Origin: Parcubacteria group bacterium
GTDB lineage: Bacteria; Patescibacteriota; Minisyncoccia; Moranbacterales; GCA-2747515
Direction of reading: 5' to 3'
DNA: 64,000 nt
Assembly (NCBI GenBank): GCA_041660065.1
Contig: JBAZXC010000006.1
Coordinates: 4,984-68,983 of the forward strand
Shown: positions 1-64,000 of the stretch, piece by piece
Layout: each line of letters starts with the position of its first letter
Numbering within the stretch: position 1 is the stretch's first letter
Translations under genes and position numbers: made by a program
The notes under the pieces: model-generated
The model's input: the letters and a program-made list of their open reading frames with translations, nothing else
The model's database searches: none
What the model was told of the DNA's origin: nothing

Positions 1-230
1 TATTCCATTATTCCATCTTTTCTTTCTCGAAGAATTCCGAGTCCGATTTTGGAACAAATTTTCTCAAAGTTTTTTCTGTTTTGATTGGATTGGAATAACA
101 CGATATAAGGAGCAACCTGAAAACCATACCGATAGGTATCGTTTGGTTTCATCCTTACATAGATGCTTCCATCTCCATCAAGAAATCCTGCCAAATATGC
201 ACTAATTGTTGACGAAAAATTTTTACACAT
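1..230 (-). CDS. LAGLIDADG homing endonuclease, I-CreI family. Only the N-terminal part is in the window; the ORF runs off the window start.
   Basis: Minus-strand translation starting at ATG 230..228: MCKNFSSTISAYLAGFLDGDGSIYVRMKPNDTYRYGFQVAPYIVLFQSNQNRKNFEKICSKIGLGILRERKDG. The LAGFLDGDGSI motif sits at residues ~13-23 and the alignment to I-CreI (LYLAGFVDGDGSIIAQIKPNQSYKFKHQLSLTFQVTQKTQRR...) is close. There is an in-frame TAA immediately upstream of the ATG. Confidence 0.7.
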   Translation of the reverse strand, partial: MCKNFSSTISAYLAGFLDGDGSIYVRMKPNDTYRYGFQVAPYIVLFQSNQNRKNFEKICSKIGLGILRERKDGIME

Positions 231-462
231 AAACTTCCCTCGGTATTATCCTAACATGTGACAGGTTATGTCACAATAGGACTCCACCGATATAAGTCGA
301 TTTCTCATATATGATCGCTCATATACGCCGCCGTGTATGATGTCTTTTTCCTCGGGTTCAAACTGTACAAAAGTCAAAAGTTCATAATATTATAAAGTCC
401 ATAAAAAGTTTGGCATTCCAAAAATTTATAAACTTTAAAACTTTCTACTTTATAACTACTGT
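1..462 (-). mobile_element. Group I-type intron (partial, continues past window start) interrupting the 23S rRNA at the site homologous to E. coli 2593, which is also the I-CreI homing site
   Basis: In rRNA sense the sequence reads GAGCTGGGTTCAAACCGT up to the base at + position 463. It then departs from the universally conserved CGTGAGACAGTTCGGTCCC tract (ACAGTAGTTATAAAG...). The inserted stretch contains an I-CreI-like ORF. Exact splice junctions and the P1-P10 core are not resolved by eye. Confidence 0.6.
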
Positions 463-509
463 ACGGTTTGAACCCAGCTCGCGTACCACTTTAAACGGCG
501 AACAGCCGT

Positions 510-567
<58 letters not shown>

Positions 568-598
568 ACTCCGTCGATGTGAACTCTTGGGAGTGATA

Positions 599-629
<31 letters not shown>

Positions 630-789
630 ATGATCTTCCACACTCCTACAAGTGATGGTCGGTTCACTAACTTCTACTTTCGTAACTGAGCGACTTGCTT
701 GTCTTTCAGTAAAGCTGGTTTATGCGTTTGCACTATCGGCCCGATGTCCATCCGGACCTAACCAACCTTTGTAAACGCCTCCGTTACAT

Positions 790-821
<32 letters not shown>

Positions 822-1331
822 ACCAGGCACTGTTCCTGCACCGGTAGCTATATTCAACACGAGTAGTAAATTTAGTAGTACTTTTTAATCATCAGACGAG
901 TCTTATAAAATAAAATTTTATAAGCAGTTAGTGAATTCTTTTAAGTGAAAATTTTCCACGTCAAAGATCCCTCCGTACAAAACATTCTAAAAAACGCTTT
1001 GTTTTACGAAGGGCTTCACTACTCGCCTGTTGATCATATGTACCTTTGAATTTACACTCTGTAAAATACACCTAACGGTGCAAGGTTAGAATCAAAACTT
1101 CAGCAGGGTGGTATTCCACTGTTGACTCCACCGCTCCCTAAAGAGCAGCTTCAAAGTCTCCCACCTATTCTCGGCAACTAAAACTCTAATTCAATGCCAA
1201 GCTGTAGTAAAGCTCCACGGGGTCTTTTCGTCTAGCTGTAGGTAGGGGGCATCTTTACCCCCATTGCAATTTCACCGAGCACCTGGTTGAGACAGTTCCC
1301 ATCTCGTTACACCTTTCATGCGGGTCGGAAT

Positions 1332-1363
<32 letters not shown>

Positions 1364-2809
1364 GATTATAGTTATCGCCGACGTTCACTGGCGCTTCGGG
1401 GATCCGCGTAAACTTCTCCCGTTAACGTTCCAGCACTGGTCAGGTGTCACCCCCTATACATCCTCTTACGAGTTAGCAGAGAGTTGTGTTTTTGGTAAAC
1501 AGTCGAATGGGCACTTTAGCTTCGTCCAGCACCTATTTCAAAAATGATCGTCAAAATTTTTAACATTCATGAGCGATAGCGACTGCATCTTTTATCACTA
1601 TCAAATCTCTATGATCATCTCTAAAATAGGTGCTGGAAAGACATTTAGCGAACGTACGTCTAGCTTTTTTGCCGAGTTCCTTAACCAGGTCTCACTCATT
1701 CATCTTAGGCTACTCGCCCTATCTACCTGTGTCGGTTTACGGTACGGGTGTGTATATATTGAAGCTTAGAAGCTTTTCCTGGTACCCTGCTCACTACTAT
1801 TAATTCCTCCGAAGAGAAACGACTGTCCATATCTCGGATTATTGTATGGCGGATTTGCCTACCATACATCCTCAATACGTCCACATCAATCCAATAAGAT
1901 GCAGTAGCTACAAGAATACGTCACTCCATCGCATATATACACAGTGCAGGAATATTAACCTGCTGTCCATCGACTACGCCTTTCAGCCTCGCCTTAGGAC
2001 CGACTAACCCTGGGATGATTGCCATTGCCCAGGAAACCTTAGATTTTCGATGTGCACGGATCTCACGTGCATTGCGGTTACTCATTCCAGCATTCTCACT
2101 TCCTTGCGTTCCACCGGTGGTCACCCATCCGGCTTCGGCACACAAGGAACGCTCTCCTACCACTTGTAGATAAATCTACAAATCCGCATCTTCGGTATTA
2201 TACTTGAGCCCCGTTACATTTTCGGCGCAAGATCTCTAAACTAGTGAGCTATTACGCTTTCTTTAAAGGATGGCTGCTTCTAAGCCAACCTCCTAGGTGT
2301 CTGAGAAATCTCACTTCCTTTTCCACTGAGTATAAATTTTGGGACCTTAGATTGCGATCTGGGCTTTTTCCCTTTTGAACTACGAGCTTAGCCCCGTAGT
2401 TCTGACTGCCGCTGTACGATCATGAGCATTCGGAGTTTGGTTGAGCGCCCTACCTTGCGGCGGGAACTCATTCAGTAGCTCTACCTCCCATGATTAATTA
2501 AAGCGACGCTAGCCCTAAAGCTATTTCGGAGAGAACCAGCTATTGCCGAGCTCGATTGGAATTTCTCCTCTACGCACAAGTCATCCCCTGATGTTGCACA
2601 GTCAGTGGGTTCGGGCCTCCCACAACTTTTACATTGTGTTCACCCTGCTCATGCGTAGCTCGCCCGGTTTCGGGTCTAGTTCCTATGACATATTCGCCTG
2701 TTACAGCTCGCTTTCACTATGCATCGGTTACAGAGTAACTTATGCAAGCCATAGAAAACTAACTCGCTGGATCGTTCTACAAAAAGCACGCAGTCACCCC
2801 TCACCCAAA

Positions 2810-3070
2810 TTACTCTAAACTTTCTTTGACATGTTTTATCAATTGATATTTTGCCTTACCATTATGCTTCAAACGATATTCTCTCGTCCGTGCGGCACTG
2901 AGCGTTATCCACGACTCATAATAAACAATTTTCCAATGATGTGATTTTGTTGATCTGTTTTGACCACTGTTATGTGAATCAAAACGCTTTTTCAAATCAC
3001 TTGTACATCCGACGTAGAAAACTTCTCTATCATCAGTTGCTTGCAAAGCATAAACATAATGCATACGCAT
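2810..3070 (-). CDS. GIY-YIG domain protein, YhbQ/UPF0213-like, 86 aa, encoded inside the 23S helix-25 IVS
   Basis: MRMHYVYALQATDDREVFYVGCTSDLKKRFDSHNSGQNRSTKSHHWKIVYYESWITLSAARTREYRLKHNGKAKYQLIKH. GIY (YVYAL), YIG (FYVGCT) and R..EHN.G motifs are present, with a C-terminal REY..K block like YhbQ/YazA. Same strand as the rRNA. Confidence 0.65.
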   Translation of the reverse strand: MRMHYVYALQATDDREVFYVGCTSDLKKRFDSHNSGQNRSTKSHHWKIVYYESWITLSAARTREYRLKHNGKAKYQLIKHVKESLE

Positions 3071-3089
3071 ATATTTATACAGTTAAAAT
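2812..3089 (-). other. Intervening sequence (IVS) inserted in the loop of 23S helix 25 and closed by a 15-bp extended helix. Almost its whole length is an ORF.
   Basis: In rRNA sense ...GGAGCCCCTCACCCAAATT is the revcomp of 3090..3104. A 278-nt insert follows. AATTTGGGTGAGGGGTGACTGCGT (revcomp of 2797..2811 onward) then resumes the conserved GUGACUGCG of helix 25. The two arms are perfectly complementary. Too short for a group I intron; the position matches the classic RNase III-excised IVS site of Salmonella/Leptospira. Confidence 0.6.
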
Positions 3090-3159
3090 AATTTGGGTGA
3101 GGGGCTCCTACTCTTTGTTAGCGTATAGTTTCAGTTCTATTTCACCTCCCTCTACGGGA

Positions 3160-3201
<42 letters not shown>

Positions 3202-4110
3202 TGAGACAATATTTAGTCTTGGAAGTTAGTGCTCCCGGATTCAGACGGGGTTTCTCCGGCCCCGCCCTACTTGAGAATAAACTCACCTATTATTTTTTCT
3301 TTTCGTGTACAGGACTTTTACCTTTTATAGTCACACTTTCCAGAGTATTCCACTAAGAAAAAATTATTGGCCCCGCTCTAAGCGAGTCCGCTCATCTCGC
3401 AACCCCGTTCCTAATAAAAGAAACGGTTTAGACTGTTCCGCTTTCGCTCGCCACTACTGACGGAATCTCATATTGATTTATATTCCTCCTGGTACTAAGA
3501 TGTTTCAATTCCCAGGGTTTGCTTTCATAACCTATGAATTCAGTTATGAATTTCCACTTGCGTGGAAGGATTGCTCCATTCGGACATCTCCGGTTCACAG
3601 CTTGTTTGGTAGCTCCCCGAAGCTTTTCGCACCCAACTACGTCCTTCATCGCTCGTCTCAGCCAAGGCATCCACTATACGCCCTTTGTAACCTCTTTCTT
3701 TTATTTCATCAAAATCTATAAAGAATTGACAATTAAGAGAAACTTAACTGCAATTTTTATATCATTCAACAAAATTTAATGAGTGTATTGTTCATTTGAT
3801 CTTTTGGGTCAAATGAAATTGCTTAACCTATTTGTTGCTTTCTTCTGATATGACCACACATGTGTTCCGCAACAAATATGCGCGTCATTCAAAAATTTAT
3901 ATGCAGTTGTGAAAGTTCACACGTGCCTTGCCGTAGCTCACAAAAGCGACAGTAGGTTCTGCGGAAACAAGTAAATCTCTTTCACCATGTTTCCGCACAA
4001 CATTCTTTCATGTTTCAAACAAACAAAAAACGAGACATGTGCCTATATGTATTCTCGCTTGCGTCGCTCTTTCTCCGGCCGCACTTGACGTCCTCAGAGC
4101 AGTACTACCT

Positions 4111-4138
4111 ACTATAGCAAAGCCGAAAAATTTGTCAA
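4111..4138 (-). promoter_or_regulatory. Candidate sigma70-type promoter for the 23S rRNA transcript
   Basis: Minus strand reads TTGACA (4138..4133), a 16-nt spacer, then TATAGT (4116..4111). A second TTGACA lies ~22 nt further upstream. The 23S 5' end is ~410 nt downstream. Confidence 0.4.
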
Positions 4139-4296
4139 GTCTTCTTTATTTGTCAAACTGATGATATGCACAGGTTATTCACACTGTACCATTCAGTACA
4201 GTGCACGGCACTGTATTTGGTGCAATATAAGCACTGTGTTTTATTAGAAATTAGGGTGTGGAATGGTAGGTGGTAGACGTATGGATGGTAGGCTGT

Positions 4297-4345
4297 GGAA
4301 ATAAAAAACCAGTCATAGTATCCAACTATGACTGGGACGTTTTTT
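4297..4345 (-). terminator. Rho-independent terminator closing the pyrE-pyrF-small ORF transcript
   Basis: CCAGTCATAGT / ACTATGACTGG stem (4309..4336), followed on the minus strand by TTTTTTATTTCC. An A-tract/T-tract on both sides makes it bidirectional-looking. Confidence 0.6.
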
Positions 4346-4357
4346 CATTCAAAATAA

Positions 4358-4516
4358 CTATAGTTGTTCAACTGCATTTTGCAAATATTTTTTATATGCT
4401 TCGATGTGTACGCAATCATCATCTAAACATTGTTTACGTTTGCATCTCTTGCATTCTGCAGGCATTTCAACTTTCTTTGCACTGCTCTGATGCTGCTTTT
4501 TCTGACTTTGTACCAT
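4358..4516 (-). CDS. Small Lys- and Cys-rich protein, 52 aa, with C-x2-C-x4-C-x4-C; co-transcribed downstream of pyrF
   Basis: ATG at 4516 preceded by GGAGGTGG at a 5-nt spacing. Protein: MVQSQKKQHQSSAKKVEMPAECKRCKRKQCLDDDCVHIEAYKKYLQNAVEQL. The stop lies 21 nt before the terminator hairpin. The six-frame track gives a longer TTG-initiated version (4358..4543). Confidence 0.45.
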   Translation of the reverse strand: MVQSQKKQHQSSAKKVEMPAECKRCKRKQCLDDDCVHIEAYKKYLQNAVEQL

Positions 4517-4546
4517 GTACCACCTCCGATCTGAAAAAATCAAATT

Positions 4547-5458
4547 TTATGAAACTGTTTTTATAGCGCGTATTTGGTCACACAAAATTTGCGACTTTTT
4601 GCCAGATGCCTCTGCATAATCATCACCAGAGCTGGCAAAAATAATATCGGAGCTTGAATTGATCGCGATCGATCCGGGACCGGCATAAGCCGCTTTTATC
4701 GTTTCTTCCACAAAACCGCCTTGCGTACCAACACCGGGAATCAGAAACCACAGACCACTGCCAACGATCTGCCGACATTTCGACAAATGTTCGGAAAAAA
4801 TTTCTCCAGAACCTTTGAAGGTTTCGTATGCAGCTGCCATGACAAGTCCGGCATTTTCATTCACGCCGATCTCCCATGCCCACCGCAAAATCGTTTTGGC
4901 AATGAATTCCCAATATTGTCGCCCATCAGCAAGCAATACATCCTGGACTTCCCGCGCCTCTGGATTACTTGTGTAACAAAGTCCCACAATCGCTCGTCCC
5001 GGATGTGCAGGATCAAATAACGGCTTCATACAACTGCTACCCATATACGGCGAGAAATTCATCCCATCTACGCCATCGATCTCAAAGTGCGCAATACGAT
5101 AACGTTCTTGTGTTCTACCGATATCACCTCGTTTACAATCCAGGAAAACCGGAATATCGGGATAGAATTTGTGAATATAGCTCACGATTTTTTGGAGAGC
5201 TTTATCACCACCGCGAAATGCCTCATAATGCGCCTTCTGCAGTTTGAACATTGATGCGAATGGAGCGGTTGAATCTACAATATCAATCATCCACTGCGCG
5301 ATCGCCTTCCAGTCAGACGAAATCCAAAACTTCTTTCTGAGACAATGCGGCAACTTTTCTGGTAACGGATCCAGACCAACACATACAAGAGAGTTTATCT
5401 CCAATTGTCTCCTTGCAAGTTTTGCTCGAAATCCTTCTTCTTTTGCGCTTTCCACCAT
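4547..5458 (-). CDS. pyrF: Orotidine-5'-phosphate decarboxylase, long (type 2) form
   Basis: VCVGLDP, FLDCKRGDIG and LIPGVGTQGG motifs; 303 aa. Confidence 0.8.
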   Translation of the reverse strand: MVESAKEEGFRAKLARRQLEINSLVCVGLDPLPEKLPHCLRKKFWISSDWKAIAQWMIDIVDSTAPFASMFKLQKAHYEAFRGGDKALQKIVSYIHKFYPDIPVFLDCKRGDIGRTQERYRIAHFEIDGVDGMNFSPYMGSSCMKPLFDPAHPGRAIVGLCYTSNPEAREVQDVLLADGRQYWEFIAKTILRWAWEIGVNENAGLVMAAAYETFKGSGEIFSEHLSKCRQIVGSGLWFLIPGVGTQGGFVEETIKAAYAGPGSIAINSSSDIIFASSGDDYAEASGKKSQILCDQIRAIKTVS

Positions 5459-5482
5459 AACATCCTCCTTGTTTTTTTGACC

Positions 5483-6364
5483 TTATGGTCGTGACAGTTT
5501 TTCGTAGAGATCAGGATAAGTGTCCTGGATATCTGCAAGAAATTTTTTGCCGTGTCCGACACGCGTATCGATTGGGATGCCGTCCTTACACAGAGGACAC
5601 TGCTCTCTAGGATCTCGTGAAAGATCCATAGAGTAGTTTGTAGCCACAACATCCGTAAGTGCTTGTGCAAACTCAATGCAATATTCATCCTTGAGCGCCG
5701 TGAGTCCCGGATTTTTTTCACTGATCCGATTACACGCAGCGATAAAACCCACAAAATTACCAAATGATGAAATGATAAAGTCTGCTGTTTCACGCAAGCT
5801 TTTCGCTGAGTTGATCACGTCCTCGACCTGCATGGTACGCTTCCCTCTAATACGATCTCCATGATCCTTATACCACACCAATCCATTGTGAAATTTGAGG
5901 AGTGGTTTGAGAACTTCTATTGCCCGTCCATCGGTAAATTTTGTGTTATACCATGCAACGAAATTTGCCAGTGCATTCACATCATTTTGAAGTTTGAGTG
6001 GTTTGAGAACTTCAACAGCCCGTCCTCCGGTGAATTTTGTGTAATAATACGCGACAAGTGTTGCCAACGTATCCGCACCATGTGGTGTTCCTACGAAGGC
6101 ATCAATTTTCTCATCACGACATTCCCATGCCATCTGCATTGCTACAACACATAATTGTGCCACAGTTTTGAGATCACGAATATTTATATATGCATCTCCG
6201 TGACCCCCCCCTGAATAACCAAAGTGTCCCTTTAAGGCGACACCTTCATTTTCAAAGTATCCCCACACGCCGAGTTTTGCAATTGTATGCTCATACAATG
6301 CGAGATCAACAGCACCGTGCCGTGACAATACATCAAGATCAATTGGTGTAAAATGATCCATCAC
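5483..6364 (-). CDS. pyrE: Orotate phosphoribosyltransferase-like protein with an internal 33-aa tandem duplication
   Basis: GHFGYSGGGHGDAYINIRDL aligns to the PyrE GEFTLKSGRKSPYFFN block. IDAFVGTPHGADTLATLVA aligns to the PRTase loop. WYKDHGD...RTMQVEDVINSAKSLRETADFI aligns to NRKEAKDHGEG...[21 protein letters not shown]. Adjacent to pyrF. Confidence 0.6.
   Translation of the reverse strand: MMDHFTPIDLDVLSRHGAVDLALYEHTIAKLGVWGYFENEGVALKGHFGYSGGGHGDAYINIRDLKTVAQLCVVAMQMAWECRDEKIDAFVGTPHGADTLATLVAYYYTKFTGGRAVEVLKPLKLQNDVNALANFVAWYNTKFTDGRAIEVLKPLLKFHNGLVWYKDHGDRIRGKRTMQVEDVINSAKSLRETADFIISSFGNFVGFIAACNRISEKNPGLTALKDEYCIEFAQALTDVVATNYSMDLSRDPREQCPLCKDGIPIDTRVGHGKKFLADIQDTYPDLYEKLSRP
5889..6083. 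repeat. Diverged in-frame tandem duplication (99 nt + 96 nt) inside pyrE
   Basis: Copy 1 TGAAATTTGAGGAGTGGTTTGAGAACTTC... against copy 2 TGAAGTTTGAGTGGTTTGAGAACTTC.... At protein level YYTKFTGGRAVEVLKPLKLQ.. / YNTKFTDGRAIEVLKPLLKF... About 70-75% nt identity, so not a trivial assembly artefact. Confidence 0.7.
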
Positions 6365-6635
6365 TTCCTCCCATACGCCTTGCGCACCATTGCGCTGTTC
6401 CTTTTGATTGAAAACGAACTACTACCAAACCCAATTAACCATTCTACACAAGTCTCACAATTTTGGCTACAACTGCGAAAAAATACTCAACCATATCTCG
6501 ATATGCTTCCATATTTTTTCTGTGTTTTGCTCAAAATTGAGAAACTTGTTATTGTAGAAGCGTTAATTGGATTTGGTATAAAAACCTGCACTCATGCTAT
6601 CAAGTGCAGGTAAAAAGTCAATCACGTATCTTTTA

Positions 6636-6672
6636 TACACCCAAAAACCTCATGCAATCCCAACATGAGGTT
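6636..6672 (-). terminator. Rho-independent terminator downstream of the large surface-protein gene
   Basis: AACCTCATG-CAATCCCAA-CATGAGGTT hairpin, followed on the minus strand by TTTTGGGTGT. Confidence 0.55.
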
Positions 6673-6691
6673 TTTATTTCCGTAAAAAGTT

Positions 6692-9580
6692 CTATGGTCG
6701 CGTCTCGATCATACGTCCATCACTTCCGATGTCCGTGTCATCATTTACCGTTGTCGTTGTGTCTGGCACACTTTCTTTTATTGCACTGCAAATTGTATTT
6801 GTTCCGCCGTAGAGGCCTTCACATTCCCAGTTCCATCTACCATCTGATGCGTTTTGATCGGTCCAAATCACGTTACCTGTATCACAGAGATTTGATGATG
6901 GTTGAATAAAATATGTTTGACCGTCAGCCAGCCCGCACTCACCATTGCTTGCAGGTGGCATTGTGTATTCGCATTTTTGTGTATCTGTGCACGCTGTGAC
7001 TTGTTGCCATGGCGTATTTACTATGAGACCTCCGTCATCGCCCAGGCACCATGTTGCGCCTTGCGGCGGGTTACCGCCTGTGCAGGAGTATGCCGGCATT
7101 GTGTATTCGCATTTTTGTGTATCTGTACATACTGCGACTTGTTGCCATGCGGTATTTGTCGTGATATTTATATCGTCTCCCATACACCATATTGCACCTT
7201 GTGGCGGAGTACCTGTGCATGTGTATGATGGCGCAAGACGTGCTGCAGAACACGTTGCATTCGTACCACCGCCAGATCCGTTACATGTCCACGTCACCGT
7301 ACTATCTACACCATATGCACCTGATGGAAAACTCACTGTTGCCGGAGATGGTGTGCCAGCAGAGCAAAGAGGTGTGGATGGACCGGTTGCAGTATATACA
7401 TAATTATTTCGTGTTGAAGCAGAATTACATACTCCATTAATTGGAACAACACAAGAACCGACCGTAATATCCCAATAAAGAGTTGTGCCTCCGAGACTCA
7501 TTGTTGTGAAACTTGGGTTAGTATATTGCGTGTTTCCTCCTCCACAACCTATATGCTCATCCGTGGGAGAAACCCAGTAAGTAGAGTTGCTAGCGGTACA
7601 TCGATTCTGACCCAAGATGCTTCCGCCACATGACAACTTGGGTGTTCTAAACTCCTCGCATCTCGGTTTGTAATACGCGATAAGAGACCAAATACGCACG
7701 GTTGAACCATTAAGTTTCGCTGTAATTCTGGCCGTTCCAGATGCTCCGGCTACAGCAGCGCAGGTCATTCCCGAACATGTCATTACACTGGGGTTATTTG
7801 AAACTAAGCTAGGATTACCGGGCTGACTACCGGTAAAGTAAATATACCCACCCCGAGCACCATTACCACTGATATATTGACCGACGGCGGGAAGATTATT
7901 GCCGAAACAGCTTGCCGAAGTATAGTTACTGCATAGTGTTCCATACGGAGTGTCCCAAGATCCTCCACTAGCGTTAAATGTCAAATCAGAACCATAGCCA
8001 AAGCTTACTGAACCGCCACAAGGAACACTCGTACTAGTTACATTCATATAGCTATTCAAAGTGACATCGCCGGTAGAGATCGTGGCATAACCATTAGATA
8101 GATTATAGGGACTTGAAGACAACGCAGTTTGATCCCCCGCTGCCGAAGTCCCGTGACTCGACAATACTCCTCCAGTAACCAATAACCCGAAGATAAATAT
8201 ACCTAGTCTCGGCCCTCGATATCCTTTGATGATTCTGATCAACACGATTATGATAATAATAGTTACAATAAAGAGCACAACATAAGCGAAAATCTTCACA
8301 AAACCATTCATTCCCACCAGTCCGCTCACGTCTACTGTCTTGCATTCGTTGAGTTGGGCGCAATCATACGTTATTTCATAATGGTCAACGACATTCCCGT
8401 CCTTATCTCTAATCTCTGCTTTCAGTCCAACATAGTCATAATCCCGACGGGCAGAGATATCCGTCTTAGCGGCTGACATAGCGGAAGGAATATTGCCATC
8501 ATATTTTAATTCCCCGATCTCATTACCATCCCTATCCGACAACACAGCTCGGACGTTCCCACTCGTATTGACGTTAGTGGAATTGTGAAAACAGGAGAAA
8601 AGAGTGAAGGCGTCGCCTTTTTTGATCGGGAATTTAGTGATAGCAGGATAGTTGAGCCGCGCACGTGGCGCATCTGTTGCGAAACGAACATTGATAATGG
8701 ATTTCGTATCGTCATAGCTGGCAATTGTCTTCAGATAATATACACTGCCGGAAGTATCTGGCACTTTATATGAGATATCAGCCGTGCCGTTGGCCGGAAC
8801 AGTGACCGTCAAAGTCTTCTCGTCCAAACGGTCATCTTTGTTGAGACTGTCCCATCGGTAGAGCTCCTGAGTGACATTGACGACTTTTGTCTCACCAAAA
8901 GAATTGCGCAATACATTATTGATAGTAACTTCCGAGCCAGCGGTGATTTTTGGCCAACTGCCGATCTGGTTATATTTATCTCCATTGAAAGTCGTAGCCG
9001 ACTTATCGAAGGCAACAGCAGTGGTGATTGTCGAGCTTATATTAAAACGTGCCACACCGGCAGTTACTTCGTTGGAAAAAGACAACCCACCCAGATTGAA
9101 TTTCTTGCCAACTGAGAAGAAATAATCAACAACGTATGCTCCATTGCCTTCGTAAACCGGAACGTTCCAGATAAAATCGACTTTTTTCTCACTCTTTGCA
9201 TCAATGGAAATGTCTTTTACGGCAATGAACTCATCTACGATATTTTGACCCTCTTGCATGTAATTATCATTCGCTCTTCCGATCCGAACAAAAAGATTAC
9301 CGTCTACAACAGGATAATTATTGTCATTCTTGACCATTCCGACAAAATGCATCTCCGTCCCAGGCTGATAGACCTGCTGATCCGGTCCGACACTGACTAT
9401 AACAGATTGGAACTTGTAATAATCAAAACAATCCACATCATTCGCCGTTGCACCAACTGCCGGCCAATCAGAACCTTCTATTGTGTCTTTCGCAATTTCT
9501 TCATCAGACACCTGTGCAAAAACAAAAAAACCTGGCACAAAAATAAGCGAAAGGATTATTCCAAAAATGATCTTCTTCAT
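6692..9580 (-). CDS. Large (962 aa) secreted/cell-surface protein: signal peptide, N-terminal domain, two central TM helices, Cys/Gly/Thr-rich C-terminal domain with tandem repeats
   Basis: MKKIIFGIILSLIFVPGFFVFAQ signal. TM helices FVKIFAYVVLFIVTIIIIIVLIRII and LGIFIFGLLVTGGVLSS lie mid-protein. The C-terminal half has many Cys and a duplicated WQQV.ACTDTQKCEYTMP module. Confidence 0.6.
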   Translation of the reverse strand: MKKIIFGIILSLIFVPGFFVFAQVSDEEIAKDTIEGSDWPAVGATANDVDCFDYYKFQSVIVSVGPDQQVYQPGTEMHFVGMVKNDNNYPVVDGNLFVRIGRANDNYMQEGQNIVDEFIAVKDISIDAKSEKKVDFIWNVPVYEGNGAYVVDYFFSVGKKFNLGGLSFSNEVTAGVARFNISSTITTAVAFDKSATTFNGDKYNQIGSWPKITAGSEVTINNVLRNSFGETKVVNVTQELYRWDSLNKDDRLDEKTLTVTVPANGTADISYKVPDTSGSVYYLKTIASYDDTKSIINVRFATDAPRARLNYPAITKFPIKKGDAFTLFSCFHNSTNVNTSGNVRAVLSDRDGNEIGELKYDGNIPSAMSAAKTDISARRDYDYVGLKAEIRDKDGNVVDHYEITYDCAQLNECKTVDVSGLVGMNGFVKIFAYVVLFIVTIIIIIVLIRIIKGYRGPRLGIFIFGLLVTGGVLSSHGTSAAGDQTALSSSPYNLSNGYATISTGDVTLNSYMNVTSTSVPCGGSVSFGYGSDLTFNASGGSWDTPYGTLCSNYTSASCFGNNLPAVGQYISGNGARGGYIYFTGSQPGNPSLVSNNPSVMTCSGMTCAAVAGASGTARITAKLNGSTVRIWSLIAYYKPRCEEFRTPKLSCGGSILGQNRCTASNSTYWVSPTDEHIGCGGGNTQYTNPSFTTMSLGGTTLYWDITVGSCVVPINGVCNSASTRNNYVYTATGPSTPLCSAGTPSPATVSFPSGAYGVDSTVTWTCNGSGGGTNATCSAARLAPSYTCTGTPPQGAIWCMGDDINITTNTAWQQVAVCTDTQKCEYTMPAYSCTGGNPPQGATWCLGDDGGLIVNTPWQQVTACTDTQKCEYTMPPASNGECGLADGQTYFIQPSSNLCDTGNVIWTDQNASDGRWNWECEGLYGGTNTICSAIKESVPDTTTTVNDDTDIGSDGRMIETRP
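6959..7234. repeat. Two tandem 138-nt (46-aa) repeats inside the surface-protein gene
   Basis: CATTGTGTATTCGCATTTTTGTGTATCTGT(G/A)CA... begins at 6959 and again at 7097. The protein module C(L/M)GDD...WQQV.(A/V)CTDTQKCEYTMP occurs twice. Confidence 0.7.
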
Positions 9581-9723
9581 TTTTTTTTACTTCAAAAAAT
9601 TATGACTTTATTATACCATAATTTTTATAATTTTTATAATAAAAAGTAGATTTGCCTTAACGTAATATCTCATGTAGACAAAAAGATCACATCCTATTTG
9701 CGTCAAGAAACTCTTTTGCTATT

Positions 9724-10173
9724 TTAAAATTTTGAAAGTCGTCGCACGTGCCGTTCGTCACCCAAAAAAGAAGTTGACAGCCATGTATTCACTGCGGCCT
9801 TTGCGTCGAGATCAGACAGAAACCGTCCACCAAGCGCAAGCATATTTGCATCATTGTGTGTTCGCGATAAGGTGATGACATCCATTGGACCGCCATAATA
9901 CACCGCACATCGCACACCCTTTGTGCGATTGGCAACCATCGCCTCTCCTTGTCCCGTCTTTCCAAAGATGATCCCAAAACTCTCTTGCCCCTCCAAACGA
10001 TCTTTTGCCACTGCTTGCGCAACCGGCATAATATAATCTGGATAATCATCCAGCGCATTAAAAGTCAAGGCGCCCTTGTCTTCAACGTCATAATTCATTT
10101 CCTCTTGAAGGAATTTTTTGATATATTCTTTGAGATCAAGACCGGCATGGTCTGTGCCAAGGTAGATTTTCAT
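9724..10173 (-). CDS. rpiB: Ribose-5-phosphate isomerase B (RpiB/LacAB family)
   Basis: MKIYLGTDHAGLDLKEYIKKFL at the N-terminus; 149 aa; family-typical length and motifs. Confidence 0.75.
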   Translation of the reverse strand: MKIYLGTDHAGLDLKEYIKKFLQEEMNYDVEDKGALTFNALDDYPDYIMPVAQAVAKDRLEGQESFGIIFGKTGQGEAMVANRTKGVRCAVYYGGPMDVITLSRTHNDANMLALGGRFLSDLDAKAAVNTWLSTSFLGDERHVRRLSKF

Positions 10174-10257
10174 ATCCCTAGTTATAAAGTTAAAAGTGAA
10201 AAGTTTTTAAAGCAAATAACATCATGATTTATCCACATCAATCAAAACTCATCATTA

Positions 10258-11190
10258 TTAATTCTTCTTTACATAATCATAAGCGGAAAGCAACGCTTTA
10301 ATCGCATCACCCACAGCAATGTTGTTTTGTCTGTATGGCGTATCGGTCACATCGCCTGCGGCAAAAATACCGGGACAACTCGTCGCCTGCGTCTTCGTAT
10401 CAACAATGATATTGCTCCACTGATCTTTTTGCACCAAATCGCCAACGATCTCACTATTCGGCACTGAGCCGATCTCCACAAAAATTCCACCCACTGCAAT
10501 TTCACCGATCTCTCCCGTTGCAACGTTTTTATAACGCAATCCTGTCACCATTTTATCGCCCAATACCTCTACAGCATCAGACCCAAAGATCACTTCCACT
10601 TTATCAGATGCAAAAACTTTTTCCTGTGTCACAGGATCACCGCGCAACTCATCCTTATTTGCTTTGCGCGCTACGAGATAGATCTTATTTGCATAGGCAA
10701 GTAAATCCACCACCGCTTCCAAGCCGCTGTTTCCGCCACCGACCACAGCCACATCCTTCCCGCGGAAAAAAGGCGCATCACATGTTGCACAAAAAGCAAC
10801 ACCTCTCCCCTCAAATTCTTTTTCTCCCGGCACCTCCATGCGTCGGTGTCGTCCGCCGGAGCACACGATCACTGTTTTGGTTGTATATTTTTCCTCGCCT
10901 GTCATAACATCAAATGTGCCATCGTCATTTTTTGACACACGATCCACATTTTTCCCGATAAAAAGATCGATATTTTCTTTTTGCGCTTCCAGATGTTTTT
11001 TGAGCTTGATCGCCAACGCCGGACCACTGATCAGCGGCTCACCAATCCAATTTTCAATTCCATCAGACACAACAGATTGCCCACCGATCTGATTGGCAAA
11101 AAGTGCCGTCTTGATATTCTTGCGCGCTGCATATACACCAGCCGCTACAGCAGCTGGACCGCCACCGATAATAATTGTTTCGTACATCAT
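10258..11190 (-). CDS. trxB: Thioredoxin-disulfide reductase
   Basis: GGGPAAVAAGVYAAR FAD motif, CATCD redox-active disulfide, GGGNSGLEA NADPH motif; 310 aa. Confidence 0.85.
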   Translation of the reverse strand: MMYETIIIGGGPAAVAAGVYAARKNIKTALFANQIGGQSVVSDGIENWIGEPLISGPALAIKLKKHLEAQKENIDLFIGKNVDRVSKNDDGTFDVMTGEEKYTTKTVIVCSGGRHRRMEVPGEKEFEGRGVAFCATCDAPFFRGKDVAVVGGGNSGLEAVVDLLAYANKIYLVARKANKDELRGDPVTQEKVFASDKVEVIFGSDAVEVLGDKMVTGLRYKNVATGEIGEIAVGGIFVEIGSVPNSEIVGDLVQKDQWSNIIVDTKTQATSCPGIFAAGDVTDTPYRQNNIAVGDAIKALLSAYDYVKKN

Positions 11191-11262
11191 ATATTTTTAT
11201 AATCACGAGAAAGAAACAATAGGCGATATTTCTTTATCGCCTACATGTTTATTCCCAAATTT

Positions 11263-11508
11263 TTAGAGTCCAAGCATAGTAGAAAGTTGCACCTGATCGA
11301 ATCCTACAAGAACCTCTTCTTGACCATCTTTGATGATTACGATCACCGGCACGCCCATTTGTCCGGTTTTTTCCACCATCTCCTGCGCTTTTTGTTGATC
11401 AACGGATACATCAATATCCGTATATTCCACACCTTTCTCTTGAAGGAAATCTTTTGCCAATGTGCAATATCCACATGTTGGCGTCGAATAGATCGTTACT
11501 TCTGCCAT
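11263..11508 (-). CDS. Glutaredoxin/NrdH-like small redoxin
   Basis: 81 aa, TPTCGYCTLAK CxxC motif, thioredoxin-fold pattern; lies just upstream of trxB. Confidence 0.65.
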   Translation of the reverse strand: MAEVTIYSTPTCGYCTLAKDFLQEKGVEYTDIDVSVDQQKAQEMVEKTGQMGVPVIVIIKDGQEEVLVGFDQVQLSTMLGL

Positions 11509-11669
11509 ATGATTTTTGTCTCAGCGTTACATGTGACATTCAGACGTCACAGCACGATGAAATTACTTATTACTGTTTATAGTATACGCTCATAATATCA
11601 CAAATCATTCACAAGCACCAACCTTGACTGTCTCTTAATTTTAATGCACAATGAGTTGTAGACATATTT

Positions 11670-11743
11670 GTTCTGGTAGCTCAATTGGATAGAGCGTCTG
11701 GTTTCGGCCCAGGAGGTTAGAGGTTCAAGTCCTCTCCAGAACA
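11670..11743 (+). tRNA. tRNA-Arg (anticodon UCG)
   Basis: Hand-folded cloverleaf: acceptor GTTCTGG/CCAGAAC (7 bp, perfect), D-stem GCTC/GAGC, anticodon stem TCTGG/CCAGG, loop TTTCGGC (U33, anticodon TCG), T-stem AGAGG/CCTCT with a TTCAAGT loop. Confidence 0.8.
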
Positions 11744-11768
11744 CAATTCACAAAACGATATCCTCTTG

Positions 11769-12104
11769 TTATTGACGATAAAAAATGTCGTGAAAATCTT
11801 GTCGATCCCGCGCATAAAAGTCATTGCGTTGTACAATGCGGTCTTTGACCGCATCAAATCTCTTCTTATCAAAAGTTACTTCACTTTTTTTCTGGTTGAC
11901 ATAATCCGTTTTTTCAGCCCCTGTCAATTCCTTTGTGTGAACAAACACATACCATACATACCATACAAAAGAGAGAATGCACACTAATACGAAGCTGAGC
12001 ACAATTGGAAATATCTTTGTCCACTTTCTTCTCACAAAACCAAAAAACAATGCAAAATCACTCTGCGGTTTATTGAATGTATCTCTTCCTTTGATGCCAA
12101 ACAT
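11769..12104 (-). CDS. Hypothetical small membrane protein (1 TM) at the 3' end of the pilus operon
   Basis: 111 aa, TM segment IFPIVLSFVLVCILSFVWYVWYVFV; no recognisable domain. Confidence 0.35.
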   Translation of the reverse strand: MFGIKGRDTFNKPQSDFALFFGFVRRKWTKIFPIVLSFVLVCILSFVWYVWYVFVHTKELTGAEKTDYVNQKKSEVTFDKKRFDAVKDRIVQRNDFYARDRQDFHDIFYRQ

Positions 12105-12127
12105 ATATGAACTGCCGTTAAACTCAA

Positions 12128-12772
12128 TTACTTATTGACCTGATCAAGATAAAAAACGATCGTAATATCACTTTTGAGAAGATCTTTTCTTACCACTATT
12201 TTTTCACTATTTTCCTCATCCACAATGTCCGTGACAGGTGCAACATCACGAGAATTATCTACCGTTTTGACTGATTTGATCGATGTAACATCAGATATGT
12301 AGCGCATATTCTCAACTTTTTGCAAAAACATGATCAGATCATTATAATTACCGACCAAGGAAATTGTCATGCCAATATAATCAGTGACTTGTGGTACGAT
12401 ATTCTTTTTTGTTTCACCGGTTTTTTCCTCACCCTTTTTCACCGAGAGCGTAACACTTTTATTTCCCGTTTCCTGTGCGATGCTTTCAATCATAGAAAAC
12501 AATCGCACTTTTTCATCATCATTGTTCGGAAGCAGAATGTTGAAATTTTCACTGTTCTCATGAATATATGCCGCATCCTTCTTGAATACATAAATATTTT
12601 GCAGATACTCTTCTGCCAACACATGATCCATTTGTGTTTGTTTGAGACGTTCTGACTGCACTTTGATCATCGTAAAAATTTTATACGCTTCACCTATGAC
12701 AAAGATCACAAAACAACCCAGTGCGATCACCACAATCAATTGAATATAATACTTTTTAATAAATCTCCTCAT
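12128..12772 (-). CDS. pilO: Type IV pilus assembly protein PilO-like
   Basis: N-terminal TM anchor followed by a coiled-coil and periplasmic-domain-like region; position directly after pilM-pilN; 214 aa. Confidence 0.5.
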   Translation of the reverse strand: MRRFIKKYYIQLIVVIALGCFVIFVIGEAYKIFTMIKVQSERLKQTQMDHVLAEEYLQNIYVFKKDAAYIHENSENFNILLPNNDDEKVRLFSMIESIAQETGNKSVTLSVKKGEEKTGETKKNIVPQVTDYIGMTISLVGNYNDLIMFLQKVENMRYISDVTSIKSVKTVDNSRDVAPVTDIVDEENSEKIVVRKDLLKSDITIVFYLDQVNK

Positions 12773-12775
12773 ACG

Positions 12776-13339
12776 CTAACGCAAACAAGCAATATTAATA
12801 TCAAACGTCATTGTAAAAACAACATTTTTTGGCGATGCAAGATCAGATTCCGGCACAACAATATTTTCAAAACATTTTTTCTCATTCCATGACACATCGC
12901 GAAATTTTTCCTTAAGCGCAACAACATCCTCTCGCGTCTGCGCCGTTGCACGCAATTTTACCTGATTGTCTACCGTGGAAAATTCATCCACAGTAATTTT
13001 TTCATCAATATTTTCACTGAGCATGATCAGGACACGCGACCAATTGAAATGTCCATCCAAGATCTTATTCACCTCATTTGTTGTATGTTTTACATTTTTA
13101 AACTCTGAATGAATATCGATGATCTCTTGGTATCCATTTTGGTCGATCAATTGCTGTTCAACACCTTGCAATAACCCTGCCTCTGACTTGAGTAAAAAAT
13201 AAATTGCAAAGAGACTAAGCGTTAACACGCCAAAGACGATCATCACATAGATCTCTTGCTCAACGATCATACGCAAAATCTTCTGCGTATACAGATGATC
13301 TTTTTGTTGTTGCGGTAATAAATTAAATCTGATTTTCAT
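12776..13339 (-). CDS. pilN: Type IV pilus assembly protein PilN-like
   Basis: MKIRFNLLPQQQK (the INLLP motif of PilN), one TM helix, 187 aa; lies between pilM and pilO. Confidence 0.55.
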   Translation of the reverse strand: MKIRFNLLPQQQKDHLYTQKILRMIVEQEIYVMIVFGVLTLSLFAIYFLLKSEAGLLQGVEQQLIDQNGYQEIIDIHSEFKNVKHTTNEVNKILDGHFNWSRVLIMLSENIDEKITVDEFSTVDNQVKLRATAQTREDVVALKEKFRDVSWNEKKCFENIVVPESDLASPKNVVFTMTFDINIACLR

Positions 13340-13343
13340 AGTT

Positions 13344-14405
13344 TTATAATTGTTTTGTCGCCAATCCGATTACTGTCGCATATTGCACAGCATCTTCTCG
13401 CGTGATTGGTGGTACACCTTTGAAATGCACATTGACCCATGGATCACCAAGCTCAATATTATATCCCAAACGCCGTGACAGGTACGGCGCAAGTCCGACC
13501 GTTTTTGACCCTCCGCCACACATAATGATCCGATCAACCACAGTAGAGTATGTTAATCTGGACAAATAAAATTCAATGGACTTTTGTGCTTCCACAACAA
13601 AATTTTCTACAACGGATTTTGTCGCTTGAAAAACATGATCATTATTCAAAACGGACCCGATGCCATATGTAATTTTGATATTTTCCGCTTCACGATATGT
13701 AATGCCAAATGTCTGCTCGATCGCTTTTGTCATTGACTCCGATGAGAGCGGGATACTGGATGTGAAGACGGGAATATTGTCCACAGTAATCACAAAGCTC
13801 GTTCCTTTGTCTCCGATATCAATGATCATTGTCGTCACGCCCTTTTCTTCATCTTTGAGGAGACTCGTTGCCTGTGCAACCGGCTCCAACTCAAATCCAT
13901 AAGCAGAGAGACCCGCTTCTTGCAAAAGCTCAATAAAATCGTTGATATACTTTTTTGACACCGCAACAACGATCACATCCATTTGCTTCTCATTTTTTGA
14001 TAATCGCTTATTCAATATTTGCCAATCATAATACACCTGATCGATCGAAAGTGGGATCACCGCCTCAATTTCCCATTTGATCGCCTCTGCAACCTCAGAA
14101 TCGGTCATCTGAGGAATTGTCACGATACGCAAAAAAGATTTTGACTCCGGTAAAGAACAAATCACATTTTTCGTTGAAATTCTTGCTTTTTCTCGCGCAC
14201 GCTTAATTGCACCGACCACATGCTTTGGCTTCAGGATCTCACCATTTTTGATCATACCAGGCATTAATTTTTCCGACGCAAAACCACACACGCTATCATA
14301 CTTACCATGATGCGCCATCTGTAACACTTTCACAGAAAGCTCGCTGATATCCAAACCAAAATACGGTGGCGTCGGATCAATGATTTTTTTGTTCAAAAAT
14401 GACAT
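13344..14405 (-). CDS. pilM: Type IV pilus assembly ATPase-like protein PilM (actin/FtsA fold)
   Basis: YFGLDISELSVKVLQM start, 353 aa, gene order pilM-pilN-pilO, GGGS phosphate-binding-like loop. Confidence 0.65.
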   Translation of the reverse strand: MSFLNKKIIDPTPPYFGLDISELSVKVLQMAHHGKYDSVCGFASEKLMPGMIKNGEILKPKHVVGAIKRAREKARISTKNVICSLPESKSFLRIVTIPQMTDSEVAEAIKWEIEAVIPLSIDQVYYDWQILNKRLSKNEKQMDVIVVAVSKKYINDFIELLQEAGLSAYGFELEPVAQATSLLKDEEKGVTTMIIDIGDKGTSFVITVDNIPVFTSSIPLSSESMTKAIEQTFGITYREAENIKITYGIGSVLNNDHVFQATKSVVENFVVEAQKSIEFYLSRLTYSTVVDRIIMCGGGSKTVGLAPYLSRRLGYNIELGDPWVNVHFKGVPPITREDAVQYATVIGLATKQL

Positions 14406-14463
14406 GCGTTTTTTTTATTTTCTATACATATATAATATCACATTTTTACCTACACGTACTCAC

Positions 14464-16050
14464 TCACTTTATTTCTTCCCATAAATCCATTGCATACGTA
14501 CTTCCTGTAGGAAACATTGGCGGTGGACTATACAAAAGATTGCCATCAAAATACAAATTGCGCGTTTCAAAACCCAATGGTCTATTTGCACCATCACACC
14601 ATGCCGTTCCCACATAACCAAAATTCATGCGTGTATTAGTAGCAATTGCACCATAAAGCGTGATCGTATCCTTGCAATCATTCCAATTATCACGACCAAT
14701 ACGCCCGTATTGCGACAAAAGCACGGCATCAATTTTTAATTCATAACGTTCATCGCTATTGCTCACAGAGTGCAATCCCTCACTATTTCTCACAAGTTCA
14801 ATATTTCCCTCTGCAGCCAAACCGAGTACGCAATCACTATCTCGATCCTCATATTCAATATCATCCATACCAATGAACATACGCGGTTGCACAGAATCCT
14901 CATCATGTGCGGCAATCGTTAACTTCATACCTTCTGGCAATTTTCCCTCAATCCACACATTATCCCGCACGTAAACGATTGCCGTTTCTTCTGCATCAAG
15001 ATTTTTGATTATCGGATCTTCAGGAGCACATACATCATCCCATCCCCACGTTCTGCATGTTCCATTCCATTTATACCGCAAGCATACCCACTCTTGATGG
15101 CATGACTCCACAAATGTCGGCGTGTAATTACTATCAAAGCTCTGTACCCTACGCAATTCCATTGTCCCCTTGGTTGGATCTGATCCATCAACTTTCAACT
15201 CAATATATCGTCCTTGATACGAATTATCAAAATATGTGTTGTCAACAATCGCCAGCTCACGCATTTCATCAAAATTTGCTGTAACACTATTAAAATCTTG
15301 CACGGAAACAGGAAAACGCTTACCTGCTTGAAAAACTTTTTTATGCAAAGTAATATTATACTCATCTGTCCAGTTAGTCCATACACCCGGTCGTGTAATA
15401 CCCGTATCTGGATCCTGATAAGTTGTCTTAGAGCTTGTAACAATATTATATGCAACACCGTCAAAGCGAAATCCACCATTCACATGCATTGGACCGTACA
15501 CCACGGTACCTTCGCTTAAACGCGTGTCTGCATTGGCAAGAATAGCAAATTCACTCCATGACGGTTTGCGTTGACGCGCTCGTATCGTACGTGTTTTGGT
15601 TATGCCAGAAGATGTCGCCGTTCCCTCAGATTGGATGTGTAAAACCGTAGAATATGTTTGTGGTGGTGTAATGCAAATCTTATATTGTCCTATGCCCTCA
15701 TAATTTGCCACATACGCCTCTGTACCATCACCATCGCCATCTGCAGTGTCCGGATCATCACAGTCTCCATCACCATTATCATCTTGTCCTAATGGATCTC
15801 CATCCCAAAAATCCTGAATTTGACTTGCGGTCTTTCCTTCAATATTATGTGCCAAATACCACCGATAAAAAAATATTCCGGCCTCCGCAATATGAAATGC
15901 CTGTTGATCTGATTCCAATGTCGTATTGTATTTGACATGTGCAACAACAAGTTGAATCGTTCCCGCAAACAATACACTTGCCGCCGCAATTACCATAAGT
16001 ACATACACTAAAGCGGAGCCACTATATCTTCTTGTATGAGAATGCATCAT
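14464..16050 (-). CDS. PilX-N-like minor pilin / pilus-associated protein with an acidic D/G-rich calcium-binding-like loop
   Basis: N-terminal hydrophobic helix RRYSGSALVYVLMVIAAASVLFAGTIQL (PilX_N-like, no E at +5), DDNGDGDCDDPDTADGDGDG loop; 528 aa. Confidence 0.45.
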   Translation of the reverse strand: MMHSHTRRYSGSALVYVLMVIAAASVLFAGTIQLVVAHVKYNTTLESDQQAFHIAEAGIFFYRWYLAHNIEGKTASQIQDFWDGDPLGQDDNGDGDCDDPDTADGDGDGTEAYVANYEGIGQYKICITPPQTYSTVLHIQSEGTATSSGITKTRTIRARQRKPSWSEFAILANADTRLSEGTVVYGPMHVNGGFRFDGVAYNIVTSSKTTYQDPDTGITRPGVWTNWTDEYNITLHKKVFQAGKRFPVSVQDFNSVTANFDEMRELAIVDNTYFDNSYQGRYIELKVDGSDPTKGTMELRRVQSFDSNYTPTFVESCHQEWVCLRYKWNGTCRTWGWDDVCAPEDPIIKNLDAEETAIVYVRDNVWIEGKLPEGMKLTIAAHDEDSVQPRMFIGMDDIEYEDRDSDCVLGLAAEGNIELVRNSEGLHSVSNSDERYELKIDAVLLSQYGRIGRDNWNDCKDTITLYGAIATNTRMNFGYVGTAWCDGANRPLGFETRNLYFDGNLLYSPPPMFPTGSTYAMDLWEEIK

Positions 16051-16059
16051 ATTTTTTTA

Positions 16060-16722
16060 TTATGTTGGAATCTTATTAAAATCTGCCAAATTGCGCACAA
16101 CAACAAATGACTGAATGCGAACATTATTTGGTGCTCGAAGTGGATCAGGATTTACAAAGAGCAGAATCTTCACCATTTTTATACCACCTAATTCATCTTC
16201 ACTCAGTGGCGTGGACATTGCTGCATTCTCAACATCACTATAAGAATACATCGCACTTTCATCGTTATAATATTCAAATGTTTTATACCCCGTAGTTTCA
16301 TTCACGATATAATTTGCAGCATCTTTCACGCTTTCATCTGCATCTGCATATGTGGGTGGCGTTACAGAAAGATTTGGCTCTGTTACACCAACCTTGAACT
16401 TCTGATCCTCCACAAAATAATGCACACGTTCCGCAATACCATCCTCATCATAATCCATATAAAAAACGATACTATGATCTTCCGCAGACACAATAGGAAA
16501 TGCGCCGTTCTCCGCTGGCCGTGCTGCGCGAATGTCTTTCTCGGCTTTTTGAATGCCACGACTTGATACGAGAGACGCAATCGCAATTTCATACGTGAAC
16601 TGATTTGTCCGCCACATGCGTACAAAAAAAAGACTTGACCCCAGCATAACCGCAGACATAATACCAATCACAACAATCGTTTCTACAAATGTTACTCCAC
16701 GATAATTTTTCATATTCATCAT
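16060..16722 (-). CDS. Prepilin-type N-terminal cleavage/methylation domain protein (pseudopilin)
   Basis: YRG|VTFVETIVVIGIMSAVML matches the class III signal (G-x4-E); 220 aa; ATGA overlap with the upstream pilin gene. Confidence 0.6.
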   Translation of the reverse strand: MMNMKNYRGVTFVETIVVIGIMSAVMLGSSLFFVRMWRTNQFTYEIAIASLVSSRGIQKAEKDIRAARPAENGAFPIVSAEDHSIVFYMDYDEDGIAERVHYFVEDQKFKVGVTEPNLSVTPPTYADADESVKDAANYIVNETTGYKTFEYYNDESAMYSYSDVENAAMSTPLSEDELGGIKMVKILLFVNPDPLRAPNNVRIQSFVVVRNLADFNKIPT

Positions 16723-18239
16723 GATTCAGGCGTTAATATAACATTGATATCATACAATTTATCATCTTCTACAGTGATAACATCACTATATGTCTCATAC
16801 CCTCCGGCTGATACGATATATTCATATTCCATATCCTCCTCCAAAAGGGGTACAATATCATATGGCTCACTTTCGCTACGCATGGGAAAATATGCGTAAC
16901 CATAAACATCAGTTTGTTGAGTAGAACTGTATGTTGGCACATCATTATTGTCATATAGGTAAACATACGCTCCATTAGCTGGCACCCCTTCATCATTTAC
17001 CACACGAATCAAAATACTTTTATAGTTTTTATCCAATAAGATCATCTTTGCCTCCACAGCAGTGCCTGCATTAACACTTGTTTTTTGGCGATTGTTATCA
17101 AGCCCTGGCGACATTTTTAAAAATACATAATTTGTCTCCAATTCATCCAAACCAAACGTAAAGACACCCGGGTTAACATGATCTGCACTTGTTACCGATT
17201 CATCATCATTGGTATCTGTACGAATTACCACCTCTCCGCTCACATCAGTAACCACATCATCATAAAAACCATACACTTCAGCTTCTGTATATAGAGGATT
17301 CTCATTCAAATTCGTACCCATTACTCTGCCTCCTTGCACAGAAAAATCAACATCCGAAATTACATTTTCGAAAGGATCTTCAGTTGTTAATGTGAGATCA
17401 GAATATTCTTGCATAATAAAAGACATCGTCGTCATTGTGCTATCAGTAACACTTTGATGGATAAAACGCGGAAAATATGACACATCTCCAATTTCCGTTG
17501 ATACTGTTTTGTTTGCCGGAGACAGTTTTGTGGAGAGCGTTTCATAACCGCTTTTTTCCACATTGATCTCATAACAGTTTTGACATGCCGGTGCTCCAAT
17601 ATACATATAATTTCCAGTACTATCTGTCTGTACAACAAAAGTCTCATTTCGTACACTATCGTGGATTGTTAAAATCGCGTTGGGAATTGCATTTGCTGAT
17701 GCATCCAATACATTGATTGACAAAATACCTCCGGACTCAACCGTTTCCAGACCTCCCGGTGGCACAAACTGTGACACAAGACGCACTCGCTCAACAGAAC
17801 ACTCACCGCCATACTCCGCCATACCACGTGTATACGATGCACTTGTACACTGATCCCAAATCACCGAAACGCTCACGCGCTTGTAATCATTTGGGATTAC
17901 ATCCGTTCCATTGACCGCCCTTCCGTCCCATGGATCGTCAACAAGTATTACCGAGGTGATCACACGAAAAAACATCTCATTAATCGTTACATTTTCATCA
18001 GCAACAATATCTCCAAATGGCGCATTTGTGGTAGTGCCAACCTCCGCATATGCCAAATTGCGATAATGCTCCATACGTTCATTGGCAAGTGATACTGCCG
18101 CCCGTCGTTGTTTTCCATCTTGCATATGAACCATCGTTTGGGTAAACACATTATAAAAAGTCGTCACAAGCAACGAGAAAACAAAAAGTGCAACCAGACC
18201 TTCTATTAAAGTAAACCCTCTTTTGTGCGTAAGTGCCAT
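16719..18239 (-). CDS. Type IV pilin-like protein with a large C-terminal domain
   Basis: MALTHKRG|FTLIEGLVALFVFSLLV is a canonical prepilin leader with Glu at +5; 506 aa. Confidence 0.7.
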   Translation of the reverse strand: MALTHKRGFTLIEGLVALFVFSLLVTTFYNVFTQTMVHMQDGKQRRAAVSLANERMEHYRNLAYAEVGTTTNAPFGDIVADENVTINEMFFRVITSVILVDDPWDGRAVNGTDVIPNDYKRVSVSVIWDQCTSASYTRGMAEYGGECSVERVRLVSQFVPPGGLETVESGGILSINVLDASANAIPNAILTIHDSVRNETFVVQTDSTGNYMYIGAPACQNCYEINVEKSGYETLSTKLSPANKTVSTEIGDVSYFPRFIHQSVTDSTMTTMSFIMQEYSDLTLTTEDPFENVISDVDFSVQGGRVMGTNLNENPLYTEAEVYGFYDDVVTDVSGEVVIRTDTNDDESVTSADHVNPGVFTFGLDELETNYVFLKMSPGLDNNRQKTSVNAGTAVEAKMILLDKNYKSILIRVVNDEGVPANGAYVYLYDNNDVPTYSSTQQTDVYGYAYFPMRSESEPYDIVPLLEEDMEYEYIVSAGGYETYSDVITVEDDKLYDINVILTPES

Positions 18240-18250
18240 ATATGTATAAA

Positions 18251-19468
18251 TTAAATATTTTCCAAAACACTATACATCGGCTGTAACATCGCCACTGCAA
18301 AAAATCCCACCGCGGCACCAATCACGAGCATAAGCACCGGCTCAATGATCGATGAAAGATTTTTTGTGATCTGATTCACTTCCTCTTCATAAAATTCCGC
18401 CAACTTTACCATCATATCCTCCGTTTTACCCGTTTCCTCGCCAACGCGAATCATCTGCGCGACGATCACGGGGAAAATAACAGGATATTCCGCAATCACT
18501 GTCGACAACTCCACACCGCGCTGGATCTTATTGCGACCTTCCAGTACCGCTTCCTTGAAAAATGTATTTGTTAATGTATTTGCGACAATATTGAGAGAAT
18601 CCACCACAGACACACCGCTGTGCAAAAGTGAACTATAGATGCGCGCAAATCGCGCGCAATTTACTTTGATCACGATATGTTTGAGAATTGGCGTTTTGAG
18701 CAAAGCAAAACTCGCCGCCTTTTTGCCCATATCCGTCGATGAGAATGCCTTGAGAAAAATCCCACCTCCGATAAGAACGATTGCGATGAGAACGCCATGG
18801 TTTTGCAAGGCATCACTAAGTCCGATAATAAATCGAGTTGGTGCCGGGAGTTCCACCTTCATATCACCAAAAACACCCAAGATCTGTGGCAAAATATATG
18901 TAAGCATGATCACACCAACGATCGCCATCGCACTCACGATCACGGCCGGATAGATCAATGCACCACGCACTTTTGACCGAAGTTCATGCTCCTTTTCTAT
19001 TTGAATGGTAATGATATTTAACGATTCATCCAATGTGCCGCCAATTTCACCCACGCGGATCATGTTGACAAAGAGATCATTGAAGATTGCCGGATATTTT
19101 GTCAAAGAATCACTCAACGACAACCCTTTCTGCACATCCTTATACACATTATTCAATACTGCTTTAAAATGTTTATTTTTGGTTTGCACACCAAGATTAT
19201 CCAGTGCACGTGCAATTGTAAGTCCCGACGACACCATTACACTCAAATTGCGCGTAAAAAACAACTTTTCCTTCAAACTCACACCTTGTATACGATCAAA
19301 AAAATTGATATGTGGCTTATGATCCAGATCATCCACACGCTCGATCGATGTAACAACAAAACCTTCTCCGCGCAATTGCAGAGCGAGATCACGTTCGTTT
19401 TTTGCGTCCAATTCACCCGAACGCGGTTTTCCTTCAATACTTTTTGCTGTATATAAATATTTTGACAT
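18251..19468 (-). CDS. pilC: Type IV pilus inner-membrane platform protein PilC (GspF family)
   Basis: 405 aa, duplicated T2SS-F domain architecture with three TM segments; adjacent to pilB. Confidence 0.75.
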   Translation of the reverse strand: MSKYLYTAKSIEGKPRSGELDAKNERDLALQLRGEGFVVTSIERVDDLDHKPHINFFDRIQGVSLKEKLFFTRNLSVMVSSGLTIARALDNLGVQTKNKHFKAVLNNVYKDVQKGLSLSDSLTKYPAIFNDLFVNMIRVGEIGGTLDESLNIITIQIEKEHELRSKVRGALIYPAVIVSAMAIVGVIMLTYILPQILGVFGDMKVELPAPTRFIIGLSDALQNHGVLIAIVLIGGGIFLKAFSSTDMGKKAASFALLKTPILKHIVIKVNCARFARIYSSLLHSGVSVVDSLNIVANTLTNTFFKEAVLEGRNKIQRGVELSTVIAEYPVIFPVIVAQMIRVGEETGKTEDMMVKLAEFYEEEVNQITKNLSSIIEPVLMLVIGAAVGFFAVAMLQPMYSVLENI

Positions 19469-19487
19469 TGTATGTATTCAAAAATTC

Positions 19488-21224
19488 TTATTCTTTTGTA
19501 ACACGCATTACTTCCTCAATACTCGTAAGTCCTTGGACGATCTTGTAAAACCCATCCTCTACCATCGTGACCATGCCATCCTCTCGCGCCTTCTTTTCCA
19601 TTGTTTCCGATGTAGCGTTTTGTGTGATCATTTTTTGTATTGCCTCTGTGATTTCAAAAACCTCATAGATACCATTTCGCCCTTTATAACCGGTACCACT
19701 GCATTGTGAGCATCCATTCGCTTTAAATAGTTCAATGTCCGTCCACTTCGTCCCCGGCTTCAGTCCGCCGATGCGATACAATGTTTTTGAGATCGTATCG
19801 AGATCATAATTTTTCCCCAACGTTTCCACTTCCTTTGCATCCAATTTATACGGTTGCCGACATTCGCCACACAATCGACGTACAAGACGTTGCGCGATCA
19901 CGATATTGGTTGTTGATGCAATAAGAAACGGCTCCACACCCATATCCACCATGCGCGGAATTGCTCCAGCAGCAGAATTTGTATGCAGTGTAGAGAGTAC
20001 CAGATGTCCGGTCATTGCCGCATGGATCGCAATCTCCAATGTTTCCTTGTCACGAATCTCACCCACCATGATAATATCCGGGTCCTGACGCAGGAGTGCA
20101 CGCAGTGCCGCGGCAAATGTCATTCCGATCTTTGTCTGCACTTGTGTTTGATTGATGCTATCCATCCGATATTCCACAGGATCCTCAACGGTTGAGATGT
20201 TCACCTCCGGTGAATTCAAGATGTCCACCACGGTATAAAGCGTCGTTGTTTTGCCGGAGCCTGTCGGACCGGTTACCAAGATCATACCATTCGGTTTTTG
20301 AATCTCACGATGTACTGCCTCCAATGCCTCTCCAAACATTCCCATTTTTTCCAATGTCAATCCATGTGATGTCTCGTTCAAAAGACGCATGACGATTTTC
20401 TCCCCATCAAACACCGGCAAGATACTCACACGAAATGAAATCCTGTAATCCTCTTTTTCAATTTTGAAACGACCATCTTGTGGCAAACGATGTTCATCCA
20501 ACTTCAAGTTAGATAACACCTTGATGCGCGCAACAATTCCCGGTAAGGCATTTTTTGGCAAGGTCATCGCTTGCCGTAAAATGCCGTCCACACGATAGCG
20601 AACGATCACATCTTTTTCTTGCGGCTCAATATGAATATCAGATGCGCCATCGAGAATTGCGTGTTTGAGAAGTGTATCCACGATACGCACGATCGGGAGA
20701 TCCTCCGCGATTTTTACCAGATCATCATCCTCCCCTTGCGTCGCAATTGCAATTGCATCCTCTGGAATGATCTCACCAAATTCCACTTTCAAACTCTTGG
20801 CATACTGTTTGATCACTGTGCGAAAACTGTCCTCCGTCGTCATATACGGCATAATCTCCAGATCGGTCTTTTTGCGCAAAAAGTCAATGATTTGCAAATT
20901 TTCCGGATCAAGCATGGCAACTTTAAGCGTTTTTCCGCTTTTTTCAAAGGCAACTACTTGTGACTTTTTTGCCACCTGCTCGGGAATCATACTCAAGATC
21001 TGTCCGGATACATTTTCCTTTGTGAGGTCCACAAATGGGTACCCAAGCACGCCTGCTTTGATCCTCACACACTGTTTATCATCAATGATATTTTGTTGGA
21101 CCAAAAGATCACATAACTGCTCCTGATCTTTTTCCGCCTGCGCAAAAACCGGACCAAGTGTTTCTTGGTCAAGAATATTGTTTTCCAAAAGATAATCACG
21201 CACTTGTGAATTTTCTATTTTCAT
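19488..21224 (-). CDS. pilB: Type IV pilus assembly ATPase PilB (GspE family)
   Basis: GspII N-terminal domain, Walker A GPTGSGKTTTL, Asp/His boxes, tetra-Cys CGEC...CSQC motif. The start is taken at MKIENSQV; the track ORF extends to 21296. Confidence 0.8.
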   Translation of the reverse strand: MKIENSQVRDYLLENNILDQETLGPVFAQAEKDQEQLCDLLVQQNIIDDKQCVRIKAGVLGYPFVDLTKENVSGQILSMIPEQVAKKSQVVAFEKSGKTLKVAMLDPENLQIIDFLRKKTDLEIMPYMTTEDSFRTVIKQYAKSLKVEFGEIIPEDAIAIATQGEDDDLVKIAEDLPIVRIVDTLLKHAILDGASDIHIEPQEKDVIVRYRVDGILRQAMTLPKNALPGIVARIKVLSNLKLDEHRLPQDGRFKIEKEDYRISFRVSILPVFDGEKIVMRLLNETSHGLTLEKMGMFGEALEAVHREIQKPNGMILVTGPTGSGKTTTLYTVVDILNSPEVNISTVEDPVEYRMDSINQTQVQTKIGMTFAAALRALLRQDPDIIMVGEIRDKETLEIAIHAAMTGHLVLSTLHTNSAAGAIPRMVDMGVEPFLIASTTNIVIAQRLVRRLCGECRQPYKLDAKEVETLGKNYDLDTISKTLYRIGGLKPGTKWTDIELFKANGCSQCSGTGYKGRNGIYEVFEITEAIQKMITQNATSETMEKKAREDGMVTMVEDGFYKIVQGLTSIEEVMRVTKE

Positions 21225-21356
21225 ATCTTTGTTTTTGTGTCCATCTCGTAACATTATATCATCAAAAGTCCAAGAAAACAAAAAAAATAAAAACACACAT
21301 CATAAAACGATGTGCATTTTTATTTCTGATTGTCCTCATGTCTACCAGTCCATCCT

Positions 21357-21372
21357 GTCGCTCGCGAGCGAC
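21357..21372. repeat. Perfect 16-nt GC-rich palindrome GTCGCTCGCGAGCGAC (copy 1) between groEL and pilB
   Basis: Self-complementary. The same core with a longer 28-nt perfect palindrome recurs at 28823..28850. No adjacent T-tract. Confidence 0.6.
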
Positions 21373-21398
21373 GAGACTGCATGTCTAATAATCGATAA

Positions 21399-23121
<1,723 letters not shown>

Positions 23122-23185
23122 TCCTCTCCTTATTGTAGCGAATTTCAATTCCATGTCAAGAGAAAATACAAAAAAAGAATTTTCC

Positions 23186-23225
23186 AAATTAAAAACACCC
23201 CATACAATCACGATTGCATGGGGTG
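23186..23225 (-). terminator. Rho-independent terminator downstream of the His/Pro-rich small secreted protein gene
   Basis: CACCCCATACAATCACGATTGCATGGGGTG hairpin with a T-tract on the minus strand. Confidence 0.55.
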
Positions 23226-23241
23226 TGAATGGGCAAATGCC

Positions 23242-23628
23242 CTAATAATCTTCATACACCCACCGATACTTCCGGGTGTGATATCCGTTCCACCAGCCTG
23301 TGCGCACTTTGAGCACATAACCAGGACCGGGACACGGTGGCGGATTAAAAACCCACGGGAAATTAATAGGTCGAGGAAAAGGCAATGCAATTTCCGGTCC
23401 CCCACAATACCGGTGGTGACGGACAAAGGTGGGTGGTGGGTGGTGGCGGAAATGTCGCCCTCCATGATAAAACGGGAGACGATGCCGAAAAGTCTGTCCA
23501 CCTCCATAGTGCGACGGGGGTTGAAAATGATGTCCTCCTCCGTGTATTGGTGGTGGCGGAAAACCCCAACCAATAGACGGGATCACTAGGGACAAAAAAC
23601 CGATTGCTACTACAATGAGCTTTTTCAT
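23242..23628 (-). CDS. Small secreted His/Pro/Gly-rich protein (128 aa)
   Basis: Start taken at the internal ATG, 5 nt downstream of AAGGAG. MKKLIVVAIGFLSLVIPSIGWG signal, then GFPPPPIHGGGHHFQPPSHYGGG...RHFRHHPPP, and a C-terminal W..YH..KYRWVYEDY. Confidence 0.5.
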   Translation of the reverse strand: MKKLIVVAIGFLSLVIPSIGWGFPPPPIHGGGHHFQPPSHYGGGQTFRHRLPFYHGGRHFRHHPPPTFVRHHRYCGGPEIALPFPRPINFPWVFNPPPCPGPGYVLKVRTGWWNGYHTRKYRWVYEDY

Positions 23629-23926
23629 TTTTTCTCCTTGCTTCCTTTTTTTGATACATCTCCAATTGACACACGCCGATGGAAAAGAACATTCCTCAAA
23701 TATATTACTCGTTATAAAAGAATTTTGACGATTTGTCAATTACAAAACCGCAAATATAAAAACCCGTGTCATTCCCGTGAAGCTTGTCCTCGAGAAATTG
23801 GGGAACGGGAATCCAGAATTATATATATTCAGTAAATATTTTACAAAGATACGGTTTTCAAATTGGTGATAAAAAAATAAAAGCGCCAATCTGCTGATCA
23901 ACGCTTTTTACCCCCACCCAAAGAAT

Positions 23927-24393
23927 TCACTCACCCTCAGCCTCCTCATCATCTTCCCCTTCAGGAATGGTGATGAATTGCTTTATTTGCTGGCCATTCC
24001 CCAGATCCAAAACCCGTGTTAAATTTTCAAATCCTGGCGGAGCGTTGGGCGGATTTTTTCTGTCATATTTTTTCCATTGCCGTTCGCCCTCTGGAATGAA
24101 ATGAAACTGGACAACCCGTCCATTTTCCACTTCAACCTCCCGCAGTTCTATGGCATATCCCTGTGGCAGATTGATCCAGCCGCCATGATATTTCCGCCAT
24201 GCCCTGAGATGTGAGTCGTCAATGATAACATGACGCTCGACAACCGGTGGTGGCGGAGGCACCTGCCCTTCGATCTCCACCGGAACAGGAATGGGAATAA
24301 ATATCGGTGGCGGAAGAGGCGGACGCGGAAAACAAAATCCGCTCGTCGCAAAAAAGAAAATGGAAACGAAAATGAAAAAAGAAGTCCTCTTCA
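23927..24393 (-). CDS. Small secreted Pro-rich protein (155 aa), possible paralog of 23242..23628
   Basis: Start at the internal ATG after AAGAGG. MKRTSFFIFVSIFFFATSGFC signal, FPRPPLPPPIFIPIPVPVEIEGQVPPPPPV, W.KYHGGW motif, acidic tail. Almost abuts the upstream lipoprotein gene (3-nt gap). Confidence 0.5.
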
Positions 24394-24396
24394 TGT

Positions 24397-24957
24397 CTAA
24401 TACCTCTTTGTCTTCGGTTTCTTTGGAGTAACAGGTGGTGCGTACGCTATTTCCGTCTCGTTCCACTCACTGCCCCTGACGATTTCCCACTGCTTGGTAC
24501 GCGGATCATAACATGCATCCGCGTCAACAGTTGTTTTGTAAATCGTCCCATCAACGGCTGTTTTTTTGGAAACAACCTTTGATGTCATACATTCCTCGCC
24601 GATGTACGATCTGAATTCATTGCCATACGCGCGAGTGGGCCTGTAGTGCATGCCCGGCTCAAATACTACGCTTGAACCATCTGCAGCCACCCAACTGCCC
24701 GGCGCATTTGATTGGTATGCAACAGCCAATCGTTCCTGATCGCTCTTTGCAAGCTGTTGATAGTACTTTATTTTTGCTACACTTTCTGCGATTTTGAATC
24801 CGAGATTGACGCCTTCGGCCACTGTGTTGGCAACCTGCATTACCCTGCCGGCTGCATCAATGGCACGGAGTGCTCTGTCCGGATTGCATCCGGTCATCAA
24901 AAAAACCGCCACAATCACACATGTAACTGCACAAATCCTTCCCTTTTTTATGTTCAT
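24397..24957 (-). CDS. Lipoprotein (186 aa)
   Basis: Start at ATG after AGGAG. MNIKKGRICAVTCVIVAVFLMTGC carries a lipobox (LMTGC). Confidence 0.55.
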   Translation of the reverse strand: MNIKKGRICAVTCVIVAVFLMTGCNPDRALRAIDAAGRVMQVANTVAEGVNLGFKIAESVAKIKYYQQLAKSDQERLAVAYQSNAPGSWVAADGSSVVFEPGMHYRPTRAYGNEFRSYIGEECMTSKVVSKKTAVDGTIYKTTVDADACYDPRTKQWEIVRGSEWNETEIAYAPPVTPKKPKTKRY

Positions 24958-25085
24958 CTTTGCTCCTCTCTTTTGATTTTTCAAGCAATTCCGCCTATCG
25001 GAATCACAAAAAAATAAAATGGTGTAAAAGAACTACGATTTTCGAGTATAGCATAATAATAAAAATCTGTCAATCATCGTTGTCC

Positions 25086-25121
25086 ACAGCCAAAAAGCGA
25101 GATCTTGCCTCGCTTTTTTTC
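25086..25121 (-). terminator. Bidirectional-looking rho-independent terminator
   Basis: AGCGAG-ATCTTGC-CTCGCT hairpin flanked by an A-tract and a T-tract; 15 nt downstream of the 25133 gene end. Confidence 0.5.
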
Positions 25122-25132
25122 GTAATCACGCT

Positions 25133-25699
25133 CTAATTTTGTCGTCCCTCGATTGCCGCGATCAGTACTGCGGCAGCAATACCAATGCGCCGATCAATGA
25201 TACTCGGCCATTGCGTTAGATCGATCTCCAGTTTATAGATAAACGGATTGAATCGCTGGCGAATATCTGCCACACGCACACCACTGATCATGAGATCATA
25301 ATTTTGCGGGATCAAATTCAGGATCAACCGCCGCACAAGTGCCAGTCCCAGAGAATCCTCAATGCATACACCGATCTCCTGATCGTTTTTATCCATCACG
25401 ATCCATTCATCACGCACGAGAGCATTCCATCCCTTGCGTTTGAATGCACCAATCTTCTCTCCCGTCTTGCTATCCACCACATCATACGCGGCAGAAAAAT
25501 CCAAAATCTCTCGTGTGTGAATAAGCATCACTTCATCTGTCTTATTTTCGTCTGCGTACAATCGAATATCTTCTCTCAACTTAAACGCTTTTTGCGCCGC
25601 ATGGAGTATCATCACGCCATTTTCATCAAAAATATCGAATCGCGCACCCATGAGTTTGAACACCTTCCGACGAAGCATGTACTTTTCGTTTTGGATCAT
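25133..25699 (-). CDS. LURP-one-related (DUF567)/tubby C-terminal-like fold protein
   Basis: 188 aa; pattern F.I.DENG....gk.f.L...i.L.D..g..l..i..k...W.v.....i.....D.Y.L.I matches the LOR family by eye (low certainty). Confidence 0.35.
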   Translation of the reverse strand: MIQNEKYMLRRKVFKLMGARFDIFDENGVMILHAAQKAFKLREDIRLYADENKTDEVMLIHTREILDFSAAYDVVDSKTGEKIGAFKRKGWNALVRDEWIVMDKNDQEIGVCIEDSLGLALVRRLILNLIPQNYDLMISGVRVADIRQRFNPFIYKLEIDLTQWPSIIDRRIGIAAAVLIAAIEGRQN

Positions 25700-25733
25700 T
25701 ACCTTATTATTAATAATATTTTTTTAAAAAACC

Positions 25734-26216
25734 TCACATTGATTTATCCATAGCATCATAAAGGGTTTTCAATTCTACAAATTTTTCCTGATACTTCACG
25801 AGAGCACCTTTCATTTCTGCAAGTTCTTCCTCTTGCCTCGCTATATCTTCCTGCAACATCTCAATACGACCCTGACGCTCCTGAATTTCCCTCAACATCC
25901 CTTCCTTCTGTCCCGCATTCTTCTGATCAACGGTCATATTTTCCTGTCGTTCAAAATGCGCATCATAAGGACCCCGCAGTTCATCTGATAATAAATGACC
26001 ACTTTTGTTTTTGCCCAGAATCTTATCCATCACTGGTCGTTGACTATCCTCTTTACGTCTTATTTCCTCAGCCAGCGCATTCGCAATTTCTGTTTCCCTG
26101 ATCGCACTTTTTCTCACAAACCCACCCTCTGGCAAATCAGCATACTTCTCTTTTTCTTCTCCCGGCAGATCTTTCACCGATTTATATTTTGGATCATACG
26201 GATCGAAATTTTCCAT
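25734..26216 (-). CDS. Hypothetical coiled-coil protein
   Basis: 160 aa, rich in E/K/R/Q heptad-like sequence (EIQERQGRIEMLQEDIARQEEELAEMKGALVKYQEKFVELK). Confidence 0.4.
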   Translation of the reverse strand: MENFDPYDPKYKSVKDLPGEEKEKYADLPEGGFVRKSAIRETEIANALAEEIRRKEDSQRPVMDKILGKNKSGHLLSDELRGPYDAHFERQENMTVDQKNAGQKEGMLREIQERQGRIEMLQEDIARQEEELAEMKGALVKYQEKFVELKTLYDAMDKSM

Positions 26217-26372
26217 AGCCTTAGCCTTAAATTATTTATTACTGTAAGTATAGATCACTTTTGGATCGCTTACAATTGTTTCATTTTGCACAAAATATCA
26301 TATGCACAACAAAAAAGGAGCGAATTATACTAAATTCGCTCCCAAAGACTCCATTTGCATTTTGATCATGTG

Positions 26373-26642
26373 TCATGGGCTCCACTCTTGTCCGGCTCCA
26401 ATGATCGCCCACAGCATAAAGGGCGGAACGATAAGGACAAGGAACGCCACATCGAATACTCTTTGCCACAGCAATGCACCTACAAAAAACAACCACCCGA
26501 TAACCACCGCAACCGCAAAAACAAGCAACATGCCAAACAGCACATTCATGATCATCGTTTTGATCTTTTTCTTCTCATCGCCATACGCGTGTGCCATATG
26601 TTCCCCCTTTAAAAAGTTTTTAAAAAACTTGTCTGACATCAA
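26373..26642 (-). CDS. Small membrane protein (2 TM)
   Basis: MLLVFAVAVVIGWLFFVGALLW and VAFLVLIVPPFMLWAIIGA segments. The start may be the downstream MAHAYGD. Confidence 0.4.
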   Translation of the reverse strand: MMSDKFFKNFLKGEHMAHAYGDEKKKIKTMIMNVLFGMLLVFAVAVVIGWLFFVGALLWQRVFDVAFLVLIVPPFMLWAIIGAGQEWSP

Positions 26643-26676
26643 ATAGATAGATTATGCCGTACACAACTATGCAACA

Positions 26677-26775
26677 AACTTTTGTCATTCTGAACTTGTT
26701 TCAGAATCTCAAAATTATGACTTATATAGATACTGAAACAAGTTCAGCATGACATAAATATTAAATGAGCTCCGT
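26677..26775. repeat. About 100-nt palindromic repeat element, copy A (two hairpins in inverted orientation plus a conserved tail AATATT.AATGAGCTCCG)
   Basis: About 89% identical to 46197..46296 over ~98 nt. Arms are TGTCAT(T/C)CTGAACTTGTTTCAG(A/G)ATC and GAT(A/G)CTGAAACAAGTTCAGCATGACA. T->C and A->G differences between the copies preserve pairing. Confidence 0.7.
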
Positions 26776-27270
26776 ATCATATATTTTAACATCCATCGCA
26801 TAGCGCTTCAAAAAACGCAGGAAATCTTTTGTAGAAATTTTGAGTGATGCCGTGTTGCGAAACGGATGGAAATGCACAGACGCATAATCAAAAATTTCTT
26901 TATCCACCACAACACCCACTTCTCCGGCGTTTTCATGAATGAGACCAAACGGCGTCACGGACCCCGGCGTAAGTCCGAGATTATTTTCCAAGCGATCCGC
27001 TGATGCAAAACCCATCTTGCGATGCTCGCCCAAGAATTCCGCCAGATGCGGGATATCGATATTTTTTTGCGCACACAATATGACGAGATAATGCTTGCGT
27101 CCGCGACGATTTTGCATAAAAGCATTTTTGCAATCCACCCCCATATCATGATCGCGATAAAAACTCCCCGACGCCTCCACCGTCCCAAAAGCCGGATGTT
27201 CGAATTTTTCATAAGGAATATTCATTTCATCCAATATTTTATATAATTTTTGTTCGTATAGATCTGCCAT
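26761..27270 (-). CDS. YbaK/ProX-family aminoacyl-tRNA deacylase (prolyl-tRNA editing domain protein)
   Basis: MADLYEQKLYKILDEMNIPYEKFEHPAFGTVEASG...HYLVIL...LGLTPGSVTPFGL. The track ORF extends 40 codons upstream through two REP hairpins (EQVVKPAPA duplicated), so the start is taken at the internal Met. The last 4 codons overlap the palindromic repeat element. Confidence 0.55.
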   Translation of the reverse strand: MADLYEQKLYKILDEMNIPYEKFEHPAFGTVEASGSFYRDHDMGVDCKNAFMQNRRGRKHYLVILCAQKNIDIPHLAEFLGEHRKMGFASADRLENNLGLTPGSVTPFGLIHENAGEVGVVVDKEIFDYASVHFHPFRNTASLKISTKDFLRFLKRYAMDVKIYDTELI

Positions 27271-27307
27271 GCATTTTTTTAAAAATTCAAAACTTTTACC
27301 TACCGCA

Positions 27308-27373
27308 GGAGCAGGTTTTATAACCTGCTCCAACCTTTTCCACTTTGCAGGAGCAGGTTTTACAACCTGCTCC
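27308..27373. repeat. Two REP hairpins (27308..27331 and 27350..27373), GGAGCAGGTTTT(A/T)(T/C)AACCTGCTCC, immediately 3' of the RAYT gene
   Basis: 10-bp perfect GC-rich stems with 4-nt loops. The same unit recurs at 27967, 28020 and 28742. Confidence 0.75.
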
Positions 27374-27379
27374 GAACTT

Positions 27380-27877
27380 TTATAGCTCATCCACTTTCAG
27401 TTCACATAACTCATTCGCCGAAGACCAATACCAATCTTCCGGCTTCATCACATAATTCTTTCTGACAGGATTATTATGCATATATGTTAACTTATTTTGG
27501 AAAAAAGATTCCAATCCTATACATTTCGGCATATTGGTTTTTTGCCAAAACTCATAATTTCCTTTCTGGTCTAAAAATAACTTCAGAACCGTCGGTTCGT
27601 TTTTAATAAGATTTTTTCTAAATTCTCCGGATGTAAATCGCTTGAAATCGCGTACAAAACCGGACACATCCGGTGACTGAACGATCACGTGAATATGATT
27701 GAGTATAAAAACAAAACCGTATAATTTTAATCCTTTATGTTCTCGACAATATGCGAGAGAATCAGCCAAAATATGCCACCGATGATGACGGTCGAAAAGA
27801 TAATACCATCTTGCAACAGTCATGGTTAAAAAATATATATCTTGATTGAAATCTTTTGATATACGTACTGATGGCAT
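27380..27877 (-). CDS. REP-associated tyrosine transposase (RAYT; IS200/IS605-like Y1 HUH transposase, TnpA_REP)
   Basis: YFLTMTVARWYYLF N-terminus, HUH motif LNHIHVIVQ, catalytic Tyr region NYEFWQK...LTYMHNNPVRKNYVMKPEDWYWSS (Y.H.NPV...PEDW.WSS signature); 165 aa; flanked on both sides by REP hairpins. Confidence 0.75.
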   Translation of the reverse strand: MPSVRISKDFNQDIYFLTMTVARWYYLFDRHHRWHILADSLAYCREHKGLKLYGFVFILNHIHVIVQSPDVSGFVRDFKRFTSGEFRKNLIKNEPTVLKLFLDQKGNYEFWQKTNMPKCIGLESFFQNKLTYMHNNPVRKNYVMKPEDWYWSSANELCELKVDEL

Positions 27878-27966
27878 GAGCCTATTTTAACACAATCACA
27901 AAAACACAAAAGAGGGTTTTTCTATTGGCGGTTTGTTACCTGTGACGGAATATTCACAATTTTGCA

Positions 27967-28043
27967 GGAGCATAGTTGTACTATGCTCCGTAATGTTTAT
28001 TATGTGAGATAAAATGAAAGGAGCAGGTTATAAAACCTGCTCC
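27967..28043. repeat. Two REP hairpins 5' of the RAYT gene: a variant GGAGCATAGTTGTACTATGCTCC (27967..27989) and GGAGCAGGTTATAAAACCTGCTCC (28020..28043)
   Basis: Same architecture as the 3' REPs. The variant copy has compensatory stem changes (CATAG/CTATG). Confidence 0.7.
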
Positions 28044-28049
28044 TGCGAG

Positions 28050-28090
28050 ATAAATTTAAAACCAGACCTCACACGCGTGCGAGATCTGGT
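28050..28090 (-). terminator. Rho-independent terminator for gene 28099..28599
   Basis: CCAGACCTC-ACACGCGTGC-GAGATCTGG hairpin, followed on the minus strand by TTTTAAATTTAT. Confidence 0.5.
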
Positions 28091-28098
28091 ATAGTGTT

Positions 28099-28599
28099 TT
28101 ACATCACTTTATTTGCCACCACCAAATCGGTAGCGGACCCCTCAATATCGAAGTACTTCCGAAGAATTTTAATCTTTTCTTCCAGTTCACCGATGCACTT
28201 TTTGAGATTTTCTTGATCCAAGTTGTTTAATGGATCTGTCGTAAACCCCAACACACCATCCTTGAAGATTCCCGTCGCATGGATGAATTGCAAATTTCTG
28301 ATCATACTATTCCACTCAGAGTTGAGCAAAATTTTAATCTTTTCATCAGAGTCATGATCAATGCCAATCTGGCTTTGTGCAAATTTGAGTATGCGGACCG
28401 AATGCTCCGCATGACTGATCTTTGCGATCTCACTCAAACGATACACGGCAAATGATTTTTTCTCCTCAGCCTGTGACATTGGCTGTGACATTGGCGGCGT
28501 GGAAACAAATGAGACAATAAGTCTGCCTAGAAAAATGCCCAACAACAATGCCAGACCGATAACAAAAAGCCATTTTACTTTTCTCCCTTGATTTTTCAT
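28099..28599 (-). CDS. Hypothetical membrane-anchored protein (166 aa) embedded between REP clusters
   Basis: Start at ATG after AGAGGAGG. MKNQGRKVKWLFVIGLALLLGIFLGRLIVSFV anchor; no recognisable domain. Confidence 0.4.
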   Translation of the reverse strand: MKNQGRKVKWLFVIGLALLLGIFLGRLIVSFVSTPPMSQPMSQAEEKKSFAVYRLSEIAKISHAEHSVRILKFAQSQIGIDHDSDEKIKILLNSEWNSMIRNLQFIHATGIFKDGVLGFTTDPLNNLDQENLKKCIGELEEKIKILRKYFDIEGSATDLVVANKVM

Positions 28600-28741
28600 T
28601 GGATGTAACCTCCTCTTTTTATTGAAAAAATCAACTATATTAAATAACTCCATATGAATTGATACAACCGTCCATTGTACACCTAAATCGTCATTTTGTC
28701 AATATTTCTGCAACATTATTCAATAGTAAAAAAAGCTCGCA

Positions 28742-28765
28742 GGAGCAGGTTTTACAACCTGCTCC
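28742..28765. repeat. REP hairpin (fifth copy), GGAGCAGGTTTTACAACCTGCTCC, with a conserved 3' tail
   Basis: The ~55-nt block GCAGGAGCAGGTTTTACAACCTGCTCCGAACTTTT.ATA.CTCATCCACTTTCA is nearly identical to 27347..27400. Confidence 0.75.
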
Positions 28766-28822
28766 GAACTTTTCATAACTCATCCACTTTCAATTCTCTA
28801 CTCCCCAACTCCTACCCTTATA

Positions 28823-28850
28823 GTCCCGTCGCTCGCGAGCGACGGGACTG
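28823..28850. repeat. Perfect 28-nt palindrome AGTCCCGTCGCTCG|CGAGCGACGGGACT (copy 2 of the GTCGCTCGCGAGCGAC core)
   Basis: Perfectly self-complementary; ~50 nt downstream of ychF; no flanking T-tract on either strand. Confidence 0.6.
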
Positions 28851-28901
28851 ACGCCTAAAATCCTACTACTCCCTAACTTCTACTCCCTACAACCTAAAAA
28901 T

Positions 28902-29954
28902 CTACACTTTAAACTCCACCACATCACCCTCTTGCATGATATAATCTTTGCCCACTGTACGCAGTACACCCGTGTCACGTGCCTTGCTCCAACTCCCCGC
29001 TTCGATCAGTTTCTCCCAATTCACCACATCCGCACGGATAAATCGGTCTTTGAAATCATTGTGAATTGCCGCACCGGCTTCCGGTGCCGTGGAACCTTTT
29101 TTGATCGTCCATGCACGCGTTTCCACTTCGCCTGTTGTGAGAAATGTCTGCAGTCCGAGCAGTTCAAAAGATTTTGTAATGAGATCTTGCAGATGCGATC
29201 GCATACCGAGCTCTTCCGCTTCTTTTTTGCTCATCTCCATGAGCTCCTCTTCGATCTTGATGTCCAGTGCGACATGCGGTCGCGCGAGAAGTTTTGGATC
29301 CAATGCTGCGTCAAGGTCGGAGACGTTGTACACATACATGATCGGTTTCATCGTGAGGAGACTCATCTCTTGTATGATCTTTTTTGTCGGCTCATGCGTC
29401 AGATCAACCACAACTGTTCGCGCCAACTTTCCACTGTCCAGTGCATCTTTGATCTTTTGTACAATTTCTTTTTGTGCAGGTGCATCTTTATCATTCCCGC
29501 GTGCCAATTTTTCCAATCGCACGAGCGTCTTGTCCACTGTCACCATATCAGCGAGGATGAGTTCCATTTCGATGATCTCAATATCTCTCTCCGGATCGAC
29601 AATGTCATGCACGTGCGTGATCGTCTCCTTGACGAACACACGCACCACTTGCACGATCGCATCCACCTGACGAATATTCGCGAGAAATTTATTGCCCAAA
29701 CCCTCTCCCTCTGATGCACCCTTGACCAATCCTGCAATATCCACGAACTCGATGATCGTCGGCACAAGCTTCGTACAACCCGTAAGGTCTGCCAATCTCT
29801 GCAATCGCTCATCCGGCACAGTGACCACGCCGACATTCGGCTCGATCGTACAAAACGGATAGTTGCTGATGTCAACCTGCTTTTGTGTCAATGCTTTAAA
29901 AAGTGTGGACTTCCCGACATTCGGCAGTCCGACGATCCCTACTTGTAATCCCAT
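28902..29954 (-). CDS. ychF: Ribosome-binding ATPase YchF/Ola1 (Obg-family GTPase/ATPase with TGS domain)
   Basis: [15 protein letters not shown]-loop, NKFL and DAIVQVVR motifs, C-terminal TGS-like domain; 350 aa. Confidence 0.8.
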
Positions 29955-29957
29955 AAA

Positions 29958-30653
29958 CTAAACGCTCTTATAATATTTAACCACATCGTCAAATCCGTGT
30001 GCCACATGATCCGCTACGTCCATTACCTTGTCCCGCATCATGTGCTCTACAAATGCCACGAAATGATCTGCCGCTCCGGATTGCTTTACTTCATAATCCG
30101 TCCATCCATCCCCCACCATAATGACCTTACCCCCCAATTGCAACTGCTTCACCTGCAATGCCTTCCCTGACGGCTTGACCAAACAACTGTTCACATCATA
30201 GCCGATCACCTCCCCACGATCATCAAAGGCAAAACTATTTGCATGTACGTTCTGCGCATCGATCCCCAGTTCTGTCGCAACGGGTATGATGAAATCATAA
30301 AACCCCCCTGAGATGATATGAATGTTTTTATGATACTTTTTCAAAAAATCCCGATTCTTGAGTACCGACACCGTCACTGCGCGCATCACATGATCTTTGA
30401 ATGCCGTAATATCATCTCTGTGCAAATGCATCAATGCCAACCGCTGACTCAGAGACTGTGCAAAACTGATCTCACCTTGCATGCCCATTTCGGTGATCTC
30501 TTCGATCTTTTGTGCCAAGTCAACATCATATCCCGTGCGGCGCATCACAAACTTCGCCAGTTCATCCAGCGTTTCGATCGACACGATCGTACTGTCAAAA
30601 TCACAAATTAAATGTTTTTGCATAAAAATATATTTATGTTCTTCATTGTTCAT
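29958..30653 (-). CDS. serB: Phosphoserine phosphatase-like HAD hydrolase
   Basis: LICDFDSTI (DxDST motif I) near the N-terminus, GDGWTD motif IV. The true start may be Met11 (MQKHLICDFD). Confidence 0.6.
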   Translation of the reverse strand: MNNEEHKYIFMQKHLICDFDSTIVSIETLDELAKFVMRRTGYDVDLAQKIEEITEMGMQGEISFAQSLSQRLALMHLHRDDITAFKDHVMRAVTVSVLKNRDFLKKYHKNIHIISGGFYDFIIPVATELGIDAQNVHANSFAFDDRGEVIGYDVNSCLVKPSGKALQVKQLQLGGKVIMVGDGWTDYEVKQSGAADHFVAFVEHMMRDKVMDVADHVAHGFDDVVKYYKSV

Positions 30654-30708
30654 TATACACTACTCATTCTACTCGGATTGTGTCGGAAAATTCACAGATT
30701 GTCAATAT

Positions 30709-30782
30709 AAAATAAAAAAAGTCCGGGAAGAACTTATAAGATGATGTTCTGAACATTGTCAGATCTTATAGTCCTTACCCGG
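30709..30782 (-). terminator. Long-hairpin rho-independent terminator downstream of gene 30963..31826
   Basis: GTCCGGGAAG...CTTACCCGG extended imperfect stem, followed on the minus strand by CTTTTTTTATTTT. Confidence 0.5.
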
Positions 30783-30962
30783 AGCAGAAATCAGCGCAAA
30801 CTTGGCACTGACCATTTCCGACACAGTCGGATGTCCCACATAATTGCCCGTGGAAGACGACCAAGAAATGCAAAAATTTTTTTAATGTACTTCATCACAA
30901 ACCTCCCATTGTTAAGATTGCAGTATTTTCTAACACAAAAGTACCATGATTTGATTCAAAAG

Positions 30963-31826
30963 TCAACCTTTTTGATAGCAGCAATTTGGATACTTCTGTG
31001 CCAGTATTTCCAATTGATCGATCCAGTACATCTCTTCCACCGGCATCGATTCAAATGCCACATACGGCAATGAAAGACCGCCCGTCACATTGAACCAGAA
31101 CCACGCGAACGCCTCCAAATTACTACGCACCAACTTATAACTATTCCAATCCCTGCGAATCCGTTTCATCACATCATAATCGATCTTGACAATCTTGATG
31201 TGCGAATGAAGGAGTTCGACCAACATAATGATATATTCCTGCTGATCGGGAATCCGATGGCAAAATGTGCACAGATCATCAATATAGATCCGTATCCCTG
31301 TTTTTTTGCACACGTATGCCAGCTGTTGCATGGCGTGTGGCGATAATTGTGCATTTTCCTTGAGTTCCACATTTATCGGCACATTATCGCATGTGGAAAG
31401 AATCTCACACACTTCATTCCATGATCCCTCTGGACTTTCCAGATTTACCGAAAAGTACTGCCCCGGAATAACGTCCATGCTCCGGATGAACTCAACTTGC
31501 CAACGCAAAAGTAATGGGAACATTTTTTCCATCTTTTCTGCAGGCATCTCATTGAACGCCTTGCCTATGAGAAACTGTGGCAACAATTCCGGCTCACACC
31601 GCGTAAGAAGTTCTCCACCCAGATTTTGATATGCGATTTTTGGTATATTCTTACCTCGCGATATGTCGAGCACGCGTTGCGCTCGTATGCGCCATCTCCG
31701 ATCGATCGTAACCAGATCACCAATATGCGGAATCAATCGTTCTGGATAGTGCATCACAACATCGTATAACACCTCCCATGGTTCACAGTAGTTATCGTAG
31801 ACACTTTTTGGTTTATTCATCATCAC
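30963..31826 (-). CDS. Hypothetical protein (287 aa)
   Basis: Long ORF with no motif I can assign. Confidence 0.35.
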   Translation of the reverse strand: MMMNKPKSVYDNYCEPWEVLYDVVMHYPERLIPHIGDLVTIDRRWRIRAQRVLDISRGKNIPKIAYQNLGGELLTRCEPELLPQFLIGKAFNEMPAEKMEKMFPLLLRWQVEFIRSMDVIPGQYFSVNLESPEGSWNEVCEILSTCDNVPINVELKENAQLSPHAMQQLAYVCKKTGIRIYIDDLCTFCHRIPDQQEYIIMLVELLHSHIKIVKIDYDVMKRIRRDWNSYKLVRSNLEAFAWFWFNVTGGLSLPYVAFESMPVEEMYWIDQLEILAQKYPNCCYQKG

Positions 31827-31972
31827 CGCTCCTTAAGTTAGGTTGATGTATATTTTTTTGTTAATGATACTGATGTGATGTTATATCACAAAACATGTCA
31901 TTTGTAAATGGTGTATTTTTTCATTTTATATTCAGTGTTATACTTATCATATATCATTAAACACACCAAACT

Positions 31973-33310
31973 ATGCACCAAGAAATTTTTAAAGCATATG
32001 ACGTCCGCGGGATCTATCCTACGGAAATTGATGAGGATGCTGTTTACAAGATCGGTCATGCCGTTGTCGCAGAGCTCAGCGCCAAAACACTTGCCGTCGG
32101 ACGTGATGCGCGCGAATCCGGTCCGTCACTTCACACGGCTCTTCTCAATGGGATCACGGATGCTGGTTGTGATGTGGTTGACTTGGATATGATCACGACA
32201 CCGATGCTCTATTATTCTTCCCATGCACTTGATGTAGATGGTGCAGTTTCTGTCACGGCATCTCATAATCCGGGAGAATATAACGGCGTAAAGATCTGTC
32301 GCAGAGATGCCCAACCTGTCGGCAGTGCGACCGGACTCAACGACATCCGCGACGCAGTGATCGCCGGCACATTCACAAAATCCCACAGAAAAGGAACCGT
32401 CACCACATACAACATCCGCCCATCATACTATGAATACTTCAGTAAATTTGCTGCATTTGGAGATAAAAAATTCACGATCGTTGTGGACTGTGCCAACACC
32501 ATGGGTGTGCTAGAGCTTCCTTTTTACAAAAAATATTTTGCCGATAATTTCAACGTGATCGAGCTTTACTGCGACCTCACCAATGCATACAATGCACACG
32601 AGGCGAATCCACTGAAAACAGAAACGTTGCGAGAACTCCAAGAAAAAGTCATCGCCGAAAAGGCAGACCTCGGCATTGCCTATGACGGTGACGCCGATCG
32701 CATCGGATTTGTGGATGAGACTGGTGCAGTAATTCCTATGGATCTCACGACAGGGCTCATTGCTAAAGTGCTCCTTGAAAACAATATTGGCGCAACCATT
32801 CTCTATGATCTGCGATCATCGCGCGCAGTCAAAGAAGTGATCGAGGAGAGCGGTGGCATCGCACACGAATGTCGTGTGGGTCACGCATTTATCAAAGCGC
32901 AGATGCGTGAAGAAAACGCCCTCTTTTCCGGCGAACTATCCGGTCATTATTATTTCCAAGCAAACAAAAATGGTGAAGTAAGCACTCTCGCCGCATTCAC
33001 ATTGCTCAACTTGATGGCACAAACCGGTCAAAAAATCTCCGAACTCGTCGCTAACCTAAGACGCTATGCACACAGTGGAGAAATTAATTCCGAAGTGCAT
33101 GACAAGGATGCCGTCATTGCAACGCTCAAAGAAAAATTCAGCGACGGCACACTCAGCGAGCTCGATGGTATCAAAATCGATTACCCCGATTGGTGGTTCA
33201 ACGTCCGTCCGTCCAACACCGAACCCGTTCTCCGACTTAATTGTGAAGCAAAAACGCAAGAAATAATGGAACAAAAACGTGATGAACTCCTCGCAATCAT
33301 TCGCAGCTAA
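31973..33310 (+). CDS. Phosphomannomutase/phosphoglucomutase (alpha-D-phosphohexomutase family)
   Basis: TASHNPGEYNGVKI active-site Ser loop, GIAYDGDADR metal-binding loop, sugar-binding GEQSGH-like loop; 445 aa. Confidence 0.8.
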   Translation: MHQEIFKAYDVRGIYPTEIDEDAVYKIGHAVVAELSAKTLAVGRDARESGPSLHTALLNGITDAGCDVVDLDMITTPMLYYSSHALDVDGAVSVTASHNPGEYNGVKICRRDAQPVGSATGLNDIRDAVIAGTFTKSHRKGTVTTYNIRPSYYEYFSKFAAFGDKKFTIVVDCANTMGVLELPFYKKYFADNFNVIELYCDLTNAYNAHEANPLKTETLRELQEKVIAEKADLGIAYDGDADRIGFVDETGAVIPMDLTTGLIAKVLLENNIGATILYDLRSSRAVKEVIEESGGIAHECRVGHAFIKAQMREENALFSGELSGHYYFQANKNGEVSTLAAFTLLNLMAQTGQKISELVANLRRYAHSGEINSEVHDKDAVIATLKEKFSDGTLSELDGIKIDYPDWWFNVRPSNTEPVLRLNCEAKTQEIMEQKRDELLAIIRS

Positions 33311-33502
33311 AGCAGTTTTATACAAACAATATTATCACCAAAAAAAACTGTGACTTGTACTCATGGTCAATGTACCGTCATTGCAATCCGCCTTGTGTGA
33401 AGAAAAATCTACCTACCGTTAGACAGGAAATCTTTTTGCAATATGCACCATTAGCCCCCTGTCATTCCCATGAAAACGGGAATCTATTTTCTCGTTTATG
33501 TG

Positions 33503-33958
33503 CTACTGCACACCACGCTCAATTCTCTGTGCAGAAATCAGTTGTTTAACGATTTTTTCAACTTCCAATTTTGATGAAACATTCGATGCAGGTACAAGGA
33601 ATTTTTCAAAGACCACTTTATCAACGTCATCATATATTATCAAAGATTGCTCTTCATTTTTACTAATCATTGTCCCCATCAAAATACGATGCGTAATATG
33701 TCTCGACACTTCCCATTTATCCATGTTTCCAAAAAAAGCCGTATGAACTTCTTTGAAAACTTCATAGCAGTACTCCAGATCCTGCTCTGCGATGTGTATA
33801 ACACGTTCACGCAACTGCGCTCCTTCATTATACATTTCCTCTGCTTCTTCAAACGTCAATTTTTTTTGACCCTCAGATTTATTTTTATCAAGATTGCCAA
33901 TATTATTATTTTTGTGCAAATTTACCTGCATCTGTGTTTCAAACTTTTTCCCCTCCAT
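33503..33958 (-). CDS. Hypothetical protein (151 aa)
   Basis: ORF convergent with the PMM/PGM gene; no motif recognised. Confidence 0.35.
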   Translation of the reverse strand: MEGKKFETQMQVNLHKNNNIGNLDKNKSEGQKKLTFEEAEEMYNEGAQLRERVIHIAEQDLEYCYEVFKEVHTAFFGNMDKWEVSRHITHRILMGTMISKNEEQSLIIYDDVDKVVFEKFLVPASNVSSKLEVEKIVKQLISAQRIERGVQ

Positions 33959-33978
33959 AATTTTTATTTTTTTCTAAC

Positions 33979-35118
33979 TTAAATGATAAAGCCCACCTTT
34001 TCTTTCACTTCCCGTATTTTCTTTTCCGCGATCTTCTCTGCTCGCCTTGCACCATCATGCAAAACTTGTAATGCATCCTCATCACTTATTGCCTGCATGC
34101 GTTCTTGAAAAGGTGTAAGGAAGTTCACGATCACTTCCGCGAGATTATTTTTGAAGTCGCCATACCGCTTGCCTACAAATTTCTGTTCCACTCCCTGCGC
34201 AGTCATACCTGCAAGAATTGCATAAATATTGATGAGATTTTTGAGTGCCGGTTTTTCATCACGGTATACGATCTCTTCCCCGCTATCCGTCACCGCTTTG
34301 CGGATCTTTTTGCGCACACTCTCCGCATCATCCATGAGAGAAATATAATTATACTCACTCGCAGCAGACTTACTCATTTTTTTCTCCGGATTATCCAGTC
34401 CCATAATCATCTTTCCTTCTTCTTTGACAAAGTATTCCGGCACAACAAATGTCTCACCAAATCGTTTATTAAATCGTCGTGCAAGCGTCCGTGCAAGTTC
34501 TACATGTTGCACCTGATCCTGTCCCACCGGTACAGTCTGTGTATCGTAAAGTAAAATATCTCCAGCCATTAAGACAGGGTAATCAAAAAGCCCCATGCCA
34601 GCAGAATTAAATCTTTCCTTTATAAATTTTTGAAAAACATCAGCTGCGGTTTGTGCAGTGATTTTATATACCTGTTGTTTCGTCAAATCATTCGTTGAAT
34701 TTCCTACTACTATTTCTTCAAGCTTTCTTTCTGACTGCTCTTTAATGAAAGGAACAATTGCCTCGACATCCATTCCAGTTTTATCCTTAAACTGTGTCAT
34801 TTTTGTCAAATCACCATTCTGTGTAATAGTATTCAAAATCCAACACAATTCCGCATGTGCTTTGACATGCGACTGAATAAAGATCGTGGACTTCTCTGGA
34901 TCGATCCCTGCCGCGAGATAGATCTTTGCGATCTCAATTGTTTTCTTTTTTAAAATTTCCGGATCTTGCGGTACAGTGATCGCGTGCATATCCACGACAC
35001 AAAAAATTGATTCATATTCATCCTGCATATCCACCCAATTCTTGATCGCACCAAGATAATTCCCGATATGCAAATTACCACTCGGTTGTATCCCCGAAAA
35101 AATTCTTTTCTTTGTCAT
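33979..35118 (-). CDS. trpS: Tryptophan--tRNA ligase
   Basis: GIQPSGNLHIGNYLGAI (HIGH region), KMSKS motif; 379 aa with insertions relative to minimal TrpS. Confidence 0.8.
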   Translation of the reverse strand: MTKKRIFSGIQPSGNLHIGNYLGAIKNWVDMQDEYESIFCVVDMHAITVPQDPEILKKKTIEIAKIYLAAGIDPEKSTIFIQSHVKAHAELCWILNTITQNGDLTKMTQFKDKTGMDVEAIVPFIKEQSERKLEEIVVGNSTNDLTKQQVYKITAQTAADVFQKFIKERFNSAGMGLFDYPVLMAGDILLYDTQTVPVGQDQVQHVELARTLARRFNKRFGETFVVPEYFVKEEGKMIMGLDNPEKKMSKSAASEYNYISLMDDAESVRKKIRKAVTDSGEEIVYRDEKPALKNLINIYAILAGMTAQGVEQKFVGKRYGDFKNNLAEVIVNFLTPFQERMQAISDEDALQVLHDGARRAEKIAEKKIREVKEKVGFII

Positions 35119-35180
35119 AAATTTTTTTAAAATAAAATCATACTACTATATCAATATAGTAGTATTTTAACGATCACTTG

Positions 35181-35213
35181 TCCATAAAACCCCTGTACCA
35201 GTACGGTACAGGG
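35181..35213 (-). terminator. Rho-independent terminator downstream of the BNR/FN3 protein gene
   Basis: CCCTGTACC-GTAC-GGTACAGGG stem, followed on the minus strand by GTTTTATGG. A second GC hairpin (TGCCTGCCGGTAGGCAGG) lies nearby. Confidence 0.5.
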
Positions 35214-35338
35214 CACAGCCCTTTACATACTTTTTATTTGTTACTTTTTCCGCCCAAGGTGCCTGCCGGTAGGCAGGGTGGACAGGGATCAGCCTTTGAC
35301 TGAAACTTTTGATTTTATATTTTTGATCTTTGATTTTA

Positions 35339-37138
35339 TTATGGTCTGCCCGCAGCCGTATACGTCACTGATCCTTCGTATTCTCCTGCGATCTGTGTGC
35401 TGGGGACATTGACGCGGTAGCAGATCTCTGTATCTGTGTGGGTGTTGCTGTAGGTTGTGTGTCTCATGATGTCTGTTGTGGTGTGCGGGATACCGGCGTA
35501 GAGTTGATCTGGATCATCACACGTTGTGCCTGTGCCCCACCATGATTCATTCTTTGTGGCTGTGGAGTTTAGGATACCAAAGCCTAGTCCTGTTGTTGTG
35601 AAGGTTTGTGCATTGGGGGTTGCGGGGTCCCATGGGGTTTTGTCTTGGATCTGTCCGTCACTTGTAGCTGATTGTGTTGTGTGATAGAGGGTGTTGTCTG
35701 ATCCTCTGTCATTGGTGAGTTGGAGATCGTAGCCATTGTCATCGTTTGTGGTGACGGTGCAGGTTGTGGTGTTTGACTGTGGGGTTTGGGGTATGAGTGT
35801 GGAACCATTGTCGATGTCTACATCTGTGCCACAGTCGAGTGTAAGGTTTTCTCCGATGGTTGCGGAGATGTTGTTTGATCCTGATTCGTTTATTTGTAAA
35901 GTTTGAAAGCTTGTTTCATCACTGGAGGTTGTGCCTGCACTGTTTGTTGCGTAGGCTTGGACGTAATATGTTGTGCCTGGGGTGAGGTTTGTGAGAGTGC
36001 AGGAGTAGTCTCCGACTCCTCCTGTTCCTGCGGAACAGGAGTCCGTGTAGTTACCACTTTCTGTACCCCAGTGGATGAGACGTTCTGGGTCTTCGCCTCC
36101 TGTTTCTGTGATTGTGCCGTTTCCTGTAGCTGTGGTGTCTGTGATGGAGGTGGGGGATGGGGTTTGGGTGGGGAGGGTGGGAGAAACAACGGGTGGAGTC
36201 GCATCCATCGCAGTCATAATAAATCCAGAGAAAGCTACAGCAACAAGTTGACTGTCACCATACACAATGGCATATCCATATTCGCTACTCTGAGACATCG
36301 TATATTCATCCCAATTGACACCATCAGAGGATACCATGTATATATTATTATCCGCCAAAACAACAAATTGATCTCCTCCATAACCTACCACACTCCAATT
36401 TATAGTCACTGGCAATGAAGGCGTCGCCCATGTAGTGCCACCATCAGAAGATGTATAAATTGTACTGCCTCCAGCTTCTGTGACAACAAAAAGACCATTT
36501 CCATAGGCAATTGAACCAAGACCACCGCTTGTCCCAGAAACAGTATGATCCGTCCAATTGATCCCATTAGATGACGTAGCCACAGTATGCGACATGCCGT
36601 CCAGAGCAACAAATACTCCATCACCATATGCCATCGCATCCCAATCAAGCCCCGACATTGTACCACTATATTGCGTCCAATTTATACCATCTATTGATAC
36701 AGCGACTTTGGACATGTATGATTCGGTCGCTACAAAAATGCCATTACCGTATTCTAATTCATACCAATAATAATCTGTAAGTGTTGCAGAATGTGTCCAA
36801 TTTACACCATCAGGCGATGTGAGAACATAACCGTCATCTTGAGAAAGAAGCACAAAAACACCGTTACCATAGACAACCGTCTGCCAGTCATGCGACAACG
36901 GCAAATTCCTGTGTGTCCAATTTACACCATCAGGCGATGTATAATAATCAGAACCAGTAACGCTTCGAACTGCAACATACATCCCATTTCCATAGGCGAC
37001 TGTTCCATACGATGTTCCAATTCCCGTCACCTGCGTATTCCACTCAAGCTCGGCTGCACTAACATTATAAGTAATCCCCATACAGCCAATCATAACTGTC
37101 ATAAAAGCCACATACAAAAATATCTCTTTATTTTTCAT
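35339..37138 (-). CDS. Secreted BNR/Asp-box repeat beta-propeller protein with a fibronectin type III domain
   Basis: Signal peptide. Seven or more repeats of YGNG.FVA...S.DG.NWT (Asp-box S-x-D-G-x-x-W). FN3-like segment (GTTYYVQAYATNSAGTTSSDETSFQT). 599 aa. Confidence 0.6.
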   Translation of the reverse strand: MKNKEIFLYVAFMTVMIGCMGITYNVSAAELEWNTQVTGIGTSYGTVAYGNGMYVAVRSVTGSDYYTSPDGVNWTHRNLPLSHDWQTVVYGNGVFVLLSQDDGYVLTSPDGVNWTHSATLTDYYWYELEYGNGIFVATESYMSKVAVSIDGINWTQYSGTMSGLDWDAMAYGDGVFVALDGMSHTVATSSNGINWTDHTVSGTSGGLGSIAYGNGLFVVTEAGGSTIYTSSDGGTTWATPSLPVTINWSVVGYGGDQFVVLADNNIYMVSSDGVNWDEYTMSQSSEYGYAIVYGDSQLVAVAFSGFIMTAMDATPPVVSPTLPTQTPSPTSITDTTATGNGTITETGGEDPERLIHWGTESGNYTDSCSAGTGGVGDYSCTLTNLTPGTTYYVQAYATNSAGTTSSDETSFQTLQINESGSNNISATIGENLTLDCGTDVDIDNGSTLIPQTPQSNTTTCTVTTNDDNGYDLQLTNDRGSDNTLYHTTQSATSDGQIQDKTPWDPATPNAQTFTTTGLGFGILNSTATKNESWWGTGTTCDDPDQLYAGIPHTTTDIMRHTTYSNTHTDTEICYRVNVPSTQIAGEYEGSVTYTAAGRP

Positions 37139-37509
37139 ACAACATATACATTTAACTCAATAACAACTATTTTACATTTATATCTTATAATATTTGATCT
37201 TAGTATACCATACTTTACATGAAAAATTTATCAATCAACGACCCAACTATATGCCCTGCACTATTCCGCATATGTTCCACCTAAAAAACTTTCCAATAAA
37301 AATCGTTTTTCCATCAGCTTAAATCACGGACTCATTCATTCTGTCATATACCATTATATCAATTTTCAAATCAGATGCAGACTCAGGCACATTCTCTACC
37401 CATCAATTCCCACAACCTCTCATCTTTACAAACTTGTACGATAATACATAGGCTGGCGCAAGAGCATAAAATAGTAAAGTATCTTCAATCATATGCCAAA
37501 AATCCAGAA

Positions 37510-37536
37510 AATGACAAAAACCGAGAACATGTCCCG
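37510..37536 (-). terminator. Rho-independent terminator after dnaK
   Basis: CCGGGACATGTTCTCGG hairpin then TTTTTGTCAT on the minus strand; 30 nt after the dnaK stop. Confidence 0.5.
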
Positions 37537-37566
37537 GTTTTTATTTTCTGATGACGAAGAGATTTG

Positions 37567-39474
37567 TTACTTTTTCTCTTCATCTTTTGATGCATCCTCC
37601 ACCTCTGCTTCTTTCGCGCCACCTTCTTCTTTTGGTGTTTCTTGCTTGTCTGACTTAGCTTCAGCTGCCGCTTTGTAGAGTTTTTCACCGATCTTTTGCG
37701 CTTCTGTCGAGAGATCTTCTGTTGCCTTTTTGATCTTCTCACCGTCAGCATTTGTATCTTTGAGAACTTCTTTAAGTGCGTCAACTTTTTCTTGTACCGG
37801 TTTTTTCTCTTCTTCTGTGAGTTTGTCTCCTGCATCTTTCATCGCCTTTTCCGTTGTAAAGACGAGCGTGTCCGCCATGTTGCGAATCTCAACAAGCTCT
37901 TTCTTTTTCTTGTCTTCCTCTGCATGTGCTTCTGCATCTTTTTTCATGCGTTCAATCTCTTCTTTAGAGAGTCCTGATGATCCTTCTATCTTGATGGACT
38001 GCTCTTTGCCGGATGCTTTGTCAACCGCTTTTACGCTCAAAATACCATTTGCGTCAATATCAAATGAGACCTCGATCTGGGGGATACCACGCGGTGATGG
38101 TGGAATACCATCCAAGATAAATCGCCCCAAAGTCTTATTATCCCCAGCCATTTCACGTTCTCCTTGCAAGACATGGATCTCTACACTCGGCTGATTATCC
38201 ATTGCTGTTGAAAATACTTGTGACTTACTTGCAGGAATCGTCGTATTCTTATCGATAAGAGGTGTTCGTACACCGCCCATTGTTTCAATGCCAAGCGTCA
38301 ATGGCGTCACATCAAGAAGAAGCACATCTTTCACATCACCTTGAAATACACCACCTTGAATTGCCGCACCCATTGCCACTACTTCATCCGGGTTGACTGT
38401 CATATTTGGCTTCTTGCCAAAAAATTTCTCCACGGTCTGCTGAATGATCGGCATACGTGTCATACCACCCACGAGGATTACCTCGTCAATATCACCTTTG
38501 CTAAATCCCGCATCTTTGAGCGCCTGCTCTGTCGGGATCAACGTCTTCTGCACAAGATCATGCACCAATTCTTCCAATTTTGCACGCGTCAACGTCATAA
38601 CAAGATGTTTCGGACCCTGATCACTTGTTGTGATGAATGGCTGATTGATCTCTGTCTGTTCTGAGGATGACAATTCGATCTTTGCTTTTTCTGCTGCTTC
38701 TTTCACGCGTTGCAATGCCAAGTTATCATTTCCCAAATCAATACCCTCCGCTTTTTTGAACTCATCCAAGATCCACTTGATCAAAATTTGATCGAAATCA
38801 TCACCGCCGAGATGTGTATCACCGTTCGTCGCCTTTACTTCGATCGTATCATTGCTCACTTCGAGGATCGATACGTCAAATGTGCCACCGCCCAAATCAT
38901 ACACAGCGATCTGCTCATCATTTTTCTTGTTAAATCCATATGCGAGTGCCGCCGCAGTCGGCTCATTGATCACGCGACGCACCTTGAGTCCTGCAATTTC
39001 CCCCGCCTCTTTAGTTGCCTTGCGTTGCGCATCATCAAAGTATGCCGGCACTGTGATCACCGCTTCTTCGATCTTTTCACCCAGTTTGCTTTCTGCATCC
39101 GCCTTCAATTTGCCGAGGATCATCGCACTCACTTCTTGTGGCGTGTAATCCTTATCGCCCATTTTTACTTTGATACTGCCGTTATCCGCTTTGACCACGG
39201 TATATGACGAGAGCTTGATATCTGCCTGTACTTCCGCATCATCAAAATGACGTCCGATGAAACGCTTGATACTAAAAAGCGTATTATTTGGATTTGTCAC
39301 TGCTTGACGCTTTGCCAAAAGACCCACCAGTCGCTCATTGTTTCTATTTACCGCAACCATTGACGGCGTGGTGCGATTACCCTCCTTGTTTTCGATGATC
39401 TCCGGCTTGCCCCCCTCAATGATCGCCATCGCCGAGTTCGTTGTGCCGAGATCAATACCGAGAATTTTTCCCAT
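37567..39474 (-). CDS. dnaK: Molecular chaperone DnaK (Hsp70)
   Basis: [38 protein letters not shown], acidic C-terminal tail; 635 aa. Confidence 0.95.
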
Positions 39475-39586
39475 ATGATTTATATTAAATAATTGATTAT
39501 AATAAAAAGATAATTTTTTTGATCTATCATCTTTTCTTTCTCTCCCCCCACAAAAATTGTGAGGAGAGATGTGATCAGACGATTGT

Positions 39587-40009
39587 TTACTTCTTGTTTT
39601 TTACACTTACAGCGATCTTCTTTGGCTTTGCTTCCTCCGCCTTTGGCATTCGGATGGAAAGCACACCATTATCATATTCCGCTGTCGCTTCAGAGCCTTT
39701 GACAGCAGCAGGTAAAATAACCGATCGAGAAAATGACCCCTGGCGAATTTCCTTGCGATAATAGTCTTCGCGCTTGACCTCCTTCTTTTCCTTGGTCTCA
39801 CCGGAAATCGTCAACACATCATTTTCCACCGAGATATCAATGTTTTCCGGATCCATTCCCGGAAGCGATGTTTCAACGATGAGATCGTCATTGTCTTGAT
39901 AGACGTCGATTGCTGGCGCGAAATTTTGTGGCGCGAAAGGAAAAACTCCTTCATTGAAAAATCGATCGATATCTGCTGTTGGCGTAAAACGCATGATTTC
40001 TCTTGTCAT
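39587..40009 (-). CDS. Hsp20/alpha-crystallin family small heat-shock protein
   Basis: [40 protein letters not shown]...[15 protein letters not shown]; 140 aa. Confidence 0.8.
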
Positions 40010-40069
40010 AATGTGTTCACCCCCTTTCTATATTAAATCTTTATAGCCTCTCAAACTTTTACAAAAAAT

Positions 40070-40939
40070 TCATTCCTTGCTTTTTGCTCCACCAAGTACT
40101 ACGCGTGCCGGACGCAGAACTTTTGTACCGATCTCATACCCCGGTTGCGCGATCTTTATCACTTTTGCATCAGCGGGCAATTCTTCCTCCTTATCATTTG
40201 CAACGGCTTCCATGATGCGCGGATCAAATTCGTCACCGATCTTCACAGTCATTCTTGCCACACCTTTTTCCTCAAAAACCTTTTCCATTTGCTGTTGAAT
40301 ATACATGATCCCCGTTACCCATGGGTTATCTTTTTCTGTTTCGGGAATGTGATCTGTCGCCGCATGAAAATTATCCACTACCGGCAACATATCAGAGATC
40401 ACACCTTCTGCCGCATATGCGATAAATTCTTTTTGATTTTCAATTTGCCTTTTTTTGTAATTGTCAAAATCCGCCACGCACCGCTTCCATCTGTTTTCCG
40501 CTTCATACAATTCCCCCAACTCTTCCGCCTTTACAATCGCGTCTTTGACCCATTGATTGATATTTTTGTCTTTTAGAACTTCATCGGCAGACATCCATTT
40601 ATATTCACTATGCTCCTCGCTCAATACGATCTCCCCACCATCATAAAAAGCCAAATATGTCATGATCACACCATCCACATGATCCTTGTATGACACGCGA
40701 ACACCGCGTAGTGGCCCGATCACACGATATGCGATATCGCCCAACTCCTCTTTGACTTCCCGAGCAAATGCCACTTCCAGTTCTTCGACACCATCCACAC
40801 GTCCACCGGCAAACTGCCATGCGCCTTTCTCGATCTTGTATGAATTTTCTTTTGCCAAAAGATATTTTTTCTGTTGCGGATCATATAATACCGCTCGTTG
40901 CGAAAAATACATTTGTACATTCTTTTTTGCATCCTTCAT
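40070..40939 (-). CDS. grpE: NUDIX hydrolase domain fused to the GrpE nucleotide-exchange factor (single 289-aa ORF)
   Basis: N-terminal canonical Nudix box GRVDGVEELEVAFAREVKEELGDI (Gx5Ex7REUxEExGU). C-terminal GrpE core WKRCVADFDNYKKRQIENQKEF...DNFHAA...GDEFDPRIMEAV...GYEIGTKVLRPARVVL. Lies between hrcA and hsp20-dnaK. Confidence 0.7.
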   Translation of the reverse strand: MKDAKKNVQMYFSQRAVLYDPQQKKYLLAKENSYKIEKGAWQFAGGRVDGVEELEVAFAREVKEELGDIAYRVIGPLRGVRVSYKDHVDGVIMTYLAFYDGGEIVLSEEHSEYKWMSADEVLKDKNINQWVKDAIVKAEELGELYEAENRWKRCVADFDNYKKRQIENQKEFIAYAAEGVISDMLPVVDNFHAATDHIPETEKDNPWVTGIMYIQQQMEKVFEEKGVARMTVKIGDEFDPRIMEAVANDKEEELPADAKVIKIAQPGYEIGTKVLRPARVVLGGAKSKE

Positions 40940-40955
40940 GATTCTCTATTTTAAA

Positions 40956-41702
40956 TTAATTTATATTACTCGCGATCATCACTATGATGATACTCGTACC
41001 TCCGAGGATTTTTTTCACATAATCAATGAGTGACTTATTGCGTTCATAGGCCATGTTCTTTGGACCGATCAATGCAACGATTCCCTTTTCTCCATCTCGT
41101 TCATATTGTCCCACTACCATTGAATAATTCGTCGTCTTACTGATTGGATTGTCCGCGCCGATAAAGATCTTTGTCTCACCATCTGCCAATTTTCGCATCA
41201 AACTTTCACATCGCTCATCGATATAATCCAAACTTTCCGCCAAACAACAAAGGTCATCCAATTCATCCGCCCCGACATCCTGCATGAGCGACCGCAACCC
41301 GAACTCTGAGAATTCATTTTTGTGCGGTACACCGCTTACCGCCACATATCCACTAAGCGTTGCCAGCAATTTTGCCGTCGTGCGCGTGAGCCGTGTGTTT
41401 TGCGCTTTGAGCTGTAATAGCTCTTTTTGCAGCGATTGCTGTTCTCTCTTTGTCAATTTTCTGTCCGGCATTACTTCCTCCACAAAATATCTATACCCCG
41501 CATCTGTTGGGATCCTGCCCGCGCTTGTATGTGGCTGATAGAGAAATCCTAAATCCTCCAAGCACGACATATCATTGCGCAACGTTGCCGGTGAAACCTG
41601 AAATCCATACTGTTCCACTAACACCGAAGAGCCCACAGGCAAACCTGTCTTGGTATATTCTTCAATCACTGCAACGAGAATTTTGGATTGTCTCTCATTC
41701 AT
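40956..41702 (-). CDS. hrcA: Heat-inducible transcription repressor HrcA
   Basis: Start at MNERQSKILVAVIEEYTKTGLPVGSS (winged-helix N-terminus), 21 nt downstream of a perfect CIRCE. The track ORF extends further upstream through the CIRCE. Confidence 0.75.
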   Translation of the reverse strand: MNERQSKILVAVIEEYTKTGLPVGSSVLVEQYGFQVSPATLRNDMSCLEDLGFLYQPHTSAGRIPTDAGYRYFVEEVMPDRKLTKREQQSLQKELLQLKAQNTRLTRTTAKLLATLSGYVAVSGVPHKNEFSEFGLRSLMQDVGADELDDLCCLAESLDYIDERCESLMRKLADGETKIFIGADNPISKTTNYSMVVGQYERDGEKGIVALIGPKNMAYERNKSLIDYVKKILGGTSIIIVMIASNIN

Positions 41703-41722
41703 ATTTCCAGTATAAAATAACA

Positions 41723-41749
41723 TTAGCACTCTTGTCAAGAGAGTGCTAA
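41723..41749. promoter_or_regulatory. Perfect CIRCE operator with an overlapping sigma70-like promoter for the hrcA-grpE-hsp20-dnaK operon
   Basis: TTAGCACTC-TTGTCAAGA-GAGTGCTAA. On the minus strand, TTGACA within the CIRCE and TTATAC ~17 nt downstream. Confidence 0.8.
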
Positions 41750-41835
41750 CCCGACCAAAATAAAACCGGATGATGATCATTTGATCACCATCCGGCACAT
41801 ACTATAGTAACTGCGCAAATAAGACGCTTTTGTGC

Positions 41836-42207
41836 TTACGAGGAAGCCGATGATGCGCTGTGACTATTTTCACCATACGATCGACATCCGCCTCCAATAC
41901 GTTCGATCTGCAATTGACCCTTGCTGTTAACATGGACATGCATATCATACTTCTGCCCGCATTTTTGCAATAACAATGTAACGCTGGCATTTTTTTCAAG
42001 AATCAACCGTATGTCTCCATCATCACAGAAGTGAAGCAATGCACTTTTCTGCACAGACGCCTCCTCTGTCATGAGGTTAACAACATGAAATGGAATTGCG
42101 CAAATCACATGTTTTTTTGCCCGCGCAGATGTCGTCCATCGCTCATATTGCTGATGATTTCCTTTGATCTTTTGCCATCCGTAAAGAGCTTCCTTAAACT
42201 CTTGCAT
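41836..42207 (-). CDS. Hypothetical protein (123 aa)
   Basis: ORF with a Ser-rich C-terminus; no motif recognised. Confidence 0.3.
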   Translation of the reverse strand: MQEFKEALYGWQKIKGNHQQYERWTTSARAKKHVICAIPFHVVNLMTEEASVQKSALLHFCDDGDIRLILEKNASVTLLLQKCGQKYDMHVHVNSKGQLQIERIGGGCRSYGENSHSASSASS

Positions 42208-42234
42208 GCTATTTTTTCTCCTTCTTGTAATGTT

Positions 42235-42534
42235 TCAAGTATCCTTATGAAGTCTATGCTTGTCGACAACCTTCTTCACAAGACCAAAGACCTCTCTCCT
42301 CGTTTTATCACCTTCCGGCAAACTAGCAATCTCCGCCACCCTTGCAACAAGACCACATTCTTTTATTTCCTTTGCAAGCGTTTCAAAATTCACACTTGGT
42401 TTATACCCGCCACAATAATCCGTGAAATACCAAAACAAGTATCGCGGACTTGGATTTTTAAACCCAAGATCCTCCACCATTCGAAGCGCTCTTGATCTGG
42501 TAAATGCCATCATATCCCCTTGCGTCATGACCAT
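42235..42534 (-). CDS. Hypothetical protein (99 aa)
   Basis: ORF 27 nt upstream of the previous one; no motif recognised. Confidence 0.3.
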   Translation of the reverse strand: MVMTQGDMMAFTRSRALRMVEDLGFKNPSPRYLFWYFTDYCGGYKPSVNFETLAKEIKECGLVARVAEIASLPEGDKTRREVFGLVKKVVDKHRLHKDT

Positions 42535-42650
42535 AAAAACCTCCCGTGCTATGAAATCACCGATCCCCCCATGAGATCGGCTTTTTCCTCTATTTAATTT
42601 TTTAAATACAGGAAAAAACCAACCTCAACGAAAGGGGTACCGACTAACTA

Positions 42651-42893
42651 TTATGGCACAGGATCATATCCGCCTTCTTGCCATGGATGACACCGGCTGA
42701 TCCTTTTGATCCCCATCCAAGAGCCACGCGCGACACCATACCGCTCAACTGCAGTATATGTGTACATAGAACACGTCGGATGAAAACGGCACAATCTCTC
42801 TCCATAGATCCACGATAATGGTCCGTGATCAAGAGACAGTGTCCTCTGATAAACTCTAATCAATTGTAAAATAACTTTTTTCATATGATACAA
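42651..42893 (-). CDS. yidD: Membrane protein insertion efficiency factor YidD
   Basis: [10 protein letters not shown]...[46 protein letters not shown] matches the YidD signature; ~77-80 aa. Confidence 0.75.
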
Positions 42894-42977
42894 ACAATAA
42901 TGACATATTGTACCATGAGAATCATTTTATGGCAACCAAAGACAACTTTTTTGTCAAAAAGGCAAATTGTTGATAGA

Positions 42978-43916
42978 ATGAGGATAGAAAAATACAAAAC
43001 AAATATGAATATCGTAAAACACGAAGACATCACCTGGATCGACATCGAAAATCCCTCCAAACACAATATCGAGTACATTCGTGAGAATTTTAATGTGCAT
43101 CCCTTGGCAATCGAGGAGTTTATCACACCGACATATCGAGCTCGCGCAACCAAATACAGCAATTGTCTCTTTCTCACGATTCACATCCCTCTCTTTGACA
43201 CTGAACGTCGCACGACATATGCCGGTGAAATTGATATCCTTCTCACCAAAACTCATCTCGTAACAGGTCATAAAAAAGACATCTACCAACTGCGCACATT
43301 TTTTGACGGTTTACAAAAAAGCGAAGGAAAGCGTCGCACATATATGATCCATTCGACAGCGCACCTTCTTTATGAAATTTTTCGTATTTTGACAGAATCC
43401 TGTTTTCCACGGCTCGACCATGTCGTACGTCATATTGACGAGGTGCAGGAGGGTATTTTTAATGGCAATGAACGTGAGATGGTGCGGGAAATTAGCATCA
43501 TCAAACGTGACATTCTCAATTTTCGTCGCACGCTCATGCCACAACGCTCGATCCTTGAATCGATCATTTCACAGCCAAACGGCGTCGTGCCCACTGATAT
43601 CAAAATGTATTACCAAGATTTGATCGGCACCAACATCCGCCTCTGGAATGATTTGGAAAGTGCCAAAGAAACGATCGTGTCGCTGGAAAAAACCAACAAC
43701 TCCCTTCTTTCTGAAAAGATCAATCACCGCATGCGCATCATCACTGTTTTTTCCGTGCTGTGGATCCCTATTACGATGTATCTGAATTTTTTTGGCATCA
43801 ATGTTACCAACATGCCCCTCAAAGATAATCCCTTTGCGGTCTTTATCCATTTGGGAGTTATGCTCACCATATCCATCATCACCTTTGTCATTTTCAAGAT
43901 TGCAAAGTGGATCTGA
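42978..43916 (+). CDS. corA: CorA-family magnesium/cobalt transporter
   Basis: Cytoplasmic N-domain plus two C-terminal TM helices with a GMN-like FFGINVTNMP loop. The track ORF starts at 42885 but that would overlap divergent yidD, so the start is placed at a downstream Met (42978 or 43005). Confidence 0.6.
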   Translation: MRIEKYKTNMNIVKHEDITWIDIENPSKHNIEYIRENFNVHPLAIEEFITPTYRARATKYSNCLFLTIHIPLFDTERRTTYAGEIDILLTKTHLVTGHKKDIYQLRTFFDGLQKSEGKRRTYMIHSTAHLLYEIFRILTESCFPRLDHVVRHIDEVQEGIFNGNEREMVREISIIKRDILNFRRTLMPQRSILESIISQPNGVVPTDIKMYYQDLIGTNIRLWNDLESAKETIVSLEKTNNSLLSEKINHRMRIITVFSVLWIPITMYLNFFGINVTNMPLKDNPFAVFIHLGVMLTISIITFVIFKIAKWI

Positions 43917-43985
43917 AAACTGCTCGCAATGGTACAAAATTTCTTCTTATGTTACAGTTATTGTAGATAACTGTAACATTTTTTT

Positions 43986-45416
43986 ATGTTAAAATTTCAC
44001 AATACTCTTACAAAGCAAAAAGAAGAATTTACTCCAATCAACGCCGGCAAGGTTGGCATGTATACGTGCGGACCGACAGTTTATAGCTATGTCCACATTG
44101 GCAATCTGCGTGCATACACAAATGCCGATCTCATCCGTCGCTATCTGATGTATCGCGGTTATGAAGTGCGCATGATCAAAAACATTACTGATGTCGGACA
44201 CCTCACAGACGACGATATCGCCCAAGGCGACAGTGGTGAAGATAAGATGGAAAAAGCGGCAAAAAAAGAAAAAAAGACCCCGACAGAAATTGCTCGCTTC
44301 TACGAAAATTATGCCAAAGAAGTTGAAAAGGAAATGAATATCCTCCCTGCACATTTTTTCCCGCGCGCAACTGAACACATCTCACAAATGATCATCATCA
44401 TCGAAACACTTATCACAAAAGACTTTGCTTATGAAAAGAATGGCAATGTGTTTTTTGACGTCACACGCTTTGCCGACTATGGCAAACTATCCGGCAATAC
44501 ACTGGGAAACCTCAACATCGGTGCACGTCTCGAAGACCCTCACCCTGACAAGCGCAATCAGTGGGACTTTGCACTCTGGCTCAAAGCACCGGACAATCAC
44601 ATTATGAAATGGCAATCACCATGGTCACTCGGCTATCCGGGATGGCATATTGAATGCTCCGCGATGAGCATGGAATATCTCGGTGCATCATTTGATATTC
44701 ACACCGGCGGAACTGATAACATCTTTCCACATCATGAAGCGGAGATCGCACAATCAGAGTGCGCCAATGACGTAAAATTCGTCAATTATTGGCTTCACTC
44801 TCAACTCCTTCTCGTTGACGGTGAAAAAATGAGCAAATCCAAAGGAAATTTTTACAGAGTTGAGGATATCAAAGAACGTGGATTTACACCGATGGATCTG
44901 CGCCTGACGTATCTTCTTTCACATTACCGTTCACAGATGAATTTTACATGGGATGTGATGGCTCAAGCACAAAAAAATCGCAAAACATGCGAGAATTTTA
45001 TCACGCGTCTCGATAATTTCGCCCCGGCAGATACAACCGACCATATCGCTCTTGATATTGCAAAATACAAAAAACAATTCGAAGATGCCATGAATGATGA
45101 TCTCAACACACCACTTGCCATTACCACACTCCTTGCCATCGTGACGGAAGGAAATACACTCATGGATGAACAAACGCTCACCAATGCTTCTGACATATCT
45201 GCATTTTTTACAAAGGCCTTTACCACTGTCCTAGGAATTACCCTAACACCGGAAGACACTAAAATCCCGACAGAAATCACTCAATTGCTCAAAAAGCGCG
45301 AGGAAGCACGCACACAAAAAGACTTCGCCACATCAGACAGCGTCCGTGATGAAATATTATCCATGGGCTACATGATCAAAGATACGCCCGATGGATGTAA
45401 AATTCAAAAAATATAA
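43986..45416 (+). CDS. cysS: Cysteine--tRNA ligase
   Basis: CGPTVYSYVHIGNLRAY (HIGH), KMSKSKGN; Zn ligands C28 and the WHIECS region; 476 aa. Confidence 0.9.
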   Translation: MLKFHNTLTKQKEEFTPINAGKVGMYTCGPTVYSYVHIGNLRAYTNADLIRRYLMYRGYEVRMIKNITDVGHLTDDDIAQGDSGEDKMEKAAKKEKKTPTEIARFYENYAKEVEKEMNILPAHFFPRATEHISQMIIIIETLITKDFAYEKNGNVFFDVTRFADYGKLSGNTLGNLNIGARLEDPHPDKRNQWDFALWLKAPDNHIMKWQSPWSLGYPGWHIECSAMSMEYLGASFDIHTGGTDNIFPHHEAEIAQSECANDVKFVNYWLHSQLLLVDGEKMSKSKGNFYRVEDIKERGFTPMDLRLTYLLSHYRSQMNFTWDVMAQAQKNRKTCENFITRLDNFAPADTTDHIALDIAKYKKQFEDAMNDDLNTPLAITTLLAIVTEGNTLMDEQTLTNASDISAFFTKAFTTVLGITLTPEDTKIPTEITQLLKKREEARTQKDFATSDSVRDEILSMGYMIKDTPDGCKIQKI

Positions 45417-45442
45417 TACATTGTCCTCCCATAAAAAATAAT

Positions 45443-45471
45443 AATCCTGCACGAACTTCGCATGCAGGATT
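45443..45471. terminator. Bidirectional terminator between convergent cysS and acpP
   Basis: AATCCTGCACGAACTTCGCATGCAGGATT hairpin, with ATAAAAAATAATA upstream and TATGTAAAAT downstream. Confidence 0.55.
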
Positions 45472-45484
45472 ATGTAAAATCTCC

Positions 45485-45718
45485 TTATTTATTCTTGATG
45501 AAATAATCGATCGCATCCTGGACTGTATTGATCTTCCCCGCGTCATCATCAGGGATCTCAACATCAAGCTTCTCCTCAAATGCTTGAAGCAGCTCTACAA
45601 GATCCAATGAATCTGCGCCCAGATCATCCGTGAAATGTGCTGTTGGCACAACCTCCTCCCTCTTGACAGACAGTTGATCGACAATGATATCGATCACTTG
45701 TTTTTCAATATTACTCAT
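45485..45718 (-). CDS. acpP: Acyl carrier protein
   Basis: [29 protein letters not shown] (phosphopantetheine Ser in the DSLD motif); 77 aa. Confidence 0.85.
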
Positions 45719-45825
45719 TGTACATTACCTCCAAAAGAGTTTTTTGTTGTTTTGATACCAATGAACTACTCCTGCGAAATACTATACCAAATCATACAAA
45801 CTTTGTCTATAATAAAAAATAAAAA

Positions 45826-45851
45826 ACACCATTCTATTATGGTGTTTTTTA
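45826..45851 (-). terminator. Rho-independent terminator after the ferredoxin gene
   Basis: AAAAAACACCAT-TCTATT-ATGGTGTTTTTT. Confidence 0.6.
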
Positions 45852-45860
45852 TGATCATAT

Positions 45861-46109
45861 TTAGTCATTATAGCCACTGATCTTGATGATCTGTACGGGA
45901 CATGAGTCTGCCGCCTCTTTGTTTGCTGTCAATGCATCTTCGTCGATCTCCCCCACCATGAATTCCTCACCCTTCCACTGCGCACCGGCAAGCATCGCTT
46001 TGCCATCCTCCTGACTCATAGACCATTGTTCCGGTGCCGCCATTGTACACGCGCCACAACCGATACAATCATTGCGCTTATGACTTACTGTGATCTTGTT
46101 TGTTCCCAT
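45861..46109 (-). CDS. 4Fe-4S ferredoxin
   Basis: CIGCGAC...ADSCPV cluster-binding motifs; 82 aa. Confidence 0.75.
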   Translation of the reverse strand: MGTNKITVSHKRNDCIGCGACTMAAPEQWSMSQEDGKAMLAGAQWKGEEFMVGEIDEDALTANKEAADSCPVQIIKISGYND

Positions 46110-46196
46110 ATATGTGATTGATTTAAAAATTACTCTCCAAAAAATTATTTAATATAAATGTCATTTTTCTCCTATATAAGCAATTATTGAAAGTAA

Positions 46197-46296
46197 ATTT
46201 TTGTCATCCTGAACTTGTTTCAGGATCTCACGTGTATGACTTATATAGATGCTGAAACAAGTTCAGCATGACACGAATATTGAATGAGCTCCGATG
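46197..46296. repeat. About 100-nt palindromic repeat element, copy B
   Basis: See copy A (26677..26775). In this copy both hairpins are perfect (ATCCTGAA-CTTGT-TTCAGGAT and ATGCTGAA-ACAAG-TTCAGCAT). Confidence 0.7.
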
Positions 46297-46312
46297 TTTG
46301 CATTATATCATA

Positions 46313-47581
46313 TCACTTTTCATTTTGATATTGTGTCCGTTTTTTGACCACGTACATCTTATCATTGATCCGCACACGATCCGACACCACAAATGTCACG
46401 ATGTCCTTTTTTTGTGCAGTTTGAATAATCTCGTTATCACGGCGCAGTTCTTGAATTTTTACCTCCAATGCACCGGTTGTCGCACCGATAAAGATCACCT
46501 CATCTCCCACATTGACCTGTCCTGCGTCAATACATACCTCCGCCACCGATGGCTTTTTGTAATAATGCACGACATGTCCCACGAATTCCTTTGTGTGTGT
46601 CGCGCGTGAACCATAGACATCGCAATATGCGCCAATCTCTTTGCCGAGATAATAATTTCCATGTGACAATTTTCGGTTAAACACTTTTTCAAGATCATGG
46701 TAGTATGTGTGAATTTTTTCTTGCGTATATGTGCCTTGCGCAATATCCGCCAATGCTTTTTTATACGTTCGTACAACTGTCGCCACATATTCCGGCGATC
46801 GTCCTCGCCCCTCAATTTTCAAAACCTGCACACCGGCATCCAACACCTTATCCAAAAAATCGATCGTGCAAATATCCGCTGCACTCATCACATAGTGATT
46901 ATCGATCACCATTTCCTTCCCTGTGTCCACATCCGTCACCTTATACTGCATCCGACAGTTCTGACGGCAAGCCCCACGATTTGCACTGGCATTGTACGCA
47001 TAGAGACTCATATAACACCGCCCAGACTGCGCGATACACAATGCGCCATGTGCAAATGCTTCGATTTCCATCAGTCGTCCCTCATTGCCCATTAACTTTT
47101 CCTCGCAAATTTTGTGATGGATATTTTTGATCTGATCAAGATTGAGCTCTCGTGCAAGCACGATGCGATTGGTAAACTGCGCAAAAAATTTCACCGTCTC
47201 ATAATTGGAAATAGAGAATTGCACAGACATATGCACCGGCATGACGATTGCATTGCAATAATTCACACATGCAAAATCATAGGCAATGATCGCATCGATC
47301 CCGCTTTTTTTTGCCGCATTAATGATCTTTTTCATCACGGTCACATCATGGTCATAAAGGATCGTATTGACCGCCAAGTATGTTTTGACACCGCTTTTGC
47401 GTGCAATACGCGCGACTTCCTCCAAATCCTCGATCGTCATATTATCCGCCGCACGCGCACGCATATTGAGCTGTGTCACGCCAAAATATACACTATCAGC
47501 CCCGGCATTGATCGCCGCCGCCAATGATTCAAAACTCCCCACCGGCGCCATCACTTCCGCTTTTTGTGGATCGATCATCAT
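46313..47581 (-). CDS. Peptidase U32 family protein (collagenase-like; RlhA/TrhP/YegQ type)
   Basis: 422 aa. N-terminal TIM-barrel-like region with conserved Cys (ALCIAQSGRCYMS...GACRQNCRMQY), typical of U32. Confidence 0.65.
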   Translation of the reverse strand: MMIDPQKAEVMAPVGSFESLAAAINAGADSVYFGVTQLNMRARAADNMTIEDLEEVARIARKSGVKTYLAVNTILYDHDVTVMKKIINAAKKSGIDAIIAYDFACVNYCNAIVMPVHMSVQFSISNYETVKFFAQFTNRIVLARELNLDQIKNIHHKICEEKLMGNEGRLMEIEAFAHGALCIAQSGRCYMSLYAYNASANRGACRQNCRMQYKVTDVDTGKEMVIDNHYVMSAADICTIDFLDKVLDAGVQVLKIEGRGRSPEYVATVVRTYKKALADIAQGTYTQEKIHTYYHDLEKVFNRKLSHGNYYLGKEIGAYCDVYGSRATHTKEFVGHVVHYYKKPSVAEVCIDAGQVNVGDEVIFIGATTGALEVKIQELRRDNEIIQTAQKKDIVTFVVSDRVRINDKMYVVKKRTQYQNEK

Positions 47582-47811
47582 TTTTCTTTAATCTAAAAGT
47601 AATCGTTAGCATAACAAAAAAACGCGCAAAAGGCAACTTATCGTATGCGCTCGGTACAAAGCAATGCAAAAACACTGCAAACATCTTCCGCACAGAAAGA
47701 AAAATAGCAACACAAGAAAAACCGTTTTACTACCACGCACTAGAGCGTGATAATTTGTGCGATTATGGTTTTATCGGATAAAAATTTACTTCCTTCTTTC
47801 CGCAAGCCTCA

Positions 47812-48336
47812 TCAATCACTTGCCTTTTTACCTTTGTTAAATAGTTGCTCTGCAGGACACCCTATCTCTTTTTGTTTGCAGAATTTACATGCCAGAGAAC
47901 CTCGCACAAAGCTGTTTCCGACAGAGGTGAGGAGTGCCAACATTATGATCAATGCGAGGATCAGCCACGTGAAATTCATGATCAATACTGTTATTCCCAC
48001 AACAATGGGAATCAGTGAGACAAGGATGTCTGGAGCTATACTCTTCCACGTAATTTTCTTTTTGTTAAATTTATCAGGATGTCCCTTTTTGAAAAACACA
48101 GAACTAATCTTCCCTTTGCCAAAAGCGCAAAATTTCCCATAATAATAACAATTGACACAGCTCGTTTTCAACAGACGAATTTCCAACCCAAAAATATACA
48201 GTACGTAAAATGCTAACCAAACAACACCCAATTGATAGACGACGTACGCCCCTATGCAATAAATCAAGATCGAAACAAGATTGGAAACAATGATGATCCT
48301 GCATGGATAATTTTCAAATGTTTGTGCTTGTCTCAT
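47812..48336 (-). CDS. Cys-rich polytopic membrane protein (hypothetical)
   Basis: 4-5 TM segments; CVNCYYYGKFCAFGKG and CKFCKQKEIGCPA motifs; 174 aa. Confidence 0.4.
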   Translation of the reverse strand: MRQAQTFENYPCRIIIVSNLVSILIYCIGAYVVYQLGVVWLAFYVLYIFGLEIRLLKTSCVNCYYYGKFCAFGKGKISSVFFKKGHPDKFNKKKITWKSIAPDILVSLIPIVVGITVLIMNFTWLILALIIMLALLTSVGNSFVRGSLACKFCKQKEIGCPAEQLFNKGKKASD

Positions 48337-48357
48337 AAAATTGTGTGGATAGATCTT

Positions 48358-48711
48358 TTATTTTCTCGTTCCTATCGGATCAAAACATTCGAAATGGATA
48401 GCATCATCTTTAAAGATCTCAACTACTTTGTAAAGACCTTTGGTATACATAACGCCATCAACGACAAAGTGCGTGGCTTCCACTATTATAACACTTGCCT
48501 TGGGACGTGATAAAATCTCATCACCTTGCGTTTCAATCAACGGGATTGCGCCGTAAAGCCAATAGTTGCGCTGATCGCGTTTTAAAAACGGATAAGTCTT
48601 GTCGACCTCAAGGTTATCAGGAATGCACTCCTCAATTTTACGATTACCATTTTTAAACTCTGAAATATTGCGTAAAGCAAGGTCTGGATTGAATTCAACT
48701 TTTATACCCAT
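48358..48711 (-). CDS. Hypothetical protein (117 aa)
   Basis: ORF in the same operon-like arrangement as the Cys-rich membrane protein; no motif recognised. Confidence 0.35.
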   Translation of the reverse strand: MGIKVEFNPDLALRNISEFKNGNRKIEECIPDNLEVDKTYPFLKRDQRNYWLYGAIPLIETQGDEILSRPKASVIIVEATHFVVDGVMYTKGLYKVVEIFKDDAIHFECFDPIGTRK

Positions 48712-48771
48712 AGAAGTAAGAGCAAATGAATTATTATTTAACGTAATCAGATATGCCGTATTAGGCGATGT

Positions 48772-49593
48772 TTATTTTCTATCTTCTTTTTCTTTTACTA
48801 ATTTAAAAACAAAAACTTTAAAATCTACTAGACGCTTATGCTTATAGCTATCGTCTATTGTAATTTCTGAAGCAGGATATTCCCTTTCAATTTGAATCTT
48901 TAATCCCGCCTCCTTAAACGCACTTAAATAGTCATCTATCGTTATAGCAAAATTTTTAATTGGCACTTCAGACTCGCCGAGTCGTAAAATCAATGGTATG
49001 GCGTTTTTTTGAATTTCATCTTTATTATTCTTTATAGAAGCTACATTTGTCTCTATCAGCACCTCTCCGCCCTCCTTTAAACTTTCACCTATTTCCTTCA
49101 TAACTTTAGAAATGTTGGGACTGTAGATGAGGCTGAAACGAGAAAAAACGAGATCAAACTTATTTTTTCCTACAGACAGATTATTTATATCACCTAGAAC
49201 AAATTCCAATTGTTGAAGTTGCTGTTCTTTGTTTCTCTTTGTTGCCTCCCGTATCATGGATGGGCTCAGATCTATTCCCAACACTCTTTTGGCACCTCTT
49301 TGGCAGAACAATTCTCCATATCGTCCATTGCCACAACCATGATCAAGCACGACTTGATTATCGAAATTTTGCGGAATCAAAGATTCAAAATATTTATCTG
49401 CCTCTGTTTTATGCTCTCCAGATCCAGCATTTTCGCCAACAGTCTTATAATATTGCTCGGTTATATTATCATCGTAAATATTTTCAGGTTTTTGTGTTAT
49501 TGTTTCCATAAAGAAAAAGATAGAAATGAACGAAATGATATTTTTCATAACGTATCCAAATATCTGAAGTTTGCTAGAGTGTAACAAAAGCAA
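48772..49593 (-). CDS. Class I SAM-dependent methyltransferase
   Basis: VLDHGCGNGRYGELF (motif I), DLVFSRFSLIY (motif II-like); hydrophobic N-terminus; 273 aa. Confidence 0.65.
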   Translation of the reverse strand: MLLLHSSKLQIFGYVMKNIISFISIFFFMETITQKPENIYDDNITEQYYKTVGENAGSGEHKTEADKYFESLIPQNFDNQVVLDHGCGNGRYGELFCQRGAKRVLGIDLSPSMIREATKRNKEQQLQQLEFVLGDINNLSVGKNKFDLVFSRFSLIYSPNISKVMKEIGESLKEGGEVLIETNVASIKNNKDEIQKNAIPLILRLGESEVPIKNFAITIDDYLSAFKEAGLKIQIEREYPASEITIDDSYKHKRLVDFKVFVFKLVKEKEDRK

Positions 49594-49751
49594 ACTTGGG
49601 CACGAAAATTTTTCACTCCTTATTAATTATGCTTGATGAAAAATTTCTAAGCCAGATATTTGGTGTTATCGGATGTAAATTTATTTTTGTCACTCCTATT
49701 TAAAATAAAAAATTAGAATTGAGCGAGTGATTGGGCAAACACTCGCTTTTT

Positions 49752-49952
49752 TTACAGAACATATGGATCTGTCACTATAAGGATTAACGCTAATACGCCA
49801 ACCGGATAAAAAGCCATGTAATGAACCAGCGGAGAAAAATCTGGCAAAGTTGCCATGCCGAGGAATACACCTAAAGCTGCAAGTGTCCATCTTCGATAAA
49901 TTACATCTTTATTAAAGAGTTTTTCAAAATACAGATTAAGCCATAATCTCAT
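49752..49952 (-). CDS. Small membrane protein (66 aa)
   Basis: Two hydrophobic segments; the stop overlaps the T-tract of a GAGCGAGTG...CACTCGC terminator hairpin. Confidence 0.3.
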   Translation of the reverse strand: MRLWLNLYFEKLFNKDVIYRRWTLAALGVFLGMATLPDFSPLVHYMAFYPVGVLALILIVTDPYVL

Positions 49953-50106
49953 TATATTCCCTCCATTTTAATAGCCCAATTCTAATTTTTTATTTTATTT
50001 TCAAAAGACAAAAATGAATTTATTTCAGATAACTCACTCTTATGCAAAGTACTTTCCTTTCCTCAATCACTTCTTTATGAATTATACACACAAACCCCAA
50101 ATACAC

Positions 50107-50135
50107 AAAAAACGACATTTTGTGTCGTTTTTTGT
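50107..50135 (-). terminator. Rho-independent terminator ending the ribosomal protein operon after rplO
   Basis: AAAAAACGACA-TTTTG-TGTCGTTTTTTG. A-tract and T-tract flank the hairpin, so it is bidirectional. Confidence 0.6.
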
Positions 50136-50158
50136 CTTTTTGAAGAAAAAGCGAGGTG

Positions 50159-50605
50159 CTATTTTTTGTCTGCAGATGCTATAGTACCGCCGGCTTTTTC
50201 AATTTGTGCCTGTGCGGTAGCTGACACACCGATCCCGCTTGCAATTGTGACCTTTTTTGTGATCGTTCCGACTGCGAGGATCTTCACGTCATTTTTTAGA
50301 GATGTGCTCTTGATGATCTTTTTTTCGATCAATGATACGACTGACACTGTGTCTCCATCGATATAGTTTTTTTCGATCTTTGCAAGAGATACTACCACCT
50401 TTTTTGCATGTGGTGATTTGAATCCGCGCAATTTTTTCATCTTGTCGACAAGTGTCGTGCGACCACCTTCAAAAAGCGGGTCTACATTACCACCACTACG
50501 CGCTTTTTGACCTTTCATGCCACGACCGCTGTACGTGCCACGCTTACCACCGCGACCAATGCGCTTTTTCTTGGTCTTTTTGATAGAAATCTCATGAATC
50601 TGCAT
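50159..50605 (-). CDS. rplO: 50S ribosomal protein L15
   Basis: KKRIGRGGKRGTYSGRGMKGQKARSGG; 148 aa. Confidence 0.9.
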   Translation of the reverse strand: MQIHEISIKKTKKKRIGRGGKRGTYSGRGMKGQKARSGGNVDPLFEGGRTTLVDKMKKLRGFKSPHAKKVVVSLAKIEKNYIDGDTVSVVSLIEKKIIKSTSLKNDVKILAVGTITKKVTIASGIGVSATAQAQIEKAGGTIASADKK

Positions 50606-50626
50606 ATCTCAAAACGTTATTTATGA

Positions 50627-51220
50627 TTATTTAGCCACTTTTTTCACAACTTTTTTTGGTGCTGCCTTTTTTACCGCAACAGGCTTCTTTGTCTTTTTTT
50701 CCTCCACAGCCTTTACTTCCTTTTTCTCTTCCGGAGCAACCTCTCGCACATGCAAGTTTTTCAATGCACCGACAGCTGCTCGCGCAACGTTAAGTTTATT
50801 TGATGATCCTTGTGATTTTGCCACAACATCTCGGATGCCTACCAATTCCACAACTGAACGCACAGCTCCTCCGGCGATAATACCGCGTCCTTCTTTTGTC
50901 GGCTTCAAGATCACTTTTGCACTGCCAAGTTTACATGTGATGTCATGCGCAATGGTATTTCCTGCCAATACGATCGTGATCAGATTCTTTTTTGCATCCG
51001 CAGCCGCTTTTTGGATCGCCTGAGAAACATCCGACCCCTTTGCAACACCTACGCCCACTTTTCCTTTTCGGTTACCGATCACAACAGTCGCACGGAAACG
51101 GAAACGTCGACCGCCTTTTACCACGCGTGTTACACGAGCCAAATCCAACATTTGCTGATCAAATTCAGATTTTTGTCGTCGTTTATTATCTCCTTTTTTT
51201 CGATCTTTTTTCATTGCCAT
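50627..51220 (-). CDS. rpsE: 30S ribosomal protein S5 with a Lys-rich C-terminal extension
   Basis: RFRFRATVVIGNRKGKVGVGVAKG...; extra ~35-aa K/V/A tail; 197 aa. No L30 gene between S5 and L15. Confidence 0.9.
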   Translation of the reverse strand: MAMKKDRKKGDNKRRQKSEFDQQMLDLARVTRVVKGGRRFRFRATVVIGNRKGKVGVGVAKGSDVSQAIQKAAADAKKNLITIVLAGNTIAHDITCKLGSAKVILKPTKEGRGIIAGGAVRSVVELVGIRDVVAKSQGSSNKLNVARAAVGALKNLHVREVAPEEKKEVKAVEEKKTKKPVAVKKAAPKKVVKKVAK

Positions 51221-51243
51221 ATGATCTTAATACGCCATGTAAA

Positions 51244-51594
51244 TTAAAACTTTAGTCCAGCTGACCGTGCACCCTCTGCTATAGCTTTGACTTTTCCATG
51301 ATATTTGTATCCCGCACGATCAAAGACGATCTCAGTGATCTTTTTTTCTATCGCTTTTTTTGCGATCAATGCACCGAGCTTCTCCGCATCAGCGACAGTA
51401 TTTTTTGCACCCTTGATCTCAGCCAGTTGCGCAGATGCAACAGTGGTTTGCTTTGTGTCGTCGATCAATTGCACCGACAAACTGCGTAATGAACGAAAAA
51501 CGCTCAATCGTGGTCGCACTGTTGTGCCATTCACATGTGCACGCACACGCTGTGCTCTGTGTAATCTTTTCTTATTTTTAGTAGTATTATTCAT
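51244..51594 (-). CDS. rplR: 50S ribosomal protein L18
   Basis: RPRLSVFRSLRSLSVQLIDD; 116 aa. Confidence 0.9.
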   Translation of the reverse strand: MNNTTKNKKRLHRAQRVRAHVNGTTVRPRLSVFRSLRSLSVQLIDDTKQTTVASAQLAEIKGAKNTVADAEKLGALIAKKAIEKKITEIVFDRAGYKYHGKVKAIAEGARSAGLKF

Positions 51595-51623
51595 AGTTTA
51601 TGCTTAAAATATACACATCACAA

Positions 51624-52160
51624 TTATGCCGATGCTTTCTTTCCTTCCTTGCGACGCACTTGCTCGCCAAAATAACGGAATCCTTTGCCCTTGTATGGTT
51701 CCACCGGTTTCAAAGCGCGAATATTTGCCGCAAACTGTCCCACTGCATGCTTGTCAATTCCCGTAATTGTCATCAGAGCATTTTCGATCACTACAGTAAT
51801 CCCGTCAGGAATCGCCACAATAACAGGATGCGAAAAGCCGAGAGCCATTTCAACATTTTGTCCTTTTACCGCCATACGATAGCCCACGCCATTCAATTCC
51901 AGTTTCTTTTCAAATCCCTGCACAACACCTGTGATCATGTTTTCCACAAGACGCGCTGTCGTACCCCACATTGCCTGCGCGATCTGTGCATTGTGTTTTT
52001 TCTTTACAGAAATGCTATTGTCTTCAATCACAACATCAACAGAATTGTGAATAGGCATCGACAATTCTCCTTTTGCTCCTTTGACAACCACACTCCCGCC
52101 GGATATTGCAACAGTCACACCACTGGGGATATCTAATTTTTTTTGACCAATTCGACTCAT
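51624..52160 (-). CDS. rplF: 50S ribosomal protein L6
   Basis: MSRIGQKKLDIPSGVTV...; 178 aa. Confidence 0.9.
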   Translation of the reverse strand: MSRIGQKKLDIPSGVTVAISGGSVVVKGAKGELSMPIHNSVDVVIEDNSISVKKKHNAQIAQAMWGTTARLVENMITGVVQGFEKKLELNGVGYRMAVKGQNVEMALGFSHPVIVAIPDGITVVIENALMTITGIDKHAVGQFAANIRALKPVEPYKGKGFRYFGEQVRRKEGKKASA

Positions 52161-52190
52161 ATTATTATGTTAGATTTAACGCGCATTAAC

Positions 52191-52610
52191 TTACCACAAT
52201 TCACAGATCACTTCTCCGCCAAGACCTTTTTTACGAGCATCTTTACCAGACATTACGCCCTGTGATGTAGAGATAATAGAAATACCGAAACCGTTACGCA
52301 CCTTGTGAATATTTTCTTTTTTGATATATGCTCGTTGACCCTGTTTACTCACTTGACGAATATTCTCAATCGCCGGTTTTTTTACCGTGCTTGAAATATG
52401 ATTATATTTGAGAGTAATGTGGATGTTCTCCCGCTTTTCATTATTTTCATCCACAACACGATCCGCTTTCTCAATGAAGCCTTCCTTTGCCAAAACTTGT
52501 GCTATAGCATATTTTAGTTTTGACATCGGCACAACAACAACACTGTGCCCGACAGCGGACGCATTGCGAATTCGTGTTAACATGTCACTAATTGAATCGA
52601 TCATAATCAC
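52191..52610 (-). CDS. rpsH: 30S ribosomal protein S8
   Basis: DSISDMLTRIRNA...; 139 aa. Confidence 0.9.
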   Translation of the reverse strand: MIMIDSISDMLTRIRNASAVGHSVVVVPMSKLKYAIAQVLAKEGFIEKADRVVDENNEKRENIHITLKYNHISSTVKKPAIENIRQVSKQGQRAYIKKENIHKVRNGFGISIISTSQGVMSGKDARKKGLGGEVICELW

Positions 52611-52647
52611 TTATCATTTAAATATCAAACTATTTTTCAAAAATAAA

Positions 52648-52833
52648 CTACCAACTACTCTTTTTAACACCAGGCAATTCTCCCTTGCTTGCCAACTCAC
52701 GAAAACATACGCGACAAATACCGAAATAACGGAGATATCCTCTTTTACGCGAACACTTCCAACAACGTCGAACCTCGCGTGAAGAGAACTTCGGTTTTTT
52801 GTCTGCTCGTGCTTTTACTGATGTCTTTGCCAT
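52648..52833 (-). CDS. rpsZ: 30S ribosomal protein S14 type Z (zinc-binding)
   Basis: 61 aa, [20 protein letters not shown]. Confidence 0.9.
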
Positions 52834-52853
52834 ATCTTATTTAGTACAATAAA

Positions 52854-53408
52854 TTATTTTTGACTTTTCAATGGAAATCCCAACGCTCTATACATTTTTT
52901 CCGCATCTTCCTTGTTTCTCGCAGAAGAAACGACTGTCACCTGAAATCCGAACGAATTACGCACGTTTTCTGCGACAATCTCCGGAAAAATTGTATGTTC
53001 CTTTATGCCGATATTGAGATTGCCTGATTGATCGATCGCCTCAATATTGATCCCCTGAAAATCGCGCACACGTGGTAATGAGATCCCCACCAATCGATTG
53101 AGAAAATCCCACATCCTTCTTCCACGCAACGTTACCTTCATCCCAACATCCTGTCCTTCACGAATCTTGAACGTAGCGATGGATTTTGTTGCTTTTGTGT
53201 TTAACGGCTTTTGACCGGTAATATCTCGCAACCCCTTTTCCACTTCAGCCAAACCTTCCGTATTTTTGATAAACTTTCCGATACCAACGTTCACCACAAC
53301 TTTTTCTATACGTGGAACCAACATGACACTGTCAAGACCGAGATCTTTTTGCAAAGTCTTTGCCATGTCATTATATCGCTGTTTAATTGTCTTTATTGTA
53401 GTACTCAT
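52854..53408 (-). CDS. rplE: 50S ribosomal protein L5
   Basis: 184 aa; position between L24 and S14; conserved L5 blocks. Confidence 0.9.
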   Translation of the reverse strand: MSTTIKTIKQRYNDMAKTLQKDLGLDSVMLVPRIEKVVVNVGIGKFIKNTEGLAEVEKGLRDITGQKPLNTKATKSIATFKIREGQDVGMKVTLRGRRMWDFLNRLVGISLPRVRDFQGINIEAIDQSGNLNIGIKEHTIFPEIVAENVRNSFGFQVTVVSSARNKEDAEKMYRALGFPLKSQK

Positions 53409-53416
53409 ATATTACG

Positions 53417-53728
53417 TTATTCAATTTCTTTACCACTCTTCTTTGACACACGTACCTTTACTCCTTCTTTCACCACAAATCCTACACGAGTCGGCTTATC
53501 AGTATGCGGACACACCAATGCGACATTTGATATGGCAATCGGCGCTTCGATCGAAATCCTTTCGCCTTTTTGTCCCATTTGACTCGCTTTTTTGTGTCGT
53601 ATGACCATGTTGCGCTTCTTTACCGTCACCGTAGCATTTACAGCAGAAACAGCAATTACTTCGCCACGCTTTCCGCGATCCTTTCCTGCGATTATCTCCA
53701 CATTGTCACCCTTTTTAATCTTCAACAT
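53417..53728 (-). CDS. rplX: 50S ribosomal protein L24
   Basis: MLKIKKGDNVEIIAGKDRGKRGEV (KOW motif); 103 aa. Confidence 0.9.
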   Translation of the reverse strand: MLKIKKGDNVEIIAGKDRGKRGEVIAVSAVNATVTVKKRNMVIRHKKASQMGQKGERISIEAPIAISNVALVCPHTDKPTRVGFVVKEGVKVRVSKKSGKEIE

Positions 53729-53751
53729 ATCTCTAAAAAAATTATTCGATG

Positions 53752-54123
53752 TTATAAAACTTCCGGCGCAAGCGAAACGATCTTTGCATAACCTTTTTCA
53801 CGAAGTTCGCGTGCAACCGGCCCAAATATACGCGTAGCTTTTGGTTCTTTGTTATTTGGATCAACGATCACAGCTGCATTTTCATCAAATCGAATATATG
53901 AACCATCTTTGCGTCGCAATGCTTTCTTTTGGCGCACGATCACAGCCTTTACCACATCACATGCTTTGACGCTACCTCGTGGCTCAGCGTTTTTGACAGA
54001 TGCAATAATAATATCTCCCACCTGTGCATACCGCTTCTTGGAACCACCAAGAACCTTAAAACATTCAATGTTTTTCGCGCCAGAGTTATCTGCAACTTTT
54101 AGCCATGTTTCCGACTGAATCAT
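53752..54123 (-). CDS. rplN: 50S ribosomal protein L14
   Basis: [17 protein letters not shown]; 123 aa. Confidence 0.9.
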
Positions 54124-54151
54124 ACTTTTCTCTTAAAAAAATCTTTATAAA

Positions 54152-54391
54152 CTATATTACTACAACAAATTTTTTATCCTTACTCATTGGTCGTCCCGGT
54201 ACGATTTTCACCACATCACCGATCTTATATGCATTTTCCGGATCGTGCACCTTATATTTTTTTGTGGAAATATATTTTTTCAAATATTTTTTATGTGTTT
54301 TGAATGTATCCACGGCTACAACAATCGTCTTATCCATCGCATCCGAAACCACCGTGCCTTTCAAAATCATTTTTTTCTTCTCTTGGGTCAT
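54152..54391 (-). CDS. rpsQ: 30S ribosomal protein S17
   Basis: 79 aa; GTVVSDAMDKTIVV... Confidence 0.85.
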   Translation of the reverse strand: MTQEKKKMILKGTVVSDAMDKTIVVAVDTFKTHKKYLKKYISTKKYKVHDPENAYKIGDVVKIVPGRPMSKDKKFVVVI

Positions 54392-54412
54392 AAAAATTTC
54401 TTAAAAAATATA

Positions 54413-54607
54413 TTATGCGCTTCGCTTCTTTTCGCCAATCACCGTCATCACCTGTGCAAGATCTCTTTTCGCACATGTGATTTTATTGTGTTCTTTGCTT
54501 TTATTGAGTGTAATATCCATCACGCTCTGATGAATTTTGCCACGCAAATCTTCTGCCACAATAAGCAACTCATCGATATTCTTTTCTCTCAATTCTACTA
54601 CCTTCAT
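54413..54607 (-). CDS. rpmC: 50S ribosomal protein L29
   Basis: 64 aa; LREKNIDELL. Confidence 0.85.
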   Translation of the reverse strand: MKVVELREKNIDELLIVAEDLRGKIHQSVMDITLNKSKEHNKITCAKRDLAQVMTVIGEKKRSA

Positions 54608-54620
54608 AAAAATTGCTTAA

Positions 54621-55037
54621 TTATTCACCATGCTTTGTTACAAACCGCGTCTTCACTCCCAATTTATGCCCCGCAAGGCGACATGCCTCTCGCGCAGTGG
54701 TTTCATCAATACCGTCAATTTCAAACATAATCTTCCCTGCTTTTACTTTTGCGACATAATGGTCAACGGCACCTTTACCCTTACCCATCGGTGTTTCATC
54801 ACCTTTTTTTGTCATCGGATGATCAGGAAAAATGCGAATCCAATATTTGCCCGTACGTTGCATGTATCGCGTCACTGTGCGACGTGCTGATTCGATCTGT
54901 CTCGCAGTCACGAGACCGGACGTTGTCGCCTTCAAACCAAAACTGCCAAAATCAACAGAAGTTCCACGCTTTGCGAGTCCTTTGAGCGCACCTCCGCGAT
55001 GCATTTTTCTATGTTTTACTTTTCGTGGCATTAACAT
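54621..55037 (-). CDS. rplP: 50S ribosomal protein L16
   Basis: MLMPRKVKHRKMHRG; 138 aa. Confidence 0.9.
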   Translation of the reverse strand: MLMPRKVKHRKMHRGGALKGLAKRGTSVDFGSFGLKATTSGLVTARQIESARRTVTRYMQRTGKYWIRIFPDHPMTKKGDETPMGKGKGAVDHYVAKVKAGKIMFEIDGIDETTAREACRLAGHKLGVKTRFVTKHGE

Positions 55038-55068
55038 ACTTTTTTGTAAAATCTATGGTTACTTAATA

Positions 55069-55716
55069 TTAATTCTCTTTGAACACTTCTCCCTTATATA
55101 CCCACACTTTCACGCCAATCGCACCGTATGTCGTTCGTGCGACATCGCGCGCAAAATCAATATCTGCTCGGAGTGTGTGAAGTGGAATTGTTCCTTCGCT
55201 CAACCATTCTACGCGCGACATTTCTGCACCATTCAATCGTCCTGACATCTGAATTTTCATTCCTTTGATATTACGATTCTTTGCAGCCAATTCAAGTGTT
55301 GTTTTGAGAACGCGACGGAATGGCATACGCTTTTCCAACTGCTCTGCGACGTTTTGCGCAACAAGCGCAGCACTCTCCTCAAACTGTTTGATCTCTTTGA
55401 TATCCACTTTTACATCAATTTTCTTTCCCGGAAAAACTGTCTTTTTTACAAAAGTGATCAAATCCTCAATCCCGCTACCGCCACGACCAATGATCATACC
55501 GGGTCGCGATGTCTTTATGATCACCTTCACGCTATTCGCATTCCGCTCCACCTCAACATCTGCGATTGCAGCGTGACGCCATTTTTTCATCACAGCACGA
55601 CGAAGCATAACATCCTGCTCAAGCAGATGTGCATAATTATTGCCACCAAACCAACGTGAACGCCAGTTTGTTGTTATACCTAATCGGAGACCTTTTGGAT
55701 TTACTTTATGACCCAT
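55069..55716 (-). CDS. rpsC: 30S ribosomal protein S3
   Basis: MGHKVNPKGLRLG, KH domain; 215 aa. Confidence 0.9.
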   Translation of the reverse strand: MGHKVNPKGLRLGITTNWRSRWFGGNNYAHLLEQDVMLRRAVMKKWRHAAIADVEVERNANSVKVIIKTSRPGMIIGRGGSGIEDLITFVKKTVFPGKKIDVKVDIKEIKQFEESAALVAQNVAEQLEKRMPFRRVLKTTLELAAKNRNIKGMKIQMSGRLNGAEMSRVEWLSEGTIPLHTLRADIDFARDVARTTYGAIGVKVWVYKGEVFKEN

Positions 55717-55731
55717 ACTATCTATAAAATA

Positions 55732-56115
55732 TTATTTATTCGCATCTTTTTTCTGAACACTCTTCTTTGGTTTCGCCACTGCCTTTTCCTCCAAAACAAC
55801 GTTAATGGATGACGTTCGCTTGAGGATCTGCGATGCACGACCATACGCTCGCGGCATCCAACGCTTCAATGTTGGCCCCTCTTCAACTGTAATATTTTTT
55901 ATAATGAGATTGTCCCCGCTTAATTTGTGATTATTTTGCGCATTTGCTACTGCACTCTTCAACAATTTTTGCATTGGCTCAGCAGTTTTACGCAAATCAT
56001 ATGCGAGCATTGCAATCGCCTTTTTTATGTCCATACCACGCACACGATCAGCCACAAGACGCACCTTTCGTGGTGATATGCGTAAATTGTTCAATTGTGC
56101 CGTAACTTTTGTCAT
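55732..56115 (-). CDS. rplV: 50S ribosomal protein L22
   Basis: 127 aa; position and L22 blocks. Confidence 0.85.
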   Translation of the reverse strand: MTKVTAQLNNLRISPRKVRLVADRVRGMDIKKAIAMLAYDLRKTAEPMQKLLKSAVANAQNNHKLSGDNLIIKNITVEEGPTLKRWMPRAYGRASQILKRTSSINVVLEEKAVAKPKKSVQKKDANK

Positions 56116-56160
56116 AATATGTATTTAAAACCAATTTTCATTAATATCCCTCTTTACCAC

Positions 56161-56478
56161 TTATTTTCCTTTTGCTGAATCAATTTCACGCTGTTTTGCC
56201 GCTTGTTCCAAATCTTTCTGCATCTTACCACCATGACGAGAAAATCGACGTGTCGGTGAGAATTCACCAAGCTTGTGTCCAACCATCTCTTCTGACACAA
56301 AGACGCTGATAAAATCTTTTCCATTATGCACCAAAAAGGTAAAACCAATCATTTCGGGAGAAATCGTACATGCACGTGACCACGTCTTGATCGTGCCTGT
56401 CTCTTGAGGAGTTTTTCCCGTGACTTTTTTCATCACTCTCTCATCTATGTATAAACCTTTTTTTACTGATCGACTCAT
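56161..56478 (-). CDS. rpsS: 30S ribosomal protein S19
   Basis: [17 protein letters not shown]; 105 aa. Confidence 0.9.
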
Positions 56479-56495
56479 GATTTTACTCTATGTAA

Positions 56496-57326
56496 TTATT
56501 TCTTATGTCGTGACTTCACAATATACTTGTCGCTTGCTTTGCTTTTTCTTCGCGTCCGCACACCAAGTGCCGGTTTGCCCCATGGCGTTTTTGGATATTT
56601 CAAACCAATCGGTTGTCGTCCTTCACCACCACCATGCGGATGATCCACAGGATTCATTACCGTCCCACGTACTGCCGGACGTTTTCCCATATGTCGCGCG
56701 CGTCCCGCTTTTCCGATATTGACAGTATTGTGTTCAAAATTACTCACAGAACCGATCGTTGCATAACATTCATTATCGATCAAACGGATCTCTCCGGACG
56801 GCATTTTGAGCTGTGCGTACTTTTCATCCACACTCATCACCAATGCGCTACTGCCAGCACTGCGAATAATCTGTCCACCCTTACCGCGTTTCATTTCAAT
56901 ATTTGATACAGAGGTACTGGATGCGATGTTCTTTAATTTTGTACGATTTCCCTCATTGATCGGCGCATTTTCTCCTGTAATGATCTGCATGCCGACACGC
57001 ATACCTTCCGTCGCCAAAACATATCGCTTCTCCCCATCCGCATAGTTTATGAGTGCAATAAGAGCACTGCGATTCGGATCGCGTTCAATTGCTACAATCC
57101 TGCCGGGGATATCAATTTTGTTTTGTTTGAAATCAACAAGACGATACAATTTTTTATGACCAACACAACGATGTCGTACAGAGATTTTCCCATTTGCGCG
57201 TCCTGCTTTCTTATTGAGAGAAATGCACAAAGACTTTTCCGGTTCCTTATCCGTCACAGCGATCGGCTTTACGATCGACATATTGCGTCTTGCAGAATGA
57301 TTTCTTTTATATACTTTAATTGCCAT
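56496..57326 (-). CDS. rplB: 50S ribosomal protein L2
   Basis: 276 aa; HPHGGGEGR motif. Confidence 0.95.
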   Translation of the reverse strand: MAIKVYKRNHSARRNMSIVKPIAVTDKEPEKSLCISLNKKAGRANGKISVRHRCVGHKKLYRLVDFKQNKIDIPGRIVAIERDPNRSALIALINYADGEKRYVLATEGMRVGMQIITGENAPINEGNRTKLKNIASSTSVSNIEMKRGKGGQIIRSAGSSALVMSVDEKYAQLKMPSGEIRLIDNECYATIGSVSNFEHNTVNIGKAGRARHMGKRPAVRGTVMNPVDHPHGGGEGRQPIGLKYPKTPWGKPALGVRTRRKSKASDKYIVKSRHKK

Positions 57327-57362
57327 AATCCGAGAATTATTTATCTACTATACTATAAAATG

Positions 57363-57788
57363 TTATACGCTTTCAAAAACTGCGATGTGCTGACCTTTTG
57401 CAACAGTCACAATCGCTTTTTTATATAATTTCTGATATCCGCGATCATACTTGACAGTCCGTCTTTTCGGTTTTACTACAACCATATGCACATCCTTTAC
57501 TGTCACTTTGTACATTTTTTCTACGATATTTTTTACTTGTTTTTTTGTCGCACTTTTGGCCACACGAAACGCAAACTTGCTCATCGCTGCCATTTTGTGG
57601 GATTTCTCCGTCACAATCGGCGCCTCGATCACACCGTATGCCTGCGCAATTGATGCTACATCGTCCACCACCACTTTTTTTGTCGATCGTTTTTCACTTT
57701 TTGGGGCAACTTTCTTTTCTGCTTCTGCGCCAACTTGTGCGTCATGATCTTTTGTGGATTCTTCTTTTTTGCTACTAAAAATTCCCAT
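57363..57788 (-). CDS. rplW: 50S ribosomal protein L23 with a ~40-aa Lys/Glu-rich N-terminal extension
   Basis: L23 core in the C-terminal 100 aa; 141 aa total. Confidence 0.8.
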   Translation of the reverse strand: MGIFSSKKEESTKDHDAQVGAEAEKKVAPKSEKRSTKKVVVDDVASIAQAYGVIEAPIVTEKSHKMAAMSKFAFRVAKSATKKQVKNIVEKMYKVTVKDVHMVVVKPKRRTVKYDRGYQKLYKKAIVTVAKGQHIAVFESV

Positions 57789-57807
57789 ATTTTTACATCA
57801 TTGCCAA

Positions 57808-58437
57808 TTATTGTGCGTACTGATTATCGAGCTGTTGCAGTGATTCCTTGCTCAAAACGACATACTCCGTATTCAATAATTCATATACATTGAATTTTGT
57901 TGTTTCGATCACATTCGTTTTCGCAATATTGCGCACTGCTTTATAGCTATCACTTTCTCCCTTGCTGAGACCAAAAAGTACGCTTTTATCAATACCGATA
58001 TTCTTTAACATTGTGACAACTTTTTTTGTCTTTGGCTCATCCATTTGCAATGAATCAATAACACGGATCTTTCCCATTTCCGCTTTTTGCGACAGTACGG
58101 TCAACAATGCTTTTTGTTTCATTTTTGCATTGATGCCTTTTGTGTAATTCTTTTCTTTGAGCGGACCAAAAATGATACCGCCTCCACGCCAGATCGGGTT
58201 ACGAATTGATCCTGTGCGCGCATTACCTGTACCCTTTTGCTTCCACGGTTTTTTACCGCCTCCACTCACTTCTGAACGAATCTTTGTATGTGCGCTTCCA
58301 CTGCGACGATTTGCCGCTTGTGCGACATACACCTGATGCACTAAAGCATCATTTTTTGCACAACCAAAGACCTTTTCACTGAGCTCCATATCAGCAATTT
58401 TCTTTCCTTCTAAATTGTATATATCTACTTTTTTCAT
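57808..58437 (-). CDS. rplD: 50S ribosomal protein L4
   Basis: 209 aa; position and L4 blocks. Confidence 0.9.
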   Translation of the reverse strand: MKKVDIYNLEGKKIADMELSEKVFGCAKNDALVHQVYVAQAANRRSGSAHTKIRSEVSGGGKKPWKQKGTGNARTGSIRNPIWRGGGIIFGPLKEKNYTKGINAKMKQKALLTVLSQKAEMGKIRVIDSLQMDEPKTKKVVTMLKNIGIDKSVLFGLSKGESDSYKAVRNIAKTNVIETTKFNVYELLNTEYVVLSKESLQQLDNQYAQ

Positions 58438-58451
58438 AAATAATGGAAAAA

Positions 58452-59021
58452 TTATGCAAGGCTTACAATCTCAACAATTCTACCAGCCACACCCGGCACA
58501 GATCCTCTTACCGCGATCGTATTGGTTGCTGGATCAACATGGACAATGCTGAGATGTTCAGATGTGCTGCGCTGTCCACCCATTCTTCCGGCCATTTTTT
58601 TCCCTTTGCGCACATGCTCAGGAAACGCACTACCAATTGACCCCGCTTGTCGCAATACATGTCGGTGACCGTGTGATTTTGGACCTCCTTTAAACCCATG
58701 TCTTTTTACAACACCCTGAAAACCTTTTGCCTTACTCGGCGCAGAAACACGCACAACATCCCCTACAGAAAAAACGTCCACCGTGATCTCATCTTTTTCT
58801 TTGAAATCCAACACGTTTTCTACGCGAAATTCTTTCTTATACTGAATATTTTTAGTTTTATTGACTGCCAAACGAATTGCATTATATCCATCACGTTCAA
58901 CATTTCTCACCAAATCCACGACATTCGGCTCAACACTGATCAGTGTAACATTTTGCGCCCCATTCTCGTCATAGATGGTAGTCATTCCCGATTTTCTTCC
59001 TAAAGCAAATTTCATAATCAT
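58452..59021 (-). CDS. rplC: 50S ribosomal protein L3
   Basis: KFALGRKSGMTTIYDENG; 189 aa. Confidence 0.9.
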   Translation of the reverse strand: MIMKFALGRKSGMTTIYDENGAQNVTLISVEPNVVDLVRNVERDGYNAIRLAVNKTKNIQYKKEFRVENVLDFKEKDEITVDVFSVGDVVRVSAPSKAKGFQGVVKRHGFKGGPKSHGHRHVLRQAGSIGSAFPEHVRKGKKMAGRMGGQRSTSEHLSIVHVDPATNTIAVRGSVPGVAGRIVEIVSLA

Positions 59022-59295
59022 TATTCTCTAATTCACGAGATTATTTCAATCTCAAATTATTTCTTAAAACAAAAAATGGCCTTTACTGAAGCCAGATTGT
59101 ATTCTTCTACTAATTTTATAGAAAAACTAACCATTTGTCAAGCGCATACTTGTCAAACAGATCATCCAGCTCGATTAGTATCTCTCTCAACGAGAGACTT
59201 AAACGAAACTACTAATTGTAAACCGCACACATCTTTTCCGCAACTGTCACACAATGTGCTACAAATCCGCATGAAATTCCATTCACACAAAAAAC

Positions 59296-59619
59296 CTACA
59301 TCTTAACCTCAATACTTACACCGGCAGGAAGATCGAGATTTGTCAGATCTTCAACAGTCTTTGGTGACGGATTGATGATATCAATGAGTCTCTTATGTGT
59401 ACGCATCTCATATTGCTCTCGCGCATCCTTATGCACAAAAGTAGATTTGTTCACAGTTACCTTTTTAATGTGAGTGGGCAATGGCACCGGACCGGATACT
59501 TGTGACCCTGTCCTGACCGCTGTTTCCACTATTTGTTTCGCAGACTTATCTATTACTTTGCTGTCGTATGCTTTAATTTTGATACGCATACGCACTGCTG
59601 CGTCTTCTTGCTTCGCCAT
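59296..59619 (-). CDS. rpsJ: 30S ribosomal protein S10
   Basis: [24 protein letters not shown]; 107 aa. Confidence 0.9.
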
Positions 59620-59723
59620 TGCGAATTATCTCTCATTTACAAATTATATCCCCACGAAATATTCATGAGAAAAGGGAGCGTTGCACGTTCTACCTTGTGC
59701 AACGATCCACTTTTTTCATCAAC

Positions 59724-60914
59724 TTATTTGATGATCTTTGTTACAACACCAGCACCAACTGTTCGTCCACCTTCGCGGATTGCAAATCGCATTCCATCTT
59801 CCATTGCAACCTCCGCACCAAGATTTACAGCCAATGTAACAGTATCTCCAGGCATTACCATTTCCGTGCCTTCCGGAAGGATCACCTCACCAGTCACATC
59901 CGTTGTGCGGATATAGAACTGTGGTTTGTATCCCTTGAAAAACGGCGTATGGCGTCCACCCTCTTCTTTTGTCAAAATATATACTTCACATTCAAACTCC
60001 GTATGAGGCTTGATACTGCCAACCTTTGCCAATACCTGTCCGCGCTCAACATCTTCTTTCTTGGTGCTACGCAACAATACACCTGCATTGTCTCCTGCCT
60101 CACCATGATCAAGTGATTTGTTAAACATTTCGATACCTGTCACAACGGTCTTTTGCGTCGGACGAAGTCCCACGATTTCAACTTCAGCGCCTACATTGAT
60201 CTGTCCGCGTTCGATGCGACCTGTTACTACAGTACCGCGACCTTCAATCGAGAAGATGTCCTCGATCGGCATAAGGAAGTCCTTATCCATATCACGCTCC
60301 GGTTGTGGGATCTTTTCATCAAGTGCAGCAACGAGATCAAGCATTGGTTTTGCAGCCTCATCATCCAAGCTTTTTGATTCAAGTGCTTTGGTCGCACTGC
60401 CGCGAATCACAGCGGCATTGTCTCCGTCAAACTCATACTTCGTCAAAAGTTCACGTACCTCTGCCTCAACAAGCTCAATAAGTTCTGCATCATCCACCAT
60501 GTCAACCTTATTGATAAACACAACGATCTCCGGTACACCAACTTGACGTGCAAGCAAGATGTGTTCACGCGTCTGTGGCATCGGTCCATCTGTCGCACTT
60601 ACCACCAAAATCGCACCGTCCATCTGTGCAGCACCGGTAATCATGTTTTTGATATAATCAGCATGTCCCGGACAATCCACATGAGCATAATGTCGCTTAT
60701 CTGACTCATATTCACAGTGCGCAGTCGCAATCGAGATGCCACGCTCACGCTCTTCCGGCGCCTTATCAATTTCATCTACACCTCTTTCCTTTGCAAAACC
60801 TTTCATCGAAAGCACATGCAAAAGAGCAGCAGTAGTTGTTGTCTTACCATGATCAACGTGACCAATCGTTCCCACATTCACATGTGGTTTGCTTCGATCA
60901 AATACTTCAGCCAT
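59724..60914 (-). CDS. tuf: Elongation factor Tu
   Basis: [21 protein letters not shown]; 396 aa. Confidence 0.97.
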
Positions 60915-61016
60915 AGCTTTTATATTTTGTGCATCATATACGATTAGCCACGCATATGTGCATCTTACTTAATTAATAAATTATAAATTTTTTATAAACA
61001 TAAAAAAACTAACACA

Positions 61017-61045
61017 TATTATAGATAAGAAATATTATCTATGCA
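61017..61045 (-). promoter_or_regulatory. Candidate sigma70 promoter for tuf and the S10 operon
   Basis: Minus strand TTGCAT, 17-nt spacer, TATAAT; ~95 nt upstream of the tuf ATG. A second TTGACA-17-TACAGT lies further upstream. Confidence 0.45.
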
Positions 61046-61167
61046 AGTGCGTTCATCCCATTTCTTGACTCATCATCTCAAAACAGTATAGACACTGTAT
61101 CATCAATCATTTTTCTTGTCAAATGTTTTGACTTTTTCCGCAAAAATCACGACTGAGCAGAACACAA

Positions 61168-61797
61168 TTACTCCAAAATACCGTCCAAATTCACATCGTA
61201 CAGGATCGCATCCTGCACCAAACGATAGTTAATAACCTCATCCTCCGTGAACCATAGAGCAATCTCTCTCTCAGCCTCAGAAGGACTCTCCGAGCAATGC
61301 ACTAAATTACGGACAGCTCTCCCATCAAGTCCCGCCAACGCGTATGAATCGATCGTAAAATCTGCACGGATCGTCCCGATATCGGCAGTCAACGGCTCAG
61401 TACCACCCACAAGTTTTGCCACGACACCCGTTGCCCCATTTCCCTCAACGATCATCGCCAAAACCGGTCCTGATGTCATAAAGCTGATCAGATGTCGCAA
61501 AATGTCTTTTCCATATTCGATAGCCGGCTTTTCTACAGCAATGCCTCGCTCTTCCATTTCACGAACGATATTGCCACCCTTTTTCTCAAACCACACATCG
61601 TCTTTATTATAATGCTTCCACAATGTTTCCTCGTCCAACACCACAAATTTCATCGCAACAAATTTGAGTCCTGTTCTTTCAATTCTCTTAATGATCTCTC
61701 CCATCAAAGATCTCTGAATTGCGTCCGGTTTGAGAATTACCAGTGATCGTTCTTTTATTGCTGGATTTGCCATAAATTTTTTAAAAATATTTATCAT
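61168..61797 (-). CDS. ndk: Nucleoside diphosphate kinase (long form with insertions)
   Basis: ERSLVILKPDAIQRSLMGEII, NLVHCSESPSEAEREIALWF (active-site His); 209 aa. Confidence 0.75.
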   Translation of the reverse strand: MINIFKKFMANPAIKERSLVILKPDAIQRSLMGEIIKRIERTGLKFVAMKFVVLDEETLWKHYNKDDVWFEKKGGNIVREMEERGIAVEKPAIEYGKDILRHLISFMTSGPVLAMIVEGNGATGVVAKLVGGTEPLTADIGTIRADFTIDSYALAGLDGRAVRNLVHCSESPSEAEREIALWFTEDEVINYRLVQDAILYDVNLDGILE

Positions 61798-61886
61798 TTA
61801 CTAAAATTTATTCTATCATACGCATACTTAGCTGGCAACCAATACGTCTAAAATAACTGTTCATGAATGAATACGAAGATACTACT

Positions 61887-62753
61887 TTATTGTTTTTGCA
61901 AAAATAATTGACATGCATGATCGTCGCATCGATATTCGATCGTGCCGTTTTCATCCGTACGATAAATATTTGCATTGCTAGACATGAAACGATCAATGAC
62001 GTCCTTGTGTGGATGCCCATAACGATTATCCTTTCCCACAGAGATTACCACATCACGCGGATGCAGTTTATTTAAGAAAAGTTCACTCGTTGATTTTTGT
62101 GATCCATGATGACTTGCTTTGAGTACTGTGACTTCTGTATCAATGGGGAGTATATCTTCGTATTCGGTTGGCAAATCGCCACCGAGATAGAATTTTTCAC
62201 CACCAATCGTCACGATCATCGCAATGCTCTCATCATTGACATCCTTGCTATATGCATCATTTTGCGCTGTGAAAGGATACACGACTTTTACATTTGCATA
62301 ATCAGCCAGATGCGTCTCAACCCCATTGCGTACAAGAACATCTTCCATACCCTCTTCACGATGTGCCATATGCATCAGTGCCACATACTGTGAGGTGTCC
62401 TTGCCGGCTTCCGTGTGCCAAAACTGATGTACAGTGTAATTTTTGAATATGCTGACCAATCCATCAATGTGATCACTATCTGGATGCGTCGCAACAACGA
62501 TATCGATCGTGCGATCCCAAAACGGCATATGTCTACCGAGCTCCTCTTGCAACACAACACCATCTGCGCCACCATCAATCAAAATCTGGTGTGTGCCTTG
62601 TGCAATAAGAGTTGCATCACCTTGTCCCACATTGAGAAAGACAACCTGTGTGTATTTCAGCTGCATCATGTAGTAGAGAGCTACTACACATATAACGATC
62701 GCCACCGCACCACAACCCAAACTACTATATATGACCATTCTTTTTTGCTTCAT
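61887..62753 (-). CDS. comEC: ComEC/Rec2 C-terminal metallo-beta-lactamase domain protein (separate ORF, overlaps the upstream comEC part by 29 nt)
   Basis: TM anchor then VVFLNVGQGDATLI...ILIDGG...HPDSDHIDGL (MBL H.H.DH motif). Start taken at MKQKRMV (62753). Confidence 0.65.
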   Translation of the reverse strand: MKQKRMVIYSSLGCGAVAIVICVVALYYMMQLKYTQVVFLNVGQGDATLIAQGTHQILIDGGADGVVLQEELGRHMPFWDRTIDIVVATHPDSDHIDGLVSIFKNYTVHQFWHTEAGKDTSQYVALMHMAHREEGMEDVLVRNGVETHLADYANVKVVYPFTAQNDAYSKDVNDESIAMIVTIGGEKFYLGGDLPTEYEDILPIDTEVTVLKASHHGSQKSTSELFLNKLHPRDVVISVGKDNRYGHPHKDVIDRFMSSNANIYRTDENGTIEYRCDDHACQLFLQKQ

Positions 62754-63996
62754 ATTTTTTATGAAAATAAAATAATATACATGCCAAAATGCCATAATAT
62801 ACCCCGACCCACCATACATACACATGTGGCACATCAATCGCACTCCATGAAATGCTCGCACAGTAACGCACGATCATGATCTCATAAGATAAAAGAAAAT
62901 ATGCCACCCAGCCGCAAAACATGGCCACAGGAGGGAAAATATATGAAAAGACGATCAACAAAAAAACCGCCAACATCGTAAAAGGAATGATCGGAAGCAC
63001 GAGAATATTTGCAATAAGAGAAAGCGTTGCCACCGTATGAAAGTGATACATAATGATTGGCACAACAAACACTTGTGCACTGATCGTAAGCGCCGCAATT
63101 TCAAAAATGCCAAATGAGCTCTTGCGTGCAACAAAAAAACTCTCAAAAAACGGGTAGGTAAAAATAATGCCCAATGTTGCCAAAAACGACAGCTGAAATC
63201 CTACATCATACCGCAATAGAAGCGGATTGCACAAAAGCATCAGTGCCGCGACAAAAAATACCGCATTATATGCCTGTGATATTCTGCCAAATGTCGCTGC
63301 AACAAGCACCATAATTCCCATGATTGCCGCACGCACACCGGACGATGGAAATCCGATCAAAAAAACAAATCCGACCACACCGACAATAGCAAGAACAACC
63401 GCCATTTTGCGTCTTGCGCCACAAAAAATCACCATCCCCATTATTGCGCCAATAATGACCGATACATTATATCCCGATACCGCCACAACATGTGTCAAAC
63501 CGGTGCGTGCAAATTGTTTTTGAATCGTGTCTGACAACCGATCATCTCCCCCAAAAAGTAACCCATTCGCCAGCCCCGCCTGCGGTGATGGGATCGATTG
63601 ATCAATGATTTGCTCCATCACATGCCGAAATGTGGCAAAATGCGTCCCTATCGTTTCTCTCCTACCTACAACATCATAAGAATATTCACTGCAAATATAA
63701 TACACGCCATGCATGGCAAGATACATGTGATAATCAAATTCATCAATATTTTCCGGTACAGATGCTATGCATGACAACAAGAGAATATCTCCCTGTGATA
63801 TTTGCGGATATTTTGCATCTTTGATCAAAACTTTTATATCCCCATGTTCAAATTGCGCACGAACTTCCGTATACCATTGCTTTTGCACCAGATCATCACT
63901 GACACGCGCCTCACCAGTGATCATTTGTCCTTCTGCATCACGATACTTCTCTATGGCTGCCATGCGCTCTTGCATAACAAACACACCACCACACAC
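62725..63996 (-). CDS. comEC: ComEC/Rec2 N-terminal part: DUF4131 plus the polytopic competence domain. It may extend beyond the window end.
   Basis: 8 or more TM helices in the C-terminal half; LTHVVAVSGYNVSVI competence-domain motif. The first listed Met is 4 nt from the window end. Confidence 0.6.
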   Translation of the reverse strand: MCGGVFVMQERMAAIEKYRDAEGQMITGEARVSDDLVQKQWYTEVRAQFEHGDIKVLIKDAKYPQISQGDILLLSCIASVPENIDEFDYHMYLAMHGVYYICSEYSYDVVGRRETIGTHFATFRHVMEQIIDQSIPSPQAGLANGLLFGGDDRLSDTIQKQFARTGLTHVVAVSGYNVSVIIGAIMGMVIFCGARRKMAVVLAIVGVVGFVFLIGFPSSGVRAAIMGIMVLVAATFGRISQAYNAVFFVAALMLLCNPLLLRYDVGFQLSFLATLGIIFTYPFFESFFVARKSSFGIFEIAALTISAQVFVVPIIMYHFHTVATLSLIANILVLPIIPFTMLAVFLLIVFSYIFPPVAMFCGWVAYFLLSYEIMIVRYCASISWSAIDVPHVYVWWVGVYYGILACILFYFHKKYEAKKNGHI

Positions 63997-64000
63997 ACCC

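Follow-up and report, generated by a model that had tools for sequence, protein, structure and literature searches.

GrpE is regarded as a single-purpose protein, in which the N-terminal tail and the stalk couple nucleotide exchange to substrate release and temperature sensing. The window considered here, a stretch of 64,000 nucleotides from a Parcubacteria group bacterium, encodes a GrpE in which a Nudix hydrolase domain occupies the position of this tail. The question raised by the locus is what an enzyme domain does at the end of a co-chaperone: whether the fusion is a real protein that still serves as the GrpE of its host, whether the enzyme works, and whether its activity is related to the DnaK cycle. 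To our knowledge, an enzyme domain has not been described before in any exchange factor of the GrpE type.

The fusion gene (40070..40939, minus strand) lies within an operon, the order of which, as derived from the open reading frames and the Pfam and NCBIfam profiles in the window, is CIRCE-hrcA-nudix::grpE-hsp20-dnaK on the minus strand. The CIRCE operator, a putative HrcA binding site (41723..41749, minus strand), is a perfect TTAGCACTC-N9-GAGTGCTAA with a chance expectation of 0 in 100 shuffles, and an equivalent element is located 5′ of hrcA in related loci (L001-L025). The best sigma-70-like promoter predicted in the region (41709..41738, minus strand) matches the consensus at 11 of 12 positions, with the −35 element TTGACA at 41738-41733, the −10 element TATACT at 41714-41709, and a spacer of 18 nt. 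The −35 element falls within the CIRCE spacer, and TTGAC(A) recurs in the same place across CPR loci. The first gene, hrcA (40956..41702, minus strand), encodes the heat-shock repressor of 248 aa and scores 201.7 bits with TIGR00331 (cut-off 197.2), the Pfam HrcA C-terminal domain being matched with E 2.1e-13. Translation of hrcA most probably begins with the ATG at 41702 (MNERQSK...) and not with the GTG at 41798 taken by the mechanical ORF list, because an extension from the latter would cross the promoter and CIRCE.

Downstream of the fusion follow hsp20 (39587..40009, minus strand; 140 aa, PF00011, E 4.1e-21), encoding a small heat-shock protein, and dnaK (37567..39474, minus strand; 635 aa), encoding an Hsp70 matched at full length by PF00012 (849 bits, E 2e-255). 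The operon probably ends at a terminator-like hairpin 3′ of dnaK (37514..37544, minus strand), which has a 13-bp stem followed by a T-rich run, and no internal minus-strand terminators were found between the operon genes. From the single promoter with its CIRCE and the lack of internal terminators, we infer that all four genes are co-regulated by HrcA; the operator overlapping the best promoter match and the repressor gene scoring above its cut-off place the operon in the HrcA/CIRCE regulon. The first-pass annotation had described this gene order and an operator embedded in the promoter, and both descriptions hold. It had also treated hsp20 as an insertion; the gene is variable among the relatives, being present at L001-L003 and L009 and absent at L005-L008 and L010. 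The fusion is linked to hrcA and dnaK in the window and in L001-L007, L011, L081, and L082, and no second grpE was found within the 64-kb window.

NUDIX::GrpE is confirmed as a genuine single-gene fusion. Within the 289-aa reading frame, Pfam places NUDIX at residues 16-129 (E 9.6e-16, 58.5 bits, cut-off 21.1) and GrpE (PF01025) at residues 133-281 (E 3.2e-37, 128.2 bits, cut-off 25.8), the latter spanning profile positions 18-162 of 165, so that the two domains of the single frame proposed from the letters are both recovered above cut-off. A frameshift or an assembly artefact, for which a check at the junction had been advised, is ruled out by an independent Logan assembly (SRR18595301) identical across 6,870 bp, by a junction in which all homopolymers are of 5 nucleotides or fewer, and by the other two frames, which carry 15 and 19 stops. 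The probability that two separate genes have been joined artificially is negligible, since the same fusion is also seen in well over 100 independent contigs (NCBI, JGI, ENA, Logan) and the junction lies inside a conserved helix.

A survey of CPR genomes, also suggested by the first-pass annotation, returned many such proteins. Both Pfam domains are carried by 117 of the 120 closest clusters at 90% identity, and at the 50% level they are spanned by at least about 58 clusters. The named sources are all Patescibacteria (Parcubacteria, Moranbacteria, Pacebacteria), and in 8 species-representative genomes the fusion occupies the same operon slot with CIRCE upstream. No description of the architecture was found in the literature on GrpE, on Nudix fusions, or on the domain architecture of CPR/Patescibacteria, and NUDIX::GrpE is an undescribed variant of a known co-chaperone. 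The single publication in which GrpE, Nudix, and CPR all occur names them in unrelated contexts. In public databases the proteins are annotated as 'nucleotide exchange factor GrpE', which hides the enzyme domain.

The GrpE half (40097..40543, minus strand) comprises the stalk, the four-helix bundle, and the C-terminal beta-domain. Its matches in the PDB are the GrpE structures 4ANI, 3A6M, 8GB3, and 1DKG (E 8.5e-16 to 1.7e-6), with alignments to residues 74-210 of Geobacillus kaustophilus 4ANI (E 8.5e-16) and 63-196 of 1DKG. The AF2 model (overall pLDDT 90.6) has helices up to residue 224 and beta-domain strands at residues 227-283, with pLDDT of about 80-94, and three spacings (R153-D189, F191-W207, Q217-F238) do not vary in the family. 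The NCBIfam GrpE equivalog cut-offs are missed (best scores 93.6 bits vs 184 and 92.9 vs 137), which is no argument against the identity of the domain because the PRK models are lineage-specific.

The stalk contains a predicted DnaK-contact motif, W151-K-R153-x2-A-x-F-x-N-Y-K-K163-R164, in which R153 is invariant and both K163 and R164 reach 90% conservation or more among 113 sequences. The exact register of the stalk is partly based on what we take to be the motif of Mycobacterium tuberculosis GrpE, RVQADFANYRKR. The three residues align with Arg64, Lys74, and Arg75 of the M. tuberculosis protein, which contact DnaK NBD-IA and the substrate-binding domain (SBD) in the published complex. Canonical GrpEs (Escherichia coli 1DKG, G. 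kaustophilus 4ANI, M. tuberculosis 8GB3) have the same stalk motif, R-x2-A-x-F-x-N-Y-[KR]-K-R, and share with the fusion the four-helix bundle, the beta-domain, the place between hrcA and dnaK in the operon, and the control by CIRCE and HrcA.

The difference lies at the N-terminus. In canonical GrpEs, a disordered tail of about 35-45 aa leads into the first stalk turns; in the fusion, both give way to a folded 120-aa Nudix domain preceded by only about 10 residues, and a disordered N-tail is absent. Unfused relatives within the clade carry a charged tail of 30-65 aa at exactly the Nudix position. It had been claimed that the disordered/coiled N-terminus was replaced by the enzyme; this is correct for the disordered tail and the first turns, but part of the long helix is retained, and only the N-tail and the first stalk turns are substituted. 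DSSP applied to the AF2 model assigns a single uninterrupted helix to residues 129-196 (40352..40555, minus strand), which begins as the last Nudix helix, passes through the GrpE stalk, and ends as the first helix of the bundle. The length of this connection is nearly fixed, the spacing between W115 and R153 being 38 residues in 91 of 113 sequences and 37 in another 14, and the junction residues W130, K132, and A138 are conserved.

The Nudix fold (residues about 10-128; 40556..40912, minus strand) is supported by the Pfam NUDIX profile, by AF2, in which its strands and helices extend over residues 11-123 with pLDDT mostly above 90, and by Foldseek, in which small Nudix enzymes of the PDB match this half of the protein with a TM-score (target) of 0.76-0.83. 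The profile score above cut-off, the alpha/beta/alpha fold, and a box with the metal-binding Glu residues place the domain in the Nudix superfamily (PF00293). The box itself (residues 46-68; 40736..40804, minus strand), GRVDGVEELEVAFAREVKEELGD, fits Gx5Ex7REUxEExG from G46 through E52 to the predicted catalytic residues R60, E61, E64, and E65 and to G67; the sole position off the consensus is D68, as the final U should be hydrophobic. The catalytic Glu residues on which the original identification depended are present and conserved: among 113 family members, E52, R60, E61, E64, E65, and G67 are conserved at 90% or more, as is E109 in the family, and G45 and G46 are invariant. About half of the family has one additional box residue, giving Gx5Ex8RE. 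Of 178 GrpEs with an N-terminal extension, 158 retain the REx2EE core, and about 89% of the members have the complete REx2EE together with E52 and E109/H110. From these sequence features, the Nudix half is apparently a catalytically competent, MutT-like small pyrophosphohydrolase.

Its substrate class is less sharply marked. The small single-domain Nudix hydrolases used for comparison, namely the MutT-related 3GRN, NudI 6DT3, NudG/Orf135 2RRK, BdRppH 3EES, the Aquifex Ap4A hydrolase 3I7U, and Thermus thermophilus Ndx1 1VC8, share with the fusion the fold, the complete box, and the downstream E-H-x-E-Y-x-W segment, but are only 19-28% identical to its Nudix domain and lack the continuation of the C-terminal Nudix helix as a GrpE stalk. 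The structural and sequence neighbours include MutT-like proteins, NTPases, BdRppH, and Ap4A/Ap6A hydrolases, and structures of many specificities tie at E of about 1e-9 in the Foldseek search of the PDB. The isolated domain falls far short of all curated Nudix subfamily cut-offs of NCBIfam. It scores below those for MutT/8-oxo-dGTP diphosphatase (NF008044, 22.9 bits vs 148; TIGR00586, 19.6 vs 97.9), for RppH (NF001936, 24.8 vs 118), BdRppH being among the structural neighbours as are other specificities, and for NudI and NudG (NF012016, 35.5 vs 95; NF007834, 31.0 vs 156). A Tyr at +16 to +18 from the Nudix box reportedly marks the ApnA hydrolase subfamily. Y84 of the window protein lies at +16, and the corresponding family column is unconserved (E17, K14, P12, 33% gaps). 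The PDB sequence search, Foldseek, NCBIfam, and the positional markers do not separate NTPase, MutT, RppH, and ApnA types.

The position of the domain relative to DnaK narrows the possible roles. In the model, the Nudix domain is predicted to sit at the N-terminal stalk tip, preceding R153, K163, and R164 by about 10 helical residues. By analogy, with the dimer geometry and the placement against DnaK taken from published homologous complexes, it should adjoin the DnaK SBD, away from the nucleotide cleft. Such a placement makes the direct capture of expelled ADP unlikely, and it bears on the proposal of the first-pass annotation that the enzyme acts on the ADP released from DnaK. This would make the exchange irreversible, and the idea follows naturally from the facts that GrpE releases ADP and that the Nudix superfamily acts on nucleoside diphosphate derivatives. 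The Nudix domain is, however, at the opposite stalk end from the beta-domain that contacts NBD lobes IB and IIB. The diphosphate in Nudix substrates generally has to bear an X group, plain ADP is rarely a good substrate, and no signal of an ADP-type specificity was found. Hydrolysis of the expelled ADP is thus very improbable.

The reading we prefer, with a probability of roughly one half, is that the fusion is the GrpE of its host with the tail replaced by a working Nudix enzyme, which hydrolyses a free nucleotide-type pyrophosphate beside DnaK. By analogy with other GrpEs, the fusion would dimerise via the stalk, and its beta-domain would open the DnaK nucleotide cleft. Both Nudix domains of the dimer would then lie at the tip of the stalk, next to the substrate-binding domain of DnaK. 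There they would most likely hydrolyse a free nucleotide-type pyrophosphate; alarmones of the NpnN type (e.g., Ap4A) and non-canonical (d)NTPs are the most plausible class, as opposed to the ADP in the cleft of DnaK. In this way, an activity for nucleotide clean-up or alarmone removal would share its production, its regulation, and its location with the DnaK machine. Published work has found that Ap4A cross-links to DnaK, GroEL, and ClpB and that Nudix enzymes cleave it into ATP and AMP. On such grounds Ap4A, named as a candidate from the beginning, is a reasonable substrate, but neither a conserved specificity marker nor a subfamily cut-off points to it. In normal GrpEs the N-tail promotes substrate release, and M. 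tuberculosis GrpE requires it for stimulated release; the Nudix domain of the fusion may also stand in for this element.

The evolution of the family can be read in a different manner, in which a housekeeping Nudix enzyme, either a nucleotide sanitiser or an RNA 5′-end pyrophosphohydrolase, has been fused in a streamlined genome without any mechanistic coupling. GrpE would work as usual, and the passenger enzyme would gain heat-shock-regulated expression and a dimeric scaffold. Several observations are in line with this. Several nested lineages have lost the Nudix module, as judged from nearest-neighbour identities with column bootstraps in a sequence set biased towards fused proteins; these identities were used instead of the neighbour-joining tree, which is crude and without support values and whose 'F2' labels, being counts of split HMM hits, are unreliable. 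In other lineages the Nudix domain is duplicated in tandem. The Nudix half evolves faster, with a mean pairwise identity of 37% vs 54-63% for the GrpE half, and the divergence of the two halves correlates modestly (r = 0.34). In DnaK, no column separates 7 fused, 5 in-clade unfused, and 7 outgroup genomes, a small sample for detecting co-adaptation. The closest relatives of the domain, moreover, are generic enzymes of the MutT/NTPase type. An uncoupled passenger would, however, tolerate a variable linker, yet the two halves are joined by a continuous helix of nearly invariant length, and the displaced tail is functionally important in the GrpEs studied. A separate Nudix gene from which a read-through fusion could arise is also missing near unfused grpE, as no Nudix-box ORF was found within about 6 kb in 72 loci, and the architecture persists across the breadth of 50%-identity clusters given above. 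The passenger explanation is considered unlikely. The loss of the module in some lineages and the decay of the box in some members nevertheless imply that catalysis beside DnaK is not indispensable.

This decay is the starting point of another alternative. The catalytic box is degraded in roughly 10-12 of about 176 Nudix-type members, and the lineages concerned keep the Nudix domain (P0076/78/83, P0142, P0146, P0147, P0153, P0164, and P0255, to which P0216 and P0238 probably belong). In the dead-box clade the DnaK-contact stalk is unusually diverged (ratio 0.69), and the GrpE core is not (0.98). The domain might thus be mainly structural or regulatory, with catalysis secondary: either a folded cap in place of the N-tail and of the stalk end that senses temperature, or a sensor that, when occupied by a nucleotide ligand, would alter the action of GrpE on the DnaK substrate-binding domain. 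The rigid junction of fixed length with its conserved W130, K132, and A138 agrees with such a role, as does the modularity of the N-terminal slot in CPR GrpEs, other members of which carry DUF3850 or a Cys-rich region there. A precedent for the sensor is NrtR, in which a Nudix domain acts as the ligand-sensing module of transcriptional regulators and is likewise placed N-terminally on a non-enzymatic effector domain (PMC2330246). In NrtR, the Nudix domain is joined to a winged-helix domain that binds DNA, whereas here its partner is the GrpE co-chaperone, and Pfam found no DNA-binding domain in the 289-aa protein. Unlike in NrtR, the catalytic motif is intact in most of the fusion family; the roughly nine-tenths of members with REx2EE, E52, and E109/H110 keep residues that sensor-only Nudix domains typically lose, and the dead-box cases are a small minority that may simply be decaying. 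A mainly structural or regulatory role is possible, though on the unlikely side.

Catalysis and regulation could also be combined. The binding and hydrolysis of a stress nucleotide (e.g., Ap4A or another Np4N, for which binding to DnaK is reported) at the stalk tip would then assume the function of the lost N-tail and gate the release of substrate from DnaK. Such gating is quite unlikely; if true, chaperone cycling would be tied directly to the nucleotide-alarmone state of the cell, and among bacterial Hsp70 co-chaperones the fusion would be the first in which a regulatory domain is catalytic. Among eukaryotic Hsp70 exchange factors, modular construction is known, e.g., in BAG-family proteins with added N-terminal domains. 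These share the concept of an exchange core with an extra domain tying Hsp70 cycling to another process, but are unrelated to NUDIX::GrpE in fold and lineage.

A bacterial clade mounts a conserved, rigid, predicted nucleotide-hydrolysing enzyme at the position of the GrpE tail and stalk end. CPR bacteria treat this N-terminal slot as modular, filling it with a Nudix domain, tandem Nudix domains, DUF3850, a Cys-rich region, or a plain tail. Small and apparently soluble, the fusion proteins are within reach of ordinary biochemistry although their hosts are uncultivated. Coupling of the enzyme to the DnaK cycle, if it exists, would connect protein folding with nucleotide alarmones or damaged nucleotides in a natural system that can be tested directly; a connection of this kind has been suspected ever since the binding of Ap4A to DnaK was discovered, and has never been explained. 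Without coupling, the family still shows that a folded domain can take the place of the GrpE N-tail.

The 289-aa open reading frame (40070–40939, minus strand) in which a Nudix domain precedes GrpE is a single gene. Both domains are recognized in it by Pfam, NUDIX over residues 16–129 (58.5 bits, E 9.6e-16) and GrpE over residues 133–281 (128.2 bits, E 3.2e-37), in agreement with the first-pass annotation, which had raised the possibility of a frameshift at the junction. An artefact joining two genes is extremely improbable, since an independent Logan assembly (SRR18595301) contains the identical gene (6,870 of 6,870 bp compared match the window), the homopolymers in the junction codons do not exceed 5, and stop codons interrupt the two alternative frames 15 and 19 times. 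The architecture is also found elsewhere. Among the 120 nearest clusters formed at 90% identity (40–100% identity), 117 contain both Pfam domains and the remaining three have a degenerate Nudix box. When 1.84 billion representatives at 50% identity were searched with a profile, about 58 of the best 150 clusters spanned both domains. Among the GTDB species representatives, at least 8 loci contain the fusion, every one arranged as CIRCE-hrcA-fusion-(hsp20)-dnaK, so the proposed survey of Patescibacteria (CPR) genomes shows a recurrent architecture. The named source organisms are the Parcubacteria group, Moranbacteria/Moraniibacteriota, Pacebacteria and 'Patescibacteria group', and the source annotation reads only 'nucleotide exchange factor GrpE'. 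Six related loci (L001, L002, L005, L009, L010, L025) carry CPR-type CIRCE-hrcA-grpE-dnaK in MAGs with non-CPR titles ('uncultured Micavibrio', 'uncultured Bdellovibrionales', 'Candidatus Fimivivens'); these are probably taxonomic mislabels, because the GrpE encoded there groups with those of Moranbacteria and Parcubacteria. In L009 (6935–8868), a frameshift or assembly error divides dnaK between two overlapping ORFs, which makes the quality of this locus doubtful.

The fusion belongs to a compact minus-strand cluster (37514–41749). Downstream of a terminator-like hairpin that belongs to the preceding gene (41796–41765) lies a perfect CIRCE, TTAGCACTC-N9-GAGTGCTAA (41749–41723; 0 chance matches expected), embedded in a near-consensus promoter as originally described: the -35 TTGACA (41738–41733) is located within the 9-nt spacer and is followed by the -10 TATACT (41714–41709). 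HrcA binding to CIRCE would therefore be expected to occlude the -35 element directly. The same TTGAC(A) placement is observed in nearly all Patescibacteria loci examined (L001–L025), among them Saccharibacteria loci with unfused GrpE. For hrcA (TIGR00331, 201.7 bits vs. a cut-off of 197.2), the ATG at 41702 is the most likely start codon; the fusion follows after a 16-nt gap, then hsp20 (40009–39587), dnaK (39474–37567) and a terminator-like hairpin (37544–37514). Co-transcription from hrcA to dnaK is plausible, because no minus-strand terminator-like site other than CIRCE itself was found between them. The operon lacks dnaJ. Beyond the dnaK terminator (33979–37138, minus strand) lie a 599-aa ORF, for which the only matches are weak ones to FN3-like and DUF6242 domains, and then a class-I (Trp/Tyr) tRNA synthetase. 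A second CIRCE with one mismatch, TTAGCAATC-N9-GAGTGCTAA (23095–23121), precedes the listed groEL start (Cpn60, 223 bits; 21399–23075, minus strand) by about 20 nt, leaving no space for groES, an unusual layout for a CIRCE-groES-groEL operon. Every 2-kb bin of positions 1–64000 has a negative GC skew (-0.01 to -0.27) and nearly all long ORFs lie on the minus strand, which places the window within one replichore with co-oriented genes.

The AlphaFold2 model, built from 113 family sequences (mean pLDDT 90.6), contains a Nudix alpha/beta/alpha fold (residues 11–123), one unbroken helix (129–196), a second bundle helix (206–224) and a beta-domain (227–283). With this unbroken helix, the GrpE stalk is predicted to be a direct continuation of the Nudix C-terminal helix. 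The invariant W115 of the Nudix core and the invariant R153 of the stalk are 38 residues apart in 91 of 113 members and 37 in 14, unlike the loops elsewhere in the family, which vary widely in length, and the junction residues W130, K132 and A138 are conserved. The connection is rigid and not a linker.

The GrpE half aligns with residues 74–210 of the 213-aa Geobacillus kaustophilus GrpE, 63–196 of the Escherichia coli protein and 62–184 of the Mycobacterium tuberculosis (Mtb) protein. The residues of the stalk motif W151-K-R153-C-V-A156-D-F158-D-N160-Y-K-K163-R164, with counterparts in the DnaK-contacting (NBD-IA and SBD) residues Arg64, Lys74 and Arg75 of Mtb GrpE, are invariant or nearly so; in the bundle and beta-domain the spacing is invariant, as are D189, N190, F191, P199, W207, G210, F238, G267 and R276. 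Because of this conservation, the exchange-factor machinery appears intact. Every GrpE family feature tested is present except the disordered N-terminal tail, which is missing together with the first stalk turns. Close unfused GrpEs have a K/E-rich tail of 30–65 aa at the exact Nudix position, confirming that the enzyme domain replaces the usual N-terminus. In Mtb GrpE, deletion of the tail (deltaN42) blocked substrate release from DnaK (PMC10803776).

The Nudix box reads G46-x5-E52-x7-R60-E61-V-K-E64-E65-L-G67-D. Among 113 members, G45, G46 and W115 are invariant, and conservation reaches at least 90% at W41, E52, R60, E61, E64, E65, G67, L106, S107, E109 and H110, so the catalytic glutamates withstand closer alignment. 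About half of the family has a one-residue box insertion (Gx5Ex8RE). Of 178 GrpEs extended by at least 100 aa at the N-terminus, 158 keep REx2EE in the domain adjoining GrpE. The domain very probably has pyrophosphohydrolase activity. It is a Nudix superfamily member of no characterized subfamily, and its scores fall far short of every curated NCBIfam Nudix cut-off. The most similar solved structures belong to small Nudix enzymes with diverse specificities (all E ~1e-9, TM ~0.8): the MutT-related 3GRN, the putative CTP pyrophosphohydrolase 3GWY, BdRppH 3EES, Ap4A hydrolase 3I7U, Ap6A hydrolase 1VC8, YmfB and MutT1. Neither sequence nor fold can name the substrate.

By homology with known complexes, the stalk would mediate dimerization and carry two Nudix domains per dimer, set some 10 helical residues (roughly 15 Å) past the first arginine contacting the DnaK substrate-binding domain. 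The Nudix domains would thus lie beside that domain and well away from the beta-domain, which opens the nucleotide cleft. Such a position argues against the proposed capture of ADP expelled from DnaK, as does general Nudix chemistry, which favors NDP-X over plain ADP; ADP hydrolysis is therefore very unlikely. For Ap4A, also proposed in the first-pass annotation, the support is published background: Nudix enzymes convert Ap4A into ATP and AMP, azido-Ap4A cross-links to DnaK, GroEL and ClpB, and apaH mutants are heat-sensitive (PMC10148737). Specific sequence support is absent. The tyrosine at +16 (Y84), presumably a marker of ApnA hydrolases, is not conserved in the family. The preferred reading, with a probability of about one half, is a bifunctional co-chaperone that combines normal exchange with an active Nudix hydrolase acting on free nucleotide species, in place of the release-promoting tail; the hydrolase would be made and positioned together with the DnaK machine. 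A mainly structural or sensor role, for which NrtR provides a precedent by analogy (PMC2330246), is considerably less probable. The catalytic box has decayed, with the domain retained, in roughly 10–12 members of several lineages. In the P0076, P0078 and P0083 protein clade, REx2EE is lost (KKITKD or EKLSKD instead); its DnaK-contact stalk is also unusually diverged (identity ratio 0.69 vs. the rest, anecdotal for one clade), and its bundle and beta-domain are not (0.98).

The unfused GrpE cores of L008, L009, L010, L012, L013 and L025 are 65–77% identical to particular fused proteins and only 38–47% to outgroup unfused GrpEs; a fused protein is their nearest neighbor in 192–200 of 200 column bootstraps, in a set biased towards fused sequences. 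Because of this proximity, the Nudix module appears to have been repeatedly gained or lost in one GrpE lineage, most simply by one gain and several losses. In L009, L010, L013 and L025, a W-x2-K-A-x-E-Y-L motif just N-terminal to the stalk motif resembles the fused junction helix (W130-x-K...K-A138) with different spacing and could be a remnant of the deleted domain. No separate Nudix gene was found near grpE at the unfused loci examined, and no DnaK residues tracking the fusion were found in a small set of genomes. The Nudix half evolves faster (mean pairwise identity 0.37) than the GrpE core (0.54) and stalk contact (0.63). A passenger fusion without coupling is unlikely, slightly more so than the structural or sensor role. 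Other N-terminal extensions were observed as well. GrpE variants of 445–457 aa (P0048, P0049, P0053, P0055, P0056, P0065, P0067) include three scanned by Pfam, P0048, P0055 and P0067, all with two tandem NUDIX domains before GrpE, and P0055 occupies the hrcA...dnaK operon slot (L082, 5001–6344), where IS1-family transposase fragments lie directly downstream of dnaK. At the position of the Nudix domain, the CPR-type P0240 carries DUF3850 (PF12961) and P0207 a 130-aa Cys-rich low-complexity region; the N-terminal regions of P0216 and P0238 resemble a degenerate Nudix undetected by Pfam.

No description of a Nudix-GrpE protein, or of any enzyme domain on a GrpE-type exchange factor, was found in 8 million full texts. 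The fusion is not categorically new, because public databases have contained its sequences for years, that of Moranbacteria GW2011_GWF2_35_54 (L007) among them, and both domains already appear in precomputed Pfam annotations. The repeated losses indicate that the Nudix domain is not indispensable. That the regulatory end of GrpE carries a conserved, rigidly mounted enzyme would surprise Hsp70 specialists, and the old question of Ap4A and DnaK becomes directly testable.

Follow-up and report, generated by a model that had tools for sequence, protein, structure and literature searches.

A TGTC-tagged REP doublet in a probable 154-nt mobile unit within the U32 peptidase–ferredoxin spacer of a Parcubacteria genome

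The palindromic repeat that separates the genes for a U32 family peptidase and a small ferredoxin (hereafter copy B) is, in all likelihood, a head-to-head (HH) dimer of TGTC-tagged CGTC-2 REPs carried in a 154-nt non-autonomous mobile unit, which inserted into the 49-nt spacer of the U32–ferredoxin operon. This reading draws on an insertion polymorphism between close relatives: the window (the whole 64-kb stretch of Parcubacteria group DNA analysed here) contains the unit at this site, and the contigs L121 and L122 of a close relative have the same U32–ferredoxin site empty. That copy B is an insertion is the part of the initial annotation's reading that the comparison of genomes bears out. 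The filled and empty sites form a clean pair, from which it appears that what moved exceeded the REP dimer in size—and the host range of the CGTC REP family now reaches the Patescibacteria, a group with very small genomes in which repetitive DNA is generally believed to be scarce.

Repeat structure of copy B

Copy B had been described as the second copy of an element present elsewhere in the window (copy A), with two perfect hairpins and a position between the U32 peptidase and ferredoxin genes, and all three points were confirmed. In a repeat search of the 64-kb window, positions 46195-46293 and 26676-26774 formed an ungapped alignment of 99 nt with 89% identity. Each copy contains two inverted arms of about 28 nt, and the 15-mer core of the arm, CTGAACTTGTTTCAG, has exactly four exact sites in the 64 kb, one per arm and in opposite orientations within a copy; no further site resembling this core came closer than 3 mismatches anywhere in the 64 kb. 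Two dimers and one CGTC-1-like singleton can be counted within the window. The features of copy B and its flanking genes are as follows.

46313-47581, minus strand: U32 family peptidase gene, upstream of copy B (Pfam PF01136, E 7e-65); stop codon 20 nt from the insertion
46246-46273, minus strand: REP arm 1, the 5' arm on the gene strand; TGTC tag at 46270-46273, 8-bp stem ATGCTGAA/TTCAGCAT, loop CTTGT, tail CTA
46230-46245, no strand assigned: inter-arm spacer of 16 nt; TATAAG beside arm 1 is conserved and the remainder variable in the alignments
46202-46229, plus strand: REP arm 2, inverted; TGTC tag at 46202-46205, stem ATCCTGAA/TTCAGGAT, loop CTTGT, tail CTC
45861-46109, minus strand: small 4Fe-4S ferredoxin gene, downstream of copy B (Pfam Fer4_15, Fer4_13); its ATG lies 27 nt beyond the insertion
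26690 (plus), 26733 (minus), 46209 (plus) and 46252 (minus): sites of the core CTGAACTTGTTTCAG

On the gene (minus) strand, arm 2 reads GAG, ATCCTGAA-ACAAG-TTCAGGAT, GACA. The tags of the two arms point outwards, which makes copy B an HH heterodimer. Both stems consist of eight Watson-Crick pairs, and folding as DNA gave −6.7 kcal/mol for arm 1 and −6.1 kcal/mol for arm 2, values equalled by none of 200 shuffles. The whole doublet can also be folded as one long hairpin, with −36 kcal/mol (z −6.2) as RNA on the gene strand and −22 kcal/mol (z −8.3) as DNA. The long stem contains two mismatches, C.C and G.G; within each arm, precisely these bases pair with each other, which marks the local hairpins as the conserved structures.

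In Rfam, copy B matched no family at the gathering threshold, the best score being that of AaHKsRNA41 (34.6 bits against a threshold of 97), and the same search across the whole window returned only LSU rRNA and one tRNA. The sub-threshold match to AaHKsRNA41 (Aggregatibacter sRNA 41) covers 46140-46276 on the minus strand with an E value of 2.5e-6; the consensus hairpin of that family, GCUGAgCUUGcCGAAGCAUC, is like the arm, and the "sRNA" may itself be a REP-dimer-like repeat. The 23S rRNA match (401-3697, minus strand) measures 3297 nt against a model of 2925 positions, some 370 nt being extra as insertions or an intron.

Copy B is no assembly chimera or artefact, since an independent short-read assembly (Logan SRR18595301; contig L209, with a U32 gene 100% identical) reproduces the same junction between U32 and the element, with the contig ending inside the first arm. 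This break within the arm also hints at the existence of more copies.

Filled and empty sites at the U32–ferredoxin spacer

The spacer between the U32 and ferredoxin genes spans 203 nt in the window, with the element present. The gene pair is conserved in relatives, and the corresponding spacers were compared at decreasing U32 identity.

L121/L122, U32 identity 89%: spacer of 49 nt from the U32 stop to the ferredoxin ATG; element absent
L123/L124, U32 identity 85%: spacer of 92 nt; element absent
L125, U32 identity 80%: spacer of 113 nt; element absent
L126, U32 identity 78%: spacer of 113 nt; element absent

The empty site in L121/L122 reads ...GCGAGCATCGG|AAAGTAATTTTTAAATC..., with flanks as in the window, which is longer by 154 nt. 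The same flanks with 154 extra nucleotides identify copy B as part of a lineage-specific insertion, the parts of which can be delimited as follows.

About 46137-46292, minus strand: inserted unit of copy B, 154 nt by comparison with the empty site; the junctions are ambiguous by 2 nt (GG)
46274-46293, minus strand: left tail, CGGAGCTCATTCAATATTCG; its TCATTYRATAT core is kept in all four known copies
46137-46201, minus strand: right tail, AAAATTTACTTTCAATAATTGCTTATATAGGAGAAAAATGACATTTATATTAAAT...; non-palindromic, inside the 154-nt insertion and part of the moved unit

Read along the minus strand, the unit begins with the left tail and continues through a REP arm, the spacer and the inverted REP arm to a right tail of some 65 nt that is rich in A and T. 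As to the extent of the element, the initial annotation had in view only the repeat: the conserved 99 nt are real and end at 46293, whereas the full insertion measures 154 nt. Set against the empty site, this length and the conserved tails show that the candidate moved unit is larger than the REP dimer contained in the 99-nt repeat. The 154-nt difference may instead represent a loss from L121 rather than a gain in the lineage of the window, and the outgroup spacers, being unalignable, do not permit a strict choice between the two.

Conservation of the tails was assessed in an alignment of four copies (copies B and A of the window, L205 and L208). The right tail is homologous to the sequence that follows the dimer in L205/L206, with a local alignment score of 36 against 18.9 ± 2.9 for shuffled sequences, one of 300 shuffles reaching 36, and the alignment extends this homology to L208. 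A BLAST search with the tails against all loci retrieved found no additional copies. On the minus strand of the right tail (46148-46189), an AGGAG-N5-ATG arrangement precedes a 13-codon ORF (MTFILNNFLESNF), and a 14-codon ORF (MAFKLNQLLVKIHY) occupies the equivalent place in L208 (~563-607). This mini-ORF was rejected as a coding feature because L205 does not have the ATG.

The small size, the inverted repeats and the intergenic insertion polymorphism are also what one would see in a classical MITE, i.e., an internally deleted insertion sequence mobilised by a DDE transposase through terminal inverted repeats and leaving target-site duplications. We consider this origin very unlikely: the arms of copy B are subterminal, with non-inverted tails of about 20 nt and 65 nt outside them; the insertion junctions have only GG in common, and there is no target duplication beyond this possible GG; across the family, partner arms usually differ while each is self-complementary, which points to recognition of hairpins and not of duplex ends; and no parent insertion sequence was found in the window. 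As regards a target motif, four copies are too few to define one.

Copy A and related copies in other genomes

The remaining repeats of the window that bear on copy B are copy A and a single REP of another type, the latter found by a generic scan for GTC-tagged hairpins.

26676-26775, minus strand: copy A, with arms at 26683-26710 (plus) and 26727-26754 (minus) and without the right tail
33460-33486, plus strand: single REP, TGTC-ATTCCCAT-GAAA-ACGGGAAT-CTA (= TGTCATTCCCATGAAAACGGGAATCTA), CGTC-1-like with a 4-nt loop, between convergent genes

Near the single REP, a degenerate CGTCATTGCAATCC lies at ~33377, about 83 nt upstream and in the same orientation. A third palindrome family, GTCCCGTCGCTCGCGAGCGACGGGAC, has two copies in the window (21353-21379 and 28824-28850) that are 93% identical and carry CGTC and GACG at symmetric positions.

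One arm of copy A has a single mismatch, which is A.C on the plus strand and G.T on the minus strand. The left tail of this copy forms the last codons (ELI*) of a tRNA_edit/YbaK-like gene (26761-27270, minus strand)—an arrangement indicating that REP doublets can also rewrite the end of a gene. In contigs L205 and L206, from the sample series that also yielded the empty-site relative, the same tRNA_edit/YbaK-like gene is likewise followed by the element, and their copy shares with copy A a T-A variant in one arm as well as the TAATTTT spacer. Because a close relative carries a copy downstream of the same gene, copy A is, judging by these loci, older than copy B. The junction between gene and element in L205/L206 differs by about 20 nt from that of copy A, and the L205/L206 copy may represent a second insertion at almost the same place. 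In the more distant L207, no element was found downstream of the tRNA_edit gene. The second REP arm of L205 (3073-3092; also in L206) has a sequence of ~20 nt, ACTTGCCTACTGGCAGGCAG, itself a small hairpin, nested in its loop.

The fourth known copy was obtained from metagenomes: a scan with the spacer plus an arm gave no match, and a less specific scan gave one locus, L208. This groundwater-type metagenome contig carries the same composite unit at an unrelated site, immediately upstream of trmD, a position not comparable to the operon positions of copies A and B.

The distances to the downstream start codons, initially put at 35 nt for copy A and 88 nt for copy B, were re-examined. The 35-nt figure stems from an upstream TTG at 26642; homology to L207 (MAC... 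versus MAH...) and a GGGGGA ribosome-binding site place the start of the gene downstream of copy A at ATG 26597. With this correction the spacings become 79 nt and 87 nt, and the contrast disappears.

Operon context and the question of a regulatory role

The organism names attached to homologues of the flanking proteins are Candidatus Moranbacteria/Moraniibacteriota, Patescibacteria group and Parcubacteria group, which assigns the window to a CPR bacterium, Parcubacteria/Moranbacteria-like in character. One U32 homologue (P0103, 501 aa) has C-terminal Fer4 domains and so represents a fusion of both genes that flank copy B, which supports a functional coupling of the two. From the conservation of the pair in relatives and its fusion in P0103, we infer that U32 and ferredoxin are probably co-transcribed as one operon and that copy B lies inside it. 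The only terminator-like hairpin nearby is at 45819-45852, after the ferredoxin gene, and a consensus scan of 46137-46296 detected neither terminator-like nor promoter-like (sigma-70-like) sites and no U tract.

A hairpin situated just past a stop codon could, in principle, be an intrinsic terminator or an ordinary gene-end hairpin that was duplicated by chance, a proposition we regard as barely credible. On the gene strand, AAAAATTT comes after the stem, the consensus scan has no call inside the element, the actual terminator-like hairpin is the one beyond the ferredoxin gene, and 99 nt at 89% identity are not attainable by chance.

The idea that copy B is a cis-acting RNA element kept in place for its role—as a stabiliser, a processing site or an uncoupler of U32 and ferredoxin expression—deserves a fuller hearing, even if we judge it improbable. 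Copy B begins 20 nt past the U32 stop within the probable operon and folds into the strong gene-strand RNA hairpin described above; the imperfect arm of copy A would pair as G.U on the transcribed strand, compared with A.C on the other; and many uni-REPs, which lie near the 3' end of the upstream ORF, have been argued to be transcribed (PMC3733652). However, relatives at all four levels of U32 identity have the gene pair without the element, only the arms are conserved across the family while spacer and flanks are not, copy B contains neither a U tract nor a promoter, copy A overlaps with a stop codon, and the context of the L208 copy, directly upstream of trmD, is a different one. These observations, together with the Rfam result, do not uphold the regulatory role that the initial annotation had proposed for the site. 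Copy B gives no sign of being a dedicated regulatory site, and any regulatory effect would be generic.

The same annotation had pointed to the shared placement of the two copies, 3' of one minus-strand gene and 5' of the next, as a hint of an insertion preference or a regulatory role. A position 3' of the upstream ORF in a same-direction pair does agree with the placement described for uni-REPs (PMC3733652). As evidence of either it is almost weightless, since ~61% of adjacent ORF pairs in the 64-kb window are minus-minus and a single shared orientation amounts to a 1-in-2 event; about half of the intergenic bases fall between such pairs. The majority of genes are on the minus strand, and the GC skew of the plus strand is negative throughout the window. 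Diverged tandem repeats occur within long minus-strand ORFs at 5900-6081, 6957-7213 and 36306-37007; there are units of 96 and 138 nt, and the ORF at 35339-37138 shows a periodicity of 120-123 nt.

Distribution of the arm family

To place the arms of copy B in a broader frame, genomes were scanned at one per species with the query GTCATNCTGAACTTGTTTCAGNATC, in which one stem position was left free. The 25-mer arm was found at no fewer than 120 genome loci (i.e., at least 120) in many phyla. Among the matches listed, the carriers comprise Patescibacteria, Gracilibacteria, Bacteroidota, Sphingomonadales and other Proteobacteria, Nitrospirota, Treponema, Elusimicrobia, Melainabacteria, Ignavibacteria and one Nanoarchaeota MAG. 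The last of these (L012, 2672-2696), whose contig bears the label of a Nanoarchaeota archaeon MAG, combines an exact 25-mer arm with an adjoining variant partner arm and reflects either cross-domain transfer or a binning error.

Of 141 arms among the matches listed, 136 have a Watson-Crick pair at the free stem position, and 130 carry a pyrimidine ahead of GTC (C in 74, T in 56). The partner orientation in the same matches is HH in 57 cases, TT in 8 and HT in 4, and heterodimers account for 57 of 62 HH pairs; where partner arms differ, 91 of the 104 differing stem positions still pair within their own arm. Across the family (again among the matches listed), the arms alone are conserved, and the spacer and flanks are not. 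This pattern indicates that the local hairpins are under selection, not the long inter-arm stem.

Some carriers hold the repeats in tandem arrays, as seen in a Melioribacteraceae MAG (L073, 233-869) with five dimer units of ~146 nt, in Ignavibacterium (L025, 1528-1634) with 82-nt units and in Treponema (L032, 95-217) with 98-nt units.

The arm is carried by 77 stretches from IMG/VR. A BLAST search with the element found no match among cultured phages and a single 28-nt match among plasmids, on a Treponema plasmid with no feature beneath it; in light of both results, the IMG/VR stretches are weak evidence for phage carriage. An all-against-all clustering of the ORFs within 1.5 kb of the arms at 197 loci revealed no gene family that recurs beside them and spans phyla, and the clusters that did form contained only related virus-like contigs and spurious high-GC ORFs.

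The RAYT gene and the candidate mobilising enzyme

The window contains one gene for a Y1 transposase, a RAYT, accompanied by palindromes of its own.

27380-27877, minus strand: RAYT gene (NCBIfam NF047646, 84.2 bits against a cut-off of 80, E 7.7e-24), with HIH and YxxxNP motifs
27305-27339 and 27347-27381: GCAG-tagged palindromes, with an inverted copy at 28017-28051, a variant at 27966-27990 and a further copy at 28739-28773

Together these make up a REPtron-like locus (27305-28796), in which palindromes with a GCAG tag and a 10-bp stem (GCAGGAGCAGGTTTTACAACCTGCTCC) flank the RAYT; the palindrome copy at 28739-28773 is succeeded by a second copy of the 3' end of the RAYT gene (28771-28796).

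Could this RAYT mobilise the CGTC-type dimer in addition to its own flanking palindromes? The ORF passes the NCBIfam model and retains the HIH and YxxxNP motifs, the gene is ~600 nt from copy A, and the doublet architecture is REPIN-like. Moreover, L205-L207 are without the whole RAYT-palindrome block at this site, and the relative represented by L121/L205 also does not have the newer copy B—although it may have a RAYT elsewhere in its genome. However, the repeats that flank the gene have the form GCAGGAGCAGGTT-TTAC-AACCTGCTCC and are not TGTC hairpins, a tblastn search with the window RAYT found no homologue near an arm among the 120 arm loci listed, and a tyrosine transposase gene flanked by CGTC REPs was found in none of the CGTC-positive species (PMC3733652). 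We therefore give this proposal a slim chance: an action of the window RAYT on TGTC doublets is possible but unsupported.

In the later literature, we found no paper that resolves how CGTC REPs move, and a literature search by the sequence of the element or its encoded peptide had no match. Our best guess for the mobiliser of CGTC REPs is an enzyme of the HUH/Y1 type, a choice that we make tentatively and would not be surprised to see overturned.

Proposed mechanism and implications

We suggest that the 154-nt unit would spread as other REP, REPIN and IS200/IS605-type elements do, with the arms folding as hairpins on single-stranded DNA and the unpaired tag lying alongside. A nuclease or transposase acting in trans would then recognise the hairpin and its tag, cut the strand and rejoin it without creating a target duplication. 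Once inserted, the unit would be transcribed within the U32–ferredoxin mRNA as a stable hairpin that is not followed by a U tract, and would at most influence the processing or stability of this mRNA in a generic way, as a side effect and not as the reason for its presence.

A more far-reaching possibility, to which we assign an outside chance, is that the 154-nt composite is the true transposing unit of CGTC REPs and was recently active in a small Patescibacteria genome that carries a RAYT acquired where close relatives have none. If this were the case, the composite could lead to the enzyme that moves the CGTC REP superfamily and to the sites at which it cuts, and could explain why near-identical arms occur in a dozen phyla. 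CGTC REPs are widespread (PMC3733652). For annotation purposes, such doublets should be masked as repeats and not be taken for regulatory sites or small ORFs.

Comparison with known repeats and mobile elements

The ends of IS200/IS605 elements, which are processed by the Y1 HUH transposase TnpA, resemble the copy B unit in their subterminal imperfect hairpins, their asymmetric ends and the fact that no target duplication is seen. The copy B unit differs in having no internal transposase or accessory gene, and its four copies yield no target tetranucleotide.

REPINs, or BIMEs, are doublets of GTAG-tagged REPs mobilised by RAYTs (Bertels & Rainey 2011, PMC3116915; Nunvar et al. 2010, PMC2817692). 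They share with copy B the two inverted REPs and short spacer, which can form two hairpins or one long hairpin, and are likewise non-autonomous, multi-copy and intergenic. The tag, however, is TGTC here as opposed to GTAG (or GTGG), and there is no cognate RAYT flanked by TGTC REPs, i.e., no REPtron—the RAYT of the window being associated with other palindromes. In addition, near-identical TGTC arms occur across phyla, whereas REPIN-RAYT systems have been characterised as lineage-specific, with vertical inheritance.

Three other repeats, RPE-4 and RPE-6 of Rickettsia and dRS3 of Neisseria, have been assigned to the CGTC families (PMC3733652). Like copy A, which supplies the last codons of the tRNA_edit gene, these repeats can overlap coding regions or extend into them, but they differ in stem and loop sequences; RPEs are also often in frame within genes, and dRS3 occurs in large clusters.

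The closest comparison is with the CGTC-tagged REPs defined by Di Nocera, De Gregorio and Rocco (2013, BMC Genomics 14:522; PMC3733652). According to that study, the tag is CGTC, often altered to TGTC and with CCTC allowed; the stem has 8-9 bp and opens with complementary A-T and T-A; the loop has 4-5 nt, with a 5-nt loop and an 8-bp stem characterising CGTC-2; and an unpaired 3-nt tail has the consensus CCA. Most are HH dimers, with heterodimers being typical of CGTC-2 and CGTC-3, and the five phyla from which they were reported do not include the host phylum considered here (Patescibacteria/Parcubacteria). Other differences are found in the tails, which are CTC or CTA in the window versus CCA (CCA-like tails, ATC-CAT or ATC-CAC, do occur at sphingomonad loci among the matches listed), in the spacer, which is short here with 16 nt between tails, and in the unit that moved, which exceeds the dimer at 154 nt and includes conserved non-palindromic tails.

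The similarities to CGTC-2 extend from structure to sequence. All four dimer arms of the window have the TGTC tag and the 5-nt loop CTTGT; the 8-bp stem, AT-N-CTGAA / TTCAG-N'-AT, is perfect in three of the four arms and has one G.T in the fourth; copies A and B are both HH heterodimers; and the elements are intergenic, located near where the upstream ORF ends, and without an adjacent transposase gene. A further parallel comes from an intragenic CGTC-2 unit of Sulfurovum that encodes RHSELVSGS (additional file of PMC3733652): the window arm TGT CAT CCT GAA CTT GTT TCA GGA TCT translates to CHPELVSGS in the same frame, and the two peptides differ at positions corresponding to the first base of the tag and to the covarying stem base, the nucleotide match being deduced by back-translation of the Sulfurovum peptide. 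On the strength of these sequence comparisons, copy B is best filed as a CGTC-2 REP member in HH heterodimer form, which shares every testable defining feature of that group except the tail consensus.
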